Origin: an uncultured Planctomycetaceae bacterium
GTDB taxonomy: Bacteria > Planctomycetota > Planctomycetia > Planctomycetales > Planctomycetaceae
Assembly: GCA_963815195.1 (NCBI GenBank)
Contig: CAWFGE010000018.1
Span: forward strand, 192,001 to 256,000
Length of the DNA: 64,000 bases
Reading direction: 5' to 3'
Shown here: positions 1 through 64,000 of the stretch, piece by piece
How the letters are laid out: each line of letters begins with the position of its first letter
Numbering within the stretch: position 1 is the stretch's first letter
Notes under the pieces: generated by a model
The model's database searches: none
Told to the model about the DNA's origin: nothing
Seen by the model: the letters and a program-made list of their open reading frames with translations, nothing else
Translations under genes and position numbers: made by a program

Positions 1-469
1 GATGCGCCTGCAGGCGGGTCTTGATGTCCTCGAACGTCCGCTCGAAACTCGCCCCGATGCGGTCCATTTTGTTGATGAAGCAAATCCGCGGCACGCCGTA
101 TTTGTTCGCCTGCCGCCAGACCGTTTCGCTCTGGGCCTCCACGCCTTCCACGGCACTGAACACGACGACGGCGCCATCCAGCACCCGCAGGCTCCGCTCC
201 ACCTCCGCCGTGAAATCCACGTGGCCCGGCGTGTCGATCAGGTTGATGTTGACGTTTTTCCATTGGCACGACACCGCCGCCGAGTAAATCGTAATCCCCC
301 GCTCGGCTTCTTCGGTGTCGAAGTCCGTAGCCGTATCGCCGGTGTCCACATTGCCCATCCGGTGCGAAGCGCCGGAGTAGAACAAAATGCGTTCCGTGGT
401 CGTGGTCTTGCCGGCGTCGATATGCGCGACAATTCCGATATTGCGAATGGTTTCTATTGCTCTTGCCAT
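1..469 (-). CDS. fusA: Elongation factor G, 5' part (runs off window start)
   Basis: Manual minus-strand translation from ATG at 469: [33 protein letters not shown]; follows rpsL-rpsG. Confidence 0.96.
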
Positions 470-578
470 GGTATTTTCATGATACGAGGCGGGTGGTCAG
501 GAGCCACGGGGAAAACCCCCAATGGCCAGGCACCGATGACCAATTATTTGTTCTGCGTCACGCTTTGACTATGCGAGT

Positions 579-810
579 CGTGTCTTTTTTCACTTTTTCG
601 CTTTACGAAATAACTCCCACTGTAAGCCTTTGGGTGGCTGGGGCGAAAATTCCCCTTGGAGTAAGGCTTGAACTGTGAATGCTGGGGCTGTGGCCCGGCG
701 AGAAAAATCTCACACGGCCCCAGGCCTCAAATCTGCTTTTTCCTTGGAACATTCCATTGCGCCCCAGCCACCCGCCGTGTCTTTTTTCACTTTTTCGCTT
801 TACGAAATAA
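579..810. repeat. 142-bp nested palindromic element (outer IR GGGTGGCTGGGGC at 632-773) flanked by perfect 35-bp direct repeats at 579-613 and 776-810
   Basis: Read directly; homologous element at 52624-52853. Confidence 0.85.
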
Positions 811-880
811 AAAAACGACGCTGGAGAGCCAATCGGGTTTCGATCGGTCTGTCCAGCGCCGGTGTCTCGCGATTCGCGGA

Positions 881-1354
881 TCAATACGCGAAGTGGGCAA
901 AGGCTTTGTTGGCCTCGGCCATGCGGTGCACGTTTTCGCGTTTGGTCATCGAGGCTCCTTCGCGGCGATAGGCGGCCATCAGTTCGTCCGCGAGCCGCAA
1001 GTGCGTAGGACGGCCCCGTTTCGCACGAATGACTTCCAGAATCCAGCGGATGGCCAAGGTCGTCTGGCGTTTGGAATTCACCGGCGTCGGCACCTGATAC
1101 GTCGCCCCGCCGACCCGCTTCGAGCGGACTTCGATGTGTGGTTTGACGTTCTCGATTGCCTGATCGAAGACCTCGATCGGCTCGGCATCGGTGATTTTTT
1201 TCTCGACGATCTCCATCGCATCGTAAAACACCCGCTGAGCCGTGCTTTTTTTGCCGTCGTGCATCAGGCAGTTGATGAACTTCGATGCCATTTTGGACCC
1301 GTAACGCGGATCGGGTTGCAGTTGCGTTTGACTGGCTGTAAACCGTTTTGACAT
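881..1354 (-). CDS. rpsG: 30S ribosomal protein S7
   Basis: [44 protein letters not shown]. Confidence 0.98.
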
Positions 1355-1464
1355 AACCTGTTATTTCCTACAACCGGCACTTGGTAAGATGAAAATCACT
1401 GGAAGCGAACTATTGCGGAAGGGAATCATGGGGCATACGCCCCACGCTCGCTTGATGGTGCGGG

Positions 1465-1836
1465 TTACTTGGGCCGTTTGGCTCCGTAGCGGCTGCGGGC
1501 TTGCCGGCGGTCGCCGACGCCCAGCGTGTCGAGCACGCCGCGGATGATCTTGTACCGGACACCCGGGAGGTCGCGGACCCTTCCGCCACGGACCAGGACG
1601 ATGGAGTGTTCCTGCAGGTTGTGGCCTTCCCCCGGAATGTACGCCGTGATTTCCTTGCCGTTGGATAGCCGCACGCGGGCCACCTTCCGCAGAGCCGAGT
1701 TCGGCTTTTTGGGGGTGACGGTTTTCACATTGAGGCATACGCCGCGTTTCTGCGGGCAGCCTTCCAAAACGGGGGTTTTGCTTTTGGTTTTCTGTTGTTT
1801 CCGCGGTTTGCGGACCAACTGGTTGATTGTGGGCAT
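1465..1836 (-). CDS. rpsL: 30S ribosomal protein S12
   Basis: [39 protein letters not shown]. Confidence 0.98.
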
Positions 1837-1956
1837 TGCCTCAAACCTTGCCTGGTTTTGTTGCCAATTCCTGCGCTCTCGACAATTCGAGAAACGCCAT
1901 TCTTGGGGATACGCCGGCACTCGGCCGGATTTTCACAAGAAAGGACGGAAACGTGA

Positions 1957-1985
1957 AATTTATCGGCCGGGTTCCCGACCGTCAA
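1957..1985 (-). promoter_or_regulatory. Putative sigma70 promoter of the str operon
   Basis: TTGACG-17 nt-TAAATT upstream of rpsL. Confidence 0.55.
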
Positions 1986-2109
1986 GCGACCGCCGCCGCG
2001 CGGAGGAAGAAAAATCGATGTCGCACGTTTCTGCCGTGGGGATTTTACAGAACCATCATTATCCGCGGCGAGCAGTCACCGGCTTCCGTAGAGACTCCAG
2101 CGGCAGCTC

Positions 2110-2608
2110 TCAAAGCGCGGGGACCATCAAATCCGCCGCGAGGCTCAACATGCGGATTTCGGACTCCGAATAAACCCGGGGCTCGACGGTTTGCACGACC
2201 AGGACGCCCTCCAGGCCGGTTTTCCATCCGATCGGCACCCCCAAAAAGGATTCGTAAGGCTCCTCGCCGGCTTCGGGGAAATATTTGAACTGGGGGTGCT
2301 GCATGGCGTGGGCTTCAACCATGACCGGCTCCTGGGTCGCCGCCACTTGCCCGGACAGGCCATCGCCGATTTTCAGCCGCAGTTTCCCGACGCAATCCTG
2401 TCGCAAACCAACGGTGGCCGCGAGCACAATTTCTTCCCGGCCCCGATCCAGGTGGTACACCGAGCACACATCGCAAAAAAACCGATTGCCCACGAGGCAG
2501 GCGATGTTCGACACATTCCGGAGCGGTTCGCCAGGGTTCAGCGCAAGTGCGGATTTCCCAAAGGGTTTTGAGCAGTTCGCTTTCTTCGGAGCGCGGAGGA
2601 TGATTCAT
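2110..2608 (-). CDS. Stand-alone GAF-domain protein (PtsP/EI-Ntr N-terminal-like), probable frameshift near 2515
   Basis: CDVCSVY..LAATVGL..GLSGQVA..HPQFKYFPEAGEEPYESFLGVPI; N-terminus lies in another frame (ORF 2315..2614). Confidence 0.75.
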
Positions 2609-2872
2609 GGACAATCGAGCGGTTCAAGATGGAAACGGAGATTTTCAGGTGGAGATCGAGAGAATTGTCGCAATCGCCGAGGCGAAAGTCGAGGGATGGG
2701 CCGAGGAGGAAACGCTTCGCCCGCAGTCATTTCGGTAGGCTCGGCAATTAATGTGCACTTTCCATGCCGGAACTTGCGAGACCTGACGAATTGTAAATGG
2801 CGCCGCGCCGGACAGGAGACTGCGGACAAATTCAGCATTTCCCGCCCATAATTCAAGCAATCTGCAGCTCGT

Positions 2873-3752
2873 TCACTTCGACAAAGGCAGCACATCGACG
2901 GAGACGTCGAGGGTGTGCTCGCCGCCGCCGACAAAAACGCCTTTGAGCGGGCACACATCGCCATAATCCCGCCCCCACGCCAAGGTGATGTGCTCGTCGG
3001 TCACCGGCTTGTTGTTGGTGGGGTCGAAATCGATCCAGCCCAACTCCCCGCCGAAAACGCTCACCCAGGCGTGCGAGGCATCCGCTCCCACGAGGCGGGG
3101 CTTTCCCGGGGGCGGGTAGGTTCGCAGATACCCGCTCACATACCGGGCCGCCAGTCCCAGCGCGGAGCACGGCGAGTTCCAAGTGCGCAAAATCCTGGCA
3201 AACGCCTTTCCGGTTTTGCAACACCTCTTCGATCGGCGTGTTGACCGACGTGGCCCGCGGATCGAATTCAAAATCCGCGTGAATTTGAGCGGTGAGCGCC
3301 ATCACCGCCTCCACGATCGGCCGCTTGGGGGCAAAGGCTTTTTGGCCGTAGGCTTTCAGTTCGCGGGAAACGGGCACGCGGGGGGATTCAAACCGGAACG
3401 TCGCCGCCTCGAGCGCGGCGGGATCTCGACACAGACGGAGTTGCTCCGCGACAGATTCCCAAGCCGGCCCGGATTCGGGAGGCTCCGCCGCCGGCTGACC
3501 GTGCACATCCACCCGGCTGACGGTCTTAATCTCCAAAGTCTCAAACCCATTGTTGAATGAAAAATACACGAGCGGGTTGTCGAAATAATCCGTCCGCCGG
3601 CCGGAAATCGACGGAGCGGGCGTGATGTTCAAACGGTGGAAATCGCAGACCTGCCGGTCAAAAGTGCGCGGCGTGAGATAGGCTTCGTTATGGCACACCG
3701 AAACCGGATCGGAATAGTGGTAGGTGGTGATGTGCGTGATGCGGTATTTCAC
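2873..3752 (-). CDS. Transglutaminase-like protein (N-terminal Bact_transglu domain plus catalytic core), frameshift near 3160
   Basis: YRITHITTYHY, GVCQDFAH, then in the second frame ARYVSGYL, SHAWV, DFDPTN, GRDYGDV. Confidence 0.9.
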
Positions 3753-3825
3753 AGAACCCAATCCGAAAGAGATTTGATCCCGTGATTTTAATACGCCGTT
3801 CGCGATTTTGCGCGATCTCGCTCCG

Positions 3826-4131
3826 GAAAATCCGAAATCCGAATCTCGAAATCCGCAACAAATCCCAATGATCGACATTCAGTCGTTCCCAAAGGCGCGA
3901 AAAAGGAATTGGTTCCCCAAGAGCCGCGCACGAAGTAAGCGGTTTTTCTAGTCTACAGATCGCAATACCGCTTACTTCGTTCGCGGCTCCGGCGTTTTTT
4001 GGAATGATCGAAATTCCAATATCGAAACCCCGTACGCCGGAGTGTGCTCTATCAATCCAGGGCCTTGTTTGGGAGATTTGGATTTCTGGTTTTGGATTTG
4101 TTTCGAATTTCGGATTTCGTGCTTCGGATTT
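3826..4131. repeat. Inverted pair of heptamer-periodic (AAATCCG-like) tracts at 3826-3866 and 4072-4131, enclosing a REP doublet
   Basis: aaatccgaaatccgaatctcgaaatccg versus tttcgaatttcggatttcgtgcttcggattt. Confidence 0.7.
3921..3989. repeat. REP-like doublet, family A (GAGCCGCGCACGMAGTMAGCGG)
   Basis: Inverted arms at 3921-3942 and 3968-3989; same unit at 11091-11312 and 29334-29403. Confidence 0.85.
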
Positions 4132-4236
4132 TTACCAAGAAATGCGCATCGAACGCAAAAACCGGCGTGCCGCGGGATGATCTCCCTCGGCACGCCGGGA
4201 ATTTGTGTTGGATTGGCGGTGAGACGGATGTCTCGG

Positions 4237-5460
4237 TTAGTTCCTGCGCACCGGTTGTTGCCGGGCACCGGGAGTTTGGGGCACCTGGCCTGCGGTGCGC
4301 GGCGGGGCGGTGCGCGGGGGATAACTCTGCGTCCCCGGCACGCCCGGTTTTTGGTGGGAAGTCTGTTCCACGTCGGCCCCGCTGACGGTGCCTTTCAGGT
4401 AATTGTCCACGCGGGCCGCCTTTTTCAGGTTATCGAACACGTTGGCCACGGCTTCTTGGGTTTTATCCTCGACCAACGCGGCATACAGTTCGCTGCGGAT
4501 TTCCGGGGTCATGGCTTTGACGTGCGGATCGGTGCGGCCTTCGCATTTGAGGAGCACAAACCGGCTGAAGCCAACCTGGATCACCGGCGAAATCTCGCCC
4601 GGCTTCATGGCGAAGGCGGCTTTTTCCAGTTCCGCGTTCCCGCCATGCTGGCGAATCGGGGGAATCGTGCCGCCCATCGCTTTGCTGTTGGGTTCGATGG
4701 AGTGCTCTTGCGCGAGCTTTTCGAAATTCTCGGGATTCTTGCGGGCCTCGGACCAGACGGTCTGGGCATGACGGGTGTTGTCGAACATGATCATCTTCGC
4801 CATGACCCGCTCGCCATAGGCGCTTTCAAACGCCTTTTGCAGGTCGGCTTCGGTGACATCGACTCTGTTGCCGGCGATCTTTTTGAGGGCGAGCATCGGC
4901 CAGATCACGTCCCGGCGGTATTGCAGCGGGGACAGGTTTCGCTCGGCTTGGAGCATCTGATACCAGTTGTCCGGCGTGAGGTTGAACTTATTGGCGATCC
5001 GGGCGATTTCCTGGTCCACCTCTTCGTTGGTGACCTGGATGCCTCGCTCCTGGCAGGCCTGGTAAATGATCGTGCGGTTGATGATGTTTTCCAGAACGTC
5101 TTCGCCGTAGCGGAGCATGCACTCTTCGGCCACCACTTCCCAGGGAATCACCTGCGTGCCCACGCGGGCCAGCGGCCGGCGGGTGGCCATGTTCTGGGCG
5201 GCCCCCGAAGCGTTCGCCGTGCCGGTTTGGGCCGAGGCCTCGTCCTGCTTGAGGACCTGGAACAGTCCGACCGCCAGGCCCGCAATCGCCAGCGTTCCGC
5301 CGGCGAGGAAGGCGAGCTTCTGTTTGCGGCTGAAGCGTTTCTTCTGCGGCGTTTTCTCCGATTGCGGAGGCGCGGCCGGCGCGGGTTCGGCATTCATCGT
5401 GAACTCGCCCACTGACTGACCTTGGGGCGTGCCTTCGGGGGAGTGAGTCCGTTCACTCAT
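4237..5460 (-). CDS. PpiC/parvulin-type peptidyl-prolyl isomerase (PrsA/SurA-like foldase)
   Basis: TM anchor, SurA-like helical part, FEKLAQEHSIEPNSKAMGG, ELEKAAFAMKPGEISPVI; start codon approximate. Confidence 0.85.
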   Translation of the reverse strand: MSERTHSPEGTPQGQSVGEFTMNAEPAPAAPPQSEKTPQKKRFSRKQKLAFLAGGTLAIAGLAVGLFQVLKQDEASAQTGTANASGAAQNMATRRPLARVGTQVIPWEVVAEECMLRYGEDVLENIINRTIIYQACQERGIQVTNEEVDQEIARIANKFNLTPDNWYQMLQAERNLSPLQYRRDVIWPMLALKKIAGNRVDVTEADLQKAFESAYGERVMAKMIMFDNTRHAQTVWSEARKNPENFEKLAQEHSIEPNSKAMGGTIPPIRQHGGNAELEKAAFAMKPGEISPVIQVGFSRFVLLKCEGRTDPHVKAMTPEIRSELYAALVEDKTQEAVANVFDNLKKAARVDNYLKGTVSGADVEQTSHQKPGVPGTQSYPPRTAPPRTAGQVPQTPGARQQPVRRN

Positions 5461-5660
5461 TAGACAGGGTCTCCGAAATGTGAAAGAAGAAAAGGGTTGC
5501 GATTCAAGTTCCTGTTGACACAAGCCGGGAAAATCGTCCCGCCATCGGAAAATCGGGCGGACTATAGAAATTCCGCGAATTTGGGTCAAGTTGGATTCCC
5601 AAACGGCCGAGAAGCCAAGTGCACGCGCCAGATTACCCAGTCGTTCCGAATTACGGAAAA

Positions 5661-5882
5661 GGACCGGAGGTCCGGCTCTATGTCAGCCCTGGGAATGGTA
5701 ACGAACAAAATCCAAAAGCCCCAACGGGGCGGTCTTAAACTAAAGCGGCGCGGGATTGATGAGGCCGCGCCTGCCCGTGAGCCAGATCGGGCCGCCCCGT
5801 TGGGGCTTGCATTTTATTCATTCGTAACCCAGGGCGGCACTGCGCTGGCCCTGGGCTGACATAGGGCCGGGCCTTCGGCCCT
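5661..5882. repeat. Long multi-stem palindromic intergenic element (REP/MITE-like)
   Basis: ccggctctatgtcagccc / gggctgacatagggccgg and aagccccaacggggcgg / ccgccccgttggggctt. Confidence 0.75.
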
Positions 5883-6031
5883 AAATCCTTTTGGTGCAGG
5901 CGTCTCATCTGCGAATTCAGTAGGACGGTTGCACCACAATCACACGAAATCTAGAACGACTGGATCTGTGGAGATGTTCGCGTGCGTCGGTTTCCGACAA
6001 GCCCCGCCGGACCTCGAACACGTTTCCGTTG

Positions 6032-6457
6032 TCATCCTGCCGAAGGACGATCCAGCGGATCTTGGATTGGGATGTTTCGGTCGTCATTCTGTTGTTCCAA
6101 TTCGTCCCACCCGTTGGATTCCCTCGGCGGCTCTACCCACCAATTCTCCGCCTGTTTCTTCTGATGATCCTTCCATGCGGCATAACTCGTGTAAGGAATC
6201 GTCACAGGCAAAGTGGCGACATCGCCAACGAGGCTCAGGGGAAGATCAATGACGGATAACGGTTTATTGACGATGTCTTCGACGACACCATACCCATTGA
6301 CGGCGATATGAACATCATGGGCCACGCCTCCAAAGGGGAACATGCGCGGAAAGGGCCCGCCATCCAAGAAGTTCCAACACGTCCCGCAGCCGGATGCCGC
6401 TCCGAGGAACCAGATCAATGCGATCCAGCAATATCGAGTGCGGAATCTTGCTGGCAC
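6032..6457 (-). CDS. YceK/YidQ (DUF1375)-like lipoprotein
   Basis: Lipobox ASGC followed by GT; FGGV..D; DLPLSLVGDVATLP motif. Confidence 0.7.
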   Translation of the reverse strand: MPARFRTRYCWIALIWFLGAASGCGTCWNFLDGGPFPRMFPFGGVAHDVHIAVNGYGVVEDIVNKPLSVIDLPLSLVGDVATLPVTIPYTSYAAWKDHQKKQAENWWVEPPRESNGWDELEQQNDDRNIPIQDPLDRPSAG

Positions 6458-6483
6458 GATGGCAGATGCGGCCGCGGGGAATG

Positions 6484-7623
6484 TTACGAACCGACGGTTT
6501 GTTTATCCGCTTCTTGCGAATCCGCGTCGACTTGGAGTTGCACGAGTTCGGCCGGGGCGGGTGCGGCTTGTTTGCCGGCGAGGGTGGGGAGGTCGTCGAG
6601 CGATTCAGGCTTCGCACCGAGGAGCGTGAGTTTCACCGTGGCCAGAAAGCCTTTGAGGCTCCCGAAGGTTTCGGAGACGGCGGTCGGTTCGTAGCCGCAG
6701 TGGACCATGCAGTCCTGGCAGTTGTCGTTGCCGCTCTGCCGGCCGTAATTGCTCCATTCGGTCGTGTCGAGCAGCTCCTGGAAGCTCTCGCAATAGCCTT
6801 CCTGCAGCAAATAGCAGGGCCGTTGCCAGCCGAAGAGGTTGTACGTGGGATTGCCCCAAGGCGTGCATTCCAGATCCCAACGGCCTTTGAGGAATTCCAA
6901 AAACAACGGCGACTGGTTGAACTTCCAGCGGCGTTTGATTGTGGAAAACACCCGGCGGAACAGGCTGATGGTTTCGTTCCTGTGCAGGAAATGCTCCTGG
7001 TCGGGGGCTTTTTCGTAGGGGTAACCGGGCGAGAGCATCATGCCTTCCACGCCGATGTCCGAGAGCGTGTCGAACATCTCCCGCACGCGCTGGGGGTCGG
7101 CGGTGTTGAACAGCGTGGTGTTGGTCGTCACGCGGAAGCCCTGGTCGATCGCCGACTTAATCGCGCGCACCGCGACATCATAAACCCCCTCCCGGCACAC
7201 GGCTTCGTCGTGTTCTTCCTTGGGCCCGTCCAAGTGCACCGAAAACGTCAGATACTTGGAAGGCTGGAACTTGTGAAGGTGCTGCTCCAAGAGGATCGCG
7301 TTGGTGCACAGATAGATGTAGCGTTTTTGCGCGACGAGGCCTTCTACGATCTCTTGGATGTCCGGATGCAAGAGCGGCTCGCCGCCGGGGATCGAGACAA
7401 TCGGGGCCCCGCATTCTTCCGCGGCGTTCAAACACTGCTCGACGGAGAGGTGCTTGCGGAGGATCTCGGCGGGATATTGAATCTTCCCGCAACCCGCGCA
7501 CGCCAGATTGCAGCGAAATAACGGCTCCAGCATCAAAACGGTGGGGTATCTTTTGACGCCTCGCAGTTTTTTTCCGAGAACATAGGTGGCCACGGTCCAC
7601 ATTTGCGACACGGGAACCGCCAT
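6484..7623 (-). CDS. hpnH: Hopanoid biosynthesis radical SAM adenosyl-hopene transferase
   Basis: LMLEPLFRCNLACAGCGKIQYP, CTPWGNPT, WQRPCYLL, CQDCMVHCGYEPTAV. Confidence 0.95.
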   Translation of the reverse strand: MAVPVSQMWTVATYVLGKKLRGVKRYPTVLMLEPLFRCNLACAGCGKIQYPAEILRKHLSVEQCLNAAEECGAPIVSIPGGEPLLHPDIQEIVEGLVAQKRYIYLCTNAILLEQHLHKFQPSKYLTFSVHLDGPKEEHDEAVCREGVYDVAVRAIKSAIDQGFRVTTNTTLFNTADPQRVREMFDTLSDIGVEGMMLSPGYPYEKAPDQEHFLHRNETISLFRRVFSTIKRRWKFNQSPLFLEFLKGRWDLECTPWGNPTYNLFGWQRPCYLLQEGYCESFQELLDTTEWSNYGRQSGNDNCQDCMVHCGYEPTAVSETFGSLKGFLATVKLTLLGAKPESLDDLPTLAGKQAAPAPAELVQLQVDADSQEADKQTVGS

Positions 7624-7894
7624 TCGATTACTCCCTTTAAGCTATTGAGATGATTCGACTTAAGATGTATGGGCGTCATAACAGGTTTTATCCGTCCTGT
7701 CAGCCCCAAATCGCCTGACCCACAGAGTTTTTCCCCGGAGCGGGGAATTTCCCCCTATTGGCCCTTTCCGTTCGACCGGGGCTGGATTCCAATACGAAGA
7801 ATGTCCGAAAGAGTCCTTCGGGCTGAAGTCGAGGGAGCCGTCCGTCAGAAACGGGAATTCGCACGAGGACCGACCAGAGAATTTTGGAGTCCGC

Positions 7895-8182
7895 ATGAAA
7901 GTTATTCCCATTGGCGACAAAGTCGTCGTGCAGCGCGTCGAAGCCGAGACCACCTCGACCGGCGGGATTGTGCTTCCCGAATCGGCACAGGATCACCCCG
8001 CCCGCGGCCGCGTGCTCAGCGTCGGCACCGGGGCCGTCCAACGCAACGGCACCCGCCGGCCGTTCCAGGTCAAAGAAGGCGACCGGGTGATCTTTTCCCC
8101 GTGGGCCGGCACCGAGGTCAAAATCGACGGCGAAGAACTCCTGGTCATGTCGGAATCCGACATCCTGGCGGTGCTTTCATAA
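7895..8182 (+). CDS. groES: Co-chaperonin GroES (no adjacent groEL)
   Basis: PIGDKVVVQR..STGGIVLPESAQ..GRVLSVGTG..VKEGDRVIF..ESDILAV. Confidence 0.93.
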   Translation: MKVIPIGDKVVVQRVEAETTSTGGIVLPESAQDHPARGRVLSVGTGAVQRNGTRRPFQVKEGDRVIFSPWAGTEVKIDGEELLVMSESDILAVLS

Positions 8183-8292
8183 CAGCGGAGAGCGACCCGG
8201 AGGGGACCCGGCCAAGAGCGGAGAGCCAAACCCAAAACTTTTGAATCATCGCCTGTGGCCTTTGCTCCTAAGTGGCCTTTGCCCCTGAAACC

Positions 8293-9464
8293 ATGCGAAT
8301 CGCCGAACTTGTCGCCTACCACGTGCGCATCCGGTTGAAGAAACCCATCCGCCACGCCTCGCATACGCGGTCGGAAACCGATTCGATCGTGGTGAAGTGC
8401 ACGCTCGATGTAGGCAACGTCGGTTGGGGCGAAGGCTTGCCCCGCGAATATGTCACCGGCGAGACCATCGACACCGTCCACACGCAAGTCCGCGACATCG
8501 ATTGGCGATCCCAATTGGGCGGGACGTTTCAAAACTTGCACGAGGCGATTGCGGTCTGCGATCAAATCTCATTGCCCCGGCCTTCCGGTGTCCGCGATTG
8601 CTTTGGCAATTCGCTCAGGTGCGCGGTGGAGTTGAGTCTTCTGGATGCCGCGGCCGCGCGGAGGGCGTGCCGTTGTCGCGGGTGACGACGCTGGTTCCCG
8701 AAGCCTTGGCGATTGCGAAGCCGCGGGACCGCGTGCGCTACAGCGGTGCGATCACCACCTCGGGCAAATGGGGGCAGCGGATCAAGGCCTGGAAAATGCG
8801 GTTGTTCGGGTTTCATCAGGTGAAGGTGAAAGTCGGAGCCGAGGGCGTGGACGATGCCGACGCCCTTCGCCGAATCCGAAAGATCGTCGGCCCGAAGGTC
8901 GATCTCCGCCTGGACGCCAACGAAGCCTGGACCCCTGAGACGTTGGAGAAAAAACTCGCCCCGCTTTTGCCGTTCGATGTCACTTCGCTCGAGCAACCCG
9001 TGCCTCACGAGCAAGTGGACGGGTTGGCGAACGTCCGGCCGCGGATGGAAACCCCGATCATGCTCGACGAGTCGCTGTGCAGCGCTTCGGACGGGCAGCG
9101 GGCGATCGAAGAAGGCCTCTGCGATTTGTTCAACTTGCGACTCTCCAAGTGCGGCGGGTTTTTGCCGTCGCTCAGATTGGCGGCGATGGCCCACCGCGCG
9201 GGCTTGGGTTACCAGTTGGGCTGCCAGGTGGGGGAAACCGGAATTCTTTCCGCCGCGGGCCGGCATTTCGCGGCGTCCGTCGATCACATCCGGTATCTGG
9301 AAGGCAGCTACGATCATTTCCTCGTCAAAGAACGGCTCACCCAAGAAGACCTGACCTTCGGCTACGGCGGTTTCGCCCCCGCGCTCACGAAGCCGGGTTT
9401 AGGGATTCACATCGATCCGGCTCAGTTGGCTCAGGTCACGCGGGCGGAATGGCGAATGGTCTAA
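8293..9464 (+). CDS. Enolase-superfamily enzyme (dipeptide epimerase/muconate cycloisomerase-like), frameshift near 8660
   Basis: GWGEGLPREYVTGET, KVKVG, RLDANEAW, EQP, DES, NLRLSKCGG. Confidence 0.88.
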
Positions 9465-9489
9465 GTGGCTTTCCCATAAGTGGGATTTG

Positions 9490-9556
9490 GTGAGCGGCAA
9501 GGCGCTAGCCGCCGGTTCCGCGCGCAAAAACCGGCGGCTAGCGCCTTGCCGCGCAC
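9490..9556. repeat. REP-like doublet, family C (GGCGCTAGCCGCCGG)
   Basis: Near-perfect 28-bp inverted repeat; related units near 19171, 24856 and 51728-51826. Confidence 0.8.
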
Positions 9557-9767
9557 AGCGGCCAACAGTCTTGCGAAATTCGAGCGGGTGTCTTACGTTT
9601 CCCTTTGGCATTCTGCCGCGCGCATTGGGCAACAAACCCTCATGGTGTGAATTGGGACGGGCCGCTATAATCCGGGTTGGGCATTGATCTGAACATTTCC
9701 CCCGGCGGGGATTGAGATTTTCCGCGCGTGGAATGGATTTCCTCCAACAAAAAAAGAGGTGGTGCCG

Positions 9768-10089
9768 ATGGCTTTGTATGAGATCGAAACGAACGCCCAC
9801 ATCATGATCGGGTGGGCCGAGTCGCAAGAGGACGCCGTGAAACTGGCGGCGGAGCATTATCCCGAGGAAGACGTTGTCCGCGTAACCAAGCGGCCCCGCG
9901 ACATCTGGGTGATCTCCAAAGCGATGCTGGGCGTCAAAGGCACGAGCGAGCCGTCGGACGCCGCCCGCGATTGCCTGGCCCGCGCGGGGCGACAAGCTCC
10001 ACGCCATCCGGTTGTATATGCTCGACACGGGTGCCGATCTCCACGAAGCCCAACGCGCCATCGAAACCAACATGTCGCTCGGATGGTAA
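9768..10089 (+). CDS. Small conserved planctomycete protein (DUF6793-like), frameshift near 9985
   Basis: MALYEIETNAHIMIGWAE..KRPRDIWVISK..ARDCL, then in a shifted frame GDKLHAIRLYM..IETNMSLGW*; family name from recall. Confidence 0.65.
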
Positions 10090-10134
10090 ACCTTGAGCGG
10101 CACAGGCCACAACGTCGAGAGCCAAGAGCGGCGG

Positions 10135-11093
10135 ATGTCCGGGCGACTGGTGTATTTGAACGGCGAGTTTGTCCCCGAATCCTGTGCGCGGATTTCGATT
10201 TTCGATTCGGCGCTCGTCATCGGGGACATGGCGTTTGAATCGACGCGGACGTTTCGCGGCGAGCCGTTTGAACTGGGCACGCATCTGGATCGGCTGTTCG
10301 GCACGCTCGAAATCCTGCAAATCGATTGCGGATTGACGAAAGCGGAACTCGAATCGATCACCCGCGAAGCCTTGGCCAAAAACCGCGGGACGGAACCCGC
10401 GGAAATGGAATGGCAGATCGTGCACAACATCTCGCCGGGACCCGCGGCTGTTTACCGGGCGGCGTTTTCCGAAGACGACCGGCGGCCGACGGTGTGCATC
10501 AATTGCTGGCCGTTGATTTCCCAACTCGCGGCGACGGCTCCGCTCTATGAACAGGGCGTCCGATTGGTGATTCCGGCACAACGCGCGCTGCCGCCGAGCC
10601 TGATTGACCCCGCGCGAAAACCCGCAGCCGGGTGCATACAAAGCTCGCGCAACTCGAGGCCCAAGCAATTGATCCCGGCTCGTGGCCGTTGTTATTGGAT
10701 GTGGAGGGTTACCTCGCGGAAGGGCCGGCGTGGAATGTTTTTTTCGTCAAAGACGGTCGGCTGTTGACGCCTTCCACGCGGAATGTGCTCCCCGGCGTGA
10801 GCCGCACGATCACCTTGACCCTGGCCCGCGAGTTGGGGATTCCCACGGCGGAAACCGACCTCACGCCGCACGATGCGCGCACAGCCGAGGAGATGTTCTG
10901 CACCGCGACGTCGTTTTGCGTTTTGCCCGTGCGTACTTTTGAAGGCCAAGTCCTGGGCAAAGATCTTAAAGACCGTCCCGGCCCGATCACCCGGCGACTC
11001 ATCGAAGCCTGGGCACGGCACGTGGGCGTGGATTTCATCGCACAAGCGCAACAGTTCGCCCGCGACCTCCCCGCCTGGCAGAAGAAAAAATAG
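10135..11093 (+). CDS. Class IV PLP aminotransferase (IlvE/PabC-like), frameshift near 10625
   Basis: VYLNGEFVP, ISIFD..GD..FESTRT, HLDRL, AEGPAWNVF, LPGVSR, EEMFCTAT. Confidence 0.9.
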
Positions 11094-11312
11094 AGCCGCG
11101 CACGCAGTAAGCGGTAATGCGAAAAAAAATAGAGCCGCGCACGCAATAAGCGGTAATGCGAAAAAAATGGAGCCGCGCACGCAGTAAGCGGTAATGCGAT
11201 GAAAAAATAGAGCCGCGCACGCAGTAAGCGGTAATGCGAAAAAAAATAGAGCCGCGCACGCAGTAAGCGGTAATGCATGAAAAACAAATCCGCTTACTGC
11301 GTGCGCGGCTCT
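11091..11312. repeat. Tandem array of five direct ~39-bp REP family A units plus one inverted unit
   Basis: TAGAGCCGCGCACGCAGTAAGCGGTAATGC at 11091, 11130, 11168, 11208, 11247; inverted copy 11290-11312. Confidence 0.92.
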
Positions 11313-11322
11313 TTCAGGAAAT

Positions 11323-11826
11323 CTATTTCATTTCGGCCGGCTTCTTTTCTTCGATCCCCGCGAGGCGGTTGCGTTCCAGGAACGCTTGTTTGAGCCGGGC
11401 GATGGGGTACATGCGGATGACCTTGTTTTTGTAGGTCAATTGGCCCTCGGCGTTGCGGGTGATGTCTTTTTGAATGTCCGGGAGTGCCAGTCCCGCGTAG
11501 AGGGCGGCGAAGGTTTCCGGATCGACGCCGCGTCCGGTTTCCAGGTCGGCCATCGCATTGACGCCGCCGATGGAAATGGCAAACACGTTCGTGCCTTCGG
11601 TGGCGAGCTTGTAGCGGCCTTCATTGGCGAGCGCTTCCCGGGCCCCTTCCAGGGCTTTGAAGGCGGTGTCGAGTTTTTCCTTGGCGTCTTTCCCCAAGCC
11701 CTGACCGTTGTCCGGAGCCTGAGCCTGGGCGTGGACGGGCCGGGACTCCAAGAGTCCCTGGCTTCCCAGAACATAACCCAGGCCCACCAAGGCCAACGCC
11801 GCCCCGACTCGCATCAACTTGCGCAT
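11323..11826 (-). CDS. Secreted hypothetical protein
   Basis: Signal peptide ending VHA-Q; GGVNAMADLETGRGVDPETFAALYAG; GGAG RBS. Confidence 0.8.
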   Translation of the reverse strand: MRKLMRVGAALALVGLGYVLGSQGLLESRPVHAQAQAPDNGQGLGKDAKEKLDTAFKALEGAREALANEGRYKLATEGTNVFAISIGGVNAMADLETGRGVDPETFAALYAGLALPDIQKDITRNAEGQLTYKNKVIRMYPIARLKQAFLERNRLAGIEEKKPAEMK

Positions 11827-11970
11827 GGTTGTCTCCTCATCGTGTTCGATGGATCATGTTGAGAATGGTACGGAAATCGGGCCGCCGGTTTTGCCAGCAT
11901 CCCAACTTACCATCGTGTCGGCTAGTGCGACATCATGCAAGAGGACGCGAGATTTTGCCGGTCCCGGCCG

Positions 11971-12222
11971 TCACGCGGCCCGGCGGACGGCGGCTGCCGC
12001 GGGAACGGCCGGATGGGCGCTCCCGAGCGATTTGGCGCGGCTCGACAGCGGATCGGGCATCCGCAGGGTTTGGGGCTCGGTGGGTTCGGGGGACTGGTGC
12101 GACCGCTGGAAGAACCGGCCGACATAATAGCTGAGGGACATCATCGTGCCCGTGACCAACAGGGCTGTAAAACATCCGAGCAGTGCCGTTTGGTCGTCGC
12201 TCAAGCCGTGAAAAAGTTCCAT
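11971..12222 (-). CDS. Small single-TM hypothetical protein
   Basis: MELFHGLSDDQTALLGCFTALLVTGTMMSLSYYVG..RRAA; AAGGAG upstream. Confidence 0.55.
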   Translation of the reverse strand: MELFHGLSDDQTALLGCFTALLVTGTMMSLSYYVGRFFQRSHQSPEPTEPQTLRMPDPLSSRAKSLGSAHPAVPAAAAVRRAA

Positions 12223-12620
12223 GGGCCTCATTGCTCCTTGGAAAAAACAGGGGGCGGATCCGTCACATCCGGGATTGCGAACGCAAAAGACGGATTCTCT
12301 CCTTGAGATCTTCGGACAACGATCCCATTCGCCTTCACTCGCATTCCGTCGGCGGCGAATGATCCGGCCGGCCGTAGTGGTTCCGTTCCATCCTGCGGCC
12401 TCTCCCCAATGCGCCGCCGGGACCGATCTTGCCGTGTTTTCGCAGTTTACGGGTTTCGATGGATGCGTCTCGCAAAAGTCCGCCCGAATTTCGGTGGCGC
12501 GGCCCTGCGACCGCGCGCAGCCCAATTTTCTTTGGTTTTGCGTGCATGTTTCGCGGAGTTTTGCCATGATGAGGGGATGGCAATCGAATTTCGCGAGGTT
12601 GATGGCGGAGGATCACGGCG

Positions 12621-13028
12621 GTGATCGTGGGGTTGGGGACCGATATTGTCGAGATCGTGCGGATCGGGCGGATGATCGAGCGGCACGGGGAACTGTTCCT
12701 CAACCGCGTCTATACGCCCGAGGAAATCCGCTACTGCCAGAAGCGCCGCGAATCGTTCCAGCATTACGCCGGCCGCTGGGCGGCAAAGGAAGCGGCGATG
12801 AAAACCCTCGGCACCGGCATGGGCCGCGGCGTGAGTTGGCAGGACATCGAAGTCTGCTCCCTCAAAACCGGACAACCGACGTTGAACATTCGCGGCGGAG
12901 CGCGGGACTTCGCGGAGAAGCTGGGGATTGATGAGATCCTCATCACCATCTCCCATTGCCGAGCCTACGCCACCGCGACCGCCATCGCCGTCCGCCGAGA
13001 AGCCGAGCGAGGGGCCTCAGCTCCATGA
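12621..13028 (+). CDS. acpS: Holo-ACP synthase
   Basis: GLGTDIVEIVRI, AGRWAAKEAAMKTLGTG, ITISH. Confidence 0.96.
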   Translation: MIVGLGTDIVEIVRIGRMIERHGELFLNRVYTPEEIRYCQKRRESFQHYAGRWAAKEAAMKTLGTGMGRGVSWQDIEVCSLKTGQPTLNIRGGARDFAEKLGIDEILITISHCRAYATATAIAVRREAERGASAP

Positions 13029-13113
13029 TCGTATCGATAAAGAATACCTTTTGATGCCCGGGGAAGATCACCGAAGGCTGGCCGGCGCGCCGGTTGGATT
13101 GGGAACTTAACAA

Positions 13114-14491
13114 ATGCAATTACTCGCAGAGCGACTGGCGAAATACGCGGCTTCGCTGAAGTACGAACAACTCGGCGACCAGACGGTCCACGAAGTTCGC
13201 CGGCGGTTGATCGACTCCTTCGCTTGCGCACTCGGGGCTTACCGGGCGGAGGCTCCGCAAATCGTCCGCCGATTGGCCACCAGCATCACGGCCGATCCCG
13301 GGGCGCGGTATCTGGGCGGCGGCAATCACCGCACCAGCCCGGAACTCGCCGCGTTCATCAACGGCGTCTTGTTTCGCTATCTGGATTACAACGACACGTA
13401 TCTGTCCCTCGAACCCGCGCATCCCAGCGACAACCTCGCGGCGATCATCGCGGCCGCCCAAGTCGCCGGGGCATCCGGGAAAGAGGTCATCACCGCGGCG
13501 GTGATCGCTTATGAAATCCAATGCCGGCTCTGCGATGCCGCGAGCATCCGCGCCCGAGGTTGGGATCATGTGACTTACGGTGCCTTCTCCGCAACCGCGG
13601 CGGCGGGGCGATTGTTCCGGCTCAAACCCGACCAACTGACAGAGGCCTTGAACCTCGCCGGCACGCCCAACATCACACTCCGCCAAACGCGGGCGGGGGA
13701 ACTCTCGCATTGGAAAGGCTGCGCGTTCGCGAATGCGTCCCGCAATGCCGTGTTCGCGGCGAGATTGGCGGCCGAAGGCCTCACCGGGCCCGCTCCGATC
13801 TTCGAGGGCGAGATGGGTTTCTTCCGCCAGGTCTCCGGTGCGTTTGAACTGCCCCCGCTGGGCGGCGAGTCGGACGCCAACCCCGACGACTTTATGATTA
13901 ACAAGACCTCGATCAAATTCTGGCCGGCGGAATATCATTCCCAAAGCGCGATCCATGCAGCGCTCGAGCTTCGCCCGCAGATTTCCGATGTCTCGGCCAT
14001 AAAGTCGATTGTGATTGAATCCTTCGACGCGGCAGTGGACATCATCGGCAAGGACCCGGAAAAATGGAGGCCCAAGACCCGCGAAACCGCCGACCACAGC
14101 CTGCCCTATTGCACCGCCGTCGCTCTGATGGAAGGCGATGTGACTTTATCATCTTTCGACGAGGCCCATCTCAAGAACAAGGCCCTGTTGGATCTGGTGG
14201 CGAAGATCGAAGTCCGCCGGGATGCGGAACTCACGAAGCGCTATCCCAAAGGCATCCCCAACCGCATCACCGTCACGATGAAGACCGGCGACACCGTGAC
14301 CGCCGAAAACGAGTTCCCCAAGGGCCACGACCAAAACCCGATGACCGATATGGAACTCACCGAAAAATTCCACCGCCTCGCCGAGGGCGTGTTAAAACCA
14401 GGCGGGGCCGAAGCCATCCTCAGCCGCGTGCTGGCATTTGGAGGAGCAGGAAACGCTGGATGGGCTGCTCGGGCAGTTTCCCGTTGCCTAA
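13114..14491 (+). CDS. prpD: MmgE/PrpD family 2-methylcitrate dehydratase; late frameshift near 14430, likely true stop 14491
   Basis: RYLDYNDTYL..HPSDN, GWDHVT, ELSHWKG, KFWPAEYHSQ, RETADHSLPY. Confidence 0.88.
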
Positions 14492-14626
14492 CTAATGATT
14501 CGACGCTTTGCAGCTTATTCCCAATGAATTGCTGGAATTCGACGCGAACCCCCTCCGCGGAGATCGAGTCTAAAAGGCAAAGCGGCAATCGTATAAGTTG
14601 CCAAGGTGTAACCGTCTTCGTTCCAT

Positions 14627-15322
14627 GTGGGAGTCAGGGTTTCGATTATGTCGGATGCTCGAACTTTGAAGAAGGGCATGAAGCTGTTTGTTGAAGGGAA
14701 CAATCATGGCAGATTCTTGCACTTGCATCACGCGGTTATGTCATCGCAGATTTATCCGCCGCTTCCGGGGGCTTTCAAACTGGCGGCTGACATAATCCTT
14801 GACGCGCACCTCGCCGCAAAAGGCTCGCACAACGATCGTTTGCTTTTTCCAGTGCTGTATCTTTATCGGCATTGCGTGGAATTGAAGCTGAAGGACTTGC
14901 TGCTGCTCGGAATCCGCACTGGATTCTTCCACGGGGCGGCTGCAGACAGCATCCTGGATGAAGATAAAGGAATCATTCGCCAACACCGCCTATGCGCATT
15001 GTGGAACAAGGTGAGAGATTTTCTCGCGCACAGCTATCCAAACGACTCGCAAGTGAAAGTCGCGGAGTCCATGATCAGCGAGCTACACCAGATCGACAAG
15101 GACGGGCAAACCTTGCGATACGATCGTGTCAAAGGTACGCTTCAACTCCGACGGCCGAAATACAGGCATCTCGGCGATGTTGAGTCACACCCCGTTTACA
15201 ACATTCGCGAGACCATCGACATCGCGAATCTGCGGCGGTCGATGGACTGTCTCTATGCGTACCTTGAAAGCGGTTACGATGGCATCCTTGACTGGTGGGA
15301 CGCAACCCAAGATGCGATGTAA
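14627..15322 (+). CDS. Hypothetical protein with HEPN-like motifs
   Basis: FPVLYLYRHCVELKLK..HRLCALW..IDKDGQTLRY; AT-richer than flanks; start uncertain. Confidence 0.6.
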   Translation: MGVRVSIMSDARTLKKGMKLFVEGNNHGRFLHLHHAVMSSQIYPPLPGAFKLAADIILDAHLAAKGSHNDRLLFPVLYLYRHCVELKLKDLLLLGIRTGFFHGAAADSILDEDKGIIRQHRLCALWNKVRDFLAHSYPNDSQVKVAESMISELHQIDKDGQTLRYDRVKGTLQLRRPKYRHLGDVESHPVYNIRETIDIANLRRSMDCLYAYLESGYDGILDWWDATQDAM

Positions 15323-15345
15323 GGGCGAATCCAGCTCTAAACCTG

Positions 15346-16074
15346 TCAGTTTTCAATCTTCATGGCCGTCACGACCAAAACATACGAGCCGTCAAAATCC
15401 TGCGACCAAAGTTGCAGATTTCCCTGCTTGTCAATCAGGTAATAATCGTCACCTGCGCGCGTCCGGGTCGCCTTCATAAACTTCCGTCCGTCATTTGAGG
15501 CTTGTTCCACCATCTTGTCTTTGCTTACGCTGCCATCACGAAATGTCTTTTCCATAAACACTGATCCATCTTGCGAAAAGATCGTGACTCGACCTGGCAA
15601 CGGTTGCTCTTCCTGAATCCATATGCCGACTATTTCGCGCGACGGGTCAGAAACTGTTTCGGGCGGCCCATTTTCTTGCTCAAGCGGCAATCCCAGAATG
15701 CGAACCTCAAGATTCGGATTGAAATGCGTCGTGGCCCAGTAACCGGCGTTGACTTTCATGCCCGGCAGGTAATACCCGACGAAAGTTCTCTCGTAATTTG
15801 ACGAATCTTGATTCTTAATTTTGTTTCCAAGTGCCTCCAAAACTTCCTTCGAGACTTTCCGATTCAGCCGAACGTCGACACTCCGTTTCATCTCTGGGAT
15901 TTTTTCCTCGTTGATGACCGTATACGTGACGTCGGTCGGAATGGCGGATTCGTGTGTGACCGATTCCACATTTTGAATACTCTGAGCAGACTTATCTTTC
16001 GCCGACGAGCACGACAATATAATGAGGACGGGCACCAGGAAAAGCATCTGGAGTCCAGTTTGTGTTTTGCTCAT
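15346..16074 (-). CDS. Hypothetical lipoprotein
   Basis: Hydrophobic leader with ILSC; KRSVDVRL..YERTFVGYYLPGM..YWATTHFNPNLEVRILG. Confidence 0.7.
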   Translation of the reverse strand: MSKTQTGLQMLFLVPVLIILSCSSAKDKSAQSIQNVESVTHESAIPTDVTYTVINEEKIPEMKRSVDVRLNRKVSKEVLEALGNKIKNQDSSNYERTFVGYYLPGMKVNAGYWATTHFNPNLEVRILGLPLEQENGPPETVSDPSREIVGIWIQEEQPLPGRVTIFSQDGSVFMEKTFRDGSVSKDKMVEQASNDGRKFMKATRTRAGDDYYLIDKQGNLQLWSQDFDGSYVLVVTAMKIEN

Positions 16075-16223
16075 GGCTTGACTCCCGAAAATCGTCGGTC
16101 GATCATTGTCGCTCGAAACAAACATCCATCCAAGGTCCTTTTTCGGATGTTAGTGCCGATTTGTCAATCGACCCGCCTAACCTCACGGTCGAAAAAGTTA
16201 AGGGATTTCCGCAAATGGCTGGT

Positions 16224-16252
16224 TTGACGCGGGCAAGGTCACTCCATAAGAT
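16224..16252 (+). promoter_or_regulatory. Putative sigma70 promoter of rpsB-tsf
   Basis: TTGACG-17 nt-TAAGAT. Confidence 0.6.
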
Positions 16253-16449
16253 ACAAAATCCTCACGTCTGAGGGGGCAGGCCGCGTTTGTTCGGCGCGAA
16301 ATCTGCCACGTTGGAGCCGCCGCTGGGGCGGTTTCGTTTTTTTCTTTTTCTTGTTTGTTGGTGCATCGGAACGGTCCCATTATCTCTTTGTGGCCAAAGG
16401 GTTTACGAAGAGGGGACTGTGCTGGACCCCCATTTTAGGAGACAGTTGG

Positions 16450-17187
16450 ATGCCGGAGATTGGGATCAAGGACATTCTCGACGCTGGAGTGCATTACGGG
16501 CACAAAACCAGCCGTTGGAACCCGAAGATGCGGCCGTACATTTACGGCCGGCGAAACCTGATTCACATTATTGACATCAAAGAAACCGTGCGCGGCTTGA
16601 TCCGGGCGCAGAAGTACCTCACGAAGGTCTCGTCGCAAGGGAGCCTCATTTTGTTCGTCGGCACCAAACGCCAGGCCGCCGACCCCATCCGCGAAGCCGC
16701 CGAAACCTGCCGCATGCCTTATGTGACCGAACGCTGGCTGGGCGGGACGCTGACCAATTTCCGCACGATCCGCAGCCGGCTGGAACGGCTGGAAGAACTC
16801 GAAAACCTGAGGGAAACCGGCCAATTGGAGGCGTTCTCCAAGAAGATGCAGTCCACTTTGAATCGGGAATACCGCAAGATTTACCGGAACCTCAACGGCA
16901 TCCGCCACATGAATCGGCTGCCGGAAGCGTTGGTCGTCGTCGATCCCAAAAAGGAAAAGAACGCCGTCCACGAAGCGCACCTGATCGGGGCGAAGATCGT
17001 GGGGCTGATCGATACCGATTCCGATCCGGACGAGGTGGACCTGCCGATCCCCGGCAACGACGACAGCATCCGCTCCATCCGGCTGATGTTGGACTACCTT
17101 GTCGATTCCATCAAGCGCGGCCGCACGTCGCTGCCCGAAGAACCCACAAAACCCGCAGACGAACCGAAAGCGATTCCGTCGCTCTAA
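16450..17187 (+). CDS. rpsB: 30S ribosomal protein S2
   Basis: [46 protein letters not shown]. Confidence 0.98.
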
Positions 17188-17193
17188 TGAAAT

Positions 17194-17340
17194 GGCGAGC
17201 GGGGGGCGTCAGCCCCCTGATGTCTCACGTTCGCTTCAGCGCACCCCCGCTTGCGTTGTTTTCGGGTTATTACGGTTCAAGACTCTTTACACATCGTACA
17301 CATCTCGGCGAGATCATGGGGCTGACGCCCCACGCTCGCC
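17194..17340. repeat. REPIN-like doublet, family B (GGCGAGCGGGGGGYGTCAGCCCCC)
   Basis: Inverted arms at 17194-17220 and 17313-17340. Confidence 0.8.
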
Positions 17341-17373
17341 ATGCTCGGAACTTTACAGAGGAGACCGATTGTC

Positions 17374-18210
17374 ATGGCTGAAATCACGGCGGCGGCAGTC
17401 AAACAACTCCGGGAGATCACCGACCTCCCGATGATGGAATGCAAAAAAGCCCTCGTCGAAGCCGGGGGCGATCAGGACAAGGCCATCGAAATCCTCAAAG
17501 AGAATTTCAAAAAGGTCCAGGTCAAACGGGCGGCCAACGAAACTTCCGAGGGGCGGATTTTCGTGGCGACCAAAGACGACGGCAGCGAAGCCGCGCTGGT
17601 CGAAATCCAATGCGAATCCGCTCCGGTCGCGACGGGGGCGTCGCTCGAAGAGTTCGGCACCCTCTGCGTCAAGCAGCTTTTGGAAGGTCCCGGAGCCAAA
17701 ACACCCGAAGAACTCTTGAGCCAACCCGCTCCGGCCGGCAGCGGCAAAACGCTCAATACCTTGTTTGAAGAAATGGTCAACAAAATCCGCGAGAAGATCG
17801 TGATCCAAAACGTGGACCGCGTGGACGGGCCGGTCGGCGTGTATGTGCACCACGACGGCAAAACCGGCGTGTTGTTCCAGGCGACAGGCGAAGCGTCCGA
17901 TCCTAGGGTCCTGCGGGATGTCGCCATGCACATCGCGGCGCTCCGGCCGGATTACGTCACCCCGGAAGGCGTGAGCCCGGACGAAGTCAAAGCCGAACGC
18001 GACCGACTGACCGCGGAAGCCAAGGCCACCGGCAAGCCGGACAACATCATCGACAAAATCGTGGACGGCCGGATGAAGAACTTCTTCATCGAAAAGGGCG
18101 TCCTCGAATACCAGCCGTTCGCCAAGGATGATACGAAGTCCGTCAGCCAGGCCCTCGCGGAAAACGGCTTGAAGGCGAAATCGTTCGTCCTGCGGAAGAT
18201 CGGAGCCTAA
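17374..18210 (+). CDS. tsf: Elongation factor Ts
   Basis: [50 protein letters not shown]. Confidence 0.97.
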
Positions 18211-19385
<1,175 letters not shown>

Positions 19386-19888
19386 TGATCGCGGTCAACG
19401 ATTGGAGCACGCAAAAGCGAAAAAGCTGGCGGGGATTGTCAAATGCATCGGTCATGATGGCTGGTCCTCGTGGAGAAAGAAATCGCCTGGAAGAGATTGT
19501 GCTTCACCGGTTGCGATCGGGCCGAAACATCCGAGACCCACAGCAAGTCTAGAGAAGGTTTTCGCGGCAGGCCAAAGAGATTTTCCCGATTTCCTCTCGA
19601 ATTCTCAAACGTGGCATTTCGGCAACATCCTCTGTGGCAAACGCGAAACATCGCGTGGCGGTTGCAACGCAAATCGAGACTGCCGAAACGAAACGTCGCC
19701 GCCCGGCGACGGGATTCTCCCGATCGATCGCCTGGTTTTTTGCCGGAATTGATCGGAGACCTCGCCGCGGCATTCACGCGTACCGGTCGGGAAACATGGC
19801 CGTCCAGTCTGTGGAAAATCGCGGTTTTGCGTTACACTATCTATTGTTTTGATCGGGCGTTCCCAAACAATGGCGGAGCTGAAATCCC

Positions 19889-21170
19889 ATGATGCGTTTT
19901 ACCCAAAACCGGCGGACGTTTTTGAAGGCCGCCGGCGTTTGCATCGCGCTGCCGATGTTCGAGTCGCTGCCTCGCTTGGGCGCGGCCGGGAAGAAAACCC
20001 AAGCCCCCCGGCGGATGGTCTGCATTGGGAACGAGTTCGGCATGTATCCCGGCGCATTCTGGCCGAAGTCTTTCGGGGCCGACTATGAACTGACCCCGCT
20101 CTTAAAACCGCTGGAACCACACCGGCGGGAGATGACGCTGTTCTCGCATCTCGACCACGGCCAGAAGGGCGGGCACTTTGCTGTGCATACGTTTTTGACG
20201 GGCGTGAAATCGTCGGACGCCAAGGGGATGCCCGAAGGCGGGATCAGCGTGGACCAGCGGGCGGCGGAGTTCGTCGGCTCGCGGACGCGATTCCCTTCGC
20301 TGACCGTCGGCTCGGAAAGCGGACTGCACGGCGGCTGCATGATCGAGCTGGACCCGCACAGGCACCCGCATTCCGCCGATCTCCGGCCCGCGGGAACTGT
20401 TCCGGGCCTTGTTTGTCGAAGACGATGCCGACGCCAAACAGAAGGCCGCCGACCGGATTCGCCTTCAAGGCTCCATCCTCGACGCGGTCCAAGGCGATGC
20501 GGACTCCCTCAAACGCCGGTTGAACAAAGCCGACACCGACAAGTTGGAGGAATACTTCGCGGCCGTCCGCGATGTGGAAGTCAAACTGGAACTCGACACA
20601 CACTGGCAAAAAGTGCCCAAGCCGAAGACGGGCTATCCCGAACCGCAAAACCAAGGCCTGACCCGCGACCTGCCCGCCATTTATGATTTGATGGCCCTCG
20701 CGATCCAGACCGATTCGACCCGCGTGGCCACGCTGGAAATCGGCGGCAGTTTCGCGGCGTCGGATTTGGGCATCCGCAAAGGCTATCACAGCCTGTCCCA
20801 TCACGGGCACGTCCCGGAAAACATCGACCTGTTGGTCGAGATCGAAGAATACCAGATGGCCCAGTTCGCCCGCTTTTTGGACAAGCTCAAATCCCTCCGC
20901 GATCCCGAAACCGACGGCAGCCTCTTGGACCGCACGATGGTCCTGTTGGGCAGCGGCATGGGCAACGCCAACTCCCACACGAACACCGATCTGCCGATCC
21001 TCCTCGCAGGCGGCGGCTTCAAGCACGGCGAGCACAAACAGTATCCCCAAGACAGCCGGAAGCGCGTGCCGTTGTGCAATCTGTACGTCTCGATGCTCCA
21101 ACAATTCGGCGTCGAAACCGACCGCTTCAGCACCGCCACCGGCACCTTGACCGGTTTGGAGCGAGCGTGA
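19889..21170 (+). CDS. DUF1552 family protein (Tat signal), frameshift near 20340
   Basis: NRRTFLKAAGVCIALPMFES, ISVDQ, TRFPSL, TDSTRVAT, YHSLSHH, GSGMGNANSH..LPILLAGG. Confidence 0.88.
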
Positions 21171-21173
21171 GCC

Positions 21174-23711
21174 ATGAAGAAGATTTTTCTTTTCGTAGAG
21201 TCCGCTGTGCGGACCATCTCGTGGACTCGCGGTTTCGGTCCGCAAAGCGGAGCCTACGGATTATTCCTCATGGCTCTGTTGATCTGCTCCGGATCGCTGC
21301 GGGCTGAGGAGGGCTCCTTTCAAACCACCGTCAAACCGTTTCTCAATACCTATTGCACCAAATGCCACGGGGCGAAGCTTCAGAAGGGGGAACGGCGATT
21401 TGATCAGTTGGCCACGGTAATCGACGGCGACAGCACGCTGGTCGATTATCAGGACATCCTCGATCAACTCAACCTCGGCAACATGCCGCCCCAAAAACAA
21501 AAGCAGCCGACGGATGCCGAGCGGCGAAAAGTCACCCTTTGGCTGACGCGCACGCTGGACACCTATCATCAATCGAAAAAGAGCACCGGCGGGGACGTGG
21601 TGCTCCGGCGGCTGAACTCGCGGGAATACCGGAACACGATCCGCGATCTGCTCCATCTCAACATGACGATGTTCGATCCCACGGTCGATTTCCCCCGCGA
21701 CCAGACAACCGAGCATCTCGACAACGTCGGCGGCACGCTCGTCACGTCCGGGCATTTGCTGGGGCGTTACCTGTCGGCGGCGGATCGGATCGTTCAGAAA
21801 GCGATCTTCCCGCTGGAAAAACCCACCGTCCAGACCTGGGCGTTTCGCGATGGATTTCGCCAGCAGCCGGAGATCGACCAGGTCTATCGCAAGACGAACA
21901 AGTTCGCCTGGATGACTCTGCTCGATGTCGTCGGGGCCGACAAACACGAAGGGGCCTACGGACCGATTCACGCCTTCGCCGACGGCGTGCCTTACGATGG
22001 CTATTACGAAATTCGCTTGAAGGCCGAGGCGGTCAATCGGATCAATCCTTACGATCCCGAATTCCTGGGCCTCGATCCCAAGGAACCCTTGCGGCTCGGA
22101 ATTGTGGCGGGGAATCGGCTCGCCGGCCCATTGCACAAGCCGCAGCCGATGGAGCCGCTCTTGGCGGAACTCGATCTGGCGGATGAGCAGAAATGGTACA
22201 CGGTCCGCGTGTGGCTGGACGCCGGCTTCACGCCGCGGTTCACGTTCCGCAATGGGCTGATGGATGTGCGAAATCTCTACGCCCGCCTGATCAACCGGTA
22301 CAAAGACCAGTTCCCCCAGCGCAAACGGCCCGGGATTGTGGAGAACCGGTTCAATGCCCTGACTTATGGAAAGCTGCCGCAGATTTGCATTCACGAAATC
22401 GAAATCACCGGACCCATCTACGAAGGCTGGCCGCGAAACAGCCAGCGGGCGGTGCTGGGGGACGACTTCGAAACCGTCCTTAAAACGGGAAATCTGAACG
22501 AAGCGGCCATGCGAAAACACCTGACGGCGTTCGCTTCGCGGGCCTACCGCCGGCCGGTTAAGGGAGAGGAAATCGACCGCATCCTCCAGGTCATCGCGGT
22601 CCGTAAAACGGCCGGCAAGCCGGATTTGGAAGCCTATGCCGACGGTTTGAAAACGGTGCTGTGTTCGCCGAACTTTTTGTATCTGGACGAGCCGGCTGGT
22701 GAAACGCTTTCGTCCCACGCCTTGGCGTCGAGGCTCTCGTATTTTCTGTGGTCGTCGATGCCGGATGCGGAACTCCTTAAGCTCGCCGATGACGACAAAC
22801 TTGAGGATCCGAACATTCTCAAAGCCCAGGCCGAGCGAATGCTCGACGATCCGAAGTCCGAAGCTTTTGTGGAGGGCTTTCTCGATAGTTGGTTAACGCT
22901 TCGCGATCTAGGTTCGATGCCGCCGGACCGCGGGAAATTCGCGGAGTTCTATCATTATGATTTAGACTCTGCGATGCGCGAGGAGACGCGGATGTTTACC
23001 CGGCATCTCATCAACGAGAACCTGAGCATCGTCAATTTTTTGGATGCGGATTTCACCTTTGTCAACAAGCCGCTGGCGAGGATGTACGGTCTCAAACCGC
23101 CGGCAGAGAAAGGCTTTCAGAAGGTGAGTTTGCCCGGCGGTCGGCGGGGCGGATTGTTGGGGCAGGCGAGCGTGCTGACGGTGACGGCGAACGGGATCGA
23201 CACGTCGCCCGTGGTGCGCGGAGTGTGGCTTTTGGAGAACATTTTGGGCACACCGCCCAATCCGCCGCCCCCGGATGTCAAGCCTTTGGACCCGGACATC
23301 CGCGGAGCGAAGACGATTCGCGAGCAACTCAAGAAGCACCGCGAAAACCCCAGTTGCTACGACTGCCACCGCAGCATCGATCCCTTGGGGTTTGCTTTGG
23401 AAAACTTCGATCCCATCGGCAACTGGCGGGAAACCTACGGCCGAAGCACAAAAATCGATGCCTCCGGGGAACTGCCCAATGGGAAAACTTTCGAGGACGT
23501 TTCGGGCCTTAAGAAAGTCCTCGTCGCACAACAGGACCAGTTCGCGGCCGCTTTGACCGCAAAACTTTTGGCCTATGCGATGGGCCGGCCCACCGAACCC
23601 GCCGACCGCCCGCGGATCAATCGCATCGTCAAGGAACTCAACCAGCGGGGCGACGGATTTCGCGATCTGATCGAACGAGTCGTCCTCAGCAAACCGTTCC
23701 GCACGAAGTAA
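21174..23711 (+). CDS. Planctomycete cytochrome c / DUF1587-DUF1592-DUF1588-DUF1585 protein
   Basis: CTKCHG, RRLNSREYRNTIRDLL, LASRLSYFLWSSMPD, TSPVVRGVW, CYDCHRSIDPLGFALENFD; true start may be later. Confidence 0.9.
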   Translation: MKKIFLFVESAVRTISWTRGFGPQSGAYGLFLMALLICSGSLRAEEGSFQTTVKPFLNTYCTKCHGAKLQKGERRFDQLATVIDGDSTLVDYQDILDQLNLGNMPPQKQKQPTDAERRKVTLWLTRTLDTYHQSKKSTGGDVVLRRLNSREYRNTIRDLLHLNMTMFDPTVDFPRDQTTEHLDNVGGTLVTSGHLLGRYLSAADRIVQKAIFPLEKPTVQTWAFRDGFRQQPEIDQVYRKTNKFAWMTLLDVVGADKHEGAYGPIHAFADGVPYDGYYEIRLKAEAVNRINPYDPEFLGLDPKEPLRLGIVAGNRLAGPLHKPQPMEPLLAELDLADEQKWYTVRVWLDAGFTPRFTFRNGLMDVRNLYARLINRYKDQFPQRKRPGIVENRFNALTYGKLPQICIHEIEITGPIYEGWPRNSQRAVLGDDFETVLKTGNLNEAAMRKHLTAFASRAYRRPVKGEEIDRILQVIAVRKTAGKPDLEAYADGLKTVLCSPNFLYLDEPAGETLSSHALASRLSYFLWSSMPDAELLKLADDDKLEDPNILKAQAERMLDDPKSEAFVEGFLDSWLTLRDLGSMPPDRGKFAEFYHYDLDSAMREETRMFTRHLINENLSIVNFLDADFTFVNKPLARMYGLKPPAEKGFQKVSLPGGRRGGLLGQASVLTVTANGIDTSPVVRGVWLLENILGTPPNPPPPDVKPLDPDIRGAKTIREQLKKHRENPSCYDCHRSIDPLGFALENFDPIGNWRETYGRSTKIDASGELPNGKTFEDVSGLKKVLVAQQDQFAAALTAKLLAYAMGRPTEPADRPRINRIVKELNQRGDGFRDLIERVVLSKPFRTK

Positions 23712-23736
23712 TGCCGGTTGTTGATCGGAAAACTGG

Positions 23737-24783
23737 TTACCGGTTACCAGCGGTGCCCCGATCCTGTTTCCGCGTGGTTTGGGTCGACTCGCCTCCAAAC
23801 GAGGGATGTTGAAACGGCGAAGGCGGGATGCTTACGGTTTGGTCCTTCGCATAAACCTCGGACGCGATGAGGGCCGGCTCGTTGTTGATGCGTCCGGGAT
23901 GCCCGAGGACGCGGACTTCGTCGCCCTTCTTGAGGTTCAGGCTGTCGAGCTTGGAACCCGGTCCGAGGTTGATGATTTTGGTGTTCCCGTTGACGAGTTC
24001 GACGTGGGCGACCAGGAACTCGCCTTCCCGGCCGCGGAAGCGCCGGCGGTCCACTCGTTCGATCGTGCCCCGCACCCGGTGCAGATTTTGAGATTCGGGA
24101 GGCGTCACATCGACCGTTTTGCCTTCGGCGCTGACCTTGTGGGCGAACAACACCGGCCGGTTATTCAGGCGATGCTGCTCGCCTTCGACCGTCACGATGT
24201 TGCCTTTTGTGAGATCCAGTTCCTTGAGATCTTTCCGCGTTCCCAACACCACCGGCACAGTTTTGTCGCGTTCCGTGTGCATCCGGGCCATCACGAACTT
24301 GTCGCCGTCGTGTCCGAACAAGGTGAATTCCTTTTGATCTTCAATCCGGCCCTGGATTTCCACCATCTGGTCTTTCCGCCGCGGCTCGAAAATGTTCTCC
24401 CGGCTGCCCTGGCGGCGGCCGCTTTGTTCCCGGGCCTGCATCAGGTCGAGATAATAGATCGTTTCCTTGCTGTCGATCCGCCCGTCGCGGTCATAGTCGG
24501 CATAAATCGTCACCCAGCCGCCGGGGGCGATTACGATCGGCCGCTGCTTGCCGTTCTGCTCTTGCGAAGCTTGGCCGAGGTCCTCCTCAATTTGTTCCCG
24601 GGCCGTTTGCAGACGATCCTGCTGTTGAGTCTTTTGTTTATTCTGCGTCGCTTGCTGGTTTGGCGCTCGGTTGGCGTTGTTGTCATTCTGTGGAGCGTTT
24701 ACGTTCTCTTGCGAATAAGCCGGAGCGGCGATCAGCGCGATCGCCAATCCGGTCATTATGTTGGTTAGTCGCATGTGCTTCAT
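23737..24783 (-). CDS. Secreted protein with a DxDxDG motif and two OB-fold-like repeats
   Basis: Signal peptide; DYDRDGRID; repeats LG..LDLTKGNIVTVEG..LNNRPVLFA and LG..LNLKKGDEVRVLG..INNEPALIA. Confidence 0.7.
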   Translation of the reverse strand: MKHMRLTNIMTGLAIALIAAPAYSQENVNAPQNDNNANRAPNQQATQNKQKTQQQDRLQTAREQIEEDLGQASQEQNGKQRPIVIAPGGWVTIYADYDRDGRIDSKETIYYLDLMQAREQSGRRQGSRENIFEPRRKDQMVEIQGRIEDQKEFTLFGHDGDKFVMARMHTERDKTVPVVLGTRKDLKELDLTKGNIVTVEGEQHRLNNRPVLFAHKVSAEGKTVDVTPPESQNLHRVRGTIERVDRRRFRGREGEFLVAHVELVNGNTKIINLGPGSKLDSLNLKKGDEVRVLGHPGRINNEPALIASEVYAKDQTVSIPPSPFQHPSFGGESTQTTRKQDRGTAGNR

Positions 24784-24924
24784 GGACTCATCTCCCTCTT
24801 ATAGTTCAACCTGGTCAAGTCTTGATCGATCCTAGTTCGATTTGATTTGCGAAGAACCGGGGCTAGCGCCCTGCGGCCAATTCTTTCGGCCCCTCGTTTT
24901 TGGTCTGACGCAGCCCTCGATAAA

Positions 24925-25470
24925 TTAATGCCACTTTTCAACCCCGCCGGTCGTTTGATACCAGTCTTTGGTATAGTGGGACGGCGGCTCCTTGGGGTAG
25001 GGGACGGGATTGGCATTGCGGCGATTGACGGTGTTATAGCCGTTGTGGTTTTCATAATAGTAGTTGTCATACCCGTAGGGCTCCTCATACAGCGTGCGAG
25101 CCCCGTCGTAACGCGGGTAGGGTCCGTAAAACCGCGCTCCTCCATATTCGTTCGGCGCGAGTGCCGGCCCAAACGACGTGTAGTCTCCGTGGGAATAGTA
25201 GGAAGGGTAGTGGTTTCGGATATACGTCCCATAGAACTTCGGATAATAGTGGCCCGTGTAGGGGTCGTAAGCCGTATCGGTATAGGCGCCGACGCCTTCG
25301 AACTTGTCGAAGTAGAAATCGTCATAGTCATTGTAGTAGGGGGCCGTGCCGTACCATTCGGTTTCATCGTAAACCCGGGCCTGGCCGGGACCCGCCATTG
25401 CAGTCAACAAGAGAGGAATGGCGAGTGCCGGGAGGGTCCATGCGGCAACAGCGTAGATTGGGCGTTTCAT
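24925..25470 (-). CDS. Secreted tyrosine-rich low-complexity protein
   Basis: GGAGG RBS, signal peptide, 32 Tyr in 181 aa (manual count). Confidence 0.75.
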   Translation of the reverse strand: MKRPIYAVAAWTLPALAIPLLLTAMAGPGQARVYDETEWYGTAPYYNDYDDFYFDKFEGVGAYTDTAYDPYTGHYYPKFYGTYIRNHYPSYYSHGDYTSFGPALAPNEYGGARFYGPYPRYDGARTLYEEPYGYDNYYYENHNGYNTVNRRNANPVPYPKEPPSHYTKDWYQTTGGVEKWH

Positions 25471-25778
25471 AATAACCTCCGTTTGGATTGTTAAAGACAG
25501 TATTTGGTGGCGAGCCTGTCGAGAATCTGCTCAAGCACCAGCGCGGGGCTTGAACATCTTCGTACTCGCTCGCAGCGTGTCGAGGCCCGCGGATTAGGAG
25601 CACTTTAGAACGTGTCCCCATTCCCCTGGATGAATTGTACTCAACAGGGAAGCCTTCCCTATCCGAATCCCGCCGGATCGATCGCTGGGTCATCTCACCA
25701 ACCGAAAACGGGGTGCGTTCCTACCTCGCCTGGGTTGGAGTCGGTTTTTTTCCCACGCGTCGAATTGGGCACGTCGTT

Positions 25779-27248
25779 TTAATCTCGCAGGACGGTCTTG
25801 AGTGCCGCGCGGGCGGCGTGGTAGCCGCACATGCCGTGCACGCCGCCGCCCGGGGGCGTGGAGGACGAGCAAATAAACAGCCGGGGATTGGGCGTCGCGT
25901 AGGGATTCCATAAACCCGCCGGGCGGGTGAAGAGTTGGCCGAGATCCATCACGCCGCCCGTGATGTCCCCGCCGATGTAGTTGGCGTTGTAGGCCTGGAA
26001 GTCGCCGGGGGCCATGACGTGGCGGGCGAGAATCCGCTCGCGAAAGCCGGGGGCAAAGCGTTCGATTTGGCGTTCGATGCGGTCCGTCATATCGACCGTG
26101 GAACCCGGCGGGACGTGGCAGTAGGCCCACCCCGTATGCCGGCCGGCGGGAGCGCGGGTGTCGTCGAACAAACTCTGCTGGGCGACGAGCAAAAACGGCC
26201 GCTCGGCCACGCGGTTTTCCCACGCCGCCCGCTCCGCGTCCGCAACGTCGGCGAGCGGGCCGCCCACGTGCACCGTGGAGGCCTTTAAACATTCCAGGGC
26301 TTTCCAGGGAATCGGGCCGTCCAACGCCCAATCGACTTTGAACACCCCCGGTCCGTAGCGGAATTTGTTCAACTTCTTGCGGTAGGATTCGGGCAGTTCA
26401 CTCCCGGCGATCTCGGAAATCTGACGAGGCGTGAGATCGAAGAGCACTATCCGCGAGTCGGGCACATCGCTTAAATGAGCAACCGGCGAAGACACCACAA
26501 TCTCTCCGCCCAAATGGATGAGGTATTTCGCCATCGCGGTCGTGATGGACTGCGAACCGCCCTTGGCGACCGGCCAGCCCACGGCATGCGCGGTGAGGCC
26601 GAGCATTAACGCCACCGCCGCGGTGAAGCTTTTTTCCAAAGGCAGCACCGAATGGGCCGCCATGCCCGCGAACAATCCCTTGGCGTGTTCGCCGCGAAAC
26701 CAGCGGTTCGCCAGTCCCGAGGCCGACTGCATCGCCCGCAGGCCGAAGCGCATCATCAACAGCGGATGCCGGGGCGGCCGAAACGGGCCTAATGTTTCCG
26801 CCAACAAGGCCTCGGCATGTTCGACCAACGGCCGGAAGAGTTTGCCGTACCGCGGGCCGTCTTCCCCCAAGCGTTCCACGGTCTCGTCGAGCGAACGATA
26901 GGCCACGGCGGCGGTGCCGTCGTCAAACGGCTGAGCCAGGGACGCCGGCGGATCGCACCATTCCAGGCCCCACTCCGCAAGCGGCAGCGAACGAAAGAAC
27001 GGCGAAGACACCGCCAGCGGATGCACCGCCGAGCACACATCGTGAAAGAAACCGGGTTCGGTCAATTCCGCCGTCCGCGTGCCCCCGCCGATGGTGTCTT
27101 TGGCTTCCAGCACGAGCACCGATCGCCCGGCTTTCGCCAATACGGTCGCAGCGGCGAGTCCATTGGGACCGGAACCGACCACGACGGCATCGTAATCGTT
27201 CCGCCGAGGCGCCTTAGCCCATTCCAAACTGGACGCAGAGGTTGTCAC
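25779..27248 (-). CDS. FAD-dependent oxidoreductase, phytoene-desaturase-like family
   Basis: DAVVVGSGPNGLAAA, HDVCSAVHP, WAYCHVP, CSSSTPPGGGVHGMCG; start approximate. Confidence 0.9.
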   Translation of the reverse strand: MTTSASSLEWAKAPRRNDYDAVVVGSGPNGLAAATVLAKAGRSVLVLEAKDTIGGGTRTAELTEPGFFHDVCSAVHPLAVSSPFFRSLPLAEWGLEWCDPPASLAQPFDDGTAAVAYRSLDETVERLGEDGPRYGKLFRPLVEHAEALLAETLGPFRPPRHPLLMMRFGLRAMQSASGLANRWFRGEHAKGLFAGMAAHSVLPLEKSFTAAVALMLGLTAHAVGWPVAKGGSQSITTAMAKYLIHLGGEIVVSSPVAHLSDVPDSRIVLFDLTPRQISEIAGSELPESYRKKLNKFRYGPGVFKVDWALDGPIPWKALECLKASTVHVGGPLADVADAERAAWENRVAERPFLLVAQQSLFDDTRAPAGRHTGWAYCHVPPGSTVDMTDRIERQIERFAPGFRERILARHVMAPGDFQAYNANYIGGDITGGVMDLGQLFTRPAGLWNPYATPNPRLFICSSSTPPGGGVHGMCGYHAARAALKTVLRD

Positions 27249-27485
27249 CGGTTGTTCCTTTCCAACCCAAAGACGAATAACGCTTGATGATTGTTGATAT
27301 TCAAAGGACAAAGTGAAAGACAGATCCAAATAGTTTTGGGTTTTTGGGGAGCCGATGTCCGCGTCCCGATGTCCCCATCTTCCGTTTTGGGTTTCGAGAT
27401 TCGGATCGGGGTTTGTATCATCGGGGGAGTGACCGCATGGCTGGGACACGTTTCACTAAGATTTTGTCGATTCCGAGAAAACTGC

Positions 27486-28547
27486 ATGATTCGCCGCGAT
27501 GGGGATGTGGGTTGGATTCTGATTTCGCAGGTAGATCACGCGCATCTGGCGGCGGAGATGGCGGCCGTGTGGGGGAGCGGACGCACCCCCGGCTTGCCGG
27601 AGCCTGAGTTGCTTTTACCCGCCATTCGCGATCACGACGAAGGTTGGCGGGAATGGGAACGCCTGCCGGACATCGACCCCGAAACGCATTTCCCGCGAAA
27701 CTTCACCGAAATGCCCGCCGCCGATGCCACGCGGATTTGGACGCGGAGCATCGAAACCTGCCGGCGGGGCCGGCAGTCGATCGTGGCTTCGGTCGATGAG
27801 TTCAGGCGGTTTTTGGCGCTGGCGGGCAAACGGCTGTCGCACGAGCGGGCGATCGTGGCCGAGGAAGTCTTTTCCAGCCGGGAAGCGTTTTCCACGGACG
27901 ATCTCATCGAACGTTTGCCCCAGCGGGACGATGGCCGGCGGGTGTCGCGGTCCTCAGTGTACCGCACGCTGGCCTTGATGGAAGAAGCCCGGCTCTTGCG
28001 GAAAGTCTCGATGGGAACCTACCGCGACGCTTACGAGCAAACCCGCCAGATCGGGGCCGGCTCCGCCTTGGGGGGGATTTGGGTCAGCAAGCATTTTGCG
28101 TTCCTGGCCGAGCGGGGCCTGAAACATCATCCGCCCGGAACGGCGGACCATCAGGCGTTCCTGGAGTTTTTGGAGCAAGAACGCCGGCACCAAAAACAGT
28201 GGGGGGCGGAAGTCGCGCGGGATCGCGGAATCGCCGAGGCGGAGGGGCTGATCGAAGCGGGCTTTCGCTGGGTGCAGTTGTTCGACGTCTTCAGCCTCTG
28301 GCTTTGTTGCCGGGAGCGCAGGGAGACCGAAGCCTTCGAACTGCCCGGAGGCGGAACGGTGCATTTCACGCCGCTAAAGTCCGGCGAGTTCGCCGTCGAG
28401 CCGTTTCCCTTCAGCGTGAATGAGTTGAAGCTGGAAGTTTTTGCGAAGCGGGTGGGCAAAAAAGAGTTCCCCAACCGCGAGGCGTTTCAGTCCGCCTTCG
28501 ATCAAGCGGCCCGCGAAAGGCTGAACTGGAAACTCGTGCCCTGGTGA
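27486..28547 (+). CDS. DUF3891 family protein with an inserted Fur-type winged-helix domain
   Basis: LISQVDHAHLA, HDEGW, NFTEMP..WTRSI; insert with VSRSSVYRTLALMEEARLLRKV; resumes VSKHF..DVFSLWLC. Confidence 0.8.
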   Translation: MIRRDGDVGWILISQVDHAHLAAEMAAVWGSGRTPGLPEPELLLPAIRDHDEGWREWERLPDIDPETHFPRNFTEMPAADATRIWTRSIETCRRGRQSIVASVDEFRRFLALAGKRLSHERAIVAEEVFSSREAFSTDDLIERLPQRDDGRRVSRSSVYRTLALMEEARLLRKVSMGTYRDAYEQTRQIGAGSALGGIWVSKHFAFLAERGLKHHPPGTADHQAFLEFLEQERRHQKQWGAEVARDRGIAEAEGLIEAGFRWVQLFDVFSLWLCCRERRETEAFELPGGGTVHFTPLKSGEFAVEPFPFSVNELKLEVFAKRVGKKEFPNREAFQSAFDQAARERLNWKLVPW

Positions 28548-28568
28548 CAGACTGATGAATCCTTCGCG

Positions 28569-29195
28569 TTAATGCTCGTGGACCGAGGCGCGGAAGTGCG
28601 TGTTTTGCACGGGGATCAGGACGTCCAGGATCTGCCGGAGCACTTCGGCGGGAGACTGCATGGCGTCCACCTCGAAGATCATCTCCGCGGGGTAATATTC
28701 GAGCACGGGCTTGGATTGCTCGTGGTACACCGCAAACCGCCGGCGAATGATGTGCTCGTTGGCGTCATCCACGCGGTTCTCGCGGATGGCCCGCCGTTTG
28801 ATGCGGTGGATCATCTGCTCCTCGTCGCTGCAAATCAATCGAACCACCCGCAGCACGTGCACGTCGGCTTCCAGGAGATCCGCCTGGCGGCTGTTGCGGG
28901 GAATGCCGTCGAGCACCAGCAAATCTTCGTAAGGCTTATACGCGGTGACGCCGATCTGCCCTTGGAGGCCTTTTTTCCAGATGGTCATGGTGACTTCATC
29001 GGGAACAAGCCGGCCCTGGGAGATGTAGCGATAAACTTCTTTGCCTTCGGGCGAGCCGATTTCGAGCGAGCGAAACACATCCCCGCTGGAGAGATGAAAG
29101 AAGCCGGGGATATTTCCCAGGATCCGGCCCTGGGTTCCCTTGCCGACGCCGGGCGGTCCGAACAAGAGGACCGCGGAATGTTTTTTTTCCGCCAT
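28569..29195 (-). CDS. adk: Adenylate kinase family protein
   Basis: GPPGVGKGTQ, HLSSGDVFR, LDGIPR, RVDD..IRRRF. Confidence 0.85.
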   Translation of the reverse strand: MAEKKHSAVLLFGPPGVGKGTQGRILGNIPGFFHLSSGDVFRSLEIGSPEGKEVYRYISQGRLVPDEVTMTIWKKGLQGQIGVTAYKPYEDLLVLDGIPRNSRQADLLEADVHVLRVVRLICSDEEQMIHRIKRRAIRENRVDDANEHIIRRRFAVYHEQSKPVLEYYPAEMIFEVDAMQSPAEVLRQILDVLIPVQNTHFRASVHEH

Positions 29196-29333
29196 GTTTT
29201 GCCTTCACCTGAGAATGAGGCGAGATCTCGGTCTCCCGCGGAGGGAGCGACAGCCAAACCGACCATTTTAACCAGTGCCCCCAGGCCTCTCAACAGCCAG
29301 CGTTTTCCGATTTCAGTGGTTCCGAAAAAGCCT

Positions 29334-29403
29334 GAGCCGCGCACGAAGTCAGCGGTCTTGCGTTGTCTGGATCTCTGAAAACCGCTGACTTCGTGCGCGG
29401 CTC
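29334..29403. repeat. REP-like doublet, family A
   Basis: Perfect 22-bp inverted arms; flanks resemble the reverse complement of 3907-4016. Confidence 0.85.
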
Positions 29404-29509
29404 TTGAAAACCAAACCAATTTCTTGAGCTTTTTGGAACGACTGAATTTTTTTGCGGTGTCGATCGGCCAATGGGTGCTTGGGTGGGGGGACTTCGCCGC
29501 GAAGCGGGT

Positions 29510-30916
29510 TCACATGTTAGTTTTCGCATCCGCCACGTCGCCCAGGACGCTGCTGAGCGCCGCATTCAGGAAGGCATCGTTCTCGTGGGTTTTCGAATAG
29601 ATCCGGAAGATCGAAAAACTCGTGGGCAAGGAGCGGAAGAGTTCATCGTCGGACAGAACTTGCGGCGTGCCGGTGGTCGGGTCGAGCACGAAGTTCTGTC
29701 CGCCGGCGGGGAGTTGCGAACTCGGCCGATGATAATGCCGGGCCACGTCGATGCCCAGCGGAATCTCCTTGAGATCCACCGGCAAAAGCCGGCGAACCCG
29801 CCGCTCGATCAGTTCCGGTTCGGAGAAGATCGTGGTCCGCTCCGATGCCCCGGCCCGAAAATAGACGGTGCGCTCGCAGGCCATCTTCCAGGAGATTTTC
29901 CGCGCCAAAATATCCTGCCATTCTTCGCCCAAAGCCCGGCGTTTGGGATCGTCGCTGAGCGAGAGCCGTTGCACATCGACGAGGAACGACGACTCGGTGA
30001 ACCGCCGGTAATCGTCCAAATGCTCAAGCGGATTCCCGGGGAACAGGTATTCCATCGTCTGCGGGAAAAGCTCTTCGAGGGCCAAATCCAGGGCGCGCAC
30101 CGTGCGGTGAAAATAAATGATGCGGAACAAATTCGCCCGCGTCTCGATGAAGTTGACCAGCGCCGAGAGCCCGCGAACGTGGATCGTCAATCCCGCCGGT
30201 GTGAAGAAACTATAATGCAGCAGCCTTGAGACATCGAAGGCCTTGGTGTTGTAGCCGGACATGTACGCGTCCCGCAGCACGAAGTCCATGTTGTCCACGG
30301 TATAGATCCCGCTGAAGAGCGCCCGCAGCTTGATGAGCCAATCGGGATGGCCGGCTTCGGTGTCGGCTCCGGGTGGCGGGCGGCGGATGAGCCACGCGAT
30401 TTGGCGCGGCTCCAATTCTTCGAGCGGCTTCATCTTGCCGAAGGGGCAGCGGCGAATCCTGCGGAGCAAGTCGCCCAGCTCGTGCTCGACGATATGGGCT
30501 CCGATGTCCTCGTGGGTGATGTTCCACCGGCTGAGGTAATGGTCGTCGAAGAAGTGCCCGAACGGGCCGTGCCCCACATCATGGAGCAACGCCGCCATCC
30601 GCACCAGGCATTCGACATAAGCCCGCGACGGCACGTTCAAGCAGGCGTCCGTCAGCGAATCGTACCAGCTTTCGACGACCCGCGAGCCGAGGTGCATCGC
30701 CCCCAACACGTGCTGAAACCGCATATGCTCCGCCGACGGAAACACCCACCACGCGGTCTGCAGTTGATGGATATGCCGGAGCCGTTGCACCCAGGGATGA
30801 TCGAGAATCTCCCCCTCGGCGGCTTCCTCGTCCGGCAAGTCGCCCGCGGAGATAAAGGGAATATACCCGTGAATGGGGTCGTGCGATAAACTTTCCGTGG
30901 TAAAATCGCGAACCAT
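29510..30916 (-). CDS. HD-domain phosphohydrolase (dNTP triphosphohydrolase/SAMHD1-like)
   Basis: DPIHGYI, QRLRHIHQL, HMRFQHVLG, LLHDVGHGPFGH, DNMDFVLRD, YFHRTVR. Confidence 0.9.
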   Translation of the reverse strand: MVRDFTTESLSHDPIHGYIPFISAGDLPDEEAAEGEILDHPWVQRLRHIHQLQTAWWVFPSAEHMRFQHVLGAMHLGSRVVESWYDSLTDACLNVPSRAYVECLVRMAALLHDVGHGPFGHFFDDHYLSRWNITHEDIGAHIVEHELGDLLRRIRRCPFGKMKPLEELEPRQIAWLIRRPPPGADTEAGHPDWLIKLRALFSGIYTVDNMDFVLRDAYMSGYNTKAFDVSRLLHYSFFTPAGLTIHVRGLSALVNFIETRANLFRIIYFHRTVRALDLALEELFPQTMEYLFPGNPLEHLDDYRRFTESSFLVDVQRLSLSDDPKRRALGEEWQDILARKISWKMACERTVYFRAGASERTTIFSEPELIERRVRRLLPVDLKEIPLGIDVARHYHRPSSQLPAGGQNFVLDPTTGTPQVLSDDELFRSLPTSFSIFRIYSKTHENDAFLNAALSSVLGDVADAKTNM

Positions 30917-31025
30917 GAAAACGCTCCTGAGATGCCCGGCGAGATTTCGCCTCCATTTCAGGTATCCTAGCGGTCAGCCGGTTGGCGGACAATTGCACTG
31001 GCTCATGCAGACATTCTTCGGAGCG

Positions 31026-31223
31026 AAGCGCAAGCGAGGGAATCACTTATTCCCTCGCTTGCGCTTTTTGAAGTTGCGGTTTTCCGGAGTCGCGAAGTCG
31101 CGAAGCGACGGAAGCATATAGCCGTTGGCGTCAGCTCACGGAAACAGGACCAAAAGGAATCGAGAGCCGCGAAGCGGCGGCAGCACAATTTGTTCCAACG
31201 CTTGTTGTCGCCGCTTCGCGGCT
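31026..31223. repeat. Two REP-like hairpins (31026-31066 and 31165-31223)
   Basis: aagcgcaagcgagggaat / attccctcgcttgcgctt; agccgcgaagcggcg / cgccgcttcgcggct. Confidence 0.7.
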
Positions 31224-31424
31224 GCCGAGGCGCAACTTAAAATCTTGCGCTTCGGGCTCATGTTTTTTCTCCGAATTCTTTTGGTTCTTCAAAACTGTCC
31301 CACGACCGCATTCCTGTCTGTGCCGCCTTTTGCCCTTGAAAGTTTTTGGTGAGGATTGCAGCCGGCGCGGGCACAAACGACAATTCCGTTATCTTCTCCC
31401 CAACTCCACAAGCGTGAGTATTCC

Positions 31425-32678
31425 ATGCGGCTCCAACGATCTCGAATCCACATCCGGCCGATTCGTGCCGCCGGTTTGGTTTGTCTTGCGATCGGCATCG
31501 GGTGGAGTTTGTTCTCCGTGGGATGGGCTGATGATTCGCCGGCCTCCGGGATCTGGTTTGAGAAGCAGCAACTCACCGACAAGTATTATTGCGACGGCAT
31601 CGCCGTGGGCGACATCGACAAGGATGGACGCCTCGATGTCGTCGCAGGGCCGTTCTGGTACAGCGGGCCGGACTTCAACAAGGCGAAGGCGTTTTATCCG
31701 CCGGTCGCGTTGGAACCGGCCAAAAGCCCGTCGGACAGCATGTTTTCGCTGGTTCACGATTTCAACGGCGACGGCTGGCTCGACATTCTGGTGCTCGGCC
31801 GGGTGCATGTCCACAAAGCCTATTGGTACGAAAACCCCGGCCCGCCGGGCAAGGATCTTTGGAAGAAACATTTCGTCGCGGACCGTGTGAAAGGCGAATC
31901 GCCGCTGCTCGCGGACATCACCGGCGACGGCCGGGCGGAACTCATCACCCACGATGAACGCCGATGGGGCTGGCTGGAACCGGATGCGAACCAGCCGACA
32001 AAGCCCTGGAAGTTCGTCGCCGTCACAAAGCCCGGCACGTGGAATCAATGGTATCACGGCGAAGGCGTGGGGGATGTCAACGGCGACGGGCGGCTCGATT
32101 TGGTCTTGAACGACGGTTGGTGGGAGCAGCCGGCGAATGCGAAAGACACGCCTTGGAAAGAGCACAAGGTCCGCTTCTCCAAAGGCCGGGGCGGAGCGCA
32201 GATGTTCGTCCAGGATCTCAATGGTGACGGGAAAAATGACATCATCACCAGCCTCGACGCCCACGGCTGGGGGCTGGCGTGGTTTGCGCAAGAGTCCCCC
32301 GCGAAATTCCGCGAGCATAAAATCATGGGCGACCGTTCGGAATTGGCGAAGTATCAAGTCGCCTTCACGCAGCCGCACGCCTTGGAGCTTGCGGACATCG
32401 ACGGGGACGGTTTGAAAGACATCATCACCGGCAAACGCCGCTGGGCGCACGGCCCCAAAGGCGACATCGAACCGGATGCCGACCCCGTCGTGTATTGGTT
32501 TCGGCAAGTCCAAACGCCCGGCCGGGGCACGGAGTTTCTGCCGGTTCTGATTGATGAGACGTCCGGCGTGGGCGTGCAAATTGCCGTGGCGGACGTCGAC
32601 GGCGACGGTTTGCCCGATGTGCTGACCACGTCGAAGCTCGGCACGTTTGTGTTTCATCAGCGAAGACAAAAACCTTGA
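31425..32678 (+). CDS. Secreted FG-GAP/VCBS repeat protein
   Basis: Seven DxxxDG repeats (DIDKDGRLD, DFNGDGWLD, DITGDG, DVNGDG, DLNGDG, DIDGDG, DVDGDG). Confidence 0.9.
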   Translation: MRLQRSRIHIRPIRAAGLVCLAIGIGWSLFSVGWADDSPASGIWFEKQQLTDKYYCDGIAVGDIDKDGRLDVVAGPFWYSGPDFNKAKAFYPPVALEPAKSPSDSMFSLVHDFNGDGWLDILVLGRVHVHKAYWYENPGPPGKDLWKKHFVADRVKGESPLLADITGDGRAELITHDERRWGWLEPDANQPTKPWKFVAVTKPGTWNQWYHGEGVGDVNGDGRLDLVLNDGWWEQPANAKDTPWKEHKVRFSKGRGGAQMFVQDLNGDGKNDIITSLDAHGWGLAWFAQESPAKFREHKIMGDRSELAKYQVAFTQPHALELADIDGDGLKDIITGKRRWAHGPKGDIEPDADPVVYWFRQVQTPGRGTEFLPVLIDETSGVGVQIAVADVDGDGLPDVLTTSKLGTFVFHQRRQKP

Positions 32679-32742
32679 CGCGGATTTTTCTAAAGTTCTC
32701 GCGGACGTGTTCCGGAGTTCTTCAGGATGAGGAGATCGAGGA

Positions 32743-34887
32743 GTGATTATGACTTATCGACTGATCGGCTTGGGGCTATTGGTGGGACTTTTGGGCCTGG
32801 GCTGCGGCGGCGAAGAAAAAGAGGCGAAAGGACCAACCGACCCCCTCGCCGGGAATTGGCTGCTCATGATGAGCAAGGACTTCCCGCAGGAAGGCTTCCA
32901 CGATGTGACCACCGTGATGCTTTCCATCCAAAAGAACGACGGGAAATACACGGCCAGCCTCAAGGGCAGCAAACCGGCGCTGCCGGGCGCGAAGCTCAAA
33001 TCGTATGAGATCAAAAACGATCGGGTGCACCTCGTGTTGGTCAGCGGGGAATACGCGCTCGATTTTGTGGGAAAGCCCCAGGGCAAAACGATTCCGGGAA
33101 ATGTCGACTACGGCCGTTTGAACATCGAACCCGCCCGGCTGGTCCGTAGCTCGGCGAGCGACATCGACCAAGCGCCGCCGTTTGCGATGCCGGACGCCCG
33201 CGCCGAATTCGAAAAATTCCTGAGCAAGATCAGCGAGGAAAATGCCGGTTCGGCCTCCCCTGACAATCGGTTCTCGGACTTTCAGAAGTTCTGCGACGAG
33301 CATCCCCAAAGCCCCATTTCGGTGCTTGTGTATCACAAGCTTGCGGAGGCCCTTCCGCAAAAAGCGGCGTCCGAAGCCGACGTCAAGAAGTTTGCCGACG
33401 GCTATTTGAAGGCGTCGGCCCACTGGGGAAGCCGGATGGTCGTTCTGGCGAACTACAATCTGAGCGAGAACCTGGGCACGAAACCCAAGTTCGCCGGTGT
33501 CAGCCTGGAGTTTCTCAAAAAAGCCGAGGACCAACTGGCCCCGGCGGACCGCACCCGCCTCCAAGCGCTGTTCGACGGCGTCCGCCGGTATGTGGATCAA
33601 ATGCAAGCCCGCGAACAGGCGAAAGCGATCCGGGCGACGGTGGCAAAGGGCAATGGTGAAGACGGCCTCGAGACGCTGAGAAAACTCCACGAGAAATTTC
33701 CGTTCGATCCGGTGTTGATGTTTTATCACGCCGAGGCCGCCCGCGCGACGGACCACGTCGATGAGGCCCTCCGGTCCTATGCCCGAATCTCCACCTGGCC
33801 GTCGGTCGAGCAGAAACTGACGCAGGAAGACGCCTGGCTGACGGGCGACCGCGAACTGCCCCGCAACCGACTGCTGGAACTGTGGGTCAAACAGCACGGC
33901 AGCGAGGCCGGCTTGGACGACTTCAAGCAGAAAGTCTACGCGGAGGCGACGACGTTGATCGCCGAGCAAATCGGCCATCCCAAAACGCCGCCCGCGGGAA
34001 ACCGCGTCAGCGTGATGGAACTCTTCACCGGGGCGCAGTGCCCGCCCTGCGTGGGAGCGGACCTCGCGACCGCGGCACTCGAGCACTTGTATCCGAAATC
34101 CCATCTGATCGTGCTCCGCTATCACGTGCACATTCCCGCCTTTGACCCCATGACCAACGGCGAAAACTTCGGCCGGTTTGCAGCACTGCTCGGCCCGGAG
34201 GCCCAAGACCAGATGGGGACGCCGACGCTGTTTCTCAACGGGGCCAGGCCTCCGGTGAGCGTGGCGGGATATATCAACCAGGCCACCCGCATCGGCAAGG
34301 AGCTTAATGACTCGGTCCGCCCGGCAATGGACGATCACACGCCGCTTGACTTGAAGCTCTCCGCCTACCAAAACGGCGGTGAGATCACCGTCTCCGCCAA
34401 ACTCGATGGCGTTCCGGAAAACCAGTCCAACAAACTGCGGGTGCTGCTGTTGTTGGCGGAAGGCGATGTGAAGTTCCCCGCCCCCAATGGAATTCTCCGC
34501 CACGAAATGCTGGTGCGCTGGCTGTACAACGGCGAGAAAGGATCCGTGCTGAACACTCCGGCGGGTTTCGACTTCACGACGACGACCCGCGTCACGGACA
34601 TCCGCGAGTTTCTCAAAAACTACTTGAAAAAGGACGCCGACGAAAAACAGCAGATTCCGCTCGCGCTCGAAGGGCTGTATCTCGTGGGCTTTGTGCACAA
34701 CGCGGAAACCCGCGAAATCCTGCAAGCCGCGAGCGTCCCCGTCGAAGTCGTGGAACGAACGGACGGGCCGCCGCCGGTCTCGACGAAGCCCGGCCCCGGC
34801 CCCACGCTGCTGCCCCCGTCCTCCGCTCCCAACCCGGCCAAGGCCGAAAAGCCCGCTCCGCCGATCGATCGGGAAAAGGGGCAATAG
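32743..34887 (+). CDS. Lipoprotein with a helical/TPR-like region and a C-terminal thioredoxin-like (Omp28-like) domain
   Basis: Lipobox LGC; VMELFTGAQCPPC..LRYHVHIP..GTPTLFLNG. Confidence 0.75.
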   Translation: MIMTYRLIGLGLLVGLLGLGCGGEEKEAKGPTDPLAGNWLLMMSKDFPQEGFHDVTTVMLSIQKNDGKYTASLKGSKPALPGAKLKSYEIKNDRVHLVLVSGEYALDFVGKPQGKTIPGNVDYGRLNIEPARLVRSSASDIDQAPPFAMPDARAEFEKFLSKISEENAGSASPDNRFSDFQKFCDEHPQSPISVLVYHKLAEALPQKAASEADVKKFADGYLKASAHWGSRMVVLANYNLSENLGTKPKFAGVSLEFLKKAEDQLAPADRTRLQALFDGVRRYVDQMQAREQAKAIRATVAKGNGEDGLETLRKLHEKFPFDPVLMFYHAEAARATDHVDEALRSYARISTWPSVEQKLTQEDAWLTGDRELPRNRLLELWVKQHGSEAGLDDFKQKVYAEATTLIAEQIGHPKTPPAGNRVSVMELFTGAQCPPCVGADLATAALEHLYPKSHLIVLRYHVHIPAFDPMTNGENFGRFAALLGPEAQDQMGTPTLFLNGARPPVSVAGYINQATRIGKELNDSVRPAMDDHTPLDLKLSAYQNGGEITVSAKLDGVPENQSNKLRVLLLLAEGDVKFPAPNGILRHEMLVRWLYNGEKGSVLNTPAGFDFTTTTRVTDIREFLKNYLKKDADEKQQIPLALEGLYLVGFVHNAETREILQAASVPVEVVERTDGPPPVSTKPGPGPTLLPPSSAPNPAKAEKPAPPIDREKGQ

Positions 34888-35036
34888 GCGGCCAAGTCAC
34901 ATGTCCTGGTTCCGGCGCGCTCCGACTGGGCGACTTGTGCCGATGCGCTGGGGTTCGGATTAGTGAACGCCACGCCTTGCCGCCGATTTTTTCCGGCGAG
35001 CCGAGAAAAATCCTGGAGATCTCCTCCAAGAAACTC

Positions 35037-35088
35037 TTGAACCAGAGGCCGGTTCATTCGTATGATAGGAAATTCCTTAGCAGGCTAA
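35037..35088 (+). promoter_or_regulatory. sigma70 promoter with an adjacent SlyA/MarR-type operator
   Basis: TTGAAC-18 nt-TATGAT; palindrome TTAGCAGGCTAA at 35077-35088. Confidence 0.65.
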
Positions 35089-35112
35089 CGAACTTTGTGA
35101 GACACTGTTTCT

Positions 35113-35613
35113 ATGTTGGCTTATGATTTTGATGAAAGCGTTGGGTATTGGGTGGGGATGACCTCGCATGCCATCCGCCGGGCCGTGGATGCGGAACTGG
35201 CCAAGGAGAACATCACCCTGCGGCAGTTCGAGGTTCTGGCCTGGATTGCCCTGGAGGGTGAGCCGTCGCAGGTGGAGTTGGCGGAGCGCCTGGGGATCGA
35301 AGCCCCGACGCTTGCGGGGATTTTGACCCGCATGGAACGCGACGGCTGGCTGGAGCGCTACGGTTGCCCCGAAGACCGCCGCCGCAAGCGCATCCGGGCC
35401 ACGCCCAAGGCGGAAGCGGTGTGGGCGCGGATGACCGATTGCAGCCGGCGGGTCCGCGCGAAAGCGACCCTAGGCATTTCCGCTGAGGATTTGGCGTCTT
35501 TCAAGCAGATTTGTGGAAAGCTCCGCACGAATTTGGAACCGGATGCCGAAGGCGGGTGTCCCTCCAAGGTGAAGCTGGAGCCTTCCAAACAAAAACTTCC
35601 CGTGGGTCAGTAG
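35113..35613 (+). CDS. MarR/SlyA family regulator
   Basis: ITLRQFEVL, SQVELAERLGIEAPTL..MERDGWLER..EDRRRKRI. Confidence 0.93.
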   Translation: MLAYDFDESVGYWVGMTSHAIRRAVDAELAKENITLRQFEVLAWIALEGEPSQVELAERLGIEAPTLAGILTRMERDGWLERYGCPEDRRRKRIRATPKAEAVWARMTDCSRRVRAKATLGISAEDLASFKQICGKLRTNLEPDAEGGCPSKVKLEPSKQKLPVGQ

Positions 35614-35638
35614 ACATTTATTATTATTGAGGGAATCG

Positions 35639-37150
35639 ATGAGATTTCGACAAATCGCACCCCGTTCGCGGCAAATCCTGAAATGGGCCGGATGTTTGGC
35701 CGGGATGTTCTTGGCGGTGACCATGCTGGCCGGTTGCGGGGGCGAGAAAGCCGCGGCCCAAGGCAAAAAAGACGGTCCCCCGGCGTTGGTGCGGGTGGCC
35801 CAGCTTAAACAAAAGCCGATCTCGCGGAAGATCATCGTGGTGGGCAACGTCACGCCCGTGCGGACGAGCGTGGTGGCTTCGGGAGCCAACGGCGTGGTGA
35901 AATTCCTCCATGACGCTCCCCGGGAAGACGACGAGGGCACTCCAGTGAGCCCGTCGGATGCGCTGGCTCTGCCGGAAGTGGAACAAGGCCAGTTCGTGAC
36001 CGAAGGGACCGTGCTTTCGGTCCTGCGAATGGAGACCGCCAACAGCGAAGTGGACCAGGCGGAAGCATTGTTGGAAGAGCGGAAAGCGAACTTCATGGCC
36101 ACGAAAGACACGCACCCGGCAGATGTCGCGCACGCGGAAGCCATGATAAAAATGGCGCAGGCGGTGGAATCCAACGCCCGCACCAAATTCAACCGCGCCC
36201 AAAACCTGTATTCTCGCGGGGCGGCGACGGACGCCGAGTTTGAAGACGCCCGGGAACGATTGACCGCGGCGAGCGAAGCCCTCGTTGCGGCCGAAAAGAA
36301 ATGGGCCAGCGTTAAGGGAGGACAGGAAATCGAGCAGGCCAAGGCCAGCCGGGACGCCCAGGCCGCCCAGGTCAAATATCTGACAACCGAGCGGGACAAG
36401 CGCACGACGAAAGCTCCCTTTGATGGATTCATCGTGGAGATGCACACCTACAAAGGGCAATGGCTGTCCAAAGGCGACCCCGTCGCGACGCTGGCGAAAA
36501 TGGACGAAGTGGACGTGATTGTCAACGTCGACCAGGCGGATTTGCCTTATGTGCGGTTCGGGCAGACGGCCCAGGTCATGGTGGAAGGGGCGGTCACGGC
36601 CAAGGGTGAGCCGAAGACCGAGTGGACGGGAGAGATCGTGCACATCGTTCCGCAAAGCGATTGGGAGCACGGGTCGCGGGGGTTTCCCGTGGTGGTGCGG
36701 ATTCACAACAAGATCGACGACGCCCCCGGAGCCGGGACCGACGCGACCCGCAAGATTCCCGTGCTCAAAGCGGGCATGCTCGCGACGGTGACGATCCTCG
36801 CCCCCGAGGTGGAAACGCTCTTGGCGCATAAAGACGCCCTGGTGCGATCGACTGAGGGCAATGCGCTGTTTCTCTTTGAGCCGAAGGACAAAACCGCCCA
36901 GCTCGATCCCAACAAACCCACGATGGGAGCCGTCCGCCAGATTTGGGTTGAACCCGATCTCGGGCTGAGCGAAGGCGAATACATCGGGATTCGCCCGGCG
37001 AGCGGACAGCCGGGCGGTCAGAATCCCTTCAAAGCCGGGCAATGGGTCGTGACGGAAGGCGGGGAGCGTTTGCGTCCCATCCAAGACAACGTCAACGCCC
37101 TCCGCCGAATCGATCCGAGCAGCGAAACCGGCGGCGATCAACCCGACTGA
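35639..37150 (+). CDS. RND efflux periplasmic adaptor (membrane fusion protein)
   Basis: Lipobox LAGC, lipoyl halves, alpha-hairpin, KAPFDG, LKAGM, VVTEGGERL. Confidence 0.9.
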   Translation: MRFRQIAPRSRQILKWAGCLAGMFLAVTMLAGCGGEKAAAQGKKDGPPALVRVAQLKQKPISRKIIVVGNVTPVRTSVVASGANGVVKFLHDAPREDDEGTPVSPSDALALPEVEQGQFVTEGTVLSVLRMETANSEVDQAEALLEERKANFMATKDTHPADVAHAEAMIKMAQAVESNARTKFNRAQNLYSRGAATDAEFEDARERLTAASEALVAAEKKWASVKGGQEIEQAKASRDAQAAQVKYLTTERDKRTTKAPFDGFIVEMHTYKGQWLSKGDPVATLAKMDEVDVIVNVDQADLPYVRFGQTAQVMVEGAVTAKGEPKTEWTGEIVHIVPQSDWEHGSRGFPVVVRIHNKIDDAPGAGTDATRKIPVLKAGMLATVTILAPEVETLLAHKDALVRSTEGNALFLFEPKDKTAQLDPNKPTMGAVRQIWVEPDLGLSEGEYIGIRPASGQPGGQNPFKAGQWVVTEGGERLRPIQDNVNALRRIDPSSETGGDQPD

Positions 37151-37218
37151 GACCCGCGGCCGTGTTCGCTTTCGGAAACTCCAACAGGCACATAAGTCTT
37201 TCGTCATAAAGGCGAGCC

Positions 37219-40200
37219 ATGAATCTCATTCGATTTTCCATTCAGAACCCCGTGAAGGTGGCCGTCGCCGTCATCATGTCGGTGATGTTCGGTTTGATTG
37301 CGTATTTCGGGACGCCGGTGCAGCTCACCCCCGACGTGGAAGAACCGGAAATCACCGTCACCACCCGTTGGCCGGGCGCGAGTGCCCAGGAAATCGAACG
37401 CGAAATCATCGAGGAGCAGGAATCCCACTCAAAAGCGTGGAAGGACTCCGGGAGTTCAAAAGCGAAAGCTCCGACTCCACCGGGACGATCACCCTGGAGT
37501 TCGCCGTCGGGACCGACCTGGGGGAAGCGGCGGCCCGCGTGCGGGACAAGCTGAACCAGGTGCCCGCATATCCCGAGGACGCCGACGAACCGGTGATTAC
37601 CACCGTCAATCCGAACGCCAACGCGATCGCCTGGTTCATGCTCAAGCCGCTGACGCCGACGACAGAGGAACTGGAGGCGACGGTCCGGCAGTATCCGCAT
37701 CTCAAGCCGGTGCTCGCGGACATGATCTCGGGCAAAAAGACGATCACGATCTCGGGCATGGAACGGCTGGCCAGAAAGCATCCCGAGCTGCTTCCGCTGG
37801 CCCGCGGCAAGAACGCTCCCTCCAAGATGCGCAAGTTCGCCGAGGACAAGATCGAAGCCCGCTTCGAGCGCGTGAAGGGCATTGCGAACTCCAACGTGCT
37901 CGGCGGCCGGGAACTGGAATTCCGCATAGTCGTCAATCCTTCCAAGCTGGCCAGCTACAAAGTGACCATCGACGACTTGCATACCGCCCTTAGAAATCAA
38001 AACAAAAACACCTCCGGCGGCGACATTCGCGAAGGCAAAAACAAAAACGTCGTCCGCACCATCGGGCAATACGATTCCCCCCAAGAAGTGCTCGAGACCA
38101 TTATCGCCCAGAGGGACAATTCGCCTGTCCGTGTGGGGGACGTGGCGACCGTGGGCGTGGATTACAAAAAATCCGAAGGCATCGTTCGGCAGCAGGGCGT
38201 CAATTCGCTCGCAGTCAACTGCCAGCAAACCCCCGGCACGAATCTGGTCGAAGTCATGGGGCCGACGTACCAACAACTCGACATGGACGGCGACGGCGAG
38301 ATCACGCAACTCGAACTCACCCAGGCCGAGCGGCTGTGGGGCGATTCGCTTCGCATTGCCTGCGCGGAACTCAACGCGGGCATCCTCAAGCAAATGGGAC
38401 TCCAGCTCGAACAGGTTTACGATCAGACCGATTACCTCAACTCGGCGACGGCCCTGGTGGAGAACAACATTTTCGTCGGCGGGGCGCTGGCGATTTTTGT
38501 GCTGCTGTTGTTTCTCCGCAGCCCGCGGTCGGTCGTGATCGTCGGGCTGTCCATTCCGATCAGCGTGATTGCCACGTTCTTGTTCGTGAAGGCCTTCGGC
38601 CGCAGCATCAACGTGATCAGCCTCGCGGGGATGGCGTTCGCCGTGGGCATGGTCGTGGACAACGCCATCGTCGTTTTGGAAAACATCTTTCGGCATTATC
38701 AAATGGGCAAAGACCCGGACACCGCGGCGACCAAAGGCGCGACAGAGGTTTGGGGGGCGGTGTTGGCTTCGACTTTGACCACGCTCGCCGTGTTCGTGCC
38801 GGTGATTTTCGTCGAAGGCCAGGCCGGTCAGCTTTTCCGCGACATTGCGATCGCGATCAGCTGCGCGGTCGGGCTGTCCTTGATCGTATCGATCACCGTG
38901 ATCCCCACCGCCGCCCGCCGGATTCTCAAAGAGCACACGTCGGGCGATCCGATCCCCGACAACGCCCCAACCAACGGCCAAAACGGCCACCGCCTGGAAC
39001 CGACCTGGAAACGCCATTTGAAAACCGGCATCGGCGGCGCGGTGAGCTTCGGACAGAAGATCACGGACTTGTTCGCCGCTTCGATCTACCGCCTGCAGAC
39101 GATGCCGGGCAATTTTTTGATTCGGGTGGCGGTCGTGGTGGTGTTCGTGGTGGGGTCGATTCTGGGAGCGATCGCTTTGGCGCCGGCGACGGAATACCTG
39201 CCCGACGGGAACCGCAACCTGGTGATCGCCATCATGAAGCCGCCGCCAGGCTACAACGTGGAGCAAATGATCCGCCTGGGCGAATCCATCGAGCCGGACC
39301 TCGCCAAGTATTGGGAAGCCGAACCCGGTTCCCCGGAAGAAAAGGCCTTGGACGGGCCACGGATCGAGAACTTCTTCTTCGTGGCCCGGGGGACGCGGCT
39401 GTTCATGGGAGCCCGAGCGGCCGATCCGCTTCGGGCGGGCGAGTTGGTGCCGATCATCAATAACGCGGCCCGCAAGGTGCCCGGCGTGTTCGCGTTCGCG
39501 ACGCAGGCCAGCCTGTTTGAAAGCGCGATCTCCGGCGGCCGGTCCATCGACATTGAAATCACCGGCCCCGATTTGGAAACCTTGGTGAACGAAACCCAAT
39601 TCGCGATGGGCATGTTGATGAAGGAATTTCCCTTGGCCGATGGGAACCAGCTCCAGCCCACGCCGAACCCGTCGCTGTCCAGTCCCGAATTGCACGTGAC
39701 GCCTCTGCGGGAAAAAGCCGCCGAGCAAGGCGTCAGCGCCAGCGGTCTGGGCTATGCCGTGAACGCACTTGTGGATGGAGCCTACGCCGGCGACTACTGG
39801 CACGAAGGCGAAAAGATCGACCTGGTGATTTACGGGTCCGATGAATACTCCCGGCACACGCACGATGTCGCTTCTCTGCCGATCGCCACGCCGCAAGGCA
39901 ATGTCGTGCCGATCTCGGCGGTGGCGGATGTCGCCCTAACCCGCGGCCCGGAAGCGATCCATCACAGCGAACGCGTGCGGACGTATACATTGCAACTCAA
40001 ACCCAGCCCGGCGATTCCCCTGGAAACGGCCCTCCAAACCGTCAATGAAAAAATCCGCGGGCCAATGCTCGAGCGCCCCGCGTTTCGCAGCGGGATGTAC
40101 CACATCCGCCTTGCCGGGACCGCCGACAAACTCGAAGAAACCCGGCTGGCTTTGCAGTGGAACCTCGCCCTGGCCATGATCATCACGTACCTGTTGATGT

Positions 40201-40862
40201 CGGCCCTGTTCGAGTCGTTCTTCTATCCGCTGATCATTATGACGAGCGTGTGCCTCGCGATGGTGGGCGGCTTCGGAGGATTGGCCCTCTTGAACGCCTT
40301 CACCCCGCAGGCCCTGGACATGCTCACCATGCTGGGCTTCGTCATTCTGATCGGGACCGTGGTCAATAACGCGATTCTGATCGTGCACCAGGCGCTCAAC
40401 TATATGCGGGAAGAAGGCTGGGACGAAAAACGGGCGGTAACCGAAAGCGTCCGCACCCGCATCCGTCCGATCTTTATGACCACAATGACCACCGTGCTCG
40501 GCATGCTGCCCTTGGTCCTGCCCGTGCCCACTTGGGGGCCCGACGGATTGATGTGGGTCTCGGGGGCCGGCAGCGAACTTTATCGCGGCTTGGGCAGCGT
40601 GGTGTTGGGCGGCCTGATCGTCTCCACGATGTTCACGCTGATCTTGATCCCGGTCGGCTTCAGCCTGGCGATCGATCTCAAACGGTTCCTCTCCGGCATC
40701 ATCGGCCTGAAGCCCGCAGAACCCGCCCCGGCGATGGCCGCGGAATCCCCCGCCTACAGCAGCCGCGAAATCGCTGCCCCCCACGCAACCGCCGCCGGCT
40801 CTCACCGCGAACCCGAAGCCGAACCGGTGAGCGAGTTCACCCCCACAGACCACGTCCCGTGA
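37219..40862 (+). CDS. RND efflux permease (AcrB family), frameshift near 37428
   Basis: TRWPGASAQEIE, GMVVDNAIVVLENI, GTVVNNAIL, RIRPIFMTT. Confidence 0.93.
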
Positions 40863-40961
40863 ACGAAGGATTCTTCCGTAGCGGCTTCCAGCCGCCGAGA
40901 TCGATCTCCGGCGGCAAGATGCCGCTACGGTTCAGCCAGACTTTTCGGCCCCTCTTCCGCC

Positions 40962-42387
40962 TTACGCTTGCGGTTCGGTCATCTTGTACGGATCGAGCGC
41001 ATCGTTCAGCACATCTTCGGGAAGAATCTTCTGCTCCTGGCAAAGTTCACGGATGGTCTTGCCGGTCTTGAAGGCTTCTTTCGCGAGCGCTGCGGCTTTT
41101 TCGTAGCCAATGTGCGGATTCAAACTCGTCACCATCGACAGACTTTGCTCCACCGCGGCTTCGCAGGCTTCTTCGTTGGCCTCGATCGACTTGGCACAGA
41201 GATCGACGAAAGCATCGGTCGCTTTGGATAGCAGCATCACGCTTTCCAAGACCGTCTGAGCCATCATGGGCATCATGATGTTGAGCTGGAAATTCCCGCC
41301 CGCCGCCCCCGCGACGGCGATCGCCTGGTCGTTGCCCATCACGCGGGCGCAAACCTGCAGCATGCTTTCGCAAAGCACCGGGTTGACCTTGCCCGGCATG
41401 ATCGAGACTGCCGGGCTGCAGATCCGGAATCTTAATTTCATAAAACCCGCACCTGGGCCCCGAACCCAACCAGCGGATGTTGTTCGCCACGTTGAACAAG
41501 GTCGAAGCAATCGCCTTGAGATCGCCGTGACATTCCACGAGCCCATCGCGCTGGGCGTTGGCTTCGAAATGGTTCTTGGCTTCCACAAACCCGATGCCGG
41601 TTTCCTGGGCGAGCACCTTCGCGACCCGGCCGCCGAATTCGGGATGCGTGTTGATCCCCGACCCCACCGCGGTCCCGCCCACGGGCAGTTCCAAGACGGC
41701 ATCCCGCGCCCGCTCGGCCCGCTGGACCGAAAGCTCGATCTGCCGGGCAAACCCGCCGAACTCCTGGCCGAGCCTAAGCGGCGTGGCATCGGCGAGATGC
41801 GTGCGGCCGATCTTGATGATCTTATCCCAAGCCGTCGCCTTCTCGCGGAGCGTTTGCTCGAAGGACTTGAGAGCCGGGATGAGCTTCTTTGTAATCTCTT
41901 GGGCGACCGCGACGTGGATCGCGGTGGGAAAGGTGTCGTTCGTGCTTTGCCCCATGTTGACGTGGTCGTTGGGATGCACGGGCTTGGTCGCGGCGAAGCG
42001 GTCGCCTCCCAAAAGTTCGATCGCCCGGTTGGAAATGACTTCGTTCACGTTCATGTTGCTCGACGTGCCCGAGCCGGTCTGGAACACATCGATCGGAAAC
42101 TGATCGTCCCAGTCCCCCGCGGCCACCTCCCGGCAGGCTTTGAGCATGGCTTCGACCTGTCCGTCACTGAGCGGATTTTTCCCGCTGCCGGTGAGCTTGC
42201 CCAGATCGCGGTTCGCCGTCCCGCAGGCGAACTTGACGAGCCCCATCGCATGAATCAGCGCGGGCGGCAACGTCATCCCGGAGATGGGAAAATTCTCGAC
42301 GGCCCGCTGCGTCTGCGAAGCATAATACGCCTGAGCCGGCACCTGCACTTCACCCATCGAATCCCGTTCCGTGCGAAACTCACTCAT
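40962..42387 (-). CDS. fumC: Class II fumarate hydratase, frameshift near 41408
   Basis: RTERDSMG, QTGSGTSSNMN, HPNDHVN..QSTND, KIGRTHLADA, (GS)SIMPGKVNP. Confidence 0.95.
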
Positions 42388-42519
42388 TGCAATATCCTTA
42401 AGATTTAACCACGAAACACACGAAAAAAGGCAGAGAAAAGATTCCCAGCATAGCCATCCGGCTCAGACGAATCCTGGATCAGGGGAAGAAGAGATGATTA
42501 CAACCGTCATGGTCCTATT

Positions 42520-42903
42520 TTATTTCTTGGGAGATGCAAATATTCTTAATTGAGATTGAAGGGCATCAATAATAGTTTTGTCTGAGGTGGGACTTATGGA
42601 TTCTGCATTTTCGAATACGTCAGGATCAAGAACAATCGCGTCTCTCAATTGGCACCCCGACAGCCTTTTGTATTCTAGATTTGCCAGATTAACGTCATCT
42701 TGTCTGACCCCGAACTCCCATCGCGGGTTACTCCACTCGTCACCGATAACCAAGCGTTCAAATTGCATATCCCCACAAATAAAATCCTCAGTGAAGTCCC
42801 AGTGGAGACAGCTTACGATCAGAACGGATCGATGAAGGTACAAAAACCGATTGCCGGGGTAACTTTCGATCATGCTTTTGACTCGGCGAATGATTTCGTT
42901 CAC
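42520..42903 (-). CDS. Orphan hypothetical protein
   Basis: 127-aa ORF, AT-rich, no recognisable motif. Confidence 0.5.
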   Translation of the reverse strand: MNEIIRRVKSMIESYPGNRFLYLHRSVLIVSCLHWDFTEDFICGDMQFERLVIGDEWSNPRWEFGVRQDDVNLANLEYKRLSGCQLRDAIVLDPDVFENAESISPTSDKTIIDALQSQLRIFASPKK

Positions 42904-42974
42904 AATTGTTTCCGCATCCCTGGGTCAACCGGTCAAGCTTTTCGTGTGTTTGGTGTGTTTCGTGGTTCTAAAAT

Positions 42975-43352
42975 TCAACGGACGATGCGTTCGGATTCGA
43001 CCTTTGGGTAATGGCCGAAATTGACGAGCAACCCTAGTCTGTATCCCGTGCTTTTCAAATAGTTGTGGACTTGAGCGCGGTGTTCTTCGGCAAGTTGTTT
43101 CAGTGCTTTGATTTCAAGAATGACCTTTTCGAAGCAGATAAAGTCGGGAACATATTTCTGCTCCAGTACTCGGCCTTTGTATTTGAGATCAAGAGGTTGC
43201 TGAGCTCGAATGGGGATTCCTCTGCTCGCGAATTCCATTTGCAGACACTCTTGATAAACGGCTTCCAGAAATCCGCAACCCATTTCCGTATACACCTCAA
43301 AACAAGCCCCCATAATCTGGTAGCTCTCATTTTTTAGTGCAACCTCCGCCAT
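42975..43352 (-). CDS. GxxExxY protein (PD-(D/E)XK nuclease superfamily)
   Basis: MGCGFLEAVYQECL, YVPDFIC..ILEIKA, QVHNYLK..GLLVNFG. Confidence 0.93.
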   Translation of the reverse strand: MAEVALKNESYQIMGACFEVYTEMGCGFLEAVYQECLQMEFASRGIPIRAQQPLDLKYKGRVLEQKYVPDFICFEKVILEIKALKQLAEEHRAQVHNYLKSTGYRLGLLVNFGHYPKVESERIVR

Positions 43353-43487
43353 TGATCTTCCCCCGACGAACAAGTAGGAACCCCCCCAATACCAGAAAGA
43401 TCAATATACGGTGAAACGTCCTGTTTTGAAGTGCGTTTTCTTATCCTTTTCGTGTATTTCGTGTGTTTCGTGGTCCCTTCCGTCGTC

Positions 43488-44351
43488 TCAATAAAGCGCC
43501 GTGGCCAGTTTGCGGCGGTAGGTGCTCACGATGGCGGAGCTTTGGCCGATGAGGTCGAAGATTTTCAGCATGGTCTCTTTCGCCTCCTGGCCGGCACCTT
43601 CGCGGTCGGCTTGGATGACTTCCAGGCACAGGTCCAAGGCTTCCTCGAACTTGCGGGACACCGCGAGCGCATCGGCGAGTTTGATTTTGAGCGCGAGGTC
43701 GCCGGGGTTCGCTTGAACGGCGGCCCGGGCTTCTTCGACGCCTCCGGTTTCCGCGGCGGCCGCGCGGAGATCGAGTTGGGACTTGAGCTGCTCGGCTTCA
43801 TCCTCCAGGTAGCCTCGGGTTTCCAGTTCGCTAATGATTTGCCGAGCTTCCTCATCCCGGCTTTGCGCGAGAAGCACCCGCGCGAGGCGAATGCGAATCG
43901 CATCGTTCGCGGGATCCGTCTGCGCGGCTTCGCGGTAACACTGCTCGGCGGACACGGGATCGCTGACTTCGAGTTCCTCGCCCCGGCGGAGGAGTTCCTC
44001 CTCGGCAGAAGGCATCAAGGCCTTCACCCATTCCCGAAGTTGCGGCTCCGGCAGCATGCCTTGAAACTGATCCACGGCCCGGCCTTCGTAAACCGCGAAC
44101 ACCGTCGGGATCGATTGCACCCCAAACGCGGCGGCGAGTTCCTGCTCCTCGTCGATGTTGACCTTCGCCAAAACAAGTTTTCCGCCGGCTTCGTTCACCA
44201 GCTTTTCCAGCACCGGACCCAACACCTGGCAGGGCTGGCACCAGGGGGCCCAGAAGTCGATCAGCACGGGGCATTTCATCGAGCGGTCCACGACCTCTTC
44301 TTGAAACGTGGCGGCCGTGGCGTTGATGATCCATGCAGAAGACTCGGGCAT
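43488..44351 (-). CDS. Thioredoxin-TPR chaperedoxin (YbbN/CnoX)
   Basis: PVLIDFWAPWCQPC, FGVQSIPTV, TPR region, YRRKLATALY. Confidence 0.9.
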   Translation of the reverse strand: MPESSAWIINATAATFQEEVVDRSMKCPVLIDFWAPWCQPCQVLGPVLEKLVNEAGGKLVLAKVNIDEEQELAAAFGVQSIPTVFAVYEGRAVDQFQGMLPEPQLREWVKALMPSAEEELLRRGEELEVSDPVSAEQCYREAAQTDPANDAIRIRLARVLLAQSRDEEARQIISELETRGYLEDEAEQLKSQLDLRAAAAETGGVEEARAAVQANPGDLALKIKLADALAVSRKFEEALDLCLEVIQADREGAGQEAKETMLKIFDLIGQSSAIVSTYRRKLATALY

Positions 44352-44451
44352 GACGGGACTTTCGGAGCAAGCGACCGGGGAAGCGGACCTATTTTTTCCC
44401 TCAGTCTAGGAACTCTCCGAAGGGATTGAAACAATCCCGGGCCAGGCGCAT

Positions 44452-44547
44452 AAAAAAAGCGTCCCGAAACCGCACACGTTCCGAGACGCCTTTTTTAAGT
44501 TGAAAATGCTGACAAGTGCGGGCCAACTCCTGTCATCACTTTCCTCC
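44452..44547 (-). ncRNA. Putative sigma54-dependent small RNA, copy 1 (~96 nt)
   Basis: Stem-loop with loop GUUGGCCCGCA, then an intrinsic terminator and U7; paralog ~306 bp upstream. Confidence 0.7.
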
Positions 44548-44558
44548 AGCCATCAATT

Positions 44559-44725
44559 GCATGTTTCGTGCCAAACCAGAGGGTTAGTTGTTGTTTTGTT
44601 CGCAAGCCATTTTAGTATAACGACTTGAAGAATTATTTCATCCAAAAACCATTGGACTCTCGCTTTCCCAAGGGTGAAGCAAAACGCAACACTTGTGGCG
44701 AGATCGCCTCAAGCAAAATGCAACA
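44559..44725 (-). promoter_or_regulatory. sigma54 -24/-12 promoter plus paired activator boxes, copy 1
   Basis: TGGCACGAAACATGC at 44573-44559; GCAAAAYGCAACA boxes at 44679 and 44713. Confidence 0.7.
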
Positions 44726-44759
44726 CTCTTTGCCGATTCTCGAACAGGGAATCGGCAAC

Positions 44760-44853
44760 AAAAAAGCGTCCCGAAACCGCACACGTTTCGGAACGCCTTT
44801 GATGCAAGAATCGATGACAAGTGCGGGCCAACCCTTATCATCGCTTCTCACAG
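44760..44853 (-). ncRNA. Putative sigma54-dependent small RNA, copy 2 (~94 nt)
   Basis: 19-bp stem with the same loop, near-identical terminator and U6. Confidence 0.7.
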
Positions 44854-44864
44854 TAAAACGGTTT

Positions 44865-45028
44865 GCACATAGAATGCCAAAACGGGCTACAATTCCGGCA
44901 TTATCCGTAAGTCCCTTTACACGAATCTGTTGTGTCAGTTTTTGGATGACGAGCCAACCCAGCGGACTTCCCGAAAAGTGTAGCAACATCAAACAGTTGC
45001 GGTCGCAGCCCGAATGCAGAATGCAACA
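44865..45028 (-). promoter_or_regulatory. sigma54 -24/-12 promoter plus paired activator boxes, copy 2
   Basis: TGGCATTCTATGTGC at 44879-44865; boxes at 44983 (degenerate) and 45016 (GCAGAATGCAACA). Confidence 0.65.
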
Positions 45029-45043
45029 TTTTTTCGATGGGGC

Positions 45044-45997
45044 TTACTGGTCCCACAAGTTGCGCTGGGACGGATCGGCCGCTGGTTTTCGTTTTTGGTT
45101 TTGCGTTTGACGCTGGCGGTCTTCGAGTTTGATCCCGTCTTTGGTTTGGGGAGCACTGGCGAGCGGGTTCTCGGCCCCATCGAGCGGTTGGCCGGGGCGG
45201 ATTTCGCTCAATCGGCGGTTGGTTTGCTCGGCGTAGTCCGGCGAGAGTTCAAATCCCAAGAACCGGCGATTCAGTTTTTTGGCGACCGCCATTGTTGTGC
45301 CGCTGCCCGCGAAGGGATCGAGCACCAACTCGCCTTCGCGAGAGCAGGACCGCATGATTCGTCCCAGCACCTGTTCGGGCATTTGGCAGCCGTGCCAGCC
45401 TTTGCGTTCCTTGAAGGTCCCGTTGACCCGCGGGATGTACCAGGTGTCTTCGTGGGCTTGGAAACTCTCCGGGCAATCTTGGGGGCGGAGAATCCAGGTG
45501 TCGTCCGGCAATCGGCCATTGGGATTGGCCCGCTTGTCGCCGTAAACCAGTTGCCGGGCCGAGGGCACGCGGACCGCGGGGTCGTCGGCGTTGAAGGTGA
45601 AGGCTTTCGGATCTTTCACCATGTAAAACAGATGCACGTGGGACCGGCTGAATTTGTGTTTGCAATTCACCCCGAAGGTGTAGTACCAGACGACCCAACT
45701 CCGGCAGGAAAGCCCCAATTGCCGCTGCATGAGGACTTTCAGCTCGGCCGCAAACTCGTCGCCGATCGCCAGCCAGAACGTGCCGGCGGGTTTGAGCACC
45801 CGCTTGACCTCGGCCATCCAGTCGCAAGACCAGCGGAGATATTCCTCCGCCTCGCGCTGGTCGTCGTATTGGTCGTATTCGTAGCCGATGTTGAAAGGCG
45901 GATCGGCAAACGCCAAATCCACGCACTCCGCCGGCAGCGACCGCATCCCGGCGATGCAGTCCCCGTTGATAACTTGATCCACAGGCAATTCGGACAT
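45044..45997 (-). CDS. Orphan N4/N6 DNA methyltransferase (beta class)
   Basis: [10 protein letters not shown] precedes [11 protein letters not shown]; no restriction gene adjacent. Confidence 0.92.
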
Positions 45998-46306
45998 GGT
46001 GGTTTGGAGATTTTCGTTACGATAAGAAGAGGAATCGAAGCGACGGCAGGAGCATGTTAATGCAAATCGGTGTGCAACTGTAGGAATCGCTCGCCGGAAA
46101 TACACAGAATGCACTCGCCCCCACGCGGGCCGCGGTCGAGAGTCGGTTCTTCGGCAAGCCGCTCAAGAGCACGGGGCCTCTGCCGGTTACGTTGGTTTGA
46201 GAATGCTGTCGAAAGCTCATTTCTCGCACCAAAGGCGATTCGCATCCTTAAACGTCGATTGGGAGTAACCGGGGGGCTGACGCCCCGCGCTCGCCCTTTT
46301 GCACTT

Positions 46307-47326
46307 TTAAGAATCCATTGTTTTGCCCACGGCCTCGGCGATCAGCCGGCATTGGGCCATTGTGTCCCGGAACGCCGCGGGCGTGAGGGTCTGGGCTCCG
46401 TCACTGAGGGCGTCCGCGGGGTGCGGGTGCACTTCCAAAATCAGCCCGTCGCAGCCGGCGGCGACCGAGGCCCGGCACATGGAGGGCACCAACGAAGCGA
46501 TCCCGGTGCCGTGGCTGGGATCGACCACGATCGGCAAATGCGTCCGCTCTTGCAGATAAGGCACCGTGGCCAAAGGCAGCGTGAACCGCGTATGCGTCTC
46601 GAACGTGCGGATGCCTCGCTCGCAGAGCACGACCTGCTGGTTACCCTGATCGAGAATATATTCCGCCGCGAGCAAAAACTCGTCCATCGTCGCGGAGGGC
46701 CCGCGTTTGAGCAGCACCGGCTTGTTCGTTTCCCCGACCGCCTGGAGGAGATGATAGTTCTGCATGTTCCGCGCCCCGATTTGCAGCACGTCGGCGTATT
46801 CCGCGACGAGATCGACATGGTGCGGCGTCATCACTTCCGTCACCACCGCGAGTCCCGTGACATCGCGGGCGGCGGCGAGCAGCCGGAGTCCCTCTTCCTT
46901 CAATCCCTGGAACGAATAGGGGCTGGTGCGGGGCTTGAACGCGCCGCCTCTGAGGCCCTTCGCTCCCGCGTCTTTGACCGCGATCGCGGTCTCCATGATC
47001 TGCTCTTCGCTTTCCACGGAGCAAGGCCCCGCGATCACTCCGACGTGCCCGCCTCCCATCCGCAGGTCCCGCACCTCGACCACGGTGCCTTCGAGCTTGG
47101 TTTCCCGGCTGGCGACTTTGTACGGAGCAAGAATGGGCACGACTTTCTCCACTTCTTCGCAAGATTCCAGAGTTTCCCGTTCGCCGTTGCGTTTCTCGCC
47201 GATGGCGGCGATCACGGTGCGTTCGGTCCCGACAATCACATGGGCTTTGAGGCCCAGGGATTCCACACGCGCAGCCATCCGCTGCACCATTTCCTCCGTC
47301 GCATGGGGTTTCATAACGACAATCAT
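46307..47326 (-). CDS. aroF: DAHP synthase, type I-beta with N-terminal regulatory domain
   Basis: [56 protein letters not shown]. Confidence 0.96.
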
Positions 47327-47369
47327 GTTTTGAACCTTTTTCAGAAAAAGACAGCGGATGATTCAACGC

Positions 47370-47412
47370 AAAAACAAAAAAGGCTCTGAAATCGCGAGCG
47401 ATTTCAGAGCCT
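47370..47412 (-). terminator. Attenuator/terminator hairpin in the aroF leader
   Basis: AGGCTCTGAAATCGC-TC-GCGATTTCAGAGCCT followed by TTTTTGTTTTT. Confidence 0.85.
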
Positions 47413-47432
47413 GGAGTTTTGGAAGGTGTGAG

Positions 47433-47564
47433 TCAGACCAGATTTGGTCCCTGTTCCCCGCCGGCTCGGAAACCGCGCCCCGTAAACCAAAAATAAAACC
47501 GCCACGCGCCCGCATTGACGGGAGCGGTCGTGGAAAAGTTTTGGGTTAAGAGGGAGGAGGACAT
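47433..47564 (-). CDS. aroF leader peptide (43 aa)
   Basis: MSSSLLTQNFSTTAPVNAGAWRFYFWFTGRGFRAGGEQGPNLV*, with an aromatic cluster WRFYFWF. Confidence 0.8.
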   Translation of the reverse strand: MSSSLLTQNFSTTAPVNAGAWRFYFWFTGRGFRAGGEQGPNLV

Positions 47565-47611
47565 TTCAGGATTATTATTGCGGGTTTGTTGGTTCGTCTC
47601 ACCACCCCCTT

Positions 47612-47641
47612 AAGGTATCCGCGAACGGAAAGGAATGTCAA
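47612..47641 (-). promoter_or_regulatory. Putative sigma70 promoter of the aroF leader
   Basis: TTGACA-18 nt-TACCTT. Confidence 0.55.
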
Positions 47642-47762
47642 CTCAAAAAAATCCAATTCGCTCGGCGAGTTTTGATTTGGTTGGTATCTGCTGGCGGATT
47701 GGGTAATATCGGTGGGAGTTGATTTGTTTCGCGCTCCATGAAGTTTTAGGAAGCGGCCGGAA

Positions 47763-49220
47763 TTGATGGGATCAATGCAAAACCAAAGCGGGAACGACAG
47801 GGAACAGCGCGGCGGATTGATCGACCGCCGGGCGATGATCCAGGTGGGTTCGCTGGCGTTCGCCGGTTCGGTGCTGCCGGGGTTCGCGGCGGAATCGAAT
47901 GCGCCTCCGGTAACAATCGAACCAACGGGGACAGCGAAGCAGGTCTTGTTTCTGTGGATGGGCGGCGGGGTGACGCAGCTCGAATCCTTCGATCCCAAGC
48001 CTCTGGCCCCGGAGACCATTCGCGGCACGCTGGGGGCGATTTCAACCTCCCTCCCCGGCGTGCAGTTCGGCGAGCCGATGCCCCGGCTCGCGCGGATCGC
48101 GGGGGACTTGTGCGTCGTGCGCAGCTTCTCCCACGACAGCAACGACCATCTGCTCTCGCAGGTTTACACGCTCTCCGGGCGGAAAGTGAACCAGAGCGAC
48201 CTCTTCAAGCATCCGAACATCGGCTCGATCTTCTCCTATCTGTACGGCCCCCAAAACGGGCTGCCCGGTTACATCGCGGTGCCGGGGATCACCTGGCCGG
48301 GACCGCCGCCGCACAATCTGTTCGTGGGCGGCTGGCTGGGCGACCGTTATGCTCCGTTCGCGGTGGGCAACCCGCCGGAGTTCGCCAATTTCGTATCGGG
48401 GCCGAACCTCGAACATCCCGATCCGTTCAAGACCGAAGACCTTCGCCCCAAGGCCTTGAATCTTCCCGACGGTCTGTCGGCCGGGCGGCTGGATCGGCGG
48501 GTGGATTTGCTCAGCCGGCTTGATCAGACCGCAGCCTCGGCGGAAAAGACCCGGCCGGTCGCGGGAATGGAAGGGCATTACGAGTCGGCGATGAATCTGC
48601 TCACCGCGCCCGAAATTCGCGGAGCCTTCGACATCTCCCAGGAACCGGCCAATCTGCGGGACGAATACGGCCGGACGAAAATCGGCGGCCGCTGTCTGTT
48701 GGCCCGGCGGTTGATCGAAGCCGGGGCTCGGTTTGTGATGGTCGATTACGGTTACGATCCCGACTACGGCAACCTGTGGGACAACCACAACGCCGCCAGC
48801 CAGAAATTCCCGCACATCTCGGAAATGTGCCAGCGTCCTTACCATCTGGCCGGAATCGACCGCGCGTTTGCGGCACTCATCGCCGACCTCAAGAACCGAG
48901 GCCTCTTGGAAAGCACGCTGGTCCTGTTCCTCACCGAGTTCGGCCGGACGCCTAAGATCAACGCCCGCGGCGGCCGGGATCATTGGGGGGCGTGCGGTTC
49001 GATTTTCTTCACCGGCGGGGGGACCCGCGTGGGGCAAGTCATCGGAGCCAGCGACAAAGAGGCCGCGTATCCGACCACAAAAGGCTACACCCCCGCCGAC
49101 ATTGCGGCCACCATTTACCGGGCCGTCGGCCTCGAACTGGAACACCGCGTTTACGACCTGCAAAACCGCCCCTGGCCGATCCTCGGCGAAGGCCAGCCCA
49201 TCGACGGCGTGTTGGCATAA
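47763..49220 (+). CDS. DUF1501 family protein (Tat signal)
   Basis: DRRAMIQVG, LWMGGG..QLESFDPKP, LLARRLIEAGARFV, WDNH, EFGRTPKIN..GRDHW. Confidence 0.92.
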   Translation: MMGSMQNQSGNDREQRGGLIDRRAMIQVGSLAFAGSVLPGFAAESNAPPVTIEPTGTAKQVLFLWMGGGVTQLESFDPKPLAPETIRGTLGAISTSLPGVQFGEPMPRLARIAGDLCVVRSFSHDSNDHLLSQVYTLSGRKVNQSDLFKHPNIGSIFSYLYGPQNGLPGYIAVPGITWPGPPPHNLFVGGWLGDRYAPFAVGNPPEFANFVSGPNLEHPDPFKTEDLRPKALNLPDGLSAGRLDRRVDLLSRLDQTAASAEKTRPVAGMEGHYESAMNLLTAPEIRGAFDISQEPANLRDEYGRTKIGGRCLLARRLIEAGARFVMVDYGYDPDYGNLWDNHNAASQKFPHISEMCQRPYHLAGIDRAFAALIADLKNRGLLESTLVLFLTEFGRTPKINARGGRDHWGACGSIFFTGGGTRVGQVIGASDKEAAYPTTKGYTPADIAATIYRAVGLELEHRVYDLQNRPWPILGEGQPIDGVLA

Positions 49221-49264
49221 ATCCGATCGATCAACCCTGCGTCTATTTCATCGGGAGACTCGGC

Positions 49265-50344
49265 ATGCGGATGGCGTTGTTTGTTTTGCTCGTGCTGGTT
49301 TGCGTCCGGCCGGTCTCGGCGGCGGCTTGGGTTTATGTTTCCATCGCGGGCGAGAAGCGGATTGCGATTTATGACGTGAATCCCGCGACGGGAGAACTCG
49401 CCCATCGAACGAATGTCTCCACGCCGGGGGAACCGGGATCCCTCGCGACAAATCCCAAGAACCATTTCCTGTTTGGCTCCATGCGGTCCACGGGGGATTT
49501 GATGAGCTTTCGGTTGGACCCGGCGAACGGAAATCTGCACGCCCTCAGCCGGGTTCCCGCCGGGGCGGACCCCGCCTTCGTGGCGACCGACCGCACCGGC
49601 GCGTTTTTGCTGTCGGCGTACTATCAAGCCGGCAAGGTCGAGGTGCACCGCATCGGCCCAGACGGCCGCCTTTCGAACAAGCCCGTCATCAGCGTCAAAA
49701 CCGATGAGAAAGCCCACGCCATCCAGACGGAGGCCTCGAACCGGTTCGCCTTCGTGCCGCATACCGGACCGAATGCGATCTTTCAGTTCCTCTTCGATGA
49801 AAAGTCCGGCCGCCTGACGCCCAATCGGGTTCCCAAAGTCGAGACCGGCGCGCACACGGGGCCGAGGCATCTTGCCTTTCACCCGCAGCTCGACGTCGTG
49901 TATTTCGACAACGAACAAGGCAGCAGCGTCACCGCGTTTCGGCTGAACCGGGAGCAGGGGACGCTGGCCGCATTTCAAACGTTATCGACCCGGCCCGCGG
50001 ATTTCCCAAAGCAAAACTCGTGCGCCGATTTGGAGATTTCGCCGTCGGGGAAGTTTCTCTATGCCGCCAATCGCGGGCACGATAGTTTGGCCGGCTTTGC
50101 CGTGGATGCCGCCACCGGCGGGCTGACATCGCTGGGTCAAACTCCGACGGAAGCCACGCCCCGCTCGTTCAACATCACGCCCGACGGCAAGTTCTTGTAT
50201 GCCGCCGGCCAAAGTTCCGGCAAGTTGGCCGCCTATCGCCTCGACCCGAAAACCGGAGCGCTTTTCCGCTTTGCGACCTATGCCGTGGGAGAACGGCCGT
50301 GGTGGGTCCTGGCGGTTGAACTCAAGGAGCAGCCGAACGAATAA
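49265..50344 (+). CDS. Lactonase family beta-propeller (6-phosphogluconolactonase-like)
   Basis: KAHAI, GPRHLAFHP, FLYAANRGHDS, TPRSFNI. Confidence 0.88.
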   Translation: MRMALFVLLVLVCVRPVSAAAWVYVSIAGEKRIAIYDVNPATGELAHRTNVSTPGEPGSLATNPKNHFLFGSMRSTGDLMSFRLDPANGNLHALSRVPAGADPAFVATDRTGAFLLSAYYQAGKVEVHRIGPDGRLSNKPVISVKTDEKAHAIQTEASNRFAFVPHTGPNAIFQFLFDEKSGRLTPNRVPKVETGAHTGPRHLAFHPQLDVVYFDNEQGSSVTAFRLNREQGTLAAFQTLSTRPADFPKQNSCADLEISPSGKFLYAANRGHDSLAGFAVDAATGGLTSLGQTPTEATPRSFNITPDGKFLYAAGQSSGKLAAYRLDPKTGALFRFATYAVGERPWWVLAVELKEQPNE

Positions 50345-50461
50345 GCCCGCTTTGCGGTTCGTCGCGATTTGCTCTCTCGAAGCGACCCGCTATAGTGAAA
50401 AAGCCGTTCTTCGACCGACAGACTTTGCACAAACCGCACACAGACGAGAGCCGATCCACCG

Positions 50462-51708
50462 ATGCGAACCTCTGGAATGGTTTTGAGTTTTTCCCTGCTG
50501 ACGGCAGCCTGTTTCTTTTTGAACCAGGGGCCCGATTTGAACGCCGATCCGGCCGAGTCTTCCGCCGCCGAGCGCCTGGAGCCGCTGGTCGATTTGCTGT
50601 TGGAAATTCCCGATCCCGCGGTGCAGATGGATGTGCTCAAGGGCATGCACCAGGCGATCAAAGGCCAGCGGGACTTGCCCATGCCCGCGAAGTGGCCCCA
50701 GGCGGCGAAGCAATTGGCCAAAAGCCCCAACAAGGAAGTCCGTCAACTGGCCCGGTCGCTGTCGCTGATTTTCGGCGACCCCCAGGCCATGCAGTCGCTG
50801 CGGGAACTCGTCATGAATGACAACGCTCCGCTCCAAGCCCGCAGAACCGCGATCGCGGATCTCGCCCAGGTGCGGGACAAAAAGCTGCTTCCGATTTTGC
50901 AGAAGCGAATCGCCGATCCCGAACTCTCCGACGCGGCGATTCGCGGACTGGCCGCCTACAATGCCCCGGACACGCCCGCTTTGCTCATCGAGCACTACGG
51001 TCAATTCGCGCCGACCCAGCGGCAGTCGGCACTTTTCACTTTGGTCTCCCGCCAATCGTATGCGAAGACGTTGTTGGACGCTGTCGAACGGAAACAGGTG
51101 CCCGCGCGGATCTCTCGACCTATCTCGTCCGGCAGATCGCGGCGTTCGAGAACAAGGACCTGGACGCCCAGCTTCGGAAGGTCTGGGGCGAATTTCGGCC
51201 CACGTCCGCGGACAAAGCCCAGAAAGCGGCCGCCATCAAATCCAAGCTGACCGAAGAAGCCCTCACCAAAGCCGACGCGGCGCAGGGGCGGTTCGTGTTC
51301 GAGAAGACCTGTGCCGGCTGCCATCAGTTGTTCGATGCGGGCCGGCTCGTCGGTCCGAACCTCACCGGCTCTCAGCGGAACAATCTCGATTATGTTTTGG
51401 AGAACGTGCTCGATCCGAGCGCGGTCGTGGGCCGGGATTATCGGCTGACGACGATCGCCACCGCGGACGGCCGGGTGTTGACGGGCATCGTCACCGAAGA
51501 AACCGCCGAGTCGCTGACGCTCAAAACACCCAAGGAGGATGTGCTCCTCGCGGTCAGCGAAATCGAAGCCCGCAAGCAGTCCCGCCTGTCGATGATGCCC
51601 GAAGGCTTATTCGACAAACTCAGCGACGAGGAGATCCGCAATCTGGTCGCGTACCTCGCTTCGCCGGTCCAAGTTCCGCTGCCAACCGGCGTGAGCGGGA
51701 GGGATTGA
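50462..51708 (+). CDS. HEAT-repeat protein with a PVC-type heme c domain, frameshift near 51105
   Basis: Helical repeats, then GRFVFEKTCAGCH..VGPNLTG..NVLDPS..SMMPEGL. Confidence 0.85.
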
Positions 51709-51727
51709 TAACCCCCGCAACCTCAAG

Positions 51728-51826
51728 GCCGGGGGCTAGCGCCCGGCCGCTCAGTTTTGCAATGTGAGCGGTACGGCGCTAGCCGCCGGCTTGTGTGCGG
51801 AACCGGGGGCTATCGCGCGGCGCTCA
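51728..51826. repeat. Cluster of three REP family C units
   Basis: ccgggggctagcgcc, ggcgctagccgccgg, ccgggggctatcgc. Confidence 0.65.
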
Positions 51827-52612
51827 GATCGTCATGCCCGTAAAGCCGCCGTCCACGACGATGTTGGCTCCGGTCAAAAAGCTGCCGGCCTTGGGGGACG
51901 CCATCAAGAGAATCGCCCCGGCGAGTTCCGAGGGTTCGCCGAAGCGGTTCATGGGCGTGTGCCGCATGATGGATTCGATGCGGTCCGGCGTGAGGACTTT
52001 GCGGTTCTGCTCCGCGGGGAAAAAGCCGGGCGAGAGGGCGTTCACGCGAATCCCCTTGGTCGCCCATTCGCGGGCCAGGTTCTGCGTGAGGTTGATCACC
52101 GCCGCCTTGGTCGCGGCATAGGTGAAGACCCGCGAGAGCGCGGTAATTCCACTCAGCGAAGCAATGTTGATGATGGAGCCTTCCGTTTTTTTCTCGAGCA
52201 TATACCCGCCCAGGATCTGGCAGGCCAAGCGCACGCTGCGGAGATTGATGTTCAAAATCCGCTCCCACTCGTCATCGCTGATTTCCAGAAACGGCGTCGC
52301 GGAGTTGATGCCCGCTCCGTTGACCAGCACATGCAGCTCCCGCCCCGCCGATTTCAGATGATCGATCAAGCCGTTCAAATCGTCCCGGCTGGTGGCATCG
52401 GCCGCGAAGAACTCCGCGCTGCCCCCAGCGTGGGTGATCCGCTGGACCGCCACGTTTCCATGCTCGGCATTCCGCCCGACGACAACCACATGCGCCCCGG
52501 CAAAGCCCAAGGCTTCGGAAAAGGCTCCGCCCAACACGCCCGTCCCGCCGACGACCACCGCCGTCCGGCCGTCCAACCCAAACATCTCGGTCAAGTATTC
52601 CGCCGCGGACAT
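51824..52612 (-). CDS. SDR oxidoreductase (D-mannonate/gluconate dehydrogenase-like)
   Basis: GGTGVLG, NGAG, YAATK, NALSPGFF. Confidence 0.9.
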   Translation of the reverse strand: MSAAEYLTEMFGLDGRTAVVVGGTGVLGGAFSEALGFAGAHVVVVGRNAEHGNVAVQRITHAGGSAEFFAADATSRDDLNGLIDHLKSAGRELHVLVNGAGINSATPFLEISDDEWERILNINLRSVRLACQILGGYMLEKKTEGSIINIASLSGITALSRVFTYAATKAAVINLTQNLAREWATKGIRVNALSPGFFPAEQNRKVLTPDRIESIMRHTPMNRFGEPSELAGAILLMASPKAGSFLTGANIVVDGGFTGMTI

Positions 52613-52623
52613 GGCTCTTCGTT

Positions 52624-52853
52624 CCCGGTTTGAAGAAATTGTCGTTTATAAAATCTCAAACTGTAAGGTGGGGGTCAGGGTGGCTGGGGCGCAAAGGAAT
52701 GCATCAAGCGAAAGACGCGTTCCGAAAACTGGGGCCGCGGGAGTTATTTCTCTCGCGTCCATCGCCCCAGGATTCATTTGCCTCACTTTATTGATAGAGG
52801 AATCTGTGCCCCAGCCACCCAACCCGTTTGAAAAAATTGTCAATTACAAAATC
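52624..52853. repeat. Second copy of the nested palindromic element (core 52678-52820) with imperfect ~31-bp flanking direct repeats
   Basis: Same 13-bp outer IR and inner CTGGGGC/GCCCCAG; core is the reverse-complement homolog of 632-773. Confidence 0.85.
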
Positions 52854-52942
52854 ATCAGCGCAGAATCATGGGAAGCCTCAGTGTCCCTCTCGATGAGGAA
52901 CGCCAAACAGGATTCTGTTGCCAGTCATCAATCCTGCCGGAA

Positions 52943-53789
52943 TCAGCCGATGAACTCAATGCTGACGGGGTGCGGAATGATGCCTGCCTTGTGGCCGCGC
53001 TCGAGCAGCGTGGCGACGGCTTCGCGGCCGCGCTCGCCGAAGTCGAGCGTCCAATCGTTGACGTACATGCCCACAAATGTGTCAGCCTTGGAGCGGTCCA
53101 AATCCCGCCCATATTGGAGGGCATAGTCCAAAGCTTCGTCGCGGTGATCCAAGCCGTACCTGATGCTCTCCTTCAAGAGCCGGGTCACATCTTCCATCGC
53201 TTCCGCGCCTAAATCTTTACGAATGGCGTTCGCCCCCAAAGGCAAAGGCAATCCGGTTTCATCGTACCACCATTGCCCCATATCGACGATCAGCTTCAAT
53301 CCCTGATCGCCAAACGTCAATTGTCCTTCGTGGATGATCAGCCCCGCATCGGCTTTGCCCGCTTCGACCAGGTTCAGAATCTCGTCAAACGGATGCACTT
53401 CAGGAGTGAAATCGTCGCCCAACAGCAGCTTGAGCGTCAAAAAGGCCGTGGTGTAGGTTCCGGGAACGGCGATGGTTTTGCCGCGGAGATCGTCGATGCT
53501 CATCGGTTCGCGGGCCACGACCATCGGGCCGTATTTCTCGCCCATGCTGGCCCCGCAGGCACACAGGGCGTAAGTCTCCGTGAGATACGCATAGCCATGC
53601 AAACTCACCGCGGTGAGTTCCAGTTCCCCCTTGAACGCCCGCCGATTGAGCGTCTCGATGTCCTGGAGCGTGTGCGTGAATTTCATAGTTCCCCGTGTCG
53701 ATTTTGTTATTCGCGAGGGCGTGGAACATGAAGGCATCATCGGGGTCGGGGCTGTGTCCCACGTGGATTTGCGTTTTGGTCTCGAGCAT
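52943..53789 (-). CDS. mqnD: 1,4-dihydroxy-6-naphthoate synthase (futalosine pathway), frameshift near 53685
   Basis: GHSPDPDDAFMF, then DIETLN, GLIIHEGQ, LPLPLG, MYVN. Confidence 0.9.
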
Positions 53790-54009
53790 CGTCTGAAGTT
53801 CCATCAACAAAGAGAGAAAAGTCCCGCCAAGAAGGCCGGGCCATCACCTTAGCGGTGAATACGCCCGCCCGCAACCGTATCGTCGGGCAGCGGCCCATCT
53901 TGCCCGATTGGAGGCGGATTCACTACGATAACCGAATCGGGCGATGCGCTGGGCACACACTTTAACCGATGGTCTGAGACATCCTTAACTCCCTGATCCT
54001 CTTCCCTCG

Positions 54010-55937
54010 ATGATTTTGCTGACGGTTCGCGATCTTTCGCGGCAATTTGATGTGGACCCCGTGTTTCGCGATGTCACGTTCGACGTCCGCGCGGGGAAAA
54101 GATTGGATTGGTCGGCCCCAATGGGACGGGGAAGACGACGCTGCTGCGAATTCTCGCCGGCCTGGATGAGCCGGACACCGGGCAGATCGAGATCCCCGCC
54201 GGGGCCGCGGTGTCGCTGCTCGAGCAGGATGCCCGCTTCGCCCCGGACCGCACGCTGATCGAAGAAGCCAAGGCCGGCCTCGCTCATTTGTATGCCCTTC
54301 AGCACCAGGCTCTGGAACTCGCCGAGCAGATGGCCAAGATGGCCGACGACGACAAGGAACTCGCCCGGCTCCACAAGCGCTACGACGATTTGCAACACGA
54401 ACTGGAAAAGCACGATGCCTACCACATCGATCACCGGGTCGATGAAGTGCTCACCGGGCTGGGTTTTTCCGCCGAGGAATACGACCGGCCCCTTCTCCAA
54501 TTCAGCGGCGGCCAGCAGAACCGCGTGCTCCTGGCCCGGCTCTTATTGCGCGAGCCCGAAGTGATGCTCCTGGACGAACCCACGAATCACCTCGACATCG
54601 CCGCGACGGAATGGCTCGAATCCTGGTTGTCCAAGAGCGAGCAGGCGGTGATCCTCGTGAGCCACGACCGCTATTTTCTCGACCGGGTGACGACGCGGAT
54701 TCTGGAGATGCATCAATCGCGGGTGACCGATTTCAAGGGCAATTTCTCCGCCTACTGGCAGCAGCGCGAGGAACGCGCGAAGGTCTTGGAGCGGACCTAC
54801 GAGAAGCAGCAGGAGTTCATCGCCAAGACGGAAGATTTCATCCGCCGGAACAAATACGGCCAGAAGCACGCCCAGGCCGCCGACCGCGAAAAAAAGCTGG
54901 ACCGGCTGGATCGCGTCGAGCAGCTTCAGGATTTCCAGCAGTTTTCGATGGGCTTTTCCGAACCCGACCGCACCGGCGATTGGGTGATCGATGCGGCGGG
55001 CGTCGCCAAGGGCTTTGGCGGGGAACCGTTGTTTCGCGATTTCACGTTGCGGATCGAGCGCGGCGACCGGGTGGGCATTCTGGGACCCAACGGCAGCGGG
55101 AAGACGACGCTGCTTCGCACTTTGATCGGCGAACTGCCGCCGGACGCCGGCAGCGTGCGGTTGGGCACGAACGTCAAAATCGCCTATTACGACCAGCAGT
55201 TGGGCAGCGTCGATCCGAGCCTCGACGCCGTGGAAGCGATCCGACCGCCGGGCAATCCCGACATCACGCCGGGCACGCTCCGCAGCATCTTGGCCCGGTT
55301 CGGGATTCGGGGCGACCAGGCGTTTCAAACCGTGGGCTCGATGAGCGGCGGCGAGCGGAGCAAAGTCGCCCTCGCCCGCATCGCGGCGATGGATGTCAAC
55401 GTGTTGATCCTCGATGAACCGACAAACCACCTCGATTTGTGGGCCCGGGCTTCCTTGGAGGAGACGCTAAAAACCTATGGCGGGACGCTGCTCTTCGTCA
55501 GCCACGACCGCTATTTTCTGGACCGAGTGGCGACGAGCGTGATTGTCCTGGAAGGCGGGAACTGGAAGTTTCACGAGGGCAATTATTCCGATTATGTGCG
55601 TTTCAAAAAGAACCGCGCCGCGGAAATCACCGCCGCGGCTCCCCCGCCCCAACAGACAAAGCCCGCCGCTTCTAAACCCGAACCTTACAAATCCGACGGC
55701 GGAAAGAAAAAAGACGCGAAGCGAAAACGCAAGTTCCCCTACCGCAAGGTGGCCGACCTGGAAGCGGAGATCGCGGACTACGAAGACCTTATGGAACGCC
55801 TGCAAACGGACCTCGCGGATCCCGAAATCCTCCGCGACGGCGACCGCGTGAAAGAAACGATGGAAGCCTTCGAAGACGCCCAAGAGCACCTCGAGGAACT
55901 CTACGAGCATTGGGAAGAAGCCGTGGAGTTAAACTGA
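54010..55937 (+). CDS. ABC-F family ATPase (Uup/YheS-like), frameshift near 54095
   Basis: Two cassettes GPNGTGKT/FSGGQ/DEPTNHLD and GPNGSGKT/MSGGE/DEPTNHLD, plus a C-terminal coiled coil. Confidence 0.93.
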
Positions 55938-56033
55938 AATCCCAATAACCAAGCCCCAATGCAGAGGCCGTTGAGCGGTCGTCGAAGTGTGTGCTTGATC
56001 GGCCCAATACCAACCGCAAAAAGGAATGGTTTC

Positions 56034-56819
56034 ATGCCGCGAGATTTGTTTTCGGTGAAAGACCGCGTGACGTTGGTGTCCGGCGGCAGCCGGGGGATCG
56101 GACAGGCGATTGCCCAAGGCTTTGCAGACCGCGGGGCTAAGGTGATCATCACCGGCCGCGAAGCCGAGACGCTCAAGCAAGCGGTGACCGCGATGTCTTC
56201 GCCGGAAAACAAGGTTCTATTTGAAGTCGGCGATGTGTCCGACGTGGACGCCATTCGCCGCGTGGTTGCGAAGGTTCATAAGGACCACGGCCGGATCGAC
56301 ACGCTGATCAACGTTGCCGGCGTCAACCGCCGCAAGCGCATGGAAGAAGTCACCGTCGAGGATTACGATTTCATTTTGGACATCAACCTCAAAGGGGCGT
56401 TTGTGATGTCTCAGGAAGTCGGCCGATTGATGATCGAACAAAACGCCGGGAACCAGATCAACATCGCCTCCTTGAACAACTACGCCCCGCTCACCGGCGT
56501 GTCGCCTTATGCCATCAGCAAAGGCGGCCTGTTGATGATGACCCGCTCGCTAGCCTTGGAATGGGGCAAGCACGGCGTCCGCGTGAACGGGCTCGCGCCG
56601 GGGTTCATCCTCACCGACCTGACCCAGAAACTCTGGTCCGATCCCACGATGCAGGACTGGGCCAAGACCAACACCCCTTTGGGCCGATTGGGAGAAGTCG
56701 AGGATCTCGTGGGCACTGCGGTGTTCCTGGCGTCCGACGCCTCCGCCTTTATGACCGGCCAGACCCTGTTCGTGGACGGCGGCATGTCGGCCGGCTTCAA
56801 CTGGCCGATCCCTTTGTGA
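56034..56819 (+). CDS. SDR oxidoreductase (gluconate 5-dehydrogenase/KduD-like)
   Basis: SGGSRGIG, NVAG, YAISK, TPLGRLG. Confidence 0.9.
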   Translation: MPRDLFSVKDRVTLVSGGSRGIGQAIAQGFADRGAKVIITGREAETLKQAVTAMSSPENKVLFEVGDVSDVDAIRRVVAKVHKDHGRIDTLINVAGVNRRKRMEEVTVEDYDFILDINLKGAFVMSQEVGRLMIEQNAGNQINIASLNNYAPLTGVSPYAISKGGLLMMTRSLALEWGKHGVRVNGLAPGFILTDLTQKLWSDPTMQDWAKTNTPLGRLGEVEDLVGTAVFLASDASAFMTGQTLFVDGGMSAGFNWPIPL

Positions 56820-56871
56820 CTCGCTTCTTTTTCCGCGAAGCTCACCTGTGCAATAAGCGCTGGTTTTGCGT

Positions 56872-57771
56872 TCAAGGCGAGGATCGATCATCCATCAAAT
56901 ACGCGATGAGCCGGTTGGCTTCTTGGAAGTCGGGGACGACGATGTTGGCCCCGGCACCGATCAGGCGGGCGCGTTTCCAGGCGTCGGGGCGGCCGCTCTT
57001 ATGGGCTTCGTCGCTGGCGACGGCGACCGCGGTGCCGCCGGCGTCGCGGATGTTTTGAATCTCCACATAGCCGTCGCCAAAGCCTGCCAACTGCGACCCC
57101 TCCACCTGGTTTTCCGCCAAAATCCGCTCGATGACCTGGGCCTTGGAAAACGACCGGAAATCATCGAGCGCCCCGTAGATCCGGGGGCCGAAATACCGGT
57201 CCAGGCCGAGCAGACGGGCTTCCTCTTTGACGTAGTTTTCATCGGTGCCGCTGGCGAGATACAAGGTCAACCCGCGGGACCGGAGCGCGTCGAGAAACTC
57301 GAAGCTGCCGGGGACGAGCAGGTCTTCGGGCGAGAGGCTCCCGCGTCGCAGGGCTTCGCGGCGGCTTTCGATCCGCTGCATCAGGCGGGCGTGGTATTCC
57401 TGCTTGTAGGCCAGCGGATCGAGCGGCGTTCCGCCCCGCGTGCCGATTTCCTCGGCCAGGCGGATCATCTGGTAGATCGTCTGCTTGCCGTTGAGTTCCA
57501 TCACGAATCGCGAAACGATGTGGCCGAGCTCTTCGGGGGATTCCGCAGTGCCGGTGTCCGCGAGACACTCGACCATCATGGGAATCATCACCTCGGGCCA
57601 GCCTTCGCGGATCAGGCTCAGGGTCCCGTCAAAATCGAACAGGGCGTGCCGGGGCGAAGCGGCGGGGGCGAAACCGCCGATCAGTTCGATTCGGCTGTTG
57701 GGAAGAAACCGCGTGGCCACGGTTTGGACATCCACGACTTCGCGAAAGTTGTCTTCGTGCGGCTGGGGCAT
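56872..57771 (-). CDS. HAD family hydrolase
   Basis: FDFDGTLS, LASGT, K, GFGDGYVE. Confidence 0.88.
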   Translation of the reverse strand: MPQPHEDNFREVVDVQTVATRFLPNSRIELIGGFAPAASPRHALFDFDGTLSLIREGWPEVMIPMMVECLADTGTAESPEELGHIVSRFVMELNGKQTIYQMIRLAEEIGTRGGTPLDPLAYKQEYHARLMQRIESRREALRRGSLSPEDLLVPGSFEFLDALRSRGLTLYLASGTDENYVKEEARLLGLDRYFGPRIYGALDDFRSFSKAQVIERILAENQVEGSQLAGFGDGYVEIQNIRDAGGTAVAVASDEAHKSGRPDAWKRARLIGAGANIVVPDFQEANRLIAYLMDDRSSP

Positions 57772-57999
57772 GCCTGGGGGATCTTTTCTTTCGGAGGCAA
57801 AGCTTCGGTTCTTGGCGGTGCGTCTGGTTTTCGTCCGCCCAGGAACATCGTCCTCGTTCCCGCGCGGTTTGTCAAAGATGACCCTGGGGAACGGGTGAAA
57901 GCCGATTGTTCCTGCGTTGCCCGGCGGGGTGGGGTTTTCTAAACTCGCGCGGGTGCCACGCCCTGAAAGGTCGTCTGGCGGACAATAGGTTACCGCCGG

Positions 58000-60900
58000 T
58001 TATTTCCAGTTCACCGGGATGGGTTCGGTCTTGGACGTGGGCCAAAGCCGGACGGTCTGTCCCTGTTCATCATAGGCGGCACTGGCCAGCAAGCGGCCGT
58101 CGGGTGAGAAGGCCAGCGACCAGACCAAAGCGACTTTGTTTTTGCTGCCTGGCGTATGGCCGGCGTATTCCAAAATCTTTCGGCGCGACGCCAGATCCCA
58201 CAGGCTCACACGTCCCGTGGACTTCCCGAGGGCGATGCGAGTTCCATCCGGACTGAGGGTCATCGAAAGCACGGTTTCAGGTGTACCCAGCCGCAACACA
58301 AACTCCTTTCGTTCCTTCACATCGAAGAACAGGACCTGGCCGGCTTCATTTGTCGCAGCCAAAACCTGGCGGCCGTCGGGGGTGAATTGGACGGCATTGA
58401 TTCGCCCCTGGTGTCTGCCGAGGACAGCGACCTGGCTTCCGCTGGCCGTCTCCCACAAAACCACTTCGCCTTCGTTCGATTGCACCCAGTCCCCCGAACT
58501 GGTGACGAATTGCGTCCCGTCCGGCGAAAAGGCGACCGCCTGCAATTGGTCGCTTTGCTCCGGGGTTTCTGATTTGACGGCACCGCTTTCGATGTTCCAG
58601 AGGCGGGCCTTCTTGTCATCGCCGACGGCGGCCAGGAGTTTTCCGTCGGGAGAAAAGGCTAAGGCTCTCACATAGTCGTCCGTGGGGATTTCCTTAAACA
58701 ACCTTCCGGAGGGGATTTCGCAGATTCGGATGGATTTTTTGGGTTGGCTGGCCGCGAGATATTTGCCGTCCGGGGACAACGCGCCGGCGCGAATGTGTCC
58801 ATTTTGCGCCTGAAACTCGCGCACCCGATCTCCGGTTTCGACACTCCAGACGCGACACAACCCCGAGAACTTGTCGGTCGCCACCAGGAATTGCCCGTCG
58901 GACGTGAATCCCGCAAAGGACGCGGAGGCCCCGGGTCCCCCCGTCATGCGATGGGCGATTTCTTTGAGCGGCGCGGCGACGGGAGCCCATTGCTTTGTCG
59001 TCTTATCGTAGCTGACGCTGACCAGCGAGTTGGAATTCGGAACGAAGGCCAAACCGCTGACGATGTCGGAATGCCGGCGCAGGATCTGCCGCCGCGTTCC
59101 GCTTTCGCTGTCCCAAATGAAGATTTCTCCTTGCATCCCGCCGGTGGCCAACGTCTGGCCCGTTGGGGAAAACGCCAGAGACCAGATCATCTTTTCGTGC
59201 CCCCCCAGCACAGAGCGCACGTTGCCGGTCTCGAGATCCCACAGGCGAACGGTGGCATCTTCGCTGGCGGTGGCGAGCCGGTTGGCTTTCGGTTGAAACG
59301 CGACCGCCCGGATTGCGCTCGTATGTCCCTTGAGCGTGAATTTTTCTTCGCCCGTTTTTGCATCCCAGATCTTCGCCGTGTGGTCGCTGCTGCCGGTGGC
59401 CAGCAGCGTTCCATCGCCGGAAAAAGCCACGGCCCGCACCGACGCGGTATGCCCCTTCAGTTCGCGTAATAGATTCCCTTTGGCCACGTTCCAGAGGCGG
59501 ACGGTTTTGTCGTATCCGGCGGAGGCCAACGTCTTGCCGTCGGGAGAGAAGGCCACCGACATCACCCAATTGCTATGGCCTTTGAACGTGTGCGTTTCCT
59601 TCCCGGTCGCCACGTCCCAGGTCTTCACGTCATGATCGTAGCTGCCGGTCGCCAGCGTCGTCCCGTCCGCGGAAAACGCAACCGACGACACGAGGTCGTT
59701 ATGCCCGGAGATCTGACGCACAACGCTCGTTGTGGCGAGATCCCGAATCAAAACCGTGCGGTCTCCCTGGGCGGTGGCAATCAGCCGGCCATTCGGAGAC
59801 GATGCGACGGCGGTCACAATGTTCGGTTCCTGATCCGGGCCAAGGCCCATCTCCAGGCGGTCGCGCACTTTCCAGTTCGAGGCGTCCCAGAGGCGGATGA
59901 TCGCATCCTGACCGCCGGTGGCCAACGTTTTTCCGTCCGGGGAAAAGCGAACGCTCATCACGTCGCCCTGCGCTTCTTCCAAGAGGGCCACTCGTTGGCC
60001 GGTCTCGACGTTCCAAACCGTCGCCTTGTCGTCGTAGCTCCCCGTGGCGAGCAACTTGCCGTCCGGTGAATAATCCACCCACTCCAAGGGCCAATTGCTG
60101 CGGGTCAGCACTTTGATCGACTTTCCGGTCTCGGCGTTCCACAACCGGGTTGCCCCATCGTGGCCTGCTGTGGCCACTTGTTTTCCATCTCGGGAGACGG
60201 CGATGCCTAACACGGCGTCCGGCATGCCTTCCATCTTGGCCACTCGCTCGCCGGTGGCGATATTCCAGACGCCCGCAAACCCGAATTTTTTGTCCTCCCA
60301 GGGACCGCCGCCGGCGGCCACGTGCTTGCCGTCGGGAAAGAAGGCCACGGATTGCAGATTAAAATCCAACTTGGCCAATTCTTTGGCTGGCGCAAGCATG
60401 GGCTGCTTGCCTTCAATGATCTGTCCGAGATCCCAAAGTTGCAGCAGGCCGTCCATCGAGGCCGTGGCCAGCAGGTTCCCGTCGGGAGAGAACCGCACCC
60501 GCGTGTGCCCGTTCTCGGTGGGAATCTGGGTGAGGACGTTTCCCGTCTCCACATCGTAAACGCGAATCATCTGATCGCGCAACCCGCAACCGGCGATCCG
60601 CTTGCCATCGGGGGAAATATGAACGCCGCAGAGGCCGTTCTTTTGGGGAATGATCGCGATGGGCCGCTTCCGCGAAACGTCCCAGACATTGAGGCTGCCG
60701 GGGGAGTTTGCGTTTCCGTAAGAGGCGACCAACCGCTTGCCATCGGCGGAGTAAGCCAAGGCGCGAATTTTTTCGCGTTGGCCGTCGAGGGAAATCGGCT
60801 CGGCTTCGAATTTGCCGGATTCGACCGTCTCCGGAAATCGGAGGTTCTTGTTGTCCCTCGGCTTGGGGCTGGGCTGCGTCTTCTTGGCGGCCCGCTGCGA

Positions 60901-62106
60901 ATTGGAATCGGGCGAATCGCCCGTCGCGAAGGTCGGGGCCAGGCAAAGACAGGGAACCGCCGCGGCAGCCAACGCGAGCAGCCCCCAGCGGCCGAGCTCC
61001 TGGCGGGGCGTTTCCACCATGATCGCCGTCAACCGCTTCGTGGCCGATTGCAAGTTGCCGATGCCGCTGGACGCCGGGGGCAAAGCCGGCCGGCGATCGG
61101 CCAGAAAATCCAACACCGCGATCAAAGCCCGCGCATAAATCGGGCGGAACTCCGGCGAATGGGAGATCACCCAACCATCGCAGCAATCCTCCTCGGCCGT
61201 CCGCATCTCCCGGCGAATCCACCACAGGCAGGGATGCCACCAATAGGCGATCGTCACCAGCATTTCCAGCACGCGCGTCCAATGATCCCAGCGGCGATAG
61301 TGGGCCAACTCGTGCAGCAACAACGTCTCCCGGGAAGGAGCGTCCAGTTGCTCCGCGAGTTTCGCGGGAAAGAGAATCGTCGGCCGCGGGAACCCCCACA
61401 GCATCGGCGAAATCACGCCGGGGAGCATCCGCACCGGCGGTGCTTTCCGCAAATGAAGGTGAGCCGCCAGTCGAGCGGCTTCGCGTTCCAACTCCGGCGA
61501 GGCGGGCAAGGCGTGCCGCAGAAGCCGCTTAAACCGACGGACCCGCGCCGCAATGATCGTCAAAATGACGCAAGACCCAAGCCACCACACGCAGAACAAA
61601 ACTCTGGGAAGGATCCACGCAAATTGTGACGGACCCTGAGCGGCGCCCGAAGCGGACGCCGTGCGTCTTTCCGAAAGGGTACTTGGAGCTCGCTGTTTCG
61701 TCTGCACAGAAGCAAGGAGTGCAGCGGACGACGCCGCTTCTCCGCCGAGCGCGGCCGCAGCGGGGGCAGGCTCTTCATGCACTTCACCCAGCCCGGAGGG
61801 AACGACCGCGGGGAAATCGGTTCGCAATTCCGGCGTGTTGGCCGCCTCGGTCTTGAGCGATACGCTGGAAGATGCCGGCACCGTTGCCGCGGGTGGGGAA
61901 ACCCGTTCGGGGGACGTTTCGCTCATCCAGCCTTTAGGCAAGGGAAGGTCGATCAGCGGCGGCGTGAGCAGCTTCACCAAGAGCAGCACCCAGAGGCCGT
62001 GGATGAGTGCGGGCCGACGATAGAGTCGGCTGAAGCAGCACACCAACAAGGCCAGAACGGCTACGGTCGCCGCATTGCTTGCGCCGATTTCAAGGAGCCG
62101 ATGCAT
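58000..62106 (-). CDS. BlaR1/MecR1-like M56 peptidase fused to many WD40 repeats
   Basis: LLHELAHYRRWDHW, WWHP, EDCCD, then repeated GH..V..VAFSPDG..LATGS.D..VRLWD. Confidence 0.92.
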   Translation of the reverse strand: MHRLLEIGASNAATVAVLALLVCCFSRLYRRPALIHGLWVLLLVKLLTPPLIDLPLPKGWMSETSPERVSPPAATVPASSSVSLKTEAANTPELRTDFPAVVPSGLGEVHEEPAPAAAALGGEAASSAALLASVQTKQRAPSTLSERRTASASGAAQGPSQFAWILPRVLFCVWWLGSCVILTIIAARVRRFKRLLRHALPASPELEREAARLAAHLHLRKAPPVRMLPGVISPMLWGFPRPTILFPAKLAEQLDAPSRETLLLHELAHYRRWDHWTRVLEMLVTIAYWWHPCLWWIRREMRTAEEDCCDGWVISHSPEFRPIYARALIAVLDFLADRRPALPPASSGIGNLQSATKRLTAIMVETPRQELGRWGLLALAAAAVPCLCLAPTFATGDSPDSNSQRAAKKTQPSPKPRDNKNLRFPETVESGKFEAEPISLDGQREKIRALAYSADGKRLVASYGNANSPGSLNVWDVSRKRPIAIIPQKNGLCGVHISPDGKRIAGCGLRDQMIRVYDVETGNVLTQIPTENGHTRVRFSPDGNLLATASMDGLLQLWDLGQIIEGKQPMLAPAKELAKLDFNLQSVAFFPDGKHVAAGGGPWEDKKFGFAGVWNIATGERVAKMEGMPDAVLGIAVSRDGKQVATAGHDGATRLWNAETGKSIKVLTRSNWPLEWVDYSPDGKLLATGSYDDKATVWNVETGQRVALLEEAQGDVMSVRFSPDGKTLATGGQDAIIRLWDASNWKVRDRLEMGLGPDQEPNIVTAVASSPNGRLIATAQGDRTVLIRDLATTSVVRQISGHNDLVSSVAFSADGTTLATGSYDHDVKTWDVATGKETHTFKGHSNWVMSVAFSPDGKTLASAGYDKTVRLWNVAKGNLLRELKGHTASVRAVAFSGDGTLLATGSSDHTAKIWDAKTGEEKFTLKGHTSAIRAVAFQPKANRLATASEDATVRLWDLETGNVRSVLGGHEKMIWSLAFSPTGQTLATGGMQGEIFIWDSESGTRRQILRRHSDIVSGLAFVPNSNSLVSVSYDKTTKQWAPVAAPLKEIAHRMTGGPGASASFAGFTSDGQFLVATDKFSGLCRVWSVETGDRVREFQAQNGHIRAGALSPDGKYLAASQPKKSIRICEIPSGRLFKEIPTDDYVRALAFSPDGKLLAAVGDDKKARLWNIESGAVKSETPEQSDQLQAVAFSPDGTQFVTSSGDWVQSNEGEVVLWETASGSQVAVLGRHQGRINAVQFTPDGRQVLAATNEAGQVLFFDVKERKEFVLRLGTPETVLSMTLSPDGTRIALGKSTGRVSLWDLASRRKILEYAGHTPGSKNKVALVWSLAFSPDGRLLASAAYDEQGQTVRLWPTSKTEPIPVNWK

Positions 62107-62163
62107 CGATTCGCCTTTCGTGGTCGGTGATTCGTTGTGATGGAACGCTAAAGGTTCTCCAAT

Positions 62164-62568
62164 TCACTTTTTCTTCCGCTCCTTGCGGGCTCGCTGTGCG
62201 AGTTCATCGATCAGCCCGCGCAGCAACTCCCGTTGCGACCCGGTGAGTCCTTCATGCTTGGCGGCATGCGTCAAAAGGGGCGCAATGGATCCTTCGCACA
62301 GGGTCTCGGCGACTTCGCTCAACCGGCGGTCGATCAGCTCTTCCCGATCCACCGCCGCGGTGAAAACGTGGACCATCTCGCTGCGGTCCCGCGTTACGCA
62401 ACCTTTGGCTTCCAATCGCTCCAGCAACTTCTTGACAGTGGCATATTGCGATTGGACATCGGCATACAGCCGCTCCGTCAACTGACGGATGGTGGCCGGT
62501 CCATGTTTCCAAAGCATTTGCATCACGGCCATTTCCGCATCGGTCACGTCCCGCGCCTTGCGTACCAT
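62164..62568 (-). CDS. BlaI/MecI/CopY family repressor
   Basis: VTDAEMAVMQMLW..ATIRQL..YATVKKLLERLEAKG..GSIAPLL. Confidence 0.92.
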   Translation of the reverse strand: MVRKARDVTDAEMAVMQMLWKHGPATIRQLTERLYADVQSQYATVKKLLERLEAKGCVTRDRSEMVHVFTAAVDREELIDRRLSEVAETLCEGSIAPLLTHAAKHEGLTGSQRELLRGLIDELAQRARKERKKK

Positions 62569-62663
62569 GGTGGTCTTCCCAGGACTGGAGGAAACAAAAA
62601 GTCGCGGCCAATACCTCCGGGCGAGAGGCTCCGAAGCGTGTGGCCCACCCAATGCATCAACTG

Positions 62664-62710
62664 TAGGACATTTTGTCCTAGGCATCAACCCCTAATAACG
62701 ACAAAATGTC
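62664..62710. promoter_or_regulatory. Putative BlaI-type operator pair
   Basis: TAGGACA-TTT-TGTCCTA at 62664-62680 and GACA-AAA-TGTC at 62700-62710. Confidence 0.65.
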
Positions 62711-62902
62711 TTTTTTGCGGTTCCCGCGGCAAAAACCGGACAAGCTGGTGAGGGGCATGCGGCGTCCCGCGACGTTTTTCGTGTCGGCGGATCGGATCAC
62801 GGTTTCGCTGCCGCCGTCGCCCCAGGCCATGCGGGACGTGAACGCCTCGGGGCAAAGCGGGGTCGGTAAGGGGCGGCCGCCAGCTACGGGGGAGATCTTT
62901 CG

Positions 62903-64000
<1,098 letters not shown>

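Follow-up and report, generated by a model that had tools for sequence, protein, structure and literature searches.

A short block between two co-oriented housekeeping genes, a thioredoxin-TPR (YbbN-like) gene and fumC, raises the question of whether a small predicted nuclease and the repeats around it act together as a mobile system. The window is the whole stretch of 64,000 nucleotides in which the block lies. The block holds a GxxExxY gene, a 127-aa orphan open reading frame (ORF) and three short repeats, here called arms. A reading of the sequence alone had proposed that these form one cassette, in which the nuclease recognises the repeats and mobilises itself with the orphan as cargo, much like the RAYT/REP systems.

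Anatomy of the block and its two genes

In the direction of transcription, the order is the stop of the thioredoxin-TPR gene, a left arm, the GxxExxY gene, a second left arm, the 127-aa ORF, the right arm and fumC (Table 1). Each arm consists of two to four tandem 9-mers, with ACCACGAAA-YACACGAAA as the unit type at this locus, and arms in this genome form inward-facing pairs that are mostly intergenic. The three repeats of the sequence-only reading were found where it had placed them, and its offsets of 20 from the fumC start and 14 from the ybbN stop correspond to 19 and 13 intervening bases. A repeat search of the window matched the arms at 42407/42967 with 95% complementarity, so that the ORF does lie between inverted repeats, and those at 42408/43474 with 100% complementarity over 18 nt. 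The search also returned a 29-nt direct repeat of 93% (42938/43446), as expected if direct repeats bounded the GxxExxY gene, but these copies are the two left arms of nested inverted pairs and not a separate kind of boundary. The GC content of the block is 45%, against 59.7% for the genome, and the orphan is AT-rich, as had been said (44% GC).

Table 1. Features of the ybbN-fumC junction (window coordinates).
Feature	Position	Strand	Remarks
Outer left arm, three 9-mer units	43447..43474	-	13 bases past ybbN stop; same place in sister species G001
GxxExxY / PDDEXK_3 nuclease gene, 125 aa with Met	42975..43352	-	profile matches; mosaic relative to G001 allele, breakpoint near 43150
Inner left arm, three units	42939..42967	-	7 bases past nuclease stop; not in G001
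127-aa orphan ORF	42520..42903	-	in loop of inner inverted pair; not in G001
Right arm, two units	42407..42426	+	common to both nested pairs; 19 bases ahead of fumC start; in G001 too
Flank: thioredoxin-TPR protein (YbbN-like)	43488..44351	-	domains from Pfam; name ybbN from the sequence-only reading
Flank: class II fumarate hydratase, fumC	40962..42387	-	probable assembly frameshift near 41407

The frameshift in fumC is probably an assembly error, and the contigs of two of the four runs (X1 and X3) lack the extra base; the ybbN gene of the congener G002 is likewise split. Of the 21 joints in the contigs of the four runs, none of the 15 listed skips the block, and no contig spans it; the best of the four may derive from the source sample.

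Upstream of the YbbN-like gene, the window contains two copies of an intergenic element of about 90 nt (44448-44541 and 44755-44846), which are 307 bp apart and share blocks of 46 and 32 nt that are 88-89% alike. They could represent a small structured RNA or another repeat family, and one copy has a sub-threshold Rfam match to Pxr (E 0.087, 26.6 bits vs 80). A stand-alone N6/N4 DNA methyltransferase gene (PF01555; 45044-46114), also upstream, is kept in the congeners G001 and G002.

The identity of the GxxExxY protein was borne out by matches to TIGR04256 (143 bits, cut-off 35) and PF13366 (144 bits, cut-off 22), with PDDEXK_3/DUF559 as the only Pfam assignment. The name-giving motif reads G26-F-L-E29-A-V-Y32, and the catalytic set is intact (D69, E79-x-K81 and Q93-xxx-Y97, numbered without the Met). 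In an alignment of 66 sequences, D69, K81 and Q93 are invariant, and E79 and Y97 are at least 90% conserved. The QxxxY motif is a mark of the RecB family. A structure model with a pLDDT of 95 has its best match in the Cas4 protein SSO0001 (Foldseek E 7.6e-5; Z 8.1, rmsd 4.4, 100 residues aligned) and is also close to lambda-type exonucleases. On the strength of motifs and model, the protein belongs to the PD-(D/E)XK superfamily with a Cas4/RecB fold and is a predicted nuclease. A PDB search with a profile built from the nuclease alignment returned nothing (best E 0.7), a search of the ESM Atlas gave no usable match, and PHROGs and PADLOC gave weak matches only (E 0.004 at best in PADLOC). The homodimer prediction scored 0.00, which we do not take as evidence. 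No close homologue was found on viral contigs; eight plasmid records match, all typed as non-mobilizable. The closest named homologues of the protein point to a planctomycete host. The family is widespread, with GxxExxY genes in 143 of 300 sampled genomes of the phylum. At one locus in G010 (C85:969-1703), two GxxExxY domains occur within a single 334-aa open frame.

The 127-aa ORF has no Pfam or NCBIfam match, and its family was seen in none of 400 other genomes of the phylum; two metagenome scans yielded no relative, and PADLOC had no match. It is a real protein, because it belongs to a small unnamed family of seven representatives (34-53% identical, six near full length) and is modelled with confidence (pLDDT 91, alignment of nine rows). 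Foldseek with this model gave no match at E<=0.001, the best Z of 4.7 being among small beta-barrels. The orphan does not travel with GxxExxY genes and is most plausibly foreign DNA that became trapped between the arms of the inner pair, where it rides along without being a partner of the nuclease. Nothing shows that it was moved by the nuclease as cargo; it looks like a one-off captured gene.

Arms across the genome and the protein family

The arm repeats are non-random. The 17-mer ACCACGAAWNACACGAA, for which the sequence-only reading had suggested a genome-wide count, has 57 exact copies in the genome and none when the sequence is read backwards. With a looser definition the number rises to 91 arms, grouped in 56 clusters, again with none in the reversed control. 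Inward-facing pairs are contained in 22 of the 24 multi-arm clusters, and the other 32 clusters are single arms, a few of which probably arose by chance. A GxxExxY gene is present in only two of the 56 clusters. Tandem motifs built in the same style number at least nine in the genome, with 3-127 copies each against 0-1 in reversed controls. As for the co-occurrence with GxxExxY paralogues that was also raised in that reading, all five in this genome have arms, of four types, each falling in the matching part of the protein tree.

Arrays of this kind also occur next to an unrelated family. All six hits to TIGR02436, a four-helix-bundle family that is no nuclease, adjoin short tandem-repeat arrays of 7- and 9-mers, clearly on both sides in five of the six as judged by eye. 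Loci with arrays are C13:137035-137844, C23:267263, C12:779945, C7:8460 and C10:281148. The copy on C13 is tandemly duplicated along with its arms; the design is that of the GxxExxY units, with a different protein inside.

Beyond this genome, an arm with at most two mismatches lies within 300 bp of the gene in 68 of the 80 closest homologues on GTDB contigs (the best 80 of 490 confirmed), on both sides in 57, compared to 4 of 59 distal controls. A tight association of repeats with GxxExxY genes, which the sequence-only reading had put forward as a check, is thus supported among these homologues. The commonest layout among these 80 is left arm, gene, right arm (35 cases), and several of the remaining 12 have variant arms by eye among those listed. 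The best 80 of the 490 occupy 53 distinct gene neighbourhoods in several phyla. One neighbourhood is common to 15 of them, mostly in Opitutaceae genomes, i.e., the gene has persisted there vertically for a long time, which speaks against the reading that we favor below. Around relatives of a distant paralogue, the arms are of other types (29 loci). Some homologues that cluster with loci of the Planctomycetota or of Verrucomicrobiota type come from records labelled Klebsiella, Bifidobacterium and Akkermansia; these titles may be binning or naming errors.

In a quick tree of 183 proteins, from which rows with stops or fewer than 90 matched columns were dropped, arm type changes 31 times, compared to a mean of 93.2 after shuffling, and none of 200 shuffles was as low, with the reservation that the permissive arm pattern also fires on 53 of the 183 reversed flanks and that 80 rows were picked for their closeness to the locus protein. 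A single branch (SH-aLRT 97) holds 68 of the 70 rows of GAAW type and 17 of the 19 of GGAA type. By association, arm type follows the protein tree and not the host. Since gene and arms are physically linked, this matching could reflect co-inheritance alone.

Genomes with arms also tend to have the protein. TIGR04256 was matched in 10 of 11 arm-positive and 10 of 29 arm-negative relatives (p=0.003), and a close homologue was present in 7 of 21 arm-positive and 19 of 279 arm-negative genomes among 300 of the phylum (p=0.0008), both being hand counts over kin that are not independent. Any GxxExxY gene was found in 16 of the 21 arm-positive and 127 of the 279 arm-negative genomes. The association is far from strict, with 14 of the 21 arm-positive genomes being without a close homologue. 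In the congener G002 (90% complete), 129 exact arms stand against a single GxxExxY gene, whose clade and arm type are different. No protein of G109 (one contig, 99% complete) reaches the PF13366 cut-off despite 13 arms in that genome, and the three GxxExxY genes of G040, which has 12 arms, are all of other clades.

Turnover at arm-bounded sites

The ybbN-fumC adjacency is kept in two of the 20 relatives fetched, both congeners. In the sister species G001, in which fumC is 96% identical, the junction holds the left arm, the GxxExxY gene and the right arm, without the second arm and without the orphan. In G002 the junction has no gene and instead an element of about 240 bp with arms of another type. 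In G003 (85% complete), ybbN and fumC are on different contigs, with no exact arm and no GxxExxY match. Because the contents differ in G001 and G002, the block is neither vertically fixed nor the single cassette that had been proposed, G001 having the nuclease unit without the orphan. The extra left arm and the orphan lie inside a shared arm-GxxExxY-arm unit and are specific to this genome when compared with G001, through either a gain here or a loss in the sister.

The sequence-only reading had pointed to an empty site at this junction in relatives. None of the 20 has a cleanly empty one, but the contents are polymorphic, and a site that is empty in both congeners was found for a paralogue, C18:98396, which lies within perfect inverted arms of a third type. 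The gap between its flanks measures 634/616 bp here and 43/42 bp, without arms, in G001/G002; the intergenic DNA is too diverged for the exact insertion point to be read. Another paralogue, on C12, has the order arm-gene-arm-spacer-arm here and arm-gene-arm in G001, with no gene in G002. The two flanks of the C2 paralogue are not jointly conserved in the congeners, hence it is uninformative.

Turnover extends to arm loci in general. The comparison with G001 covered 40 loci of the 47 clusters listed, of which 25 were matched to this genome and 15 were not matched on both flanks. Among the matched loci, 3 are colinear, 11 share arms with differing interiors and 11 (10 distinct, one with a decayed arm) are armless here. 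One arm element of G001 occurs on C12 and C17 with its flanks on both contigs, which is either a duplication or assembly redundancy. For G002, 9 of 18 loci examined could be resolved, and at all nine the arm type of the ybbN-fumC locus is missing from this genome.

Arm pairs may enclose genes unrelated to the nuclease. In this genome, one pair encloses a 207-aa ORF with no Pfam match (C13:110750-111555) and another a DUF1963 gene (C6:154931-155793), both pairs being gene-less in G001, where one arm pair in turn holds two ORFs without Pfam match. In G134 an IS110-family transposase gene lies between a facing arm pair (L350:6724-8273). The gene-less elements of G002 are often nested, with arms of the locus type outside, another arm type inside and REP-like palindromes in the center, and their interiors are mostly unlike each other. 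Several of these nested elements (L374-L403) sit inside a further CTCAAACTGTAA...TTACAGTTTGAG inverted pair, which is seen in this genome too.

The nuclease gene itself shows signs of exchange. Compared with the G001 allele, 60 of the 201 bases at the 5' end differ and 16 of the last 171 (p=0.0005 by max-chi with codon permutation). Because the excess of differences sits in the 5' portion, one of the two alleles is a recombinant. The alleles differ with a dN of 0.077 and a dS of 1.82, and the dN/dS of about 0.04 indicates purifying selection. The flanking genes have a dS of 0.36 and 0.51; the background genes are mostly of high GC3, which may inflate the contrast in dS but does not account for the breakpoint within the gene. 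Likewise, the positional orthologues of another copy (C12/C23) share 69% amino acid identity, where 112 orthologue pairs have a median of 87%; the value is also below the 74-76% between non-positional copies. Taken together, the mosaic allele and this low identity argue that nuclease genes are partly replaced while staying at their sites.

Known systems and candidate mechanisms

The kind of system is known, namely an enzyme plus its cognate repeats, as in the REPIN-RAYT logic. As in the available text on REPIN-RAYT (bioRxiv 10.1101/2021.07.10.451892), a gene is flanked by cognate repeats and accompanied by many gene-less paired copies in intergenic regions; paired repeats cognate to the flanks of the gene itself are present here in the 22 clusters, out of 56, with an inward-facing pair. 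The same text describes repeats that can outlast the gene, REPINs decaying once the RAYT is lost. It also describes the RAYT as an HUH/tyrosine enzyme that is single-copy, vertically inherited and not self-moving, whereas the GxxExxY protein has a PD-(D/E)XK fold, is present in five copies in this genome and occupies those 53 neighbourhoods among the best 80 of 490 homologues. Furthermore, REPINs are self-contained hairpins and the arms are tandem 9-mer arrays. The arm-GxxExxY system is real and non-random and it works like REPIN-RAYT, but it is not a member, there being no HUH plus catalytic-tyrosine (Y1) transposase and the gene being multi-copy at many sites, with one site kept in 15 of the 80 homologues.

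Homing endonucleases of the PD-(D/E)XK or free-standing kind, such as I-Ssp6803I and I-Bth0305I, are reportedly encoded by small nuclease-fold genes. The likeness is that a small nuclease gene could spread by a break and gene conversion without target duplication, and mosaic alleles at fixed sites fit such a process. Here, unlike in homing endonucleases, there is no intron or intein host and no single conserved target gene, the genes being intergenic in many neighbourhoods, and the gene lies between copies of its own putative target, a multicopy repeat. The fold match of I-Bth0305I to the nuclease model is only weak (Foldseek E 0.056). The best fold matches are Cas4/RecB-like nucleases (SSO0001, PDB 4ic1; Pcal_0546, PDB 4r5q), which share the D-ExK-QxxxY motif set. 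The protein is nonetheless no CRISPR Cas4, having 125 aa against about 200 and one conserved Cys only in the 66 sequences instead of a conserved four-cysteine Fe-S set, and lying between the YbbN-like gene and fumC with no cas1 or CRISPR array at the locus.

Insertion sequences and MITEs were also considered. Terminal inverted repeats are present in the arm units, but in 137 elements tested at six offsets, direct repeats of 4-9 bp in the flanks were no commoner than in shuffles, and so gave no sign of target-site duplication, which old insertions could have lost. No transposase was recognised in the nuclease unit by a Pfam/NCBIfam scan and, with a view to integron cassette arrays, no integrase among the flanking genes scanned.

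The PDDEXK_3 family (PF13366, TIGR04256), of which the locus protein is a member, is listed as of unknown function with "multiple transfers, mixed clades" in the accessible part of PMC3424549, which does not mention flanking repeats. In the text available from another study (bioRxiv 10.1101/2021.01.26.428298), a GxxExxY domain appears once, beside a reverse transcriptase, and another tool called it cas4. Multicopy sequences are described as clustering within the same intergenic regions in the portion of PMC2996986 that we consulted. We found no paper that links GxxExxY/PF13366 to flanking repeats in a literature search in which subscription papers were mostly uncovered, and the supplements of PMC2996986 and PMC3543383 may list related arms. 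The association apparently has not been described as a system, and it fails the membership of the named systems tested. What this locus adds is a stepwise build, cargo exchange at fixed arm pairs, a match of clade and arm type within one genome, a mosaic allele, and counter-examples.

We tentatively favor, as a reading that comes close to being probable, a two-part selfish repeat system in which cleavage by a Cas4/RecB-fold nuclease takes place at the arms cognate to it, and subsequent repair multiplies the units or replaces their contents. The DNA part would be the arm of tandem 9-mers in inward-facing pairs, and the protein part the stand-alone 125-aa nuclease of the matching clade. The nuclease would bind its cognate arms and nick or cut either the arms themselves or the DNA between them. 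Recombination or end repair by the host could then copy arm pairs to new places, carry the nuclease gene into arm-bounded sites, swap parts of the gene between alleles and refill the loop with other DNA, the orphan being a passenger taken in this way. The earlier suggestion that the nuclease mobilises itself and cargo gains from the polymorphic sites and from the arm pairs whose unrelated ORFs are missing in G001. It loses from the lack of target-site duplication and of transposase chemistry, from the rarity of GxxExxY genes in arm clusters, and from arm-rich genomes without the cognate nuclease. The same genomes (G002, G109 and G040) count against the reading favored here, as do the similar arrays around the TIGR02436 genes. 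Furthermore, a PD-(D/E)XK enzyme has no strand-transfer step, so that the rise of new sites is not accounted for.

A bolder version, which we regard as possible but somewhat doubtful, is that GxxExxY genes and arms constitute an undescribed bacterial mobile system without a transposase. A minimal Cas4-like nuclease would read clade-specific tandem 9-mer arrays and introduce breaks between paired arms. Each genome would thereby come to hold dozens to hundreds of nested intergenic "landing pads", at which small foreign genes such as this orphan are taken up, exchanged and lost and the nuclease genes themselves recombine, with several nuclease-arm specificities coexisting per genome. If such a break-and-refill mechanism were proven, it would be a new class. 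If the nuclease drives the turnover, operons would have a way to acquire small genes with neither a transposase nor an integrase at work. In any case, the arms give a common family without an assigned function a candidate DNA substrate, together with a built-in control of specificity in the form of paralogues with different arm types in one genome.

Alternatively, the arm pairs could be MITE-like or REPIN-like elements spread by an unlinked agent, either a host process or a transposase, with the GxxExxY, four-helix-bundle and orphan genes all being passengers. The arm-rich genomes without a cognate nuclease, the presence of the gene in only two of 56 clusters, the four-helix-bundle genes flanked by similar arrays, and the abundance of arm-style tandem motifs in this genome are all in line with this explanation. 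Yet a passenger need not keep its catalytic residues, a dN/dS of about 0.04 or one arm type per clade across phyla. The lack of target duplication in 137 elements, and interiors in G002 that are mostly dissimilar, unlike those of a MITE family, point the same way, and we consider an unlinked agent unlikely.

Another possibility is that the arms act on RNA. A stem in the operon transcript would hide or excise the insert, as in ORF-bearing 23S rRNA intervening sequences, so that insertions are harmless and the protein is either an RNA-processing enzyme or a neutral passenger. The closeness of the arms to the neighbouring genes, 13 bases from the ybbN stop and 19 from the fumC start, would suit this, as would the predicted RNA fold of the whole block, in which the terminal arms pair over 15-16 bases. 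Across the 137 elements, arm complementarity continues for about 3 bases outside the core, with covariation between the two arms, and in 49 arm pairs (of 80 loci) the variable positions agree between arms in 28, compared to 16.8 after shuffling. The mismatches in these pairs tell another story. The core is nearly invariant, position 10 is mismatched in 21 of the 49, and there is no bias toward G-U on the sense strand (10 G-U-compatible vs 19 A-C mismatches, p=0.14). With these three features, the pattern fits DNA sites read by a protein better than it fits an RNA stem. No Rfam family was matched in the block at the gathering score, the single sub-threshold match lying outside it, and many arms are unpaired, with 32 of 56 clusters being single. 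We therefore give the RNA explanation only a small chance.

Sites read by a protein could also belong to a global DNA-bending or regulatory protein, with GxxExxY being a DNA-binding regulator and no mobility factor. The closest precedent is from 2009, when classes 1 and 2 of "predicted global regulator binding sites" were reported in Geobacter metallireducens and read as IHF/HU sites (PMC2700814, in the available text, as for the statements on it that follow). The 21 paired sites listed there lie on opposite strands and carry three tandem repeats, and IHF/HU binding was suggested for them. The two have in common that arrays of three tandem 8-9-mers lie between genes and are paired on opposite strands, with a spacing that varies. 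The reverse complement of class 2 (ACACGGAG units) is the arm type found beside G-clade GxxExxY genes, and IS110 adjoins class 1 sites, as IS110 lies between arms in G134. The 9-base period and a fixed core with one free position also fit protein binding. On the other hand, the unit sequence is unlike that of this locus, and the text of PMC2700814 links no nuclease gene, mobility or cargo to the sites; "GxxExxY" had 0 matches in the 12 supplements searched. The proposal was itself a prediction, and the correspondence was stated to be unknown. Moreover, the sites turn over between congeners and have their interiors replaced, the flanking genes have no common function, and the catalytic residues of GxxExxY are conserved. 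A regulatory role thus seems even less probable to us than one in RNA. If the nuclease drives the turnover, this would also account for the Geobacter multicopy paired repeats that were left in 2009 as putative regulator sites.

Finally, the tandem arrangement of two small co-oriented genes, the nuclease first, could suggest a toxin-antitoxin, defence or nuclease-immunity pair, which we dismiss as highly improbable given that PADLOC offers at best the E of 0.004 for the nuclease and no match for the orphan, that the orphan family is absent from 400 genomes of the phylum against 143 of 300 with GxxExxY, and that G001 has the nuclease at this very site without the orphan.

Follow-up and report, generated by a model that had tools for sequence, protein, structure and literature searches.

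What occupies the gap, poor in open reading frames, between a DNA methyltransferase gene and a thioredoxin-TPR gene in the genome of an uncultured Planctomycetaceae bacterium? The initial annotation of this DNA took it to hold a tandem pair of sigma54-driven small-RNA (sRNA) genes. Within the window, by which we mean the whole 64,000-nucleotide stretch analysed, the gap contains two units on the minus strand. Each has a TGGCA-N7-TGC promoter preceded by boxes, then a hairpin whose loop reads GUUGGCCCGCA, and finally a U-tract terminator. A small-peptide gene was considered as an alternative occupant and rejected, the gap holding just scattered short ORFs. The features of the locus are listed below, with box scores from a PWM derived from 86 upstream regions.

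45044..46114, minus strand: DNA methyltransferase N6/N4 gene, upstream neighbour, outside the system (Pfam PF01555, E 1.9e-50)
45012..45028, minus strand: unit A, distal predicted activator (bEBP) box (PWM 7.4 bits)
44979..44995, minus strand: unit A, proximal predicted activator box (PWM 13.5 bits)
44906..44913, minus strand: unit A, GRCTTRCG motif, weakly conserved (from sequence; core in 16/89 members)
44865..44879, minus strand: unit A, sigma54 -24/-12 promoter TGGCATTCTATGTGC (from sequence; fixed spacing across the family)
44760..44853, minus strand: predicted sRNA A, about 94 nt, hairpin 1 plus terminator (fold z -6.4; 71 bits with covariance model R2)
44821..44832, minus strand: RNA A, invariant loop, GUUGGCCCGCA plus closing C (GTTGGCCCGCAC) (loop columns identical in 89-92 of 92 RNAs)
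44760..44800, minus strand: RNA A, intrinsic terminator (inverted repeat I10; helix 95% paired family-wide)
44709..44725, minus strand: unit B, distal predicted activator box (PWM 15.9 bits)
44675..44691, minus strand: unit B, proximal predicted activator box (PWM 17.5 bits)
44601..44608, minus strand: unit B, GRCTTRCG motif (from sequence)
44559..44573, minus strand: unit B, sigma54 -24/-12 promoter TGGCACGAAACATGC (from sequence)
44452..44547, minus strand: predicted sRNA B, about 96 nt, hairpin 1 plus terminator (fold z -6.2; R2 69.7 bits)
44516..44527, minus strand: RNA B, invariant loop GTTGGCCCGCAC (from sequence; family loop columns)
44452..44497, minus strand: RNA B, intrinsic terminator (inverted repeat I3)
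43488..44351, minus strand: ybbN/cnoX-like thioredoxin-TPR gene, downstream neighbour, outside the system (Pfam Thioredoxin plus TPR_20)

Much of the layout proposed in the initial annotation survives closer inspection. The promoters at 44879-44865 and 44573-44559 lie 306 bp apart, in keeping with the approximately 306-bp unit that had been seen twice on the minus strand; predicted RNA starts at 44853 (A) and 44547 (B) fall 12 nt past the -12 C, and the GC terminators with U-tracts are borne out by inverted repeats and by U-tracts that end at 44760 (unit A) and 44452 (unit B). Both RNAs are predicted to fold stably (z = -6.4 for RNA A and -6.2 for RNA B), with 0 of 200 shuffles equally stable. 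Other parts of the description need amending. The paired boxes are present, 33 bp (A) and 34 bp (B) apart, but they are imperfect 17-bp palindromes rather than GCAAAAYGCAACA half-sites, and the consensus quoted for them is exact in unit B (44725-44709 and 44691-44675) but loose in unit A (45028-45012 and 44995-44979). The conserved motif noted upstream of the promoters (CGYAAGYC, listed above as GRCTTRCG) occurs in both units, but has its core at that position in just 16 of 89 family members; it is possibly part of a DNA-bending (IHF-like) site, with a role for IHF that we infer.

The methyltransferase gene also adjoins the pair in two genomes of the same genus (G001 and G002). On the other side, a small gene of the PD-(D/E)XK_3 family lies between fumC and ybbN (42975-43373), and fumC (40962-42387), an AcrB-like transporter gene (37219-40862), and pilT elsewhere in the assembly (contig C18, 44003-45137) are split by frameshifts, which are likely assembly indel errors.

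A family of predicted sRNA genes in the Planctomycetaceae

The copies are not limited to the pair, as had been supposed. The assembly (8.9 Mb) contains four complete units, two of them outside the window on the plus strand of contigs C7 (position 310375) and C10 (position 123707), and an earlier covariance model, R1, recovers exactly these four copies from this genome at 55-61 bits, the next match scoring 19 bits. G001 and G002 each have four matches to model R2, the tandem pair is present in G001-G003, and locus L122 has three tandem copies. The window pair is a genus-level expansion.

Model R2 was built from an alignment of 70 units and is the source of the family and phylum counts given here; four loci (L092, L094, L115, and L154) passed the terminator filter and were left out of the alignment on record title and excess length. 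Searching the Planctomycetota with a model built from the copies had been suggested at the outset, and it proved productive: at E<=1e-4, R2 has matches in 126 of 150 Planctomycetaceae genomes, spanning 67 of 74 genera, and with the cut-off tightened to E<=1e-6 the number is 125. An exact promoter-plus-loop pattern is found in 74/201 family genomes, with 0 for a reversed-pattern control. R2 overlooks divergent members, as illustrated by two genomes (G017 and G128) that have no R2 match and show the promoter and core loop by pattern. A family of ~90-base predicted sRNA genes spans most of the Planctomycetaceae genomes searched. The redundancy first proposed holds within this genus, with its four copies, but not generally, as 84 of the 126 R2-positive genomes have a single match; the other 42 have two to four, the weaker extras not all having been inspected.

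Beyond the family the picture changes sharply. In a sample of the phylum, R2 matches 9/9 family genomes and 2/141 other Planctomycetota, and those two matches (L183 and L186) were rejected as plain terminators without loop and promoter, so that, judged by their sequence, the 141 genomes hold no credible R2 match. A loose pattern gave no grounds for accepting presence outside the family either, its matches in other families of the class being about as frequent as those of the control, and viral contigs gave 0 matches. In a scan of named genomes, the structured matches among those listed belong to records titled Planctomycetaceae and to related Planctomycetota, including Planctopirus hydrillae (L140), and the other-phyla matches among those listed are mostly without stem and terminator.

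Stems that covary around a nearly invariant loop

The stems of the two window copies had been noted to differ and still pair, and this extends to the family as a whole. Across 92 distinct RNAs (mean length, 93 nt), 86% of cells are paired and 28 of 29 pairs have double changes, counts that relatedness inflates and that were made on an alignment not fitted to the structure in stem 1. The covariation score is 0.60, versus 0.26 for shuffled alignments and <=0.17 for slid registers; RNAalifold run on a plain MAFFT alignment shows double changes in 18/22 pairs, and G-U pairs are common in the stems.

The loop behaves quite differently, with a mean identity of 95% versus 48% for the stem-1 arms. Across many genera, eleven loop bases and the pair that closes the loop show almost no variation, and the loop columns are identical in 89-92 of the 92 RNAs, which upholds the earlier description of the loop as invariant, although there is some circularity in this conservation, since the loop itself served to find most members. 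Those that only the model detected retain the core GCCCGCAC and mostly the promoter, and change on the 5' side of the loop.

In the window copies, the terminator loops (44778-44784 and 44471-44477) have a sequence that complements the invariant loop in its 3' part, and every window-type copy seen in the genus keeps this terminator loop while the stems diverge. A kissing contact specific to the genus might account for this, or no more than a recent duplication. As a family feature, intramolecular pairing between the two loops was rejected, with a complementary 5-mer in 9/92 RNAs, 7 of which are window-type copies of the genus. The loop also resembles a stretch that we take to be part of 16S helix 28 in many bacteria; mimicry of 16S rRNA was rejected, as the 16S of this genome differs at two positions in that stretch.

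Promoter, upstream boxes, and candidate activators

A TGG-N9-TGC element lies 44-54 nt ahead of the CCCGCA core in 83/91 members, and 4 of the other 8 are near-consensus, a conservation that is partly built into the search. The homologs retain the -24/-12 element at fixed spacing in these 83 members, in agreement with the GG-N10-GC promoters of the initial annotation. Three loci (L175 and L178 of genus g65, and L222) have an intact loop and terminator without a recognisable -24/-12 element, and may now use another type of promoter.

Conservation extends to the upstream boxes, even though they are in neither the search pattern nor the covariance model. The palindrome TG-NN-GCA-W3-TGC-NN-CA scores >7 bits in 80/86 upstream regions versus 5/86 shuffled ones, using a matrix that started from an idealised palindrome and was trained on the same 86 regions, and box positions peak at ~115 and 135-150 bp ahead of the promoter. 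When the 57 intergenic sigma54-consensus sites of this genome are ranked by box score, the four sRNA promoters take the top four places (21.0, 19.6, 17.5, and 13.5; next, 8.2), with the qualification that the PWM included these four. This ranking suggests a dedicated activator, which appears, from the distribution of its predicted boxes, to have the sRNA genes as its main output in this genome.

The genome encodes RpoN and over a dozen activators. Eleven of these were scanned, and none reaches any NCBIfam cut-off, that for LuxO included; a few further, partly broken genes lay outside the scan. Two activators (contig C22, 352467, and contig C13, 918130) have orthologs in 4/4 genomes tested, based on 30 of 47 matches taken as loci, and others may share this property. 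The ortholog of the C22 activator is ~6.5 kb from the sRNA gene in genome G074 (L225/L221) and is not near it in three other genomes. At position 43810 of contig C18, ahead of the pilT gene of a type IV pilus/T2SS cluster, there is also a perfect box palindrome without a sigma54 consensus. A type IV pilus regulon was considered and dismissed, because a pilT upstream box exceeds 10 bits in just 2/30 orthologs.

Genomic context and signs of expression

Of 108 flanking proteins picked, 99 were scanned. The commonest site has panB upstream (18/50 loci, including the C7 copy of this genome), and because this site recurs, the C7 position beside panB is probably ancestral, as far as comparison of loci can tell. 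The 32 downstream genes identified with Pfam fall into 16 unrelated families, 25 on the same strand and 7 convergent. This variety of neighbours points to a free-standing predicted gene with its own promoter and intrinsic terminator, with some room for read-through.

Assembled RNA contigs are available for one homolog, L221. In run X1, one contig starts at position 1518, within the RNA and 16 nt from its predicted 5' end; it leaves the promoter region uncovered and extends into the downstream thioredoxin-reductase-like gene. Runs X2 and X3 have no contig over the L221 RNA, which proves nothing; the RNA runs, available as contigs only, have shares of 0.05-0.08. The X1 contig is a weak hint of expression, from one study and from contigs only, and fits a leaky terminator and DNA carry-over alike.

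RNA-binding proteins and possible targets

Hfq was found in 0/80 relatives and, with a protein query, in 0/3 same-genus genomes. The hfq gene of this assembly sits in the compositionally shifted end of contig C23 (~580000-677907; tetranucleotide distance, 1.8-2.1 versus a median of 0.87), which also carries hflX and rph, both of which have second copies elsewhere in the assembly. The foreign-looking end is probably contamination or a chimeric join, and dependence of the sRNAs on Hfq was rejected, as the genome's own hfq is in foreign-looking DNA and the gene is absent from the relatives searched. ProQ was not found in this genome. Nine CsrA-family genes over the cut-off and three RRM genes are present, and one CsrA-family gene (contig C12, 163590) has a sigma54 consensus promoter. 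The loop is without GGA, and 28 of 92 RNAs are without any GGA, which excludes canonical CsrA titration.

Searches for paired targets gave no convincing candidates. The neighbourhood of start codons shows no enrichment of the seed complement, a seed plus Shine-Dalgarno plus ATG pattern in 111 genomes, assessed by eye, did not pick out the same gene in different genera, an accessibility-corrected ranking of duplexes over rough gene calls had no convincing match, and the leaders of the activator, csrA, and RRM genes show no conserved site. These searches covered few arrangements and are no evidence against the existence of targets. A dnaX-like gene (contig C5, ~27368-27405) has two loop-complementary sites 27 nt apart within its coding sequence. 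Some copies of a REP-like hairpin repeat (contig C22 upstream of 218127, C18 at 95140, and C6 at 72281) contain a loop-complementary 9-mer, which is probably a coincidence.

Relationships to known sRNAs

The pair had been presented as a system not recognised from Planctomycetota. In Rfam 15, no family reaches threshold for the window pair or for six other loci. The search of the window gave a sub-threshold match to Pxr alone (RF01812; 26.6 bits, E 0.059, one copy; gathering score, 80 bits), aligning GUU..CCC.CAC in loop 1. The second window copy and the six other loci have no Pxr match, and the best score in five genomes is 19.3 bits. Locus L179 (2923-2967) has a near-threshold match to Rfam Acido-Lenti-1 (33.4 bits; threshold, 37), which has nothing to do with the sRNA.

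Three kinds of sRNA invite comparison. Qrr sRNAs need Hfq, CrcZ is sigma54- and activator-driven, and CrcZ/CsrB-type RNAs are long with many repeated motifs. The likeness to the titrating CrcZ/CsrB type lies in the sigma54-driven transcription of CrcZ and in the abundance of CsrA paralogs in this genome; the RNAs here differ in being ~93 nt long with one loop and no conserved GGA. With Vibrio Qrr1-4/5, driven by LuxO and sigma54, the family shares multiple dispersed copies and an activator output apparently dominated by sRNA genes, and the box core is identical to the LuxO sites of qrr genes as given in Table 1 of PMC10328515. In contrast, there is no Rfam Qrr match at E<=10 (window) or E<=1 (six other loci), no LuxO ortholog among the 11 activators scanned (best score, 372 bits versus a cut-off of 800), and no Hfq in the relatives (0/80).

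The likeness to Pxr of Myxococcus and Cystobacter, whose activator is PxrR/Nla19, extends further. According to the available text of PMC5684412 and PMC5568312, Pxr also has a sigma54 promoter and an NtrC-type activator (which here we infer), a host without hfq (PMC5684412), and, in Cystobacter, two-hairpin tandem paralogs with their own promoters (PMC5568312). In Pxr, function resides in the loop of the first hairpin, SL1, which the same portion of PMC5684412 reports to be essential, and the corresponding loop here is conserved in sequence. The systems differ in phylum, in loop sequence, and in hairpin number (two here, three in Pxr), and whereas pxr is directly downstream of pxrR/nla19, no activator is among the 99 flanking proteins scanned here. 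Pxr RNAs are processed to a short form and govern development. Pxr is further described, in the part of PMC5568312 consulted, as recent and confined to the Cystobacterineae. The best reading is that the family works like Pxr and Qrr and is homologous to neither.

The literature search returned no regulatory small RNA for Planctomycetota; subscription journals and supplementary motif lists might hold one. For this phylum, the accessible portion of PMC2864571 names just the Rhodopirellula-1 motif, and that of PMC12316311, on a planctomycete sigma54 regulon, uses neither the word sRNA nor non-coding. This is a real family of predicted sRNA genes, apparently undescribed in Rfam and in the literature covered.

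A model for the sRNA family and its rivals

On balance, we consider it probable that the units encode a conserved family of ~90-nt regulatory sRNAs, driven by an activator and sigma54, whose loop pairs with mRNAs in trans without Hfq. Its starting points are the observed elements, their conservation and spacing, the covariation of the stems, the independence from neighbouring genes, and the lack of Hfq in the relatives searched. A signal would switch on one NtrC-family activator, which would occupy the TG-NN-GCA-W3-TGC-NN-CA boxes that precede the promoter by ~115 and 135-150 bp; the AT-rich spacer DNA would bend, and sigma54 polymerase would make the RNA. Hairpin 1 would keep the 12-nt loop open, such that base pairing with G-rich sites, UGCGGGCC for example, could start from the core GCCCGCAC, and the paired targets would be repressed or destabilised. 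Extra copies may tune the dose.

Several target searches failed, and protein binding therefore remains a serious rival. A tentative alternative, which we rate as possible, is that the loop is a protein-recognition site, with the RNA titrating or activating an RNA-binding protein, for example one with an RRM or a diverged CsrA paralog. The near-invariance of eleven loop bases and the closing pair across many genera speaks for such a site, no conserved complementary target was found, and the genome has nine CsrA-family and three RRM genes with no Hfq in the relatives searched. However, an RNA with just one loop would be a poor sponge, the lack of GGA in the loop and in 28/92 whole RNAs excludes canonical CsrA titration, and in divergent genera the 5' part of the loop varies and the C-rich core does not, the pattern that a seed would show. 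That the element is instead a sigma54-driven 5' leader or attenuator governing read-through into the downstream gene is unlikely: 25/32 downstream genes are on the same strand, thioredoxin-system genes recur among them, and the X1 contig joins the element to a thioredoxin-reductase-like gene, but 7 of the 32 are convergent, the 32 fall into 16 unrelated families, tandem copies occur without an intervening gene (in the window, and three in L122), no alternative antiterminator is seen, and the sequence of the terminator stem is free to vary.

We regard descent from Pxr as very unlikely. Pxr is the best Rfam match, at 26.6 bits with loop 1 aligned, and Cystobacter has two-hairpin tandem Pxr paralogs (available text of PMC5568312), but the score is far under 80 bits, the second copy and six other loci are unmatched, five genomes score <=19.3 bits, no activator gene is among the flanking proteins scanned, and Pxr is itself recent and Cystobacterineae-limited in the same text. 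Least probable of all, to the point of being scarcely credible, is a DNA-level or non-functional repeat, either a duplicated terminator or a REP-like element; terminator-only sequences reach 39 bits with the model, but dozens of genera preserve promoter, boxes, loop, and terminator as a set with fixed spacing even as the spacers diverge, G-U pairs are tolerated, and there are 1-4 copies per genome.

Returning to trans-acting sRNAs that pair with mRNAs, a more ambitious extension is speculative and rather doubtful at present: that this is a core Planctomycetaceae switch, in which a dedicated two-component activator has this sRNA family as its main output, a plan convergent with LuxO-Qrr down to the operator, operating without Hfq or ProQ (alone or via an RRM or CsrA-paralog chaperone). 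Such a switch might gate a lifestyle decision, for example the transition to budding or from swarmer to attached cells, much as development in myxobacteria is gated by Pxr.

Significance

Few sRNAs, to our knowledge, reach the breadth of most genomes in a whole bacterial family. With a defined promoter, operator, and 12-nt functional element, the system is directly testable, and the family occurs in a cultured genus (L140, Planctopirus hydrillae), which we take to include the genetic model of the group. It would be a third independent case of the sigma54-activator-to-sRNA design, and would offer a way into post-transcriptional control in Planctomycetota, a phylum whose life cycle is unusual, and in a family in which no Hfq was found in the genomes searched.
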